From IMG/VR virus record IMGVR_UViG_3300002301_000039, positions 1-37,767 of that record: 37,767 nucleotides of DNA. One strand, given 5' to 3'. This document shows, piece by piece, positions 1 through 37,767 of the stretch. Origin of the DNA: a virus (Duplodnaviria; Caudoviricetes). The stretch's first letter is position 1; the number at the start of each line of letters is the position of its first letter. The notes beneath the pieces were generated by a model. It was not told where the DNA came from. It saw nothing but the letters and a program-made list of their open reading frames with translations, and ran no database searches. The position numbers and the translations under genes were made by a program.

Positions 1-3000
1 TGGCCGCTAAGAATGGCGTTTGCATAGGCATTGCCCGCACGGGCTAGGTTAGTGCCAAAATCTCCGCCCGCCAACAAGTTTGCTCCAAAGTTGAACGCTG
101 CCATCTGCCGCATATCGACAGGTGGAGGAGCAACATATCCAAAGCCGGGTTGAGCCGCATCAGACATTGTGCGCGTTGTATCCTGTGCGACAACATTGGC
201 TGGCGCATTTTGCTGTGTCGTTGCAGCCTGATCATCATCGGTCGAAGCCAGATCAGCAACGTTCGGCCTATTTTGTACAACAGGAGGTACGTTTGAACCG
301 CCGCCACCTAAGTCAGGGCGGACCCGTACAACAGGAGGTACGTTTGAACCGCCGCCAACTTCGTCAGGGCGGGTTTGTGGAATAATCGGTTGCGTCTTAG
401 CCGGAGTTTCGCTGGTTGAATAATCACGCTTATCAGGCCGCGCTTGCTCCAATGCAGCGTTTTGATCTGCAATCCTTTTATCAACATCGATAGGGTTTAC
501 AGCCGCATTTCTTAATGTATCTCGCGTTGATTCGTAAGCAACATCAGGGTCAGTTTGGAATGTTTTTTTATAAAGATAATCACCCAAGTTCCCAATTGCT
601 TTTTCAACGAAGGATGGTTGGCTGTCAGGGTCTGACCACATATTGCCAGAATCATCATCAGCGGTAATGCCCGTTCCATTCGCCGCATGAATACGGCCAC
701 CCTTATTCGCGCTTAGAACACCGCTAGTCGCCAGTGCTTGCAACGTTGGCGAAAGCGAACCGACGCCTACGCCAGCATCACTCTGCACTGTGTCTTTAAT
801 AGATGCTTGATCAGGCAATCCATATTGCATTTGGAATGGAACATAGCCACCAGAATCATAATGATGCTTGTGGGCGAGGATTAAGCCGCCGCGTTTGTTT
901 CCACCGCCTCCCTCTCCGCCGCCGCCCGAATCTCCGACCGATGGGCTATTACCGCGATCACCCATAGAATCACCTTCGTTGTTGCTAACAACGCCGCTAT
1001 CATCATGGACAACTGAACGATCAAGTCCGATGCTACCTGAATCTGTACTTGGTCCGTGGCCTTCGCTTCCAGCACTTGGGGCCGCATTGTTGGCAGCAGT
1101 TTGATCAGATGCCTGTTGTTGTTGTTGCTGTTGCTGTTGCTGCATAGGGTCCATAGCACCCGGAGCCTGAGAAGGCATATCGGCATTGGGTGTAATAAGC
1201 CCATTTTGAACAACAACCGGGGATGGGTTATAATTTTGATCGCCGGGAGTTGGTGGGAGAGGAACTGCCAAAGATGTTGATGGAGCATTAAGAGAAGGCG
1301 TTGGAACAGCTGCATTTTGGTATGCAGCGATACCAGCGTTCCTCCATTCACCCACCGTAGCGTCTGGTGAAACACCAAACTTGTTATTGTTAAAATTACT
1401 ACCAAATGTGTCAGCGGCTGATGCATTAGGATCGGCAGCCATAATTTGGTTAAACCCGCCAAGCCCTTGGTTATACGCAAAGCCAATTTGTCCAATAGTT
1501 GGATTGGCGATTCCGTTATTAATTAATCCTTGCGAAATCTGACCAGCGTAATCGGCCATTCCTTGAATAGCCTGAGCGGGGTTAAGGCGATCCGTTACCC
1601 CATCTTCACTTGCTGCTTTTGGTTGTAATTGTCCCAAACCAACAGACTGCCCATTAACAGCATTTGGATTAAAGTTGCTTTCAATTGCACCAAGAGCATT
1701 TACTGTTCCGTTCGGAAGCGTATTGCTTGCTTCTGCTTGTGCCGCAGCTTCCCCATAAGGACCAACAAATCCTGTCAAACGTGTGCCAAGAACGCCTGAA
1801 GATTGATTACCAGCATTTGCATCAGGTACGCCGCCGGAAGCAACATCCCCCGGATTTGACGCAGATTTTGAAGCAGCCAAATCAACACCACCATCTGAAC
1901 TTTGTACTGGTGTTTCGCCTTGGGGAAGTAATTCAGGATTAGTTGAATTAAGTTTTTCAGCAGGGATTGTTCCCGCGTTGAAAAGGCCATTAGCAACATC
2001 CTTAACAGAGTAGTCGATCTGAGGAGCGCCATTGATCGTAGAAATACGGGCCATGACTTGGCTTGTGTCGCCATTGGCAAACTGATTTGCATATTCCTGC
2101 AAACTCATACCACTGGTCGTATTTGGATATGGCGTTCCATCTGAACGGAGCATAGGTTCGCCATTTGAATCAACCGCTACTAAGTTGTTCCCGTTTAAAA
2201 TGGCACTCATTTTAACAGGGTCAACGCTGCTAAAATTGCTTAGGATGTTACCTAAACTTTGCATAAGAGATGGTTGATTATAAGTCCCAACGCTCGCTGC
2301 GCCATATTCGCCGTAATTACCCCAATTTTGTGGGTTTGATGCAAGAGGATTTAATTGCGTTTCGCGCCCTTTGCCGTTTTGGGTATCTAACCCTTGGCCC
2401 GAAGAATTAGATGTAGCCGAAACACCTTTTCCCTTCGTCGTTGAAGGGGTCGTCGCTGCGGCTGGGGTATTTCCCCACGGCGAAGAAGTGCTTTGAAGAG
2501 AAGATAGATAAGTTTGATACGCTTGCTCAATTGCTGCGGAAGATGCGCCCGGTGTTGAGGCAACCTTCTGGTAATTGTCGTAAGCATCAATAATTGATTT
2601 ATCAGTAGGGTTCCCGCCGGTTGCATAACCGATGCGACCGCCGCTTTCATAATTTGCGCGGCCACCATCTTTCAAGCCAAATAAACTGCCGATCGAACTT
2701 ACCCCGGCAGACATGGCAGAATAAGGATTGCTTGAACTAATTGCGCCCGGATTGGTTAATCCACCCAACATGGATAAGCCACCCATTAAAGCACCAGCAG
2801 GGGCCACTGTTGGAGAGTAACCTGTTGTCGTTCCACCCAGTGCAGGAGCAGCACCAGAGGCCAAACCAGCGTAGTAGCTGAGTTGTTGGTAAGGATAGGC
2901 CTGTTGCTGCATATACTGCTGGTATGCAGTCGAAAGATTGGCTTGTTGCTGCTGTTGCTCAGCCGTACCGTATCCGTACTGGGCCTGAGCCTGTTGCAAT

Positions 3001-3674
3001 GCCGCCTGTTGGCCCTGCGTGCCAAGATTCGCTAAGTTAACGGCAGAATTTGACATAAGCTGGCGGTTCTGTAACTGCGTAGCCAAATCAGTTTGTTGTT
3101 GATTATTAAACTCACCTTGCGCCTGAGAATAGCCCTGACCAAGCAAGTTCGAAATCGTGGCATTATTTGCAAGGTTCTGTTGGCGAGCCAATTCCGCTTG
3201 AGCGATGCCAGCGCGATCTCCACCAAAAGCGCCCTGTTGAACGCTATTACCCAAAACCTGTTGCTGTTGTTGAGCATTCGTCTGATTGATGTTAGCAACC
3301 GCCGAATTGACGACATCATTCATGTACGGGTTCATGTACTGATTGACAGCGCCTTGCGAAAATTGCTGCATCTGCATTGGGGTAGCAGCAGCCCCAGCAA
3401 GCCCTGTAGCCGCTTGAAAATATGGGCTGGTATAACCCTGTAATCCGGAGATGTTTTGACCCGCTTGAACCTGATTGGGGTCCATAGGAGCAACCAATCC
3501 CGGATTGTAATTGGCGAATTGAGCCGCCGTAGCGGGTGTATATTGAGGGTATGGTTGGTTAGATTGCGTAGCCGCACGGTTTAAAATATCCGTAAATGCA
3601 GCTTTAATCTGAGGGTTGGCTTGATATGATGTTGAGGCCGACGAACCAAACAGGCTATTGAACAAATTACCCAT
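1..3674 (-). CDS. Large internal virion / DNA ejection (pilot) protein with lytic transglycosylase (SLT) domain; >=1224 aa, 3' end beyond window edge
   Basis: ATG at 3674 overlaps the GNAT stop. Manual translation (MGNLFNSLFGSSASTSYQANPQ...NLARAGNAYANAILSG) stays open to base 3; it is absent from the ORF track because no stop lies in the window. It has a Q/A/N/G-rich N-terminus with YMNPY and SLT motifs AIESNF (E at 1680-1682), GLGQL and AYNQG. Its position after the tail genes is typical of podovirus ejection proteins. Confidence 0.85.
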   Translation of the reverse strand, partial: MGNLFNSLFGSSASTSYQANPQIKAAFTDILNRAATQSNQPYPQYTPATAAQFANYNPGLVAPMDPNQVQAGQNISGLQGYTSPYFQAATGLAGAAATPMQMQQFSQGAVNQYMNPYMNDVVNSAVANINQTNAQQQQQVLGNSVQQGAFGGDRAGIAQAELARQQNLANNATISNLLGQGYSQAQGEFNNQQQTDLATQLQNRQLMSNSAVNLANLGTQGQQAALQQAQAQYGYGTAEQQQQQANLSTAYQQYMQQQAYPYQQLSYYAGLASGAAPALGGTTTGYSPTVAPAGALMGGLSMLGGLTNPGAISSSNPYSAMSAGVSSIGSLFGLKDGGRANYESGGRIGYATGGNPTDKSIIDAYDNYQKVASTPGASSAAIEQAYQTYLSSLQSTSSPWGNTPAAATTPSTTKGKGVSATSNSSGQGLDTQNGKGRETQLNPLASNPQNWGNYGEYGAASVGTYNQPSLMQSLGNILSNFSSVDPVKMSAILNGNNLVAVDSNGEPMLRSDGTPYPNTTSGMSLQEYANQFANGDTSQVMARISTINGAPQIDYSVKDVANGLFNAGTIPAEKLNSTNPELLPQGETPVQSSDGGVDLAASKSASNPGDVASGGVPDANAGNQSSGVLGTRLTGFVGPYGEAAAQAEASNTLPNGTVNALGAIESNFNPNAVNGQSVGLGQLQPKAASEDGVTDRLNPAQAIQGMADYAGQISQGLINNGIANPTIGQIGFAYNQGLGGFNQIMAADPNASAADTFGSNFNNNKFGVSPDATVGEWRNAGIAAYQNAAVPTPSLNAPSTSLAVPLPPTPGDQNYNPSPVVVQNGLITPNADMPSQAPGAMDPMQQQQQQQQQQASDQTAANNAAPSAGSEGHGPSTDSGSIGLDRSVVHDDSGVVSNNEGDSMGDRGNSPSVGDSGGGGEGGGGNKRGGLILAHKHHYDSGGYVPFQMQYGLPDQASIKDTVQSDAGVGVGSLSPTLQALATSGVLSANKGGRIHAANGTGITADDDSGNMWSDPDSQPSFVEKAIGNLGDYLYKKTFQTDPDVAYESTRDTLRNAAVNPIDVDKRIADQNAALEQARPDKRDYSTSETPAKTQPIIPQTRPDEVGGGSNVPPVVRVRPDLGGGGSNVPPVVQNRPNVADLASTDDDQAATTQQNAPANVVAQDTTRTMSDAAQPGFGYVAPPPVDMRQMAAFNFGANLLAGGDFGTNLARAGNAYANAILSG
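275..372. repeat. Two-copy 51-nt coding tandem repeat (RPDEVGGGSNVPPVV / RPDLGGGGSNVPPVV)
   Basis: GTACAACAGGAGGTACGTTTGAACCGCCGCCA is identical at 275 and 326; the period of 51 nt equals 17 codons. Confidence 0.95.
1113..1142 (-). repeat. Poly-Gln tract (Q10) in the ejection protein
   Basis: Ten consecutive CAA/CAG codons in the frame of the large ORF. Confidence 0.9.
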
Positions 3675-4137
3675 GATTTGGAACCCTCGTCATTGAATTA
3701 TTGTACAAGAAGAACGCCCCGGCTTTCGGGAATTGACGTTCATACAGTTTTACTTTTGCCTCTGTCCGATAGTTGGATACAACACCAATAATTAAAGGCA
3801 GTTCCATCTCGTCAGAAATGTTCTTCGCAAATGAAATTAAACTTTTTGCTCGCGTTGACCGCCGATAATCAGGGTGAACAAAGTTGAATATTTCATTCAA
3901 AAACCACTGAGATGAATACCATAATTGGTCCGGAATCAGGCAAATCATGCCTTCCAGACCATTTTCACCGTCAATGATGCCAACAACGCCATGGCGGCGG
4001 CTTGTTGAACGGTCGATAAAATCTTGGGTTTTTTCTTCGTCCCATTCAAAAATGCCGTTTTCTTCATGCATCAGTTTAAAGAATGCAAGGACGGCATCCT
4101 GATCTTCCGGACCAGCTATGCGAACGTGATAATCCAT
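3667..4137 (-). CDS. GNAT-family acetyltransferase-like protein
   Basis: GNAT-like pattern: N-terminal VRIAGPED, motif A FVHPDYRR, C-terminal KLYER. Confidence 0.8.
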   Translation of the reverse strand: MDYHVRIAGPEDQDAVLAFFKLMHEENGIFEWDEEKTQDFIDRSTSRRHGVVGIIDGENGLEGMICLIPDQLWYSSQWFLNEIFNFVHPDYRRSTRAKSLISFAKNISDEMELPLIIGVVSNYRTEAKVKLYERQFPKAGAFFLYNNSMTRVPNHG

Positions 4138-4655
4138 CAGAAATTTTCCTTTGCAAACCCGGCAAAATGGGTTAGATTGCTAACATGGAAAAAATTAAAC
4201 ATGACGAACTCCTTCGCATCCTTCGATATGAAAAAGACACTGGCTTGTTTTTTTGGAACACGCCAAGGCAAAAAGTGCGAGTTGGGCAGCAAGCTGGATA
4301 TCTTCATCATAAAGGGTACATTAACCTTGAAATTAACAAGAAATTTTATGCTGCCCATCGTTTGGCTTGGTTTTATTGTACAGGAAAATGGCCTACGGAT
4401 CAAATTGATCATATAAATTGCAATAGAAGCGATAACAGAATTGATAATTTGCGCGAGGCAAATAACGGGCAAAATCAAACAAACACTCAAATTAGGAATA
4501 AACTTGGGTGCAAAGGTGTTGTTTACAGAAAATCCCTTAAACAAAAACCGTTTATTGCGAAAATTAGGAGCAACAAAAAAGACATCCATATTGGATGTTT
4601 TGCAACTCTTGAAGAAGCTGCTGATGCTTATAAAAATTTTGCCCAAAAACTGCAT
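4137..4655 (-). CDS. Candidate antisense bridge ORF over HNH-1 (172 aa, hydrophobic)
   Basis: In-register antisense ORF on the late-operon strand. The ATG is 17 nt after the upstream TAG, and its TGA overlaps the GNAT ATG (TGATG). Confidence 0.4.
   Translation of the reverse strand: MQFLGKIFISISSFFKSCKTSNMDVFFVAPNFRNKRFLFKGFSVNNTFAPKFIPNLSVCLILPVICLAQIINSVIASIAIYMINLIRRPFSCTIKPSQTMGSIKFLVNFKVNVPFMMKISSLLPNSHFLPWRVPKKQASVFFISKDAKEFVMFNFFHVSNLTHFAGFAKENF
4151..4184 (+). promoter_or_regulatory. Putative sigma70 promoter giving leaderless HNH-1 mRNA
   Basis: TTGCAA-N16-TAGATT-N6-ATG with no Shine-Dalgarno; AACCC-N8-GGGTT dyad across the spacer. Confidence 0.5.
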
Positions 4656-4676
4656 GGTGAATTTGCTCGCTTCTAA
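4185..4676 (+). CDS. HNH homing endonuclease with C-terminal AP2-like DNA-binding domain (HNH-1), inverted in the late operon
   Basis: AHRLAW...IDHINCNRSDNRIDNLREA HNH motif; C-terminal KGV...HIGCFATLEEAADAY...HGEF AP2-like segment. Confidence 0.92.
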   Translation: MEKIKHDELLRILRYEKDTGLFFWNTPRQKVRVGQQAGYLHHKGYINLEINKKFYAAHRLAWFYCTGKWPTDQIDHINCNRSDNRIDNLREANNGQNQTNTQIRNKLGCKGVVYRKSLKQKPFIAKIRSNKKDIHIGCFATLEEAADAYKNFAQKLHGEFARF

Positions 4677-5278
4677 TCGCGTCTTGGGCCGGGAAGTTTG
4701 CTAAGTGTTTTAACCAGATGTTTCCGGACGCCAACAACGAAGTTATCCAGATAGTCGTGGCCTTTTTGCATGCTACCATTGCCCAATTTGCGAACAATAT
4801 CAGGATGAATAACATATTCACCGCCAGCAGCAACAATTGGTACTGGGCGGTAGTTACCAGCAGTAACGGGACCACCTTCAGCTTTTGCCGGAGAAAACGT
4901 CGATGATGCGGAGTTTGCTGAAGCAGGGCTATTTCCAATGCCAAACAGTTTCTGCATTTGGCCATATTCGCCCAAACTAGGCGGCGTTCCGGGAGAAGCG
5001 GTAGGAACCTTATTGCTTACGCCCCAAGGACCGGATGTAAACATATTGCTGATCAACTTGCTGCCAGCCAATGTGTTACCTTCGCCAAGACCGGATACAA
5101 TGTCAGCGGGAAGGACGTAGGAGCCTTCCAGAACGTTCATTGGAATATGGTCAGTACGACCGCCAACAGCCATCGTAATCGGTCCTACGTGGCATGGTGT
5201 GGATTTTTCGCGAGAAACTTTATCAGCCGCCTCAATCGGGCTACCACCGGATTTGTATAAATTGAACTTGTTCGTCAT
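4673..5278 (-). CDS. Virion-associated protein made of two tandem xxxGG...G[ES]YV modules
   Basis: GGAGG SD. Internal repeat: EGSYVLPADIVSGLGEG / GGEYVIHPDIVRKLGNG, preceded by YKSGG and KAEGG respectively. Confidence 0.8.
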   Translation of the reverse strand: MTNKFNLYKSGGSPIEAADKVSREKSTPCHVGPITMAVGGRTDHIPMNVLEGSYVLPADIVSGLGEGNTLAGSKLISNMFTSGPWGVSNKVPTASPGTPPSLGEYGQMQKLFGIGNSPASANSASSTFSPAKAEGGPVTAGNYRPVPIVAAGGEYVIHPDIVRKLGNGSMQKGHDYLDNFVVGVRKHLVKTLSKLPGPRRD

Positions 5279-5335
5279 TGCCGCCTCCGATATTCTTTAT
5301 AAATACAATAAAATTCTGTTTTTTGATAGCCCTGT

Positions 5336-5683
5336 TTAACTATAAGATACAGCTACTATCATTCCTGATCCGGGAACTATAACAATGCCGTTCTTCACGG
5401 GCATCATGACAGTTTGAATCCCAACAGTATTTGCAATAACGTATAGCCTATTCCCGTTGACTGCCCCCGCAACACTGTTGGCATCATAGACCATTCCGGT
5501 TGTTGACCCCGCCACAATGACGGAAATCTTTGCAACCCAACCAAGATTGGTTTTCAAATAGGTCGTAGCAGCTATTTCACTGCTATTGGCAGCACCAGCA
5601 AGATTAAGCGTTGTATTGTTAACGCTACTGATACTTTGAACACCGTTGCGTTGAACGCTGAGGATATCGTCTAGGGATGCGAT
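5336..5683 (-). CDS. Phage structural protein (115 aa), apparent non-canonical ATC start
   Basis: AGGAGG (5689-5694), 5 nt, then ATC GCA TCC CTA GAC GAT. The frame is open for 42 codons upstream of the TTG used by the ORF track, with no ATG/GTG/TTG in that stretch. Confidence 0.75.
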   Translation of the reverse strand: MASLDDILSVQRNGVQSISSVNNTTLNLAGAANSSEIAATTYLKTNLGWVAKISVIVAGSTTGMVYDANSVAGAVNGNRLYVIANTVGIQTVMMPVKNGIVIVPGSGMIVAVSYS

Positions 5684-5692
5684 GATAGCCTC

Positions 5693-6232
5693 CTACTTGA
5701 CTAATGTCATCTGAGATGACATTGTTGATTTATGGAAAATGAGATTACAGCACAGCGTGTTTTTGAACTTCTGGATTATAATCCAGAAACCGGAAATTTT
5801 ATATGGAAAATAAAACGTAGGGGACGCCGAAAAATTGGTATGCTCGCAGGATGCATTCATCCACATGGATATGTTCGCATTAGTATTGATTATCGTTTGT
5901 ATAATGCCCAGAGATTGGCTTGGCTTTTTATAACTGGAAAATGGCCAAATGGATTGGTTGACCATATTGACGGCAATCGTTCCAATAATCGTGCTAATAA
6001 TTTGCGAGAGTGCAATCATATTCAAAATGGAGCAAACCGAAAAATTCCAACATCCAATACATCTGGATACAAAGGTGTTTCTAAAATAAAATCTAACGGA
6101 AAATGGGGGGCGTGGATTAAAGTTTCGGGAAAGAGCAAAAACCTTGGGTGCAATTTTGACACTCCTGAACAAGCCTATGAGGCTTACAAAAAAGCATCCG
6201 AAAAAATGCATGGAGAGTTTGGACGCTACCAT
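5693..6232 (-). CDS. Candidate antisense bridge ORF over HNH-2 (179 aa, MVASKLSMHFFGC...)
   Basis: The ATG overlaps the TAA of the 708-aa tail gene (TAATG). The ORF is in register with HNH-2, and its TAG lies in the SD of the next late gene. Confidence 0.45.
   Translation of the reverse strand: MVASKLSMHFFGCFFVSLIGLFRSVKIAPKVFALSRNFNPRPPFSVRFYFRNTFVSRCIGCWNFSVCSILNMIALSQIISTIIGTIAVNMVNQSIWPFSSYKKPSQSLGIIQTIINTNANISMWMNASCEHTNFSASPTFYFPYKISGFWIIIQKFKNTLCCNLIFHKSTMSSQMTLVK
5697..5731 (+). promoter_or_regulatory. Putative leaderless promoter of HNH-2 with a perfect 21-bp palindrome (operator-like)
   Basis: TTGACT-N17-CATTGT-N6-ATG; AATGTCATCT-G-AGATGACATT at 5703-5723. Confidence 0.55.
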
Positions 6233-6235
6233 TAG
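5732..6235 (+). CDS. HNH homing endonuclease with AP2-like domain (HNH-2), inverted in the late operon
   Basis: AQRLAW...VDHIDGNRSNNRANNLRE HNH motif; NTSGYKGV...NLGC.FDTPEQAYEAY...HGEF. Confidence 0.92.
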   Translation: MENEITAQRVFELLDYNPETGNFIWKIKRRGRRKIGMLAGCIHPHGYVRISIDYRLYNAQRLAWLFITGKWPNGLVDHIDGNRSNNRANNLRECNHIQNGANRKIPTSNTSGYKGVSKIKSNGKWGAWIKVSGKSKNLGCNFDTPEQAYEAYKKASEKMHGEFGRYH

Positions 6236-8358
6236 TACTTCCCATCCGGTGCTACGCGATACCTGATACCGCCTAACCGCCAAAATGATCCCGTATCTTG
6301 GGATGAAATGTTGATTGCTACCAAACGCGCCCTGATACGACACGATATATACTCAGTCGCTTGCGTCATTGGGAATGTGGCGGATGATACCGCATTACTA
6401 GGCGCACCTGAGTAAAAACCAGCGGAAGATAAGGCATCCGAAGCATAATTTGTCCAATAAACGGTTACATAAACGGTGGCATTTTGGTTACCACTGTATG
6501 TTCCCCATTTCATATCGGGCCAAATTTGGTCGATAAACATGATGTTATCGCCATCCGCCACACTGAAAAAGCCAGTTTGCATAGACGAAAGCATAGGCTG
6601 AGTAGTCGTGCCAGACGCGGCATCGTAGCCTATTTCATGCTGATATAGATAATTGTCAGTACCAGCGCCGATAGGAGGGCCAAGAACAGATTGGTCAATC
6701 CAAGCACTACGGCCAAGAGAACCAAAATCCCACTGCTGGATAGCAACGTTAAATTTGACATAACTGTCGTTTTCGCCCGTGCTGCTATTAACAGAAGGGT
6801 AGAACCAAGTGATCTCATTGAATTGAGAATTGACAGCACATCTGATATTTTGGGTATACGGAATTCCATTCGAACCAACTCCCGTGTTCAAATTTTGAAA
6901 AATAACGTCCCAAACAGGACATGGAATAGCCTGTGGTCCATTGCCAGCATTCATAAAAAATTGCTTCTGGGACATCCAGAAGACAATATTATTCAATTGA
7001 CCGACACATTTGCGGCTAATTGCACCGCAGTTTGAACCGATTTTATTAAACCCATATACCAAAGGAGCGCCAATATATTGCATCGCCCAAAGGTCTAAGT
7101 CCGTCCAAATAAGTCCTTGCTGCGCACCTTGTATGCACGTAACGATCTTGGAACCCGATGGAATACGATAAGAACCCGCCTGATTCGTGGCGGTTCCAAT
7201 CCATGTCGTGCTATCCGCAATATCAGACCAACGGATTAAAAGCGGGTCTTGTTGAAGAGTAAACGACGAACCCCATGCGACAACTTGACGCTCTGGCATA
7301 GCGACAAATATGCCGTCATTAACCAAAGGAGCAGACCCGCTGACTAACTGGGCATTCTGAATTTGGGTATTTGGCGTCCAAGAATAGATAGCCCCGCCTA
7401 CTGGGCAAGCAATCAGATTCTGACCGAAGTTATCCAATGTCCAGTCTGTGGCGGTAATAGGTGTACCCGGTACAGATGGTTGTGTAACGCCGGAACCAAA
7501 TCCGCCAGAACCAAATCCACCAATACCAAAACCTGTACCAACTTGGCTTGGGCCAACCGCGATAAAAAACTCAGCGTTGATGTTTCCGCCATTGATAGAA
7601 GTAGGTCCAGCCGATGAACTGGCCGTATTGACTGCGGAAAATGTAAACTGACCAGAAGTTAAACTTCCCAGTGTGGCGGGGGTATCGATAACAGTATAAA
7701 GCCCAAATAACGTCAATCCGCCAATTGATGTAGATACACCAATGTAAAACTGGCTTCCGGGATTATACGTATTATTCGCTAAATATCCGACAATAATGGA
7801 TGATCCACTAACTGTCGTAAACGTATAAGATGCCCCAGCATTACTTACTGTGGATGTAGCGGGTGAACCAGCGGAAATCGTATAAGACGTTCCAGATGCC
7901 GTCAGGATTTGATACGAACCCGTCAATATAAGACCACCAATAGAAACCGGGGTTACGTAATAAACGTAATCCAGATTTGATGGGCTTATGTTGGTATCAA
8001 CAACAGAAACAGTGCTACTACCACTTGTCGTCGAAAAATTAGGCGCAGAGTTGGTTACCGTAGTCTGTGGAGTGATAACCGAATTACTGCCGTTTGTAAG
8101 GACATTAAGTGATGTTGTGCAACCAACAGCAAGGTGGTTGATTGCATTGAGATCAGCCCATCCTTTTAAAGCCCTAATAGGGGAAGTATAAGGGCTATTA
8201 CGATATGCTACCCAACCGCCTAACTTCTGAGGCAAACCCATCTGGTTTCTATCGGGCATAAACCGGATAAGATTGGACGAAGAAAGCGCAGCCTCATTAA
8301 GAGTCTGCGTCTTAATAAGATCGACGCCCGGAACCAGTTTAAGTGTTGTATGGGCCAT
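6232..8358 (-). CDS. Tail tubular/nozzle protein (P22 gp10 / T7 gp12-like)
   Basis: 708 aa with beta-propeller-like segments (WTLDNFGQNLIA, IRWSD, LIWTD, VFWMS); lies between the adaptor and ejection genes. Confidence 0.7.
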   Translation of the reverse strand: MAHTTLKLVPGVDLIKTQTLNEAALSSSNLIRFMPDRNQMGLPQKLGGWVAYRNSPYTSPIRALKGWADLNAINHLAVGCTTSLNVLTNGSNSVITPQTTVTNSAPNFSTTSGSSTVSVVDTNISPSNLDYVYYVTPVSIGGLILTGSYQILTASGTSYTISAGSPATSTVSNAGASYTFTTVSGSSIIVGYLANNTYNPGSQFYIGVSTSIGGLTLFGLYTVIDTPATLGSLTSGQFTFSAVNTASSSAGPTSINGGNINAEFFIAVGPSQVGTGFGIGGFGSGGFGSGVTQPSVPGTPITATDWTLDNFGQNLIACPVGGAIYSWTPNTQIQNAQLVSGSAPLVNDGIFVAMPERQVVAWGSSFTLQQDPLLIRWSDIADSTTWIGTATNQAGSYRIPSGSKIVTCIQGAQQGLIWTDLDLWAMQYIGAPLVYGFNKIGSNCGAISRKCVGQLNNIVFWMSQKQFFMNAGNGPQAIPCPVWDVIFQNLNTGVGSNGIPYTQNIRCAVNSQFNEITWFYPSVNSSTGENDSYVKFNVAIQQWDFGSLGRSAWIDQSVLGPPIGAGTDNYLYQHEIGYDAASGTTTQPMLSSMQTGFFSVADGDNIMFIDQIWPDMKWGTYSGNQNATVYVTVYWTNYASDALSSAGFYSGAPSNAVSSATFPMTQATEYISCRIRARLVAINISSQDTGSFWRLGGIRYRVAPDGKY

Positions 8359-8361
8359 ATT

Positions 8362-9072
8362 TTACACCCTTGGAGGCGTGGCGATAGGCGAAGGAGATTG
8401 CGAAGACCATGCGGAAGATTGAAATTTCTTCCGGTATTCCTCAACCATCGCGCCCTTCAACAATTGCTCGTATTGTTGTTCCCAATTAATCGGCATTTGT
8501 TGATCAGCACCCGTAGATGAAAAGTTGCGCTGATAGCCAGCGATGTAAACCATGCTGGCACAAATAAACAGATCGGGAAGATAAGTAGAAATAAAAGTAG
8601 TCGTATTCGAAGCCGATAATGGGGCCGAATGAACCGTTCCCGTTAACGTTAATGGATAAGCTGCGTTAGGATACGGCCCAAGGAGAATATACTGATATGT
8701 GTTGCCAGTCGTGGACGAATCGCCGCCGTAAACAGCGAATACGGATGGAATGCCCGCACTAGCGGAACTGTTAAACACAGATTGGATGTATTCTTTGGCA
8801 ACTGGGGCCAATGGATATGAAACGCCATTTACGGTCACCTGAATCGTTTGCAGCGTAATAAACGCCGCCGTAGGTATGGTTAAAAGGTTACCTGATGTAG
8901 GCGTCTGATATGAGGTATTATCAAATACCTGAGTGGATAAGAAATCCAGATCACGCTGCATCCGCAATTGTGCATAGTTAATTGCCTGAGGCAAAATGAT
9001 CTGGAAATTGGCGTCAGTCGTGGGAACAACTGCCAACGTAGCGATTTGCTGAACGTAACTGTTATAATCCAC
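8362..9072 (-). CDS. Tail tubular protein A / adaptor-like structural protein
   Basis: 236 aa, GTG start, helical N-terminus, LLGPYPNAAY motif; immediately upstream of the nozzle gene. Confidence 0.6.
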   Translation of the reverse strand: MDYNSYVQQIATLAVVPTTDANFQIILPQAINYAQLRMQRDLDFLSTQVFDNTSYQTPTSGNLLTIPTAAFITLQTIQVTVNGVSYPLAPVAKEYIQSVFNSSASAGIPSVFAVYGGDSSTTGNTYQYILLGPYPNAAYPLTLTGTVHSAPLSASNTTTFISTYLPDLFICASMVYIAGYQRNFSSTGADQQMPINWEQQYEQLLKGAMVEEYRKKFQSSAWSSQSPSPIATPPRV

Positions 9073-9084
9073 GACTTTTCATCC

Positions 9085-9276
9085 TTATTCGGTTGGCTGT
9101 TCTTCTACTGGTGCAGCAGGTGCGGCAGTTGTCGCAGCTTCAACCTGTGGTTTTGCTTGACTGTGTAAGAGTGCAATTACGTCCGCAACTTCCGAATACG
9201 CGCCAGCAGCAAGATGTTTCAACACCGTGTTAATGTGTGCGACGGTAAGTTTCAGGTCTAATTCAAGATTGTCCAT
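9085..9276 (-). CDS. Small hypothetical protein (possible fibre chaperone)
   Basis: 63 aa, GAGGGA SD, fills the operon gap. Confidence 0.7.
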   Translation of the reverse strand: MDNLELDLKLTVAHINTVLKHLAAGAYSEVADVIALLHSQAKPQVEAATTAAPAAPVEEQPTE

Positions 9277-9285
9277 ACTTCCCTC

Positions 9286-9594
9286 TTAGAATGGTGGCTT
9301 TTGAGGCTGAATTTGTGGTTTAGATATTTGTGCTATCTGCGCCGCTATTGCCGCCTCAACCCCTGTTGTACTGATAGATTGTGATACCCATTGAAACGCC
9401 ATATCCTGCGTGATTTGATCATACGGAGTAAATTCCGCCGGGTTTGGTGTCCCAAGTTTCACTGTACCAGAATTTGAAGAAGTTACATAGCCATCAGTTC
9501 CACTGCAAACCCAATTAATGGCGGTTACCACATTGGGTAAATCGCCAGCACTTGGATCGACAACGAATTGAGGGAATGACCATGTGTATTGCAT
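9286..9594 (-). CDS. Tail-fibre-associated hypothetical protein (102 aa, MQYTWSFPQF...)
   Basis: The probable start is the ATG at 9594, overlapping the upstream TAA (TAATG); the longer track ORF overlaps the upstream gene. Confidence 0.75.
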   Translation of the reverse strand: MQYTWSFPQFVVDPSAGDLPNVVTAINWVCSGTDGYVTSSNSGTVKLGTPNPAEFTPYDQITQDMAFQWVSQSISTTGVEAAIAAQIAQISKPQIQPQKPPF

Positions 9595-11054
9595 TACGTG
9601 TACTGCCAAATACGGATAAAGCCTTGGGAACCAGCGCCACCAATATAACCCGAAGGAGCACCCGGACTTGCTCCACCACCACCACAACCAAATGCAGTAG
9701 CTGCTGATCCTGCCGTATTATAACCAGATAATGCTGCACCTCCGAACGGAAGATAAAGATAAACTGGGTTGCCGCCACGCGCTCCATAAGCAGTGCTAGT
9801 ACTTCCAGCTACACCCGCAAAACTTAACGAACTTCCATTTGTAGTTGTACCACCAGCGCCACCTGTTCCGCCTGATACTCCACCAACTCCGCCGCTACCA
9901 CCGCCCGCAGTATAAGTTGTGGAGCCTATTGTTATACTTGTATTTCCGCCACTTCCTCCGGTTCCACTACCAGTAGAACCAGAAGTTCCACCAGCACCCA
10001 CCGATATTGTATAGGTAGTAGATGGAGTAACCGAAATAGCATATTGAGTTAAATATGCACCACCACCGCCACCGCCGCCACCTAAGCCTCTTGTATCAGA
10101 AGAACTACCACCACCACCGCCACCACCGCCCAACAATTCAAAATAAATCGTATTGCATGTCGAAGCAGTCGTAAAAGAAGTTGTGCTTGTGTTGGTGATC
10201 AATGTTTCGCTGATAAGACGACCAGAAGCATTTGCTACTGCCGATGACCAAGTTAAGACACTACCTGTAATGGTCGTGGATGAGACCGTTTGAGATGCAG
10301 AAACTTGCCAGCTCAAACCCGAACCGCTTACAATAGTCGTTCCAGCCGTCACGCCAGTACCCGTTAAGGTTTGACCAGCAGCGATGGTTCCGCTTGTGAT
10401 GCTTGCAACCGTCAACGTTGTTCCGGAAATAGAACCGTTAAACACGGAAATAGGCGTAAAAGAAGCAGTTAAAACATTACCATTGGCCGTAGGCGGCACA
10501 AAAGATGGCGTACTTGTTCCGTTACCAAGAATGACATTGTTTGCTGTTAGGGTAGTTAAACCAGTACCACCAAGGCTTACGGGGACTGGAAACTGAACTA
10601 ATCCATCATCCGCCTTATAGACGTTCGTTCCGTCGCTATAAAGTAATGCGTTAAATCCTTGTGGGACAGTAACAGTATTGCCAGCAGCAGCCGTTCCACC
10701 CGTATTTGAAACACCAATAGTAACGGTAAACGCATTGGTGGTGACATTGCTAAACACCCACATACCGGAAATACCAACACTATTATATTGGGGTATTAGA
10801 ACGGTTTGGTTGGCAGCAAGAGCGCCCGTTAACAAGAACCGCATTGCTTGTGATGTTCCGCCCGCAGCCGTGGTGCTAGGGGCTGGGATCACAGTAAATG
10901 AAGGTGTTGAACTGGTGCTGACCGAAATGCTGGTTGTATTACCAAACATTTGATCCAGAATTGTCGTATTATTGTTAACGGGGACATCCCATGTATTAAC
11001 ATACGCCCCATTATTTGGCTCTGTTAAAGCAAGATTGTTTGTGGTGGTGGTCAT
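9594..11054 (-). CDS. Tail fibre protein with C-terminal glycine-rich domain
   Basis: 486 aa, T/G/S-rich; N-terminal anchor (TWDVPVNNN), VSLGGTG joint, and LLGGGGGGGG...GGAGSQGFIRIW glycine-rich domain. Confidence 0.8.
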   Translation of the reverse strand: MTTTTNNLALTEPNNGAYVNTWDVPVNNNTTILDQMFGNTTSISVSTSSTPSFTVIPAPSTTAAGGTSQAMRFLLTGALAANQTVLIPQYNSVGISGMWVFSNVTTNAFTVTIGVSNTGGTAAAGNTVTVPQGFNALLYSDGTNVYKADDGLVQFPVPVSLGGTGLTTLTANNVILGNGTSTPSFVPPTANGNVLTASFTPISVFNGSISGTTLTVASITSGTIAAGQTLTGTGVTAGTTIVSGSGLSWQVSASQTVSSTTITGSVLTWSSAVANASGRLISETLITNTSTTSFTTASTCNTIYFELLGGGGGGGGSSSDTRGLGGGGGGGGAYLTQYAISVTPSTTYTISVGAGGTSGSTGSGTGGSGGNTSITIGSTTYTAGGGSGGVGGVSGGTGGAGGTTTNGSSLSFAGVAGSTSTAYGARGGNPVYLYLPFGGAALSGYNTAGSAATAFGCGGGGASPGAPSGYIGGAGSQGFIRIWQYT

Positions 11055-11290
11055 TACTTATCCGCCTTCCCGTCAAGTTTGTCGTAAATCCGCTGGAACA
11101 TGTCCTCAATATGCGTCATTCGCTTATCTAAGTCCACTTTTAGAACGTATTCCTTGGGCAAGTTGGATTCTAATGTACTGAGGTCTTTACGCAGTTCTTT
11201 CACTGCGCCCCACAATTCACGCGCAAACCAGCCAAACACAGCCAGAAAGATGCCGCCAATCATATCAATCAAGTTCTGATACTCGCCCAT
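11054..11290 (-). CDS. Small membrane-anchored coiled-coil protein (holin-like?)
   Basis: One N-terminal hydrophobic helix (MIGGIFLAVFGWF) followed by a charged coiled coil; AGGA SD. Confidence 0.55.
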   Translation of the reverse strand: MGEYQNLIDMIGGIFLAVFGWFARELWGAVKELRKDLSTLESNLPKEYVLKVDLDKRMTHIEDMFQRIYDKLDGKADK

Positions 11291-11299
11291 AACAATTCC

Positions 11300-11770
11300 T
11301 TATGCGTTCTGATTAGGCGACAGAGGCCAGTTGGTTGCGGATATGACTTCCACCAACGATGCAATATCGTTCGCGGCATTAATGGCAGCTTTAATTGTTA
11401 CGATGTAGGCACGGACCGCTGCACGAAACGCAACCCAGTCAGCAGGGGCAGTATATCCGGCATCCGCAAGGTGGCGGAAGTCCATGTAATCGGTCGGAGC
11501 CAGAATGGCGTATGCGGTCTGGTCAATCAAACTAAGGAAGTAGGTCTTGGTCGGAGCCAAATCCTTATCAACCGTGGTGAACGTGCCATCAAGGTTCTCT
11601 GTGACCCAATAGAAACGGTCATCAGGGCGGGGTTGTTCTATAACCTCCACGATACCTAACGCCGCCAGTTGTTCCGGCGTAGCGGTACGCAGGAAGTTTG
11701 GCGGATAGTTTTCGCCGTCAATGGTGAATGGCAGGTCTAAAACAAGCCTCTGGTCTTTATAAACGTACAT
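11300..11770 (-). CDS. Tail fibre assembly/chaperone-like protein
   Basis: Follows the lectin-domain fibre gene with a TAATG overlap; YPPNFL and W.AFRAAVR motifs resemble fibre chaperones. Confidence 0.6.
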   Translation of the reverse strand: MYVYKDQRLVLDLPFTIDGENYPPNFLRTATPEQLAALGIVEVIEQPRPDDRFYWVTENLDGTFTTVDKDLAPTKTYFLSLIDQTAYAILAPTDYMDFRHLADAGYTAPADWVAFRAAVRAYIVTIKAAINAANDIASLVEVISATNWPLSPNQNA

Positions 11771-14142
11771 TATACAGCCCTACTGATGGTGAATGGATTT
11801 TCGGCAAAAGCCGCATAGATATAAGTTCCTGCTGACACGTTGACGACGGTGGCACTGCGGCATTTGAAGCCGTTGGATAAAAAGTCAACAGATGTGGCAG
11901 AAGTTTCAGCCGCCGAAGAATCCGCCAACAATGTCGCAGACACAACATCATTAGGGCTGCGGGACGAATCCCAAATATACCAATCGCTTGTTGAATCGGT
12001 GCGCTTAACCAGCAAATACCTTGGCCTAAAGCCAAGATATACAAAAGGACCATTGGTTGATGCGTTGCCCGTATAGCTACCAAATGAGGAATATCCGGGG
12101 ATGGCCGTCCAGCAGTATGCCTGCATATTACTATCAGTGGTTTGCTTAATATCACCAACGCTAAAAACAGTTGATGTTGGTGCAGTGTTATTCCAGACAC
12201 TAGTACTTGCAACAGAAGCCGCAGTAGTTTCTAATTGAATATAATTTCCAGCTCCAGTAATTGTTGTGTAAACACACCAATGAGATGTAGAATCAGTTAA
12301 ACTTTTTACAATCATAAAATTAGGAACAGCACCTAATCCATGCCCAACAGTAGGAGTTCCACCCGCAGCAGAATAAGTTACCACGCTAAAACCAGCAGTA
12401 TTATTTACTGAAACCGTAGATGTAAGACTGCCTGATGTGTTAGATGTGGTTGTATTACTAGCTAACCATTGCCAAGCATCATAAGTAGCAGTATTTGTAT
12501 TTAAATTTGATGATGTCCCAAGCGTAAACCCATTGGAGTTGAAGCTAGTTAAGCTAGTAGCATCAGTTTGTTGACTATTTGTAGAATTACTAACAGCAAA
12601 TTTTGTAGCACCAATGTTAATATTAAAAAGTTCATTGTTCGTGGCTGCTGAACGGGACTTCAGCCAGACAAAATCAGGTTGAAACGAAGTAGCACTTTTA
12701 TTGTTATTGCTGTTGTTTACACTTAATGTCGCGCCCGTACCCGTATATAGCGTTGCAGCCATATAGTTTGCGCCATTAAGAATGGTTGGCGTTGGCAGAT
12801 TATAGGTATTCAGTGCCACAAAGCCCGTTGGTGCGGTATAGGTAAATGGCTGCTGACCAAAATTGAAACGAATGGTTTCGTTATCACAAGTAGCGTAAGG
12901 GAAAAGCCCCAAGGAAGCGGCAACTGTAAGCGTTTGGTTAGTTCCCGATGATGGATTACCCGTTGTTCCTAATGTTGAGTTATACCAGACGTTGCTAAGA
13001 CCCAGCCATAGGTTTCCAGAACCCGCATCATAAGCCACTTGAACAACCGCACCCGCAGAAATAGCACCTGTTCCGGTTGAACCAGTTGCGCCATTGGTAA
13101 CAAGCACCTTACTGGCGTTTACATATATTACATAGGTTCCGGTCGTGGATTGAGGAGCAGAAGTCAAACTTGCTGCCGATGTTGCAACACCCCATGAAAA
13201 AGCAACGGAACTGGAGGTAAGCGTATTAACCGTAACTTCCCAATAAAATTTACCGCTTGTCGGTAACTGGATTGTTCCTACGACACCCGTATGTGCTGCC
13301 GTTCCTTGTGTAAGCGTTAAATTTCCTTCTGTCGGTGCGACAGTTCCATAATTGACAGGATTTAACACGCAATAGTTAGAAACTGTTGCACTAACCACGC
13401 TAGGGGTATCAATCATAGCGTCATATGTCACACCAGCCGTTAAGCTGATATTATTTGTCGTCCAGTTGTTGCTGTTACCGGACGTATCATAGCCCAGTGT
13501 AGTTGTGCTGGTCGTATTGCCAAAAGTTAAATGGAACCCGTTATTCCCGTAAGTTCCGGTATATTGAATAGGTTGCCAAATACCGTTTGAATCATAAGCA
13601 CCAAAGCTGGTCGGAGTTAATGCCTGACCATCAATAAAGTTGATTTCCGCCAATTCTCCATCAAAATAGTTGGTGGAGTTGCCTTCACCAATTTGATGCG
13701 CCACAGCGGTATTGAATGCAATGTTGGCGGTAGTTCCCGTTCCAACCGAACTTCCGTTCACATAAATCGTTTGAGCACTGCCGTTCTGAGTATAAACAAT
13801 ATGATACCATGCTGAAGGATCGCGAAAAAGAGCAGTAGTAGTAACCGCAGTGGAGCCATTTATAGTCAAAGCAATAGCATCGCCTGATGTAAAATTAAGC
13901 GATGTATTTGTTCCAGTTCCAAATAAAATTGCCGATGCGGCTAAAACACCCCGCTTAACCCACCCAGACCATGTGTAAACGGTAGAAGATGTTGGCGTAC
14001 CAAAAGTACGGTTCAAATAAGCCGTTGCCGTCTTACGAAACCGCAACGAGTTATTGATCGTGTAAGGGCCAGAGGAAGTCGCAGTTGCGGCAAAGCCAAA
14101 AGCCTTAGCGTCCATTGATCCACGGGTGATAATTGTTGGCAT
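11770..14142 (-). CDS. Receptor-binding/fibre protein with ConA-like (LamG) and SPRY-like domains
   Basis: TWSGWVKR, AWYHIV, YFDGELAEINFIDG (LamG-like); GKFYWEV (SPRY-like); FQPDFVWLKSR and GFRPRYLLVKR repeats. Confidence 0.8.
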   Translation of the reverse strand: MPTIITRGSMDAKAFGFAATATSSGPYTINNSLRFRKTATAYLNRTFGTPTSSTVYTWSGWVKRGVLAASAILFGTGTNTSLNFTSGDAIALTINGSTAVTTTALFRDPSAWYHIVYTQNGSAQTIYVNGSSVGTGTTANIAFNTAVAHQIGEGNSTNYFDGELAEINFIDGQALTPTSFGAYDSNGIWQPIQYTGTYGNNGFHLTFGNTTSTTTLGYDTSGNSNNWTTNNISLTAGVTYDAMIDTPSVVSATVSNYCVLNPVNYGTVAPTEGNLTLTQGTAAHTGVVGTIQLPTSGKFYWEVTVNTLTSSSVAFSWGVATSAASLTSAPQSTTGTYVIYVNASKVLVTNGATGSTGTGAISAGAVVQVAYDAGSGNLWLGLSNVWYNSTLGTTGNPSSGTNQTLTVAASLGLFPYATCDNETIRFNFGQQPFTYTAPTGFVALNTYNLPTPTILNGANYMAATLYTGTGATLSVNNSNNNKSATSFQPDFVWLKSRSAATNNELFNINIGATKFAVSNSTNSQQTDATSLTSFNSNGFTLGTSSNLNTNTATYDAWQWLASNTTTSNTSGSLTSTVSVNNTAGFSVVTYSAAGGTPTVGHGLGAVPNFMIVKSLTDSTSHWCVYTTITGAGNYIQLETTAASVASTSVWNNTAPTSTVFSVGDIKQTTDSNMQAYCWTAIPGYSSFGSYTGNASTNGPFVYLGFRPRYLLVKRTDSTSDWYIWDSSRSPNDVVSATLLADSSAAETSATSVDFLSNGFKCRSATVVNVSAGTYIYAAFAENPFTISRAV

Positions 14143-14149
14143 ATCAACC

Positions 14150-17100
14150 TCAGGCGAACTTGGTTACGGACGCAAACACAGTATATGTCGCGCTGCCCGT
14201 TTTCACAATCGTATAGGTGTAAATGTCAACCGCGCTGGCATCACCTGCTGATGGTGCAGTTCCGCCCTGCCACTTAGGAGTGACTGCCGTGCCATCAATC
14301 GTGAAGGCTGATTGATAGTAGGCCGTAGCGCCGTTCGTAACCATAAAGGCAATCGTGATCGTCTGGCCGGTAGACAGTGCCGTATTCAGCGACGTACCTG
14401 CTGAATGAGCAACGTTCAGCGTCCAGTTGGCGGATGCCGACGTGGTGTAATACAACACTGACTGCGAGGACGTATAGAAGTTGATTGTACCCGTTGCCGC
14501 CGTAGCAGATACCGTTGTCGTTTCAGCAGCGTTGGTTAGGACTGCCGCCAGAACAGAGGACGATCCGTTAAATGTCTGGGTAGCCGTAAATGTCGTAGCC
14601 GTAGCTGGAGCAACATAGTCAGTGCCAGCCGTAGCCGCCGTGAAAGCACTGGTTCCGTTGCCTTTAAGGATGCCGGTAAGAGTGGTTGCACCCGTACCAC
14701 CTGATCCGACAGCAAGAGTAGCAGATAGTGATGCCGCACTGCCTGAAGTATTTACGTTAATCGTGGATGGCAAACTAAGGGTTACGCCACCAGTGGAAGC
14801 AGAAACCGTTACTTGGCTTGCCGTACCCGTAAGCGAAGTTACGCCAGCATTTGCAATTGTAATGGAGCCAGAAGCATTGGTAATGGTCATACCAGTGCCT
14901 TGTGTTAACGTTGTACGGGTAAAGCCCGTTCCGTTACCAATATCCAAAGCACCATTTGCTGGAGTAGAAGTTAAACCAGTACCGCCACCAGCAATACCAA
15001 GCGTACCCCATGTAGGTTGCGCAGCAGAGCCGCCAGAAATAAACGCTTGTCCTGACGTACCATAATTGACCGTAGATGCTGCAACAGAACCGATACCCCA
15101 AGCACCGGACGTATTGATTGCAAATTGACCAGAACCGTTTGTGAAGAACGACAATGGTAAATATGTTCCAGTTCCATTTATACCGGATACTAATTGAACA
15201 TCCGTTGAACCGTTTGTTGCGATCAAAATTTTTGATGTATTGGTAGGATCGGCGGTATTTGTAGCTTGCCATGAAGCAGCCGTAGCCGTTCCATTTGGCA
15301 ACGCATAAATACCAGTTGTACCGTTGGTTGTGCTGGTTTGAAAAGCTAAACGGTTTATTATTGTGGTATTGCTAAAATCGCCAAGGATACGCGAACTAGT
15401 ACCCGTAAATGTGGCATTACCGCTATTACTAATACTGCCAGTAGTAATAGATGTAACTGTAGGGGTTGTGGAATACGAAGGAGCAACACCAACGCCACCC
15501 GATACCAACACAGCACCCGTTGCTACGTCAGACAATTTAGCAATTGTTGTAGAACCAGAAGCGTAAAGTATGTCACCAGTCGTATAAGATGTAAGATTTG
15601 TGCCACCAGAAGCAACAGGAACAACGCCACCAAGGGTAGCAAGCGTTACAGTCGTCCATGTAGGAGCAGCAGATGCGCCACCGGAAAGGAAGAATTGACC
15701 TGACGTGCCATAGGTTGCGCCGCCGATGCCTAATTGACCTGCTGGGCCAAACCGGAAGGCTTCTGTTGGCGAATTATTGCCCGTTGCAGACGTAAATACC
15801 GATGCATACGCACCTTGCGCCGTATCGGTGAAGTTTTCAGCAGCGGAAATAGAAAAATAACCGTTCGAAACAGTAGCAAATCCGGTCGCACCGTAACCGC
15901 GTCCCGTAAACTGAGATAAAGTATCACCAGATTGCGATGCAGTAGGAACAGCCGCCGTACCACGCGCTGAACGTGCGGTATAAACGCCGTAAGAACCAGT
16001 TCCATAAGCGTCTTGGGTGATGCGGGTATTTGCCGCATTTGCACCCATAATGTACAAATCCGTACCAGCAGGTAAGCTAGCGTTTGACGGTGGTGTTGTC
16101 GATTGGCTATTCGATACAATCGTCAAAGTAGAATTTGGCGAAGCGGTGTTTAAGCCAAGACGGAAGTTCGTATTATCCCAAAATAGCTTGCTGTTATTTT
16201 GCGTATAAATACCCGAAGCCCCGGCAAATACCATTGAACCAGTGGTGAATGCAGTTGCTGTTCCAGTGCCGCCATTGGCTACTGGAAGCGTACCAGTGAC
16301 GCCAGCAGTTAAAGAAACCTGACCAAAAGCAGGAGCAGATGATGCGCCGGTAGAAAGAAGGGCATAACCCGTTGTAGAAGGCGAAATTTGACCCACAGAG
16401 GATGTGCTGGCGGCATATAGAAGGCCATAAGCCGTCAATGTCGTTAAACCAGTGCCACCGTTTGCGACGCCAACTGTTCCAAGACCAATCGTATTACCCG
16501 TTTTGGTAATAGGAGCCGAAACCTGAATGTTACCCGAAGATGAAATCTGTGACCAAGTTAACGCTGTAGAACCAACCGTAATGGTCCCCGTGGTCGTCAT
16601 CGTCCAAGAGGTTGCGCCATTCGTTGAACCGTTACTGACGTAAGCAGCAGCGCCCGTTTCAATAAAATTAGGGCCAGAACCCGTGGCATTAAAGTCCGTT
16701 GAACGGGTAAGCACCCAGTTCGTTGAACCAGAACCCTGATTCGTTACGACGTAAATACCATTGTAAGCAGCGGATGTTTCGTTTTTAACCAAAACACGGG
16801 TAGCATTGGAAACGTCCGTGCCCGTAAAAGTATAGCCATCAATGGTCAAAGCCGCCTGAGTACCGGCGTTCGTCAACGTAGCACCAACACCGCCAGTACC
16901 GTTATTATACGTTACCGTGCCAAGATCGGCGGTCGTCGCATAACCAGCGGCGGTATGATAGGTCGTATTAGCAACCGTTGAAACGGTATTGTCCACATAT
17001 TGCTTAGTCGAAAGTTGCAAAGCAGACGTTGGGTCTTGGGTAACCGTAACGGTGGTTAAGCCAGATAAAGTGCTGGAAGAAGCACCCAACGAAATTGAAG

Positions 17101-18379
17101 TTGAACCAATCGTAATGGCGGAGTTAGTAAGACCCGCGTTAGGAATGGTAGAAACAGCAGTAAAAGCACCAGTTCCATTTCCTACGAGATAACCGGTAAG
17201 AGTAATTGCGCCCGTACCGCCATTTGCTACCGGAAGAGTGCCGCTAACATGTGATGTAAGGCCAATTTTGCCCCAAGATGGAGCAATACCAACACCGCCA
17301 GAAATGAGTGCATTGCCAGCAGCAACGTCACTAAGACGAGCCAATGTGGTAGACGATGAAGCGTATAAAATATCGCCAGTGGTATAAGAACTATATCCAG
17401 TACCACCTTGTGTTTCTGACAAAGGCGTCGTTAACCCGGAAAGGCTGGTGATGTCACTGTTTGCACCAGATGCCGCAGCGCCTAAGTTCGTCCGCGCACC
17501 AGATGCGGAATTTGAACCTGTCCCGCCATAGTTCACGGAAATAAGCGTACCATTCCATGTACCAGAGGTAATCGTTGCAAAGTTTGAATTGCCCGTAGCT
17601 GTAAGGGTCGTAAACTTGCCAGAAGAAGGAGTAGTAGCTCCAACCGTCGTTTGATCAATTGAACCGCCTGTGATCGCAACCGAATTGGCATTTTGCGTAG
17701 CCATAGTGCCAAGACCGGAAACTTGGCTTGGTGTGATCGAAATATTGGCGGTTGTTGCTGCTGTAAGCTGTCCTTGGGCATTAACCGTAATAACCGGAAC
17801 AACCGAAGCTGAACCATAAGATTGAGCACTCACACCCGTATTAGCAATTGCTATCGTACCAGTTGTCGTAATAGTGCCGCCAGAAAGGCCAGTTCCAGCA
17901 GTAATAGATGTAATACCAGCACCATAACCCTGAGATTTAACAAACGCAGTTGTAGCTAAAGCTGTGCTTGAATCACTTAAAGATGGCGTTGGAGCAGTTG
18001 GCGTACCCGTAAAAGCGGGGGAATTGAGCGGTGCCGCACCCAAAAGCGACATAGTCTGCGCTACGGTCAAATCAACGGGAGTTGCTGAACCAGCCGTATT
18101 ATTACCTTTAATGGTATACGCATTCATATTCGACAGATAGGCGTTGGTAAGACTACCTGTTGTCAAACCAATCGTACCAGAGGTCGTGATAGTGCCGCCA
18201 GACAACGGCGATTGAGCCGTAATCGACGTAATATATCCAGATGGGTAAACAGACTGTGTATACTGCGCAATCTGATCAACAGTTAAATAAACCGTCGTAC
18301 CATTTTGAACGGCAGGAATCTGATTATTGGCCTGAGCCGCTGTGGTTGGTGGTAAATTGGTTATTGGAATATTTGCCAT
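14150..18379 (-). CDS. Long modular tail fibre protein (1409 aa)
   Basis: T/G/S/A-rich; eight LPVANGGTG-like joints; SPAFTGTPTAPT and ATTAFV fibre motifs; RVLVKNE...NGIY module. Confidence 0.85.
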   Translation of the reverse strand: MANIPITNLPPTTAAQANNQIPAVQNGTTVYLTVDQIAQYTQSVYPSGYITSITAQSPLSGGTITTSGTIGLTTGSLTNAYLSNMNAYTIKGNNTAGSATPVDLTVAQTMSLLGAAPLNSPAFTGTPTAPTPSLSDSSTALATTAFVKSQGYGAGITSITAGTGLSGGTITTTGTIAIANTGVSAQSYGSASVVPVITVNAQGQLTAATTANISITPSQVSGLGTMATQNANSVAITGGSIDQTTVGATTPSSGKFTTLTATGNSNFATITSGTWNGTLISVNYGGTGSNSASGARTNLGAAASGANSDITSLSGLTTPLSETQGGTGYSSYTTGDILYASSSTTLARLSDVAAGNALISGGVGIAPSWGKIGLTSHVSGTLPVANGGTGAITLTGYLVGNGTGAFTAVSTIPNAGLTNSAITIGSTSISLGASSSTLSGLTTVTVTQDPTSALQLSTKQYVDNTVSTVANTTYHTAAGYATTADLGTVTYNNGTGGVGATLTNAGTQAALTIDGYTFTGTDVSNATRVLVKNETSAAYNGIYVVTNQGSGSTNWVLTRSTDFNATGSGPNFIETGAAAYVSNGSTNGATSWTMTTTGTITVGSTALTWSQISSSGNIQVSAPITKTGNTIGLGTVGVANGGTGLTTLTAYGLLYAASTSSVGQISPSTTGYALLSTGASSAPAFGQVSLTAGVTGTLPVANGGTGTATAFTTGSMVFAGASGIYTQNNSKLFWDNTNFRLGLNTASPNSTLTIVSNSQSTTPPSNASLPAGTDLYIMGANAANTRITQDAYGTGSYGVYTARSARGTAAVPTASQSGDTLSQFTGRGYGATGFATVSNGYFSISAAENFTDTAQGAYASVFTSATGNNSPTEAFRFGPAGQLGIGGATYGTSGQFFLSGGASAAPTWTTVTLATLGGVVPVASGGTNLTSYTTGDILYASGSTTIAKLSDVATGAVLVSGGVGVAPSYSTTPTVTSITTGSISNSGNATFTGTSSRILGDFSNTTIINRLAFQTSTTNGTTGIYALPNGTATAASWQATNTADPTNTSKILIATNGSTDVQLVSGINGTGTYLPLSFFTNGSGQFAINTSGAWGIGSVAASTVNYGTSGQAFISGGSAAQPTWGTLGIAGGGTGLTSTPANGALDIGNGTGFTRTTLTQGTGMTITNASGSITIANAGVTSLTGTASQVTVSASTGGVTLSLPSTINVNTSGSAASLSATLAVGSGGTGATTLTGILKGNGTSAFTAATAGTDYVAPATATTFTATQTFNGSSSVLAAVLTNAAETTTVSATAATGTINFYTSSQSVLYYTTSASANWTLNVAHSAGTSLNTALSTGQTITIAFMVTNGATAYYQSAFTIDGTAVTPKWQGGTAPSAGDASAVDIYTYTIVKTGSATYTVFASVTKFA

Positions 18380-19107
18380 TACGCACCTACCTGTGGAATT
18401 TGTGTGTATTGCGGTGGAATACCAACCAACGCTGTTACTATACGTGTATTAGGCCCCAAAAGTCCACCAGAAGGTATGTCTTTTGGAGCATTATAAGTGA
18501 AAACAGTAGCTGATATTACAGTCGCATTGTAAAAACCCATCGCATCATTGCTTGTAATGCCAGCGACAGAAATTTGGGCATTGTCAGCAAGATTGTGTGG
18601 CGATGATGTCGTTACATAAACTGTATTTGTACCATTGGCGGTAATGGAAAGCACTGGAAGCAATACATCATATGCTTGGGTTCCAAATAACGGCATAATC
18701 GCATTCGGGTCCAGATCGGCTGGCTTGCCTAATGGTTGATCCGTAATGTTGATGCCGTCTTCGGTCGTAATTTCATTGTCGTTTGGAACCGGAATGCCTG
18801 TTTGCGGATTAATCGTAAAGCCCGGCTCAGACAAAGTGCCGCTATTGGCGTAAGCATAATCCTCAGGACGTGCATTAAGGATCGGCAACGGGTCTTGCGA
18901 CACCATAATAGGTTTCAATTGAGCCTGAGGCTTATCGTAACATGTCTGGCAGACCAGAAACCGGAGGTTGGTTAACCGTGGGCCACGATAATCAAACTGA
19001 AACTGCAAACTGCGATGGTTATAAATAAACCCGCACCTGTCACAGCGGCCCCAAGCCGATGGTGAACTTGGGTTAGCATATGCACGACCATGCGGGCGGA
19101 ACGCCAT
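18379..19107 (-). CDS. Structural protein with N-terminal CxxC...CxxC motif and C-terminal beta domain
   Basis: CDRCG...CQTC; C-terminal VTTSSPHNL...ISVAG...FTY segment resembles FCCH-like beta domains. Confidence 0.65.
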   Translation of the reverse strand: MAFRPHGRAYANPSSPSAWGRCDRCGFIYNHRSLQFQFDYRGPRLTNLRFLVCQTCYDKPQAQLKPIMVSQDPLPILNARPEDYAYANSGTLSEPGFTINPQTGIPVPNDNEITTEDGINITDQPLGKPADLDPNAIMPLFGTQAYDVLLPVLSITANGTNTVYVTTSSPHNLADNAQISVAGITSNDAMGFYNATVISATVFTYNAPKDIPSGGLLGPNTRIVTALVGIPPQYTQIPQVGA

Positions 19108-19109
19108 GA

Positions 19110-19808
19110 TTAGGATGTCCTGAAATACCCGGACAGGCCGGGCATGATATATAATGGGACATTTTCCGTATCTTGTGTAGCCGCTACAGTGTAGGCCTGA
19201 TCAGCTTTTGCTTCCAGCATTTGAAGGCGTTCAGGAGCATAAATAGCCCCAACCCTAGCTGCCAAACCAGCGCACATCGCATCTAACCAACGGTATGGGA
19301 TGTCAACGGTCTGCGCATCCGTCAATTCAGCATCCTGAATTTGATGAACACGATAATATTGAAGGGAATAGATACCAGTTTGATCTGGAACAGGCCACAA
19401 AGTAACCGTAGGATTGATTAAACGGTCAAACCAAAAGGCTGTTGGCGGTGCTTCCAAGTTTTTATTAGGTGTCTGGGCATATTCCGTGCGCGAAATAGGC
19501 ATAATAACGCGGTCAAACTGGGAAGAGGTACCGCCATTATATTGAATGTATGCATCCAATATCATCACGGTCTTAGCATCAACGGCATACGTTGTCTGGC
19601 CCTGTATCAATGGTACAGTAACCAGATCAACTTCCCACAAATTAACGCCTTGGTTGGCCCATGAAGCCAGCATAAGGTTGGTTTCAAAGCGGGCATCTTG
19701 CATATGTTCTTGGACAAGAGCCGTTCTGCGAATGCCACAACGGGCATACGCATTAAGAACGATCTCGCCAAGCGACGGATTGAAATTGTAAGTGCCGCTC
19801 GTTGTCAT
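19110..19808 (-). CDS. Head-tail adaptor protein (P22 gp4-like)
   Basis: 232 aa; EIVLNAYARCG, NLMLASWAN and LWPVPD motifs; position after the capsid cluster. Confidence 0.65.
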   Translation of the reverse strand: MTTSGTYNFNPSLGEIVLNAYARCGIRRTALVQEHMQDARFETNLMLASWANQGVNLWEVDLVTVPLIQGQTTYAVDAKTVMILDAYIQYNGGTSSQFDRVIMPISRTEYAQTPNKNLEAPPTAFWFDRLINPTVTLWPVPDQTGIYSLQYYRVHQIQDAELTDAQTVDIPYRWLDAMCAGLAARVGAIYAPERLQMLEAKADQAYTVAATQDTENVPLYIMPGLSGYFRTS

Positions 19809-19817
19809 GGTCTATCC

Positions 19818-20600
19818 TTAGAAGATAGTGCCGTCGTTCGATACCAATACACCCTCAGCAGAGTAACCAGCAGCATATGCGGTTCCGGTTGCTGACATCT
19901 GCCATTGAATGTCGGTTTTTGCCACGTAAACGTTTGGATACCAACGTTCGCTGATAAAGTTTGCGACAAATGGGCGTTGCGTAACCAAAGAGTTAACGCC
20001 AGCAGGGTTTACGGTCCAAGTGCGGTAGGTTCCATACGAACCGCTGGTGTAAACCATGTTCGTCCAACCCTGAGCACGTTTCAAATAGAAGGTGAAACCA
20101 TTTGGAACCGTATAAATTGCAGATTGGGTACGACCAATGCCGATGTTGATCTGGGCATAAGTAATAGTTTTGCCCGTATCTTGAAGCTTGATTGTGCCAA
20201 CATTGCTTGTACCAGCCGTTGGGACAGCCGTTATAATCATGCTATTGATACGAAGATAACTATTGGTCGTATTAACGCCCGTATAGTTAGCACCTGTCAA
20301 AGCAATAGATTCAGAAATTTGGTTGTAATTGGCATCCAAACCATTGATCAAAACCGTGACACCAGCATCAGATGCCGATGTGCTGAGCAGGGTCATCGTG
20401 ATTGCAGAAGCTGGATAGGTGTAAGTCGTTGCATTTTCCCAAACTGGGATAAACCCAGAGGTAGGAATAGCCGCCTGATAACCAAAAATGCTTACGGTCG
20501 AATGACCTGTAATTTGGCTACGAGAAACTTGAAGTTCGAAGGGTTCTGTGACGCCACGCTTGGTGACGGAATCATTGATTACATAGGCTTGGCTGGTCAT
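19818..20600 (-). CDS. Hypothetical structural protein (260 aa)
   Basis: Beta-rich T/S/G composition, TAATG-coupled within the late operon. Confidence 0.7.
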   Translation of the reverse strand: MTSQAYVINDSVTKRGVTEPFELQVSRSQITGHSTVSIFGYQAAIPTSGFIPVWENATTYTYPASAITMTLLSTSASDAGVTVLINGLDANYNQISESIALTGANYTGVNTTNSYLRINSMIITAVPTAGTSNVGTIKLQDTGKTITYAQINIGIGRTQSAIYTVPNGFTFYLKRAQGWTNMVYTSGSYGTYRTWTVNPAGVNSLVTQRPFVANFISERWYPNVYVAKTDIQWQMSATGTAYAAGYSAEGVLVSNDGTIF

Positions 20601-20764
20601 TATTTACCCCTTTTACGTGCTACTGCTGCATTATCTACCAGATTAGGGTAGGGACGACCTGCCGCCCTTGCATGTGCTTTCGCGGTTGACTTCTGTTTCT
20701 CAGTTAAATGCTTGTGATGAGCATTTTTTTCAGCGGGATGTTCCCAAAAAGGCTTCGTAGCCAT
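20600..20764 (-). CDS. Small basic His/Lys-rich protein (54 aa; not in ORF track)
   Basis: MATKPFWEHPAEKNAHHKHLTEKQKSTAKAHARAAGRPYPNLVDNAAVARKRGK; TAATG overlaps at both ends. Confidence 0.85.
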   Translation of the reverse strand: MATKPFWEHPAEKNAHHKHLTEKQKSTAKAHARAAGRPYPNLVDNAAVARKRGK

Positions 20765-21009
20765 TAGCAACCCCATTTCCGCAATGCTTTATTGATCCGG
20801 CTATCCGGATCGTGGGCATTCTTGTGATTCGTAAGTTTAGACCGCATACCTTCCATCCGCGCACAAAAAGAATGATGGCGGGAGTTATGCGTATCTTTGG
20901 TGGGAGCCTTTAACGTGCCGCCCGTTTCAGAATGATAAGAAGCGCGTCCTTTGGCATTTAAGCCGCCAGATTCGGATTTGCCTTCTTTGCGCGTCCAAGC
21001 TGCCGTCAT
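20764..21009 (-). CDS. Small basic protein (81 aa)
   Basis: GGAGAG SD; K/R/H-rich with SFCARM and KALRKWGC motifs. Confidence 0.85.
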   Translation of the reverse strand: MTAAWTRKEGKSESGGLNAKGRASYHSETGGTLKAPTKDTHNSRHHSFCARMEGMRSKLTNHKNAHDPDSRINKALRKWGC

Positions 21010-21020
21010 CTCACTCTCCG

Positions 21021-21050
21021 AAGAAAGAAGGGGGACCGTAGCCCCCCTTC
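21021..21050 (-). terminator. Rho-independent terminator
   Basis: GAAGGGGG-loop-CCCCCTTC followed by TTTCTT, 2 nt after the TAA at 21053. Confidence 0.7.
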
Positions 21051-21052
21051 AA

Positions 21053-21262
21053 TTAATGCATTTTCTTCAACGTCTGGGCGAGACGGGCACGTTTAGCGAG
21101 GGTAGGGTTCTCGCTATGCGCCGCCTTAGCCAGCTTCTTGGCGGGGATTTTATCCCCCTCCGGGACGTGAAGCTGCCGGTGTAATGCTCCGGGATGCTTG
21201 ATAGCACCCTGAATCCATTTTGCGCCACCGCCGTCCGCTTTGTGCGAACGGCTTACGACTCC
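21053..21262 (-). CDS. Basic-protein ORF with no start codon (69 aa); probable -1 frameshift extension of the His-rich protein
   Basis: GVVSRSHKADGGGAKWIQGAIKHPGALHRQLHVPEG...RLAQTLKKMH. No ATG/GTG/TTG occurs in frame between the upstream TGA and the last five codons. The ORF ends just before a terminator. Confidence 0.8.
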   Translation of the reverse strand, partial: GVVSRSHKADGGGAKWIQGAIKHPGALHRQLHVPEGDKIPAKKLAKAAHSENPTLAKRARLAQTLKKMH

Positions 21263-21265
21263 CCC
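21230..21265 (-). promoter_or_regulatory. Putative -1 programmed ribosomal frameshift signal
   Basis: G GGG GAG (21265-21259), spacer TCGTAA, hairpin GCCGUUCGC-ACAAA-GCGGACGGC (21252-21230). Confidence 0.7.
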
Positions 21266-21657
21266 GACTCCACCATGCGGCCCGCTGGGGACTTCACATT
21301 GTGTGCCGAAGAGAATGGACGCATTTCAACGCCGCCACCCGACTTACGGGCAGGACGATCCAAGCGATGATGCGCATGCTTACCATGTGCTTCAACATGC
21401 TTCATGTGATGAGCATGCTTCTTGGCGCGACCGCCATGCTTACGGGCAGCATGCTTCTCACCAGCTTCGTGAACGGTTGGCGAATTTGCGCCAGCGTAAA
21501 CGTCGCGTGGTTCGTCGTCGTGAGGCACTTCGCCTTCCGACACTGCGCCACCCTTTGCATGGTGACCACGATGCTTCATCGAATGCATCGAATGCTTCTT
21601 CACCGTGTGGTGAATATGATGACCGTGGTGGCCTTCATGTTCGTGATGTTTAGCCAT
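21253..21657 (-). CDS. His-rich disordered protein with xxxGG motifs (134 aa)
   Basis: GAGGT SD; 27 His of 134 residues; HAKGG, RKHGG, RKSGG. Confidence 0.85.
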   Translation of the reverse strand: MAKHHEHEGHHGHHIHHTVKKHSMHSMKHRGHHAKGGAVSEGEVPHDDEPRDVYAGANSPTVHEAGEKHAARKHGGRAKKHAHHMKHVEAHGKHAHHRLDRPARKSGGGVEMRPFSSAHNVKSPAGRMVESGES

Positions 21658-21667
21658 AATTTACCTC

Positions 21668-22903
21668 TTATGCCTGTGTGACGCCGTACAGGCCAGTGAT
21701 GGACCCGACATTGTATGGTTGAACCGTTTGGCGAACGACAAAACGGGTAGTGGCAAGTGTTGGCGTGAACGTGTACGTGCCACGAACGTCGCCTGTCGTG
21801 CTGGTTGCATAGGTCGTAACCGCCGCAACATAACCAGAGTTAGCCGTGACAACCGCAGGGTTGACAGAGGCAGACTGGTTAATCAGCAAATCACCAAAGT
21901 TGTCAGAACGGAGAGGAAGACCAAAGATATTGGTCGTGCCAACGCTATAAGTAACCGTATCGGCTACCGAAGGGATGACAGACGTAATATATTTGAAGGC
22001 TTTCTTACCGTTGACAGCAGTGTTCTGAGTCGAACTCGTGGTCAGCGAGATCACTTCCGTCATTGGGTAGCCATAAATGTCAAACCCGGAGACGGTGAAA
22101 GTGATGCTTGCAGTTGGAGTCGAAGACACAGGGGTAACACTTACAGCCCGTGCGCTGAGAGCCTGTGGGTTCCACAACGAAATCGTCTGAGCAGAACCGA
22201 ATGGAATCTGCGAACCAGTGATTGCGTCGTTTGTAGCCGAACCCAAAGCAGCAGTGATAGTAAGCTGAGAACCGCTTGTACCAGCCGCAACAGGAGCGCC
22301 GCTAACCGTGTAGGAACCCGTAAAGCCAGCCGCCGAATTGCCGTTGGATGCGTTGACCGTCGGGCCGTAACCCGTGATCGTCGTACCAGCAGCAATGCCA
22401 GTGCCAGAAATCGTCATTCCGATGGTGAGCGGAAGGTTTCCGTTCGTGGAAACAATCAGAATGTTACCAGCGGTGCCGCTAGTGCCATTTGAAATGTAAC
22501 CCGTAACCGAAGTGTAAGCATCAAGAGCCAAAAGGCCAGTGACCTGAACACCAATGTCAGCACGAACAATCGACTGGCCAACCGCTACTGCCGTGGAGGC
22601 AGAAGAAGAAGAAACCAGAGTCATGCCCGCAGTGAGCATACCAGAGGTAATGGCCTGTGCCGCTGCGATAGCAACGCCAGAAGCCGCAGGAGGGGTCGTA
22701 TTCAACGTCAAAACGTTGTCTACGCCAAGCCAACCAAGCGTGTTAGCCCCAAAATTCTGGCCCGGTGTATAGCTGTAAACTGGGCGTGGGTCTAAAAGAC
22801 CCATACCCGAATAAAACAGCGACGGACCAGCCTCAGGATTATAGTCAGCGAATGGAGCCTGTCCAAAGCTAACATACGGACCGGAGTTTGCTGTAATAGA
22901 CAT
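21668..22903 (-). CDS. Minor capsid / head decoration protein (411 aa)
   Basis: Directly downstream of the MCP with AAGGAG SD; T/A/G/S-rich; contains a beta module similar to one in the 486-aa fibre. Confidence 0.65.
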   Translation of the reverse strand: MSITANSGPYVSFGQAPFADYNPEAGPSLFYSGMGLLDPRPVYSYTPGQNFGANTLGWLGVDNVLTLNTTPPAASGVAIAAAQAITSGMLTAGMTLVSSSSASTAVAVGQSIVRADIGVQVTGLLALDAYTSVTGYISNGTSGTAGNILIVSTNGNLPLTIGMTISGTGIAAGTTITGYGPTVNASNGNSAAGFTGSYTVSGAPVAAGTSGSQLTITAALGSATNDAITGSQIPFGSAQTISLWNPQALSARAVSVTPVSSTPTASITFTVSGFDIYGYPMTEVISLTTSSTQNTAVNGKKAFKYITSVIPSVADTVTYSVGTTNIFGLPLRSDNFGDLLINQSASVNPAVVTANSGYVAAVTTYATSTTGDVRGTYTFTPTLATTRFVVRQTVQPYNVGSITGLYGVTQA

Positions 22904-22913
22904 AAGCTACTCC

Positions 22914-23828
22914 TTACGAGGTTGGGAATGAACCGTAGATCGAACGCCAGTTGTAGTAGCCAACCGAATACCGCTCATAGCCCTTGACGAGAAGGTTATC
23001 AGTCGTGAAGTCCACTTGCATGTCCATTTCGAATGGAACGCGCTCCATATAGACAAGGCCCTTGATGTTAGTCAGGAGGAACCATGCATAGTTGGAGGTC
23101 AAGAAGTCCATGACCATGTAGCCTTCAGGCAAACCGCCGCCGGTAAACAAGATCGCGTTGGTGTCGTTATCTGCTGTACCCGGACGAAGCTGCGTCTTCG
23201 TGAGACGAATAGCAACTGGCTCCAAGGAAGGAGGAACGATCAACTTACGACCACGGGCGAAAATCTTGTTGCCAGCGATATCGCGGAAGTTCTGGCGAAT
23301 GGCGACCATTGCGTTGAGCAGGGTCGATTCGTTCAGATCAACCTGAACCGTAGGCGTGTTCGCAATCGTGCTGCCGTCAATAGGGTGAGCAGTGGAGCAG
23401 AGTGCTACACCGTCGCCGCCGATGGCTGCATTATACGTGGTCGCCGTGTTCAGAACGTTGGCGGCATAGATTTCCTTAGTCTGATGGAACGATTCCGTCA
23501 GGCCGAGGTTGGTAGGCTTGAACTGAGCCTTGTAAAGGTTGTCGTCGATTGCCTTACGGGTAATCGCGTAACCAAGGGCAATTTCGTTATGTTCCTGATT
23601 GTAAACATAACGTTCGCCAGCGGCGTTATCGAACTGAGTGTTGCCGCCTTCGGTCTTCAACTGTGCAAGACCAAGGTAGCGCATTTCAGCCGTACGTTCC
23701 AGAGCCATGTTCGACTTGGTGATTTCAAACACCTTGTCGTACTGGCTTGGGATCATGTTATATTTGCCTTCCACGCCCCGCAAACCGGGGAGGAGAAGGT
23801 CACGAATCTGACTAAGATTGACAGCCAT
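22914..23828 (-). CDS. Major capsid protein (HK97 fold, Mu gpT-like family)
   Basis: 304 aa, AAGGAG SD, strongly C-ending codons; LLLPGL, GGDGVALCSTAHP, KLIVPPSL, ERYSVG..NWR motifs. Confidence 0.88.
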   Translation of the reverse strand: MAVNLSQIRDLLLPGLRGVEGKYNMIPSQYDKVFEITKSNMALERTAEMRYLGLAQLKTEGGNTQFDNAAGERYVYNQEHNEIALGYAITRKAIDDNLYKAQFKPTNLGLTESFHQTKEIYAANVLNTATTYNAAIGGDGVALCSTAHPIDGSTIANTPTVQVDLNESTLLNAMVAIRQNFRDIAGNKIFARGRKLIVPPSLEPVAIRLTKTQLRPGTADNDTNAILFTGGGLPEGYMVMDFLTSNYAWFLLTNIKGLVYMERVPFEMDMQVDFTTDNLLVKGYERYSVGYYNWRSIYGSFPTS

Positions 23829-23841
23829 TTGAGCCTACTCC

Positions 23842-24453
23842 TTATGAACCAGCAGTGATGCGGAAGGTCTGGTTGTTGAAACCAACGATGATGCTGTTGT
23901 AAGGCGTCGTCGTGTCGGTGCCATTTGCTCCCGGTGGGAACGTAACCAGAGAAAGAATGCGGAATGCATACGTGGTCGAAGTGCTGATGTTCGCTTGGTT
24001 AGCATAAGCCGTCGACTGACCCGACAAAAGCTGGGTGTTGGTTGGCGAAGCTGGCGAATTACCGGCGTAGTCAATGTTCGAATTGACCTGAGCCTGAGTA
24101 ACAGCAGCAGAACCCGACGACTGAACCTTGAAGGTAGCCTGTGGGTCGACGATGACGTAAGCGGTGATGACAGTTCCCGATGGAACGGTCTGGCTGGCTG
24201 GCCAATAAGGGGACCAAGTCACCTTGTTAACCGAAGCGTTGTAGAACTCGCAGCCTACGAAAACGCCGAGAACTGCGGCAGTACCAGCAGCACCAGCAAT
24301 TACATAGCCGCCAGAAATCTGTACGGGGTCGCCAGAGAAAATGTTGGAAGAATAACCGCTAGTAATCTGATACGACGACTGACCCAAAGAACCAGTACGC
24401 CCGTCCAGAAAGCCAGCAAGCTGGAAACCATTGGGCGCAAGAGTGTTCGCCAT
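23842..24453 (-). CDS. Capsid cement/auxiliary capsid protein
   Basis: 203 aa immediately upstream of the MCP; APNGF, NIFSGDPV, GVFVGCEF, VIVDP motifs; AAGGAG SD. Confidence 0.7.
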   Translation of the reverse strand: MANTLAPNGFQLAGFLDGRTGSLGQSSYQITSGYSSNIFSGDPVQISGGYVIAGAAGTAAVLGVFVGCEFYNASVNKVTWSPYWPASQTVPSGTVITAYVIVDPQATFKVQSSGSAAVTQAQVNSNIDYAGNSPASPTNTQLLSGQSTAYANQANISTSTTYAFRILSLVTFPPGANGTDTTTPYNSIIVGFNNQTFRITAGS

Positions 24454-24472
24454 AGGTTGCTCCTTTTCGGTA

Positions 24473-24539
24473 GGCTACATCTAAGACAGCGCGTCTTTTT
24501 GTAACCAACGAGGGGAAGCCCACTACGGCGCGTAGCGGA
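24473..24539 (-). promoter_or_regulatory. Structured 5' leader of the capsid operon: two hairpins with ACGCGCYGU apices
   Basis: UCCGCUACG-CGC-CGUAGUGGG and GGUUACA-AA-AAGAC-GCGCU-GUCUU-AGA-UGUAGCC. Confidence 0.55.
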
Positions 24540-24550
24540 GTTATCTGATA

Positions 24551-24579
24551 TTCATAGCATCACAATTGATGCCTTGCAA
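24551..24579 (-). promoter_or_regulatory. Putative capsid-operon promoter with spacer dyad
   Basis: TTGCAA-N17-TATGAA; the spacer contains GCATCA-N4-TGATGC; lies just downstream of a terminator. Confidence 0.6.
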
Positions 24580-24587
24580 TAGGTAAT

Positions 24588-24612
24588 AAAAAAGGCCCCC
24601 GAAGGGGCCTTT
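24588..24612 (-). terminator. Rho-independent terminator with C(UUCG)G loop
   Basis: AAAGGCCCC-TTCG-GGGGCCTTTTTT directly after the stop at 24616. Confidence 0.9.
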
Positions 24613-24615
24613 CTC

Positions 24616-25203
24616 TTAGGAACGAGGAATATTCATAGGTTCATATGACTTGTTTACACCCGTCCTACGGGAATCACGTTCAAATGTACCTGATGGAGTC
24701 ATGCCCAATGCACGTTCTTTCGATGCGACTACTTCACGGGCCGTTGCAAGTTCACGATCCATTGCAATACGGGTGATTTCAGATGGACGTTCCATCAAAA
24801 TCATACCCTTACGACGTACCGGACCTACATAACCGATAGCCATCATCTCAGGATGCCGCCTAGCATCGACTGGTTCCCAACCAACGCCACGCATTTCAAT
24901 CATATGTTCCTGATCGGTCATGCCAGCAATGCTTTCACGCTTCCAATTGTAGTCCCAACCCTCAGGAATCTTGCGAGGATCAATGTAAAACTCGTCATGC
25001 ATGGATGCATCGAAGTTATCATTGCGCATTTGATTGCGAAGTTCTTCCGCACGGATGGCAGCTTCCCGTAAACCACGGGAAACAAGGGGTGCTTCAACTT
25101 CGGTGTCGGCTGAATTGCGTAAATCGGTCATTGTTTCTTCCACCATTTCAATAATTTGGGATTTTGCGGGGCGTCCGGGTCCACGTTTAGGTTGATCTGT
25201 CAT
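24616..25203 (-). CDS. Head-module hypothetical protein (195 aa)
   Basis: Between scaffold and cement genes; AT-hook-like KRGPGRP; IPEGWDYNWKR, GWEPV and GMILMERP motifs. Confidence 0.75.
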   Translation of the reverse strand: MTDQPKRGPGRPAKSQIIEMVEETMTDLRNSADTEVEAPLVSRGLREAAIRAEELRNQMRNDNFDASMHDEFYIDPRKIPEGWDYNWKRESIAGMTDQEHMIEMRGVGWEPVDARRHPEMMAIGYVGPVRRKGMILMERPSEITRIAMDRELATAREVVASKERALGMTPSGTFERDSRRTGVNKSYEPMNIPRS

Positions 25204-25206
25204 GGT

Positions 25207-26154
25207 TTACCCCATCGCACCCTTGTTCATCTGATAAAGTTTACCTTCCAAGTACTCTTCATCCGTCATATCCATTGCCATAGCATGATCACGCTCTGCT
25301 GGGGTCAATGTCATGGTGACGGTCTGGCCTGAACGGAAGGTTTGAGCAGCATTTGTCCGCGAAACAGGTGCAGCCGCCATAGCTTGACGCTGACGAACCT
25401 GAGAAACAGGTGCTTGTTGCGGTTCACCTTCGTAAACACGGCTTTCAATGTGCGCAAAGTACTCTGGGCTGTCAGGTTGAATCTTCCTAGCAACCGCTTC
25501 GTAGTGTGCGGCAGTCATAAGAGCCGTCTTATCAGGGTCCGCCAACACATCACGGTGCGAACGGAGCCATGCTTGCGAGGTTGGACTCTTAACAGCCGCG
25601 ATTTGAGCTTCAATAGGGTCAGAAGGTTGTTGTTCAAAGTGTGGCTGAGGCTGACGGCGCTGCTGTTCAAGCATTTGCCGTTCATAATTCAGTTTTTCTT
25701 CGACAGCTTCCTTACCTTGTGCCAATTGCATAAGGCGGGATTCCACCTGAGCCATCTGACGTTGCAATTTAGCGGCTTTGCTGTAATCACCATCCGCCAA
25801 AGTGGCGGCATAATCACGTTCCAGCATCTCAGCATCACGTTCAAAGCTGGCAATTGCGTTAACAAATGCTGTTAACTGGTTGTCTTGAGCCTGAACTTGG
25901 TAGGTTTTTACTTCCTGCTTGGCTTCATGAGCAAACTTTTCAGCTTGCGCCCGTGCAAGGCGGGCTTCATCAGCTTCACGACGTTTTTCATCCAACTGGC
26001 GGCGAAGAAGTTCAACACCTTCGTCCGGTTGTTTGGCTGGTTCTGCTGCTGGTTCTGTTTTTGCAACGGGATCAGCACCTAAATCGTAGTCGTCCTTGAC
26101 CGGAAGCGGCACAGGAGACTTAACTGTAACTTCAATTGCTTCTAAATCTGACAT
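25207..26154 (-). CDS. Capsid scaffolding protein
   Basis: 315 aa, acidic A/E/Q coiled coil, C-terminal LTPAE...MDMTDEEY helix; position upstream of the capsid genes. Confidence 0.7.
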   Translation of the reverse strand: MSDLEAIEVTVKSPVPLPVKDDYDLGADPVAKTEPAAEPAKQPDEGVELLRRQLDEKRREADEARLARAQAEKFAHEAKQEVKTYQVQAQDNQLTAFVNAIASFERDAEMLERDYAATLADGDYSKAAKLQRQMAQVESRLMQLAQGKEAVEEKLNYERQMLEQQRRQPQPHFEQQPSDPIEAQIAAVKSPTSQAWLRSHRDVLADPDKTALMTAAHYEAVARKIQPDSPEYFAHIESRVYEGEPQQAPVSQVRQRQAMAAAPVSRTNAAQTFRSGQTVTMTLTPAERDHAMAMDMTDEEYLEGKLYQMNKGAMG

Positions 26155-26164
26155 TTATGCCCCC

Positions 26165-26563
26165 TTAGTACGCTGTGTCTGGCTCTGGGATAGCCAATTT
26201 GACGTTAACATCCTGAATAATCTGGCAAAGAACACCATTAATATTCAGTTTCCAGCCATCTGAGGAGCGAAGAACAATCCACTGGCCTACTTCGACATCC
26301 TGACCAGCAAACGCAGTGCGGTCATCGTCCACAAAAGCAAGAGGACCTTTTTTCAAAACAAGAACTACCTTGCCCTGATAATCATCTTCTTTGCGGGTAT
26401 TGTCAGAAAGGAAAATGCCTGAGGCAGTGCGCTCTGGACGCTTATAAACAGCGCAGAGAATGTTGTTATTAAAGACCTGCACCTTGGAAATATCACCAAT
26501 CGCAGCTTTCAACTCCTCTGCCGGATCACCGACATGGAGCATTTTCATATTAGCAGTTTTCAT
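26165..26563 (-). CDS. groES: GroES-like co-chaperonin
   Basis: PERTASGIFL...GKVVLVLKKGPLAF...VEVGQWIV Cpn10 pattern; start re-assigned to the ATG at 26563, just after the upstream stop. Confidence 0.8.
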   Translation of the reverse strand: MKTANMKMLHVGDPAEELKAAIGDISKVQVFNNNILCAVYKRPERTASGIFLSDNTRKEDDYQGKVVLVLKKGPLAFVDDDRTAFAGQDVEVGQWIVLRSSDGWKLNINGVLCQIIQDVNVKLAIPEPDTAY

Positions 26564-26564
26564 T

Positions 26565-26777
26565 TTATCTCGCTTTTTGGTTAATGCCGACGATGTCATC
26601 CATCGTCTCTTTTGCCCAGATAAGTGCGTCGGATAGTCCTTTTAGATACCCGACACGGTTTTTGTATTCCTCGTAGTTTTGTGCAGAACCCGCCAGAATG
26701 CTCTCTGAAAGGTTCTGCTTTTCCTCTTCAATACGCTCCTGCAATTTGCGGTACAGAAGCAAGTCTAGTGACGCCAT
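26565..26777 (-). CDS. Small helical protein (70 aa, MASLDLLLY...)
   Basis: AAGGAG SD before the ATG at 26777; NYEEYKNRVGYLKGL motif. Confidence 0.8.
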   Translation of the reverse strand: MASLDLLLYRKLQERIEEEKQNLSESILAGSAQNYEEYKNRVGYLKGLSDALIWAKETMDDIVGINQKAR

Positions 26778-26785
26778 GTTACTCC

Positions 26786-28096
26786 TTACGGTGTCCCATT
26801 TGCTTTGGGCCACTTACGTTTTTCCAGACGACCTAGTCCGGAGCCAGACCCAAATTCAGTTTCCTGATATTTGGGCATTCCTACGCGACCGCCCTTTTTG
26901 AACGGTCCACCACCGCCGCCCGGAGGCATTGGAGGCATTCCTTGTGGTGGCATACCCTGAGGAGGCATACCGCCCATTGGAGGCATTCCCTGTGGAGGCA
27001 TTGGAGGCATTACTGGCGGGACAGGAGGCTGACCCATTCCAACACCAGCACCCAAAGGCTGCTGCCCTTGTCCGGACTGCGGCGAAATAATGATGTTAAC
27101 ATTGGTTTTGCCAGCCTTAGTACGTCCACCAGTAGCGCGTTGCACACGGCCACCTTTATTAAACATGCCATTTGGTCCCTGTGCCAATGGAGCCTGTGTC
27201 ATTGGGTTGCTCTGATAAATTGGAGCAGGACCCATTTGAGCAGGAGCCTGAGGCATATTACCCATTGCACCGGGATTCATATGCATATGAGTCGGGTCCC
27301 AAGCCTGTTTTTGACCGAAACCTTGACCAACAGCACCGGGATTCATGTGCATGTGGGTTGGGTCCCAAGCCTGACCCTGCGCACCCATGTTCATCATTGG
27401 GTTCTGCGAGGTGATTGGACCGCCGCCATACTTATGCGAACGATGCTTCAACGCAGAAGGTTTAACTTCCTTGCGAATCAATGCACGGTCTTCTGCTTCA
27501 TCTTCATGGTGATGATGAGCGCGACCGCCCTTTTTCATTGGGGACAATGCGCCAATCGGAGCCTTAATGTCGCGTGGAACGCCAAAACCTTTAGGAATAG
27601 CCGCAGACATTCCTTCTTTTTTCTTACGCGAAACCAATGCGCCAACAATCTTTTTGCGCTGAGATGGAGTTGCACCAATCATACCACCACGGGCGTTTGT
27701 CGAACGTGCAGTTCCCGCATCCGGCGTATCATCAGGGTGTTCTTGGTTATACAAATAAGACTGTTGGGCTTTTGTTAATTTGTATGGATATGGATCATAA
27801 TTATCATCATCCCGCCGTGGTGGAACAGGAATTGGGCCGCCATTAGTTTTATGCAAACGGGGTTTTTTGCCAAGATGATGTTTGGCTTTTTCGCCTTCAA
27901 CGTGCGCAACTTTGCCGCCACGTTTAAACTTTGATTTCGTAATCGGCATTTTTCCAGCGTTGCCGCTGTCCAAACCCGGCTCACCATCCCACGAATTAAA
28001 ACCATCGAAGGTAGGAGTCTTGTGTTCTTTGTTAAGTCCCATCCGCTTCATCTTGGCGGAAGAGGCCGACTTGGCTTCGCTCTTGTAGTGCGTCAT
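26786..28096 (-). CDS. Disordered K/G/P/M/H-rich protein with eight xxxGG motifs (probable internal head cargo, 436 aa)
   Basis: GGAG SD before the ATG at 28096 (MTHYKS); FKRGG, KTNGG, NARGG, MKKGG, KYGGG, FNKGG, RATGG, FKKGG; PPQGM repeats. Confidence 0.8.
   Translation of the reverse strand: MTHYKSEAKSASSAKMKRMGLNKEHKTPTFDGFNSWDGEPGLDSGNAGKMPITKSKFKRGGKVAHVEGEKAKHHLGKKPRLHKTNGGPIPVPPRRDDDNYDPYPYKLTKAQQSYLYNQEHPDDTPDAGTARSTNARGGMIGATPSQRKKIVGALVSRKKKEGMSAAIPKGFGVPRDIKAPIGALSPMKKGGRAHHHHEDEAEDRALIRKEVKPSALKHRSHKYGGGPITSQNPMMNMGAQGQAWDPTHMHMNPGAVGQGFGQKQAWDPTHMHMNPGAMGNMPQAPAQMGPAPIYQSNPMTQAPLAQGPNGMFNKGGRVQRATGGRTKAGKTNVNIIISPQSGQGQQPLGAGVGMGQPPVPPVMPPMPPQGMPPMGGMPPQGMPPQGMPPMPPGGGGGPFKKGGRVGMPKYQETEFGSGSGLGRLEKRKWPKANGTP
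27267..27373. repeat. Two-copy coding repeat QAWDPTHMHMNPGA (period 66 nt)
   Basis: The two copies differ only at synonymous positions over 14 codons. Confidence 0.9.
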
Positions 28097-28126
28097 CTGC
28101 TTGCTCCGTGCTGCGTCCAGCATCAA

Positions 28127-30430
28127 TTAGGAATTGTCTTTCAATTCCTTAACCTCAGGTTTTACTATTTGTTCAGCCTGAGAAGCGTTCTCTGGATGAA
28201 CTGCAATTTCACGGGCAAGCTGTAACATAGCTATCCGTTCTTTGCTTTCTCTGTCTTTAGCACGGTTCTGAGCATCAGCCGCTGAGTCTACTTCCTTAAC
28301 CTTAACTTCTGCCATTTTTGCTTGTGCGTCAACCATTTTTGCTTGCGCCATGATCATCTCAGGGTCATGGAAGCCTGATGGAGCCTGTTCGCCTCTGGCA
28401 ATACGTTCCTTACTGGCGCGATCTTCATTGTTGTGATGAATATCCGCCAAGGCCTCAACTTTTTTAATCTTGACTTCTTCTTGCCGACTTTGCGCATCCA
28501 TCATCTTGGCTTGCGCAACAATCATCATTGGATCAGGAGGCGCAGCTTGAGGCGGCATTGGAGGATTGAACAAGTCCATCGCATCTTCAATACCAAGCAT
28601 CGTAAGAATACGTTCATCCACTTTACGTGGGTCATACAATTCAGGATTAGCCTGTTGAAGCTGTTTAATTGCCATAGCTTTTTGAATACGAACTGCCTGA
28701 GATGGCGTATTCGGGTCAGCTACAGGGACAAGGTTGATGTTGTCCAATGCGTTTTGCAGCGTTTCAGGCGTCCATTGATATGCTGGATACTTATTATTTT
28801 CCCAGAATGCTTCTGGGCATTCACGGAACAAGTCTTTCAGCAGGTTAAACTCACGGGCCTGAGCCGCATGCATGCGCTTATGAACCGCAGAGATGACCTT
28901 CTGGGCCTGTTCAATCAACGCAATGGTTGTACCTACCGGAGCTTCAGCATTGCCCTCACCGACGTTCGTTTCCGTTGTGGAGGCCAAACGCTGACCGCTG
29001 GCTTCCATTAATTGGATAAGGTTCAGGAACTGACCGTCCACGCTACGATAAGGCAATGGCATAACGGCAGACTGAATTGGACCGCCAGCCGTATCAATTG
29101 GCATGCCGCCACCCGGAGGAATGCGGAATTCATTGGTATTCTGCCGCCCAGCCTGTTTTGCATACAAAAATCCGGGGAAGTTTGCAAACATCCCGTTATC
29201 AATGCACATACGCCAGCCAGCCGTAAGCGCCATTGTGGTGTTACCCACAAGGTGAAGCAGCCCCAAACCGTAAAAACCGAAGCCGGGTACAAATATAAAA
29301 TCAACAAAGACTTGGCGACGGAGGCACTGTTCATCATCTTCTTTCCACCAACGGCGTATTTCCAAAATTTCCGTTGAGGTCTTATCAATCGTTACGCGGT
29401 ATGGAAGTTGAAGCCCTGTTGGCCCTTCATCGTCTTCGTGTTCAAATCCCGGAATGTCCAATTCACAGTAACATTCGTAGATTTCACGGAGTTGGTTGTC
29501 CGTACTTGCAAGATTATTTGGTATCACACCCTGCATTTGTTGGATTTTCTCTTCCACCACGTTCATTTTGGGTGGTTGAGCGCTGGAAAGAGGCACATCA
29601 CGGTACATTCCCACCAATTGCAACCTTTTCAGGGTGCTTGGCGGCATTTTAATCACATGAGTAATGCGCTGCGCAGTCGTAGCGGTTGTTTCAGCATTGG
29701 AGATAATGATCTCAGGGATGCTGACAAACTCCGATACCGGACGACGACGAATCGGGCAGTAGTAAACCTTCTTAAAGGTAGTGCCGCCAAAACCCAACGC
29801 AAAGAACATACGTTCCGTATCCGGATAATATTCCGATGCGGTCGTTGTAAGATAATGGTTAAAATCCCGCTCAAACGCCGCAGCCTGTGCGTCAATGTTA
29901 GCACTGCTTAAACCGTCGTTCCGAATTTTTACGGGGCCTCCAGAAGGCAGCAATTCGCCACGCGCATTGGCTTGGAACCGTACAATTGACTCCAAAAGCA
30001 ACGGATGGCGGACAGTTGCTTGCCCTTCCACCGCCGTAGAACCATCAGAAGCGTTGGAACGTGGCTGTTCAATCTTGGTTCCCAGCAAATCAAGACCAGC
30101 TTTATACTGTTCCAACAATTCAGCGCGGGATTCATTGTCCTGTTCAATCAAACGGATAAGATCTGACGAAATCATCCCAAGCGTTGACGGATTAATCCGT
30201 TTCGCAAGGTTTTCGTGAAAATCATCGTCGCTATTATCCGTTTGTTCTGGCGCACCAAAACTAATGGTTACGGAACCATCCGGAAGTTCCACCTTAACAT
30301 AAGGAGACTTTGGATTTACTTCCGTTTTGAGATTGCCCTCAGCCGACATATCCATGTCGATTGCGCCAAAATCGTCCGGAGTACTACCCAAGACGGGGGT
30401 CTGCCGTATGTTCATAGGGGCTAATGGCAT
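28127..30430 (-). CDS. Portal protein (P22-like, with C-terminal helical barrel)
   Basis: 767 aa directly after TerL; HPLLLE, FKKVYY, PGFGFYGLGL and APVGTT motifs; Q/A/K-rich helical C-terminus. Confidence 0.88.
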   Translation of the reverse strand: MPLAPMNIRQTPVLGSTPDDFGAIDMDMSAEGNLKTEVNPKSPYVKVELPDGSVTISFGAPEQTDNSDDDFHENLAKRINPSTLGMISSDLIRLIEQDNESRAELLEQYKAGLDLLGTKIEQPRSNASDGSTAVEGQATVRHPLLLESIVRFQANARGELLPSGGPVKIRNDGLSSANIDAQAAAFERDFNHYLTTTASEYYPDTERMFFALGFGGTTFKKVYYCPIRRRPVSEFVSIPEIIISNAETTATTAQRITHVIKMPPSTLKRLQLVGMYRDVPLSSAQPPKMNVVEEKIQQMQGVIPNNLASTDNQLREIYECYCELDIPGFEHEDDEGPTGLQLPYRVTIDKTSTEILEIRRWWKEDDEQCLRRQVFVDFIFVPGFGFYGLGLLHLVGNTTMALTAGWRMCIDNGMFANFPGFLYAKQAGRQNTNEFRIPPGGGMPIDTAGGPIQSAVMPLPYRSVDGQFLNLIQLMEASGQRLASTTETNVGEGNAEAPVGTTIALIEQAQKVISAVHKRMHAAQAREFNLLKDLFRECPEAFWENNKYPAYQWTPETLQNALDNINLVPVADPNTPSQAVRIQKAMAIKQLQQANPELYDPRKVDERILTMLGIEDAMDLFNPPMPPQAAPPDPMMIVAQAKMMDAQSRQEEVKIKKVEALADIHHNNEDRASKERIARGEQAPSGFHDPEMIMAQAKMVDAQAKMAEVKVKEVDSAADAQNRAKDRESKERIAMLQLAREIAVHPENASQAEQIVKPEVKELKDNS

Positions 30431-30433
30431 GGG

Positions 30434-32047
30434 CTACACCGGGTAAAGTTGCGAAATCTTTGATGACTTATATAGCATAGATTCAGTTTTTTCAGCTACT
30501 ATTTCTACAGGTTTACGCGCAAAACCAATAACACGCAAATGTGACAATGCTTGGGTCATACTATCAACTAAGTCATCATGTGCGCCGCGTGGGAAAGATT
30601 CTGCCTGATCAATGACTTTTTCAGCCCATTCATAGTCCGGAGCGTAGATCATTCCTTCCGCAAACAAATGCTGAATAGCATAAGTACGGGCTACTTTGTC
30701 GCCTCTGCCGGGGTCTACAAGCTGAATACCCCAGTTTTCACGGGCAAAATGGTTCCTTAGTTCCTGCGCAACAGACAAACCAGCCGCCTTGGACTCAATT
30801 AAAAGTTTATCCAACTTAAATTCATTGGACAGTTTGAGTACTTTTTTGACCAATTCCGGAAATTCCAGACGATCTTGCCACGCATAAATAAGCATAATGC
30901 GCTGGTTATCGTCTCTGTCGTGCCAAATTCCCCATATCGTTAAGGCGGAGTAATCATTTTCCTGTTTGGTTGTATAGGCTGTATCCAATGAACCAATGAC
31001 GTATTCAAAAGGAGGGAACACGGTTTTACGAAGACCTTGCGCACCCGCAATGGTTTCATCCCACAGCCGCCACCATTCGCGTTTGATAATACCGCCGCCT
31101 TTCGGCTTTGGCCGTTGTTGAAGCTGTCCAGCCGCCGCAAATGGCCCAAGGCTTGTTTCAAGGTTTTTGACTTCATCCTCGCCAAAGCGCCCTTCAACCA
31201 GCAACTCGCCTTCTTCGCGGTCATCAACAAACCATTGCGTGATACATTGGCGGTCGCGTTCAAAACGCATTGGAAGGCAGAGGTGAACCCAGTTTCCCGT
31301 GTCTTTGGATAAAACATGGCCCGTAAGATCGGATTCATGGAGCCGCTGCATAATAACGACATATGCGCCGGTCTTAGGATCGTTAAGACGGGTGGACATG
31401 GATTGATCCCACCACTCCAATGTCCCTTGGCGGACAAGATCGGATTCCACTTCATTAGCGTTGTGCGGATCGTCAACCACAATAATGGAGCCGCCTTCAC
31501 CCGTCAGAGCGCCATCGACCGATGTTGCTAAGCGGTATCCGCCTTTTGAATTATCAAAACGAACTTTCGTGTTCTGGTCGGATGTAATTTGGTATTTGTC
31601 TCCCCAGTACTTTTGATACCAAGGGCTTTCCAGTAGTCGGCGGGTTTTGATGCTGTCGCGGATGGAAAGAGATTGGGCGTAGGAAGCATACAGGAATTGA
31701 ACATGCGGACCGGACAATGGCCCCGTTTCAGACTGTGACCAAGTCCATGCGGGAAAGCATACGGACACCATGGAGGACTTTGATGTGCGGGGAGGGACGT
31801 TGATAACCAATCGGCGGATTTCGCCTCTGGTGACCGCTTGTAAGTGTTCCGCAATCGCTTCCAGATGCCAACCGTACTGGTAAGGGTTCGGATCAATGTA
31901 TTTCCATGCCCCCGCGACAAAATCCACCATTTTTTCTTCAAAATTAAGCCTTTCCAATTCCCGGACAGCGTCCTGAGGATATTGATCAATTGCTTCTTCT
32001 AAGGTTTTTGCCCGCAGGATAGGGCTACTCGTCGGTTTCATTTTCAT
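30434..32047 (-). CDS. terL: Terminase large subunit
   Basis: Walker A VPPRTSKS, Walker B IIVVDD, motif IMQRLH, nuclease SLDTA/DYSA/HDDLVDS; start moved to the ATG at 32047 (GAAGGTGA SD). Confidence 0.95.
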   Translation of the reverse strand: MKMKPTSSPILRAKTLEEAIDQYPQDAVRELERLNFEEKMVDFVAGAWKYIDPNPYQYGWHLEAIAEHLQAVTRGEIRRLVINVPPRTSKSSMVSVCFPAWTWSQSETGPLSGPHVQFLYASYAQSLSIRDSIKTRRLLESPWYQKYWGDKYQITSDQNTKVRFDNSKGGYRLATSVDGALTGEGGSIIVVDDPHNANEVESDLVRQGTLEWWDQSMSTRLNDPKTGAYVVIMQRLHESDLTGHVLSKDTGNWVHLCLPMRFERDRQCITQWFVDDREEGELLVEGRFGEDEVKNLETSLGPFAAAGQLQQRPKPKGGGIIKREWWRLWDETIAGAQGLRKTVFPPFEYVIGSLDTAYTTKQENDYSALTIWGIWHDRDDNQRIMLIYAWQDRLEFPELVKKVLKLSNEFKLDKLLIESKAAGLSVAQELRNHFARENWGIQLVDPGRGDKVARTYAIQHLFAEGMIYAPDYEWAEKVIDQAESFPRGAHDDLVDSMTQALSHLRVIGFARKPVEIVAEKTESMLYKSSKISQLYPV

Positions 32048-32534
32048 AAACTTCACCTTCAATAATCTGTGGGCCGCCAATTTTGGTCTTTACGCGGTTC
32101 ATAAGGTGAATGCGTTCTTCATAAGATAGGTCGCCAAAGTTGAAAACAACACTTGGGCGGGAAAATTCTTGCGAATCCGGCTTATCTTTCCACCCCATAC
32201 GGGCGCGGGTCAGGTAAATACCCGCATTAATGGAGGACGGAGTGTCTTTCAGGGCTTGCTGGTAAAGGTTTTCAACAACAAGAGCATCAGCAATCTGCCG
32301 CCCGTTTTTAATTTCATGGCCGTATTCCCGCGTAAGCCACGCACGGGATACCCCGACAATGTCTGCGATTTCGTCTATTGTATTGCCCCGTTTAGCGAGG
32401 CCCATGACGGTGCGGCGCACCATATCATCATCAGGAATCTTTCTTTTGCGACCTCGTTTTGGCCCCGCCCCTTTGGGATTTGTTTCGGTTATTTCAGTCG
32501 GGACGACGCGGTTTTTGTTCTTGATCGCTTTCAT
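32025..32534 (-). CDS. terS: Terminase small subunit
   Basis: HTH TIDEIADIVGVSRAWL, VVENLYQQA, IYLTRARMGWKD; overlaps the TerL start; AAGGAG SD. Confidence 0.8.
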   Translation of the reverse strand: MKAIKNKNRVVPTEITETNPKGAGPKRGRKRKIPDDDMVRRTVMGLAKRGNTIDEIADIVGVSRAWLTREYGHEIKNGRQIADALVVENLYQQALKDTPSSINAGIYLTRARMGWKDKPDSQEFSRPSVVFNFGDLSYEERIHLMNRVKTKIGGPQIIEGEVYENETDE

Positions 32535-32551
32535 TACTCGGCTCCTTTGCG

Positions 32552-32584
32552 TTGACTATATCGCAAAAGTTGATAATAATGCAA
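32552..32584. promoter_or_regulatory. Overlapping divergent promoters between terS and the accessory operon
   Basis: Plus strand TTGACT-N17-AATAAT (32552-32580); minus strand TTGCAT-N18-TATAGT (32584-32555). Confidence 0.55.
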
Positions 32585-32601
32585 GTACCTGAGGCGCTCT
32601 T

Positions 32602-33111
32602 ATGAAAGGTGCATCCATGCGTGATGAACATCCAAAAATTGTCGGGTTGAGTGATTTAAGAAATTATGGCAACGCAGACGGCTATGATCCTTGGTCTGTC
32701 GCGATAAAGATTGAAAGTGAAAAAAACTGGCTTTGGCGGGCATTATATTGGGCATCTGGCCGCCTATCATTGGCACGGGCGGTTATTGAACTGCGCCGCG
32801 AAGTCCATAAACTTCGTCATACGCGGTTGGCGGGGCTTCGGGAAAGCGATCAAGCGGGGGCTTTGGGCTTGCAGCTATACGCTGAAAATGAAGCGTTGAA
32901 AGATCAGGTTGAAGAATTAACCGCCAGATTAAAGCCCAAAGAATACAAGGATTCCATCAAGTTTCATAAAGATCAAAGGCGTGAAGCAAAAACCCAATGC
33001 GAAATATGGCGGCGGAAGTTTGAAACTTTGGAAAAAACACACAATCGTTTGATCGCTGATTACGAAGTGTGTCTAGAAAAGTTTTTTAAGGATGAAACTA
33101 ATGCTGGATAA
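32602..33111 (+). CDS. Hypothetical coiled-coil protein (start may be 32617)
   Basis: 169-aa ORF, first gene of the plus-strand operon. Confidence 0.7.
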   Translation: MKGASMRDEHPKIVGLSDLRNYGNADGYDPWSVAIKIESEKNWLWRALYWASGRLSLARAVIELRREVHKLRHTRLAGLRESDQAGALGLQLYAENEALKDQVEELTARLKPKEYKDSIKFHKDQRREAKTQCEIWRRKFETLEKTHNRLIADYEVCLEKFFKDETNAG

Positions 33112-33316
33112 GGTTTGCGATAATTGCAAATGGTTCCGTCCTTGGGCGGGTCCGGACGTTACGGGCAACTGCATGAATCCTTTAAATGACAGGCTGCACA
33201 ACCATTTCAACAATTCTACGGGGGATTACATTTATCATATCCGCCGTGCGTTGGAGGTTGATCCTTCTGAAACTTGTTTTCATTATGCGGAACTAAAAAA
33301 GAAAGCCGCCAAATGA
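33101..33316 (+). CDS. Small Cys-motif protein (CDNC...C...C)
   Basis: AAGGA SD before the ATG at 33101; ATGA overlap with the next gene. Confidence 0.65.
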   Translation: MLDKVCDNCKWFRPWAGPDVTGNCMNPLNDRLHNHFNNSTGDYIYHIRRALEVDPSETCFHYAELKKKAAK

Positions 33317-33693
33317 CAGATAAAAAGGGATGGTTAGGACCGTACCCTCCTAATAGCCGCCATGCGGATAAGGTTACGATTGATGAGATCGTAAGATTGC
33401 GGGCGGAAAATGAACAGTTGCGGGAAACGTTACGGCTTATGCCAAAAACGATTGCTGATGCCGCCGACGAGATTGAACGGTTAAGGAATAAAAATAAAAC
33501 AATGGCCTTAGATCATATCGCATCCGAAGGCGAATGGTGCGATTTAATTGGAGAGAAGTACGATGAAATTAAACGGTTACGGGACGCATTGAGTGATGTG
33601 AATAAGGGTATCAATCAATGGTTACATGATGGGTCTCCTATCAAACGGGCTTTGTTGAAATTAATTGATGATGCTTTGGAAAAGGGGGAGTGA
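33313..33693 (+). CDS. Hypothetical protein with three DEIxRLR repeats
   Basis: Start re-assigned to MTDKKG (ATGA overlap); ends ALEKGE. Confidence 0.7.
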   Translation: MTDKKGWLGPYPPNSRHADKVTIDEIVRLRAENEQLRETLRLMPKTIADAADEIERLRNKNKTMALDHIASEGEWCDLIGEKYDEIKRLRDALSDVNKGINQWLHDGSPIKRALLKLIDDALEKGE

Positions 33694-34145
33694 TGATTTT
33701 ACCAGCGCAGACAATCAGGCAGCTTATGCCGATTCAGCCTTTTCATGAACGAACCGTTGTCAACGGGATGTCGTTTGGCCTGTCACATGCGGGATACGAT
33801 GTACGGATTGCGGAAAACATTACGCTATGGCCAAAGAATTTTTCATTGGCGTCTACGATTGAGGAATTTGATATTCCCAACGATCTGATCGCAATGGTTC
33901 ACGATAAGTCTACATGGGCTAGGCGGGGTCTTTCGTTGTTCAATACGGTGATTGAGCCGGGTTGGAAGGGTTTCCTGACGCTTGAACTTGTAAACAATTC
34001 TGATGAGTTGCTAGTAATTGAGGCGGGTTCACCCATTGCACAGATTGTTTTTATGCGGTTGGAAGAACCTACGGAAAAGCCTTACAGCGGCAAGTATCAG
34101 GATCAGAAGGCTGGGCCACAACCAGCATTGAAGGAGGGTGAGTGA
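33690..34145 (+). CDS. dcd: dCTP deaminase (trimeric dUTPase superfamily)
   Basis: AGYDVR, DKSTWARRGL, VIEPGWKGFLTLEL, IAQIVF, YSGKYQDQ. Confidence 0.9.
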   Translation: MMILPAQTIRQLMPIQPFHERTVVNGMSFGLSHAGYDVRIAENITLWPKNFSLASTIEEFDIPNDLIAMVHDKSTWARRGLSLFNTVIEPGWKGFLTLELVNNSDELLVIEAGSPIAQIVFMRLEEPTEKPYSGKYQDQKAGPQPALKEGE

Positions 34146-34444
34146 TGGATATTGTTGAGCGGTTAGAAAACCTTAAAGGTTTTTTGTATTTTTACGAAGT
34201 TCCTGACAAAGATATGCAATCAATAGACATAGGTAAAATTGCTTCAGACGCCAAAGATGAGATTGAACGGCTGCGAAATGATTTGCGGTTAGTAATCATG
34301 ACTGACAATGAATACTGCAAGGGTCTTGGTGAAGATACTAAGCGGCTGCGGAGAGCATTGGAAAAAATGCAGCGCAGTAGGGATCGGTATCGGCAGGCGT
34401 GGGAAGCAGAGAAAACTCGTGCCGCACTGAAGGAGGAAAAGTAA
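34142..34444 (+). CDS. Hypothetical protein (MDIVERL...DEIERLR type)
   Basis: GTGATG coupling; ends ALKEEK. Confidence 0.7.
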   Translation: MMDIVERLENLKGFLYFYEVPDKDMQSIDIGKIASDAKDEIERLRNDLRLVIMTDNEYCKGLGEDTKRLRRALEKMQRSRDRYRQAWEAEKTRAALKEEK

Positions 34445-34542
34445 TGGAGCCTTGGGAAATCAATGTAATGGTATGGGTTTTTGGGTTTATATGTGGCGGC
34501 GTTTATCGCAGCATTCGCGCTGCTGCTGGGAGGGTTGGATGA
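34444..34542 (+). CDS. Small membrane peptide (32 aa; not in ORF track)
   Basis: MEPWEINVMVWVFGFICGGVYRSIRAAAGRVG; AGGAGG SD, TAATG and ATGA overlaps. Confidence 0.7.
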   Translation: MEPWEINVMVWVFGFICGGVYRSIRAAAGRVG

Positions 34543-34880
34543 TGGGTAGTGCAGAAATACAAGACGAATTTGACGAGTTAAAATACGAGATTGACCGATT
34601 AAAAGAACAAGAAGTCAATTTGCGCGAGCTTCTTTTGACCATGAATTACAAAATGGTTGAGTTACAAGAAGAATACAATAAGCTTTTAAGAAAAACCCAA
34701 AATCGATCAGAAGACAGAATTTGGGTTAAAAATATAAGAATAAAGTTAGGGCTTAATCAAACGAATTTTGCTAAAAAAATCGGCATTTCTCAAACTCATG
34801 TCAGCGATCTTGAAACAGGACGAAAAACATTGACTGGGGCAGTTGTTGGAAAAATACAAGCACTGAAGGAGGGGGAGTGA
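34539..34880 (+). CDS. Coiled-coil plus Cro/C1-type HTH protein (113 aa)
   Basis: IRIKLGLNQTNFAKKIGISQTHVSDLETG XRE-type HTH; GGAGG SD before the ATG at 34539; ends ALKEGE. Confidence 0.8.
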   Translation: MMGSAEIQDEFDELKYEIDRLKEQEVNLRELLLTMNYKMVELQEEYNKLLRKTQNRSEDRIWVKNIRIKLGLNQTNFAKKIGISQTHVSDLETGRKTLTGAVVGKIQALKEGE

Positions 34881-34933
34881 TTTATTACCCTGAATCAGAT
34901 ATGATAGGACGTTGCAACCCTCAGGAGCCTCCA

Positions 34934-35161
34934 ATGTCCTTTTCCGACCTCATCAACAAAGTAGAATCCCTCCTTAACCTCAAAGCCGACTACGAAGCCC
35001 TCAAAGCCGCCTCAGAGGCCAAGATCGTTGAATTGGAAACCAACCTAGCCAAATACGCTGGTGCCCCTTCCAATGACGACGTAGATGCTTTAAACGCCAA
35101 GATCGACAATACGCTCAACCCACCAGCACCAGTCGCTGCGGAAGAGCCAGCCGCCCAGTAA
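34934..35161 (+). CDS. Small acidic coiled-coil protein (75 aa, MSFSDL...)
   Basis: AGGAG SD before the ATG at 34934; strongly C-ending codons suggest high expression. Confidence 0.75.
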   Translation: MSFSDLINKVESLLNLKADYEALKAASEAKIVELETNLAKYAGAPSNDDVDALNAKIDNTLNPPAPVAAEEPAAQ

Positions 35162-35170
35162 TACGTAATT

Positions 35171-35247
<77 letters not shown>

Positions 35248-35404
35248 TGTTGGCCCTGACTGGTTTGTGTTCTGGCTTGGCTTGCGGCTTGTCCGTTTTG
35301 TTAAACACAATGCTACCATGCTGTACGGGGGCATGGTTTAAGACAATGGCAGTGCATTAGTGTGTGCTAACCATAGCCCGTACCAAATGTCTGGGGAGAC
35401 TACC

Positions 35405-35435
35405 AAGCCGTCAGGGGAAACTCTGGCGGCTTTTT
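35405..35435 (+). terminator. Rho-independent terminator closing the plus-strand operon
   Basis: GCCGTCAGGG-GAAA-CTCTGGCGGC-TTTTT. Confidence 0.85.
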
Positions 35436-35731
35436 GCTGTCGTTTTTACCTAGGTATAGGGGGTCCCAAAAAGGGGGTGGGGTATATGATGATTGTACGT
35501 TTGTATTCTTAGTCAATTTTTGGGTTTGTGTGAGGGTATGGGGGGTCCCTTTCCGGATGGGGGGAAGGCAGAAAAGAGGGGGGTGGGGGTCTCTCTCTCC
35601 GAGCCTATCTTTCCGCGCCCTATTAGGCCCCCCTGCCCCCTGCCATTCCCCTGCCCCTACGGTGGCCGTGTAGCCCCCTATCCGATGTCCCCTGCTATCC
35701 CCCATGCCCGCGTAGCATAGCCGCGCCTAGT

Positions 35732-35870
35732 GATACGTTTGTATCCATTCCTAAGGATACGTTTGTATCCATTAGCTAGTGATACGTTTGTATCTGCCCC
35801 TAGTGATACGTTTGTATCTTTCGCGCTATGGATAATTTTGTATCCTTAGGCGTGAGGATAGTTTTGTATT
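35732..35870. repeat. Array of six dyad repeats GATAC-GTTT-GTATC (iteron/operator-like)
   Basis: Cores start at 35732, 35756, 35781 and 35805 (exact) and at 35831 and 35857 (degenerate); spacing 24-26 bp. Confidence 0.92.
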
Positions 35871-35919
35871 CCTACGCTTGCCCCCGCCCCCTTGTGGAGA
35901 GAGAGGGGCTTGTAACCGT

Positions 35920-35960
35920 ATATTTCCCCATATTTCGCCCATATTTCCCCATATTTCCCA
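35920..35960. repeat. Four tandem ATATTTCCCC-like 10-11-mers
   Basis: ATATTTCCCC, ATATTTCGCCC, ATATTTCCCC, ATATTTCCCA. Confidence 0.9.
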
Positions 35961-35999
35961 ATACCCCGCCATGAAAAGGCTAATGCTTTCCACGCAATG

Positions 36000-36030
36000 A
36001 AAAAGGGGAAGCCCGAAAGCTCCCCCCCTT
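36000..36030 (-). terminator. Rho-independent terminator
   Basis: GGGGGAGCT-TTCG-GGCTTCCCC-TTTTT downstream of the 86-aa gene. Confidence 0.8.
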
Positions 36031-36078
36031 TGTTTCTCTCTTGTCTTTATATGTAATAGCTAGGCCATTGCGGCCCCC

Positions 36079-36339
36079 TTAAGCGGCCCTTGAATAGCCC
36101 CCGCTTTCCAGCGTTCTAATCCTATCTTCTAAAACTTCCGCCAGCGATTGATTGCTATAGGCCTGAATTGATAATTCGCTTTCAATCCCGTCTATGCGGC
36201 TTTTAAGGCTTTGCGTATAGCCCGCCCTATAATCCGCCATCTTTTCCAGCGTTTCAATTCTAGCGGCTAGCTTTTCGTTGGCGGCTTTAGTTGCGTATAG
36301 TTCGTCCGTAAGAGCCGTCATAATTTCAGTAAGCGTCAT
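36079..36339 (-). CDS. Small coiled-coil protein (86 aa)
   Basis: Has its own promoter, GGGGGT SD and terminator; RIETLE/RIDGIE/RIRTLE repeats. Confidence 0.75.
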   Translation of the reverse strand: MTLTEIMTALTDELYATKAANEKLAARIETLEKMADYRAGYTQSLKSRIDGIESELSIQAYSNQSLAEVLEDRIRTLESGGYSRAA

Positions 36340-36385
36340 AGTAACCCCCGTTACATGCGGCCCGCACTATTGCGCCCGCCCTTAT

Positions 36386-36414
36386 TTTATAAAGCCTAAT
36401 CCTTAACAAATCAA
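36386..36414 (-). promoter_or_regulatory. Putative promoter of the 86-aa gene
   Basis: TTGATT-N17-TATAAA. Confidence 0.5.
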
Positions 36415-36440
36415 TAAAGAAAGGGGGCTTTCACCCCCTT
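36413..36440 (-). terminator. Rho-independent terminator after DUF932
   Basis: AAGGGGG-TGAAAG-CCCCCTT-TCTTTATT. Confidence 0.75.
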
Positions 36441-36464
36441 AATTCATATTATTGTAAAGCCGCC

Positions 36465-37295
36465 TTAAGCCGCGTTCGCGTATTCCTTGGCCAAGCCCCA
36501 AAGAGCCGCGTTAAGCGTGATATCCTTTTCAGCGGATCGAACCGCCCGCGTCGAACGGATTAACATCCCCTTTTCAGCGGAACGGATATAACCGGATTGA
36601 CCGCCCTTAATCAGATTCTCTTGAACGCGGTTAAATACTTTCCATAAATCGTTGCCCGTATCGGCATAGCGGCGCGGGCGCAATAAAGCTACCGGCTCAA
36701 TAGGGCAGATATCCGCCCGCTTTTCTCCTTCTTTCGGGATATATTTAAGCGATAGCGCCCTATCCGCCAATTCCAGCGATTGACTAGCAGTCAATTGGAT
36801 TTGTGACCATGAACCAATTGCCTCAATAGCACGATCCGCCCGCTCAATAACCGTGTAGCTTCCTTCGATAATCTTATCCGCAACGTTGTTGCCCCTATGT
36901 GCGATTGATATCTTTCCCAAGTCACTATCCGCGACAACCATTCCATTCAGACAAATAAGGCGAAACACGGCTGGCCATAGAACGGCTGGACTTGTTCCAT
37001 CATGGGCGTTCAACAAAGCAATTTCAGGCACGTTCTCGCCTAATACTCGCAAATCAGTTTGATCATGGCGACGAAAGCGGATCACATGCTTTTGAAAGCC
37101 GTGTTTATCGGGGTTGCGCACGTTGCGGGCGCTTGCCCGTACCGGAACAAAGCCCGCGCTTTCCATACGTTCCACAATTTCATGCGTAGGGATATGGATA
37201 AAGCGCTCTGTTCTAGATGCGTGAGGCGTTTCCGCGAAAGTAGCCATAGGCAAGCTAATTGCGCGATTAAAAGCCGATTGATTGATCATATTCAT
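36465..37295 (-). CDS. DUF932 (DUF945)-family protein
   Basis: HASRTERFIHIPT, KHVIRFR, LLNAHDGTS, FRLICLNG, DLWKVFNRVQENLIKGG, LNAALW. Confidence 0.9.
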   Translation of the reverse strand: MNMINQSAFNRAISLPMATFAETPHASRTERFIHIPTHEIVERMESAGFVPVRASARNVRNPDKHGFQKHVIRFRRHDQTDLRVLGENVPEIALLNAHDGTSPAVLWPAVFRLICLNGMVVADSDLGKISIAHRGNNVADKIIEGSYTVIERADRAIEAIGSWSQIQLTASQSLELADRALSLKYIPKEGEKRADICPIEPVALLRPRRYADTGNDLWKVFNRVQENLIKGGQSGYIRSAEKGMLIRSTRAVRSAEKDITLNAALWGLAKEYANAA

Positions 37296-37339
37296 TTTAG
37301 CACCCCGTTATTAATAGCTAGGCCTCATTGCCTGATTTG

Positions 37340-37368
37340 AAACTAAATAAACTTTTTATTTATTGCAA
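37340..37368 (-). promoter_or_regulatory. Putative DUF932 promoter with spacer dyad
   Basis: TTGCAA-N17-TAGTTT; TAAATAAA-N3-TTTATTTA at 37344-37362. Confidence 0.55.
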
Positions 37369-37496
37369 GCGAAAAAATGATTTTAGCCTAATCTTTTTTT
37401 CACTTCATATTTTTGCCCGTTTTCGCTTGTGTTTCCGCCCTATATATAAAGCGTGATTAAACCTGCACTAAGTAGCTATTTTTATATTTAGGGGGC

Positions 37497-37523
37497 TTGC
37501 AAATTGATAGCTAATGTTATAAT
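37497..37523 (+). promoter_or_regulatory. Putative extended -10 promoter
   Basis: TGT-TATAAT (37515-37523) with TTGCAA upstream. Confidence 0.6.
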
Positions 37524-37578
37524 CATATCTTTACGGCTATCCGAGCCAAGCGGCTAACCAATTTAACGGGGGTTGAAA

Positions 37579-37767
37579 ATGCAAATCCAATTCGAAAAGT
37601 TTTTATCCACCGATAGCCCCAAAGCTATCAAAGCGTCCGGTTATGGCTATTTAAACGGAATCAATTATATGGCCCCTCACAAGCTAGGCGGGGTTGGCAA
37701 CCTATGCCCCTACGCAAGCGCGGGTTGTATATTGCTATGCTTAGGTGACCATTCCGGTCAGGCCGCT
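37579..37767 (+). CDS. Gp88-like Cys-motif phage protein, truncated by the window edge (not in ORF track)
   Basis: MQIQFEKFLSTDSPKAIK...YMAP...NLCPYASAGCILLCLG; GGGGGT SD; Cx6Cx3C motif. Confidence 0.65.
   Translation, partial: MQIQFEKFLSTDSPKAIKASGYGYLNGINYMAPHKLGGVGNLCPYASAGCILLCLGDHSGQAA

Follow-up and report, generated by a model that had tools for sequence, protein, structure and literature searches.

The stretch of viral DNA analyzed here (the window; 37,767 nt; IMG/VR record IMGVR_UViG_3300002301_000039, Caudoviricetes) carries genes for terminase, portal, capsid, adaptor, and tail proteins, which are on the minus strand. Two plus-strand genes, HNH-1 (4185..4676) and HNH-2 (5732..6235), are located between these co-oriented late genes. 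HNH-2 is preceded in the late direction by a 708-aa virion structural gene of the nozzle or stabilisation type (6232..8358, minus strand; PHROG 3287), whose homologues carry the annotation "phage stabilization protein," and is followed by a 115-codon late gene with an ATC start (5336..5683, minus strand) and its Shine-Dalgarno sequence AGGAGG (5689..5694, minus strand). HNH-1 lies between a 201-aa late gene (4673..5278, minus strand), which has homologues in relatives and no Pfam or PHROG family match, and a gene coding for a GNAT-like acetyltransferase (3667..4137, minus strand; PHROG 1249, E 7e-12). The same gene order continues to an internal virion protein in one related annotated record, so the genes behind the inserts are probably essential.

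Both HNH proteins matched PF13392 (HNH_3) above the cut-off as well as PHROG 99 (E 1e-61 for HNH-1 and 4e-64 for HNH-2), and PF00847 (AP2) was found at E 6e-5 and 2e-7, with scores of 23.7 and 31.6 bits that fall below the cut-off of 33.3. Residues D77, H78, N90, and N99 of the D-H..N..N nuclease core were invariant in alignment A1, which includes both window proteins. The presence of an HNH gene is optional at these fixed sites, with 4 of 45 distinct junctions occupied at site 2 (HNH-2) and 3 of 39 at site 1 (HNH-1). The two genes are predicted to be selfish free-standing homing endonuclease genes, inserted backwards in a virion-gene operon. A consensus promoter scan gave no match at either HNH start; promoter-like boxes before the HNH ATGs look conserved by eye. 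The predicted HNH-1 promoter (4151..4178, plus strand; TTGCAA, 16 nt, TAGATT), read by eye and below the threshold of that scan, ends only 6 nt before the ATG, and HNH-1 is therefore predicted to be leaderless. The putative HNH-2 promoter (5697..5725, plus strand; TTGACT, 17 nt, CATTGT) is likewise positioned 6 nt before the ATG; its second box reads CATAAT in locus L003, and a 21-bp palindrome (5703-5723) lies within it.

As the original prediction had stated, each inverted HNH gene carries an in-register antisense ORF across the insert on the late-mRNA strand, and all coordinates hold. Bridge ORF 1 (172 aa; 4137..4655, minus strand) opens with an ATG 17 nt past the TAG of the 201-aa gene, its donor, and ends in a TGATG on the start of the acetyltransferase gene, its receiver. 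Bridge ORF 2 (179 aa; 5693..6232, minus strand) shares a TAATG with the stop of the 708-aa donor gene, and its TAG overlaps the AGGAGG (5694-5689) of the 115-codon receiver gene. The sequence confirmed these junctions at both sites, including that the two bridge ATGs are the complements of C-terminal His CAT codons; the stop-free frames are already open upstream of these ATGs, at 4700 and 6352. Neither bridge ORF had a Pfam or PHROG match. Our recount agreed that none of the 21 Leu codons in the two HNH genes is TTA or CTA and that none of the 12 Ser codons is TCA, at a GC3 of 0.30. The chance of such an absence was 5e-4 with the codon use of the window and 6e-8 with that of 79 AT-rich co-oriented HNH-AP2 homologues, none of which had an open antisense frame (minimum of two stops, mean of 7.9). 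It had been cautioned, correctly, that in-register shadow ORFs also cover other genes of the window (several co-oriented late genes, GC3 0.41-0.63), from which openness was taken as weak evidence and the junctions as the main support. Openness is in fact strong evidence here because the HNH genes are AT-rich, a composition at which none of the 79 co-oriented homologues is open. For the junctions, the placement of the bridge stops at the next start adds support, but the 5' junctions are weaker evidence than claimed, since the ATG of bridge 2 already served the displaced gene as its native start and that of bridge 1 derives from a His common in the family (found within the last 14 residues in 167 of 217 co-oriented HNH-AP2 genes).

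The effect of orientation was then compared across the HNH-AP2 family. A first set of 270 full-length matches from homologue scans plus Xp10 yielded 204 distinct complete genes; it was seeded from inverted clades, so its open rate is not a population rate, and genes were called with a simple purpose-made caller that is error-prone in GC-rich DNA. The annotation of Xp10 shows no inverted HNH gene, so Xp10 was kept as a co-oriented control only. The strict comparison, which excluded 55 of the 204 genes (those classed as unclear, convergent, or divergent and those for which just the other flank was present) plus 26 one-flank cases, found an open antisense frame in 30 of 40 inverted genes (6.1 expected) versus 3 of 84 co-oriented genes (6.7 expected). 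The other automatic classes were open in 6/8 (one-flank inverted), 1/18 (one-flank co-oriented), 4/39 (unclear), and 2/11 (convergent) cases. After junctions were read, L097, L140, and L157 (open) and one L099 gene (closed) were reclassified by hand as inverted, and together with the one-flank cases the counts became 39/52 versus 3/101. The difference held by 60%-identity cluster (12/22 inverted, including two one-of-two ties, versus 3/89 co-oriented, p 6e-8) and at GC3 ≤ 0.55, where 28 of 38 inverted and none of 72 co-oriented genes of the first set were open. Overall, co-oriented genes are rarely open (7 of 217 pooled genes) and inverted genes in similar late operons mostly are. The outcome that would have refuted the original prediction, co-oriented homologues being open in antisense just as often, thus did not occur, and its interpretation is supported.

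The avoidance was specific to the three codons and to one frame. A-ending codons of the other four-fold boxes were used normally (0.12-0.36), and the remaining two antisense frames had about nine stops in inverted and co-oriented genes alike. Three clades contained 54, 83, and 75 distinct Leu/Ser column-codon states, and TTA, CTA, and TCA were never among them. Of the 39 open inverted genes, 36 had an ATG at most 36 nt from the HNH 3' end, versus 106 of 217 co-oriented ones. The C-terminal His was encoded by CAT rather than CAC in 34 of 38 cases by gene, a bias that was not significant by cluster (CAT 10/13 versus 80/145, p 0.15). The bridge frame was also open in MW202483, a further record at the adaptor-nozzle site. 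A quick tree was built from 149 rows, with L001 standing in for HNH-1 of the window; its resolution was poor (23 of 146 branches starred). The inverted label was scattered on it, with 17 changes of which at least three were forced by well-supported branches. Inverted inserts thus likely originated repeatedly, the number of origins being imprecise on this tree.

The end of the bridge was also placed at the next gene. Among 35 open cases in which the next start could be called, the bridge stop fell between -4 and +18 nt of it in 32, versus 5 of 70 in other frames (11/12 versus 0/24 by cluster). Two of the three misses proved on reading to be start mis-calls, and L150, the remaining one, runs on as a short ORF. 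Junction types varied, with stop and start sharing one or four bases or directly adjoining, or with the stop inside the Shine-Dalgarno sequence, as did the insertion sites (adaptor-nozzle, nozzle-next gene, capsid-next gene, lysin-nozzle, and others). Where an inverted gene had a few stops, a relay of shorter ORFs often spanned it, as in L178, L161, L301, and L307; the relay of L178 consists of three ORFs and finishes on a copied native junction.

Alleles of the two sites in relatives indicated what the inserts had displaced. The antisense ORF was kept in all six first loci (L001-L006; nucleases 81-90% identical) at an ORF identity of only 59-66%, and bridge 1 was kept with the same junctions in L001. 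At site 2, the junctions other than the four occupied ones comprised 35 native alleles and 6 HNH-less alleles with an ATC start. A one-base stop-start overlap was present in 31 of the 35 native junctions, and occupied alleles retain this overlap as the bridge start, from which we conclude that the ATG of bridge 2 was inherited from the displaced gene and is not newly evolved. The 115-codon gene starts with ATG, GTG, or TTG where the junction is native; in the window it starts with ATC, in frame with bridge 2 and 9 nt after its TAG. Contig X2 from another run (5403-5769) has no differing letter at this ATC start, and the contigs of four DNA runs provided short pieces only, with no informative joint. 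The AGGAGG was found in 10 of 10 ATC alleles. True ATC initiation is favored over read-through because five HNH-less alleles have two consecutive stops before AGGAGG and ATC; L165 reaches the same AGGAGG/ATC in another frame. At site 1, 35 junctions had gaps of -1 to +9 and one was a 33-nt scar in addition to the three occupied ones. In L166, a close relative from which HNH-1 has been lost, a 33-nt gap with no ATG remains, which counts against the explanation that we favor below. DSL-LC05 and MW202675 are empty at the insertion sites, and no cultured carrier was found among the few records examined of 3449 and 3147 matching phage records. Empty alleles are tightly coupled at both sites, suggesting that one transcript would cross both HNH inserts.

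The two HNH genes had been described as dual-coding. At matched HNH identity, antisense identity in inverted versus co-oriented pairs was 0.37 versus 0.44, 0.45 versus 0.51, and 0.67 versus 0.78 (107 and 15 pairs), and four-fold sites showed no extra conservation in the same 107 inverted pairs relative to this small control. The term is therefore overstated, the antisense peptide showing no protein-level constraint in a comparison with only 15 co-oriented pairs. The lack of extra peptide conservation and the relays of short ORFs indicate that ribosome passage, and not a protein, is the likely target of selection. The bridge itself is a real, selected feature.

Not every inverted HNH gene is bridged. 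The frame was not open in 13 of the 52 inverted genes of the first set, and T4 segD, Salmonella phage LPSTLL gp03, and Ralstonia phage QkW1 genes 32 and 70 are inverted yet unbridged; an inverted insert can therefore be maintained even where no bridge exists. Held-out scans, used without hand correction, gave 212 distinct genes, 176 of which were less than 60% identical to the first set (52 of these 176 unclassed). By cluster, the frame was open in 2 of the 8 inverted and 4 of the 101 co-oriented ones (p 0.06), both open inverted clusters being GC-rich; at GC3 ≤ 0.55, the counts were 0/5 and 0/72. The families of the flanking proteins, of which 53 of 85 were scanned and many were matchless, suggested that most bridged cases neighbor podovirus-type genes for head closure, adaptor, capsid, or portal, and that several unbridged cases neighbor neck, tape-measure, or baseplate genes. 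This distribution suggests that the trait clusters in podovirus-type late operons. One could speculate that podovirus-type phages need a bridge for lack of antitermination. The late strand has a mild excess of C (0.19-0.22) over G (0.16-0.17), so Rho loading is not strongly indicated.

Taken from the sequence comparisons, we consider it probable that the stop-free antisense frame carries ribosomes from the upstream late gene across the backward HNH insert to the next gene. Ribosomes leaving the upstream gene would restart at the bridge ATG, through the overlap at site 2 and after 17 nt at site 1, a gap that falls inside the seven-codon window mentioned in a passage of PMC2988022. They would then cross the insert of about 540 nt and be handed to the start of the downstream gene, the bridge being translated into a product that would be mere filler. 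Two gains may follow: coupled initiation of the next virion gene would be preserved, and the late transcript would be spared the termination or decay that may befall naked RNA. A small, probably leaderless, promoter of its own on the opposite strand would drive the HNH gene. The in-register frame is probably the one used because silent changes suffice to remove every one of its stops, which read TTA, CTA, and TCA on the HNH strand, and because the C-terminal His of the family supplies an ATG or GTG.

Ribosome traffic might instead have been selected to prevent the late mRNA from pairing with an antisense HNH transcript and undergoing double-strand cleavage, or to help silence the HNH promoter late in infection. 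The predicted opposite-strand promoter does sit inside the bridge, and passages of PMC11087260 and PMC11364771 present mutual antisense control as established for noncontiguous operons; we nevertheless regard this explanation as unlikely, since it accounts neither for the placement of stops at the next start nor for placed stops at junctions where, read by eye, often no Shine-Dalgarno sequence is visible. True overlapping genes coding for functional proteins, for example one restraining the nuclease, would fit ORFs of 172-179 aa with proper starts that every close orthologue retains. Bridge 2 is matched at 55-66% by four database proteins, as is expected of the same shadow frame. With antisense identity and four-fold conservation not raised (in the comparison with only 15 co-oriented control pairs), relays that split the ORF, and no family match, overlapping genes appear very unlikely.

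Neutral shadow ORFs, arising from codon bias or from one ancestral accident inherited by related inserts, would agree with the shadow ORFs over several late genes of the window, with a held-out set lacking significant enrichment, and with the poor resolution of the tree. Against them stand the closed frames of all 79 AT-rich co-oriented homologues, the codon turnover inside clades without any stop, and the several distinct insertion sites and junction types, so that neutrality is largely refuted for the podovirus-type set and, in general, seems slightly less credible even than overlapping genes. The site-2 insert separates the native ATG from codon 2 without a change of frame, and the 115-codon gene is left without an ATG of its own, as if the insert were spliced out or the TAG read through to restore it. 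Yet there was no Rfam intron match at the level of families and only one chance-level Rfam match, about 500 of 549 nt are HNH coding sequence, and the spacers of 47-48 nt are too short for a ribozyme core; a self-splicing intron carrying the HNH gene was rejected on these grounds. The consecutive stops in five HNH-less alleles and the other frame of L165 speak against read-through, and most other insertion sites are out of frame, making either restoration highly improbable.

Group I introns and inteins shelter homing endonucleases, making the insert nearly neutral for expression of the host gene. The window inserts differ from these in having no splicing element, and neutrality would come from translation across the insert. 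GC-rich genes carry shadow antisense ORFs, and engineered non-polar cassettes exist. The bridges use the same in-register frame as the former and serve the same aim as the latter, but the HNH genes are AT-rich, their antisense ORFs end at coupled junctions, and the bridges are natural.

Noncontiguous operons, in which an opposite-strand gene is nested in an operon, also occur in phages, including in a late operon (phi80 tai), according to passages of PMC11034616, PMC11087260, and PMC11364771. The arrangement in the window resembles them in that a reverse-transcribed gene with its own predicted promoter is nested in an operon, and differs in having a mobile nuclease as its nested gene and a coupled ORF that fills the operon strand. 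The noncontiguous-operon passages of these three papers describe no bridging ORF; PMC11034616 describes the nested regions as untranslated, ascribes their read-through to uncoupled transcription in Gram-positives, and names it as a puzzle. The free-standing homing endonucleases of T4, as portrayed in part of PMC2988022, are likewise intergenic nuclease genes obliged to limit harm to their neighbors. Its T4 nrdA/mobE example has a stop-start overlap, but there the coupled gene is the nuclease gene mobE, which is co-oriented; its segD example is inverted between capsid genes and lies among terminators. Unlike the window HNH genes, segD has no bridge, its longest antisense ORF being 43 aa and its in-register antisense frame holding nine stops.

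We found no published description of such bridges among the main texts of openly searchable papers. The bridged arrangement appears to be a known arrangement varied in a new way, with a mechanism that is likely on the evidence of gene sequences. If true, selection would maintain a 500-nt reading frame irrespective of the protein that it encodes, and the puzzle raised in the PMC11034616 passage, an operon transcript crossing a nested antisense gene without ribosomes, could be tested directly. The absence of TTA, CTA, and TCA together with a placed stop may serve as a sequence-only signal for phage junctions that need continuous translation, and bridges would offer a natural design for non-polar inserts. 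We lean towards the view that selfish nucleases have a third route into essential operons beside introns and inteins: backward insertion at a coupled junction with a throw-away antisense frame for ribosomes, which would have arisen repeatedly in podovirus-type late operons and would answer, under coupled transcription-translation, the polarity problem of noncontiguous operons.

A close relative of the window (loci L165-L168, L166) carries neither of the inverted HNH genes, and between the two sites it is 93% identical to the window. Comparison with window positions 4137-4676 and 5693-6235 revealed short scars at its HNH sites, and at site 2 a 19-codon ORF is still present, running from the native ATG to just inside the next gene. 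In the window that gene, of 115 codons, starts with ATC preceded by AGGAGG (5681-5694, minus strand), an arrangement conserved in every HNH-2 allele and also found in L271, where this site is occupied by an HNH gene of a second lineage. Native alleles start the 115-codon gene with ATG, GTG or TTG, overlapping the stop of the nozzle gene; six HNH-less alleles also have the ATC start behind AGGAGG, and these may be scars left by HNH loss. Besides the window, the loci listed for the ATC start are L165, L175, L190, L218, L241, L244 and L271.

On the downstream side of the insert, L178 and L268 have a junction that resembles the 3' end of the upstream gene copied over, which suggests that insertion duplicated the coupling signal. 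One virion gene in L099 is flanked by two inverted HNH genes; a 236-codon ORF bridges one of them completely, and the other is bridged in part. Though their HNH genes are otherwise distant, L099, L147, L157, L289 and L303 share a leader upstream of the HNH start, consisting of a GC-rich hairpin, which two bridges read through, a short conserved motif and a Shine-Dalgarno sequence. HNH-2 of the window has a perfect 21-bp palindrome (5703-5723) between its predicted -35 and -10 boxes; kept throughout the HNH-2 clade, it is a candidate operator for self-repression.

Few TTA, CTA or TCA codons and long in-register shadow ORFs also characterize several co-oriented late genes of the window (shadow ORFs on the plus strand; 19905-20651, 21719-22492, 23016-23858, 23995-24504, 25342-25875, 28433-29011, 29408-29911 and 32169-32555). 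The window further encodes a GroES-like protein (26165-26599, minus strand) between the portal and capsid modules, and a dCTP deaminase (33690-34145, plus strand).
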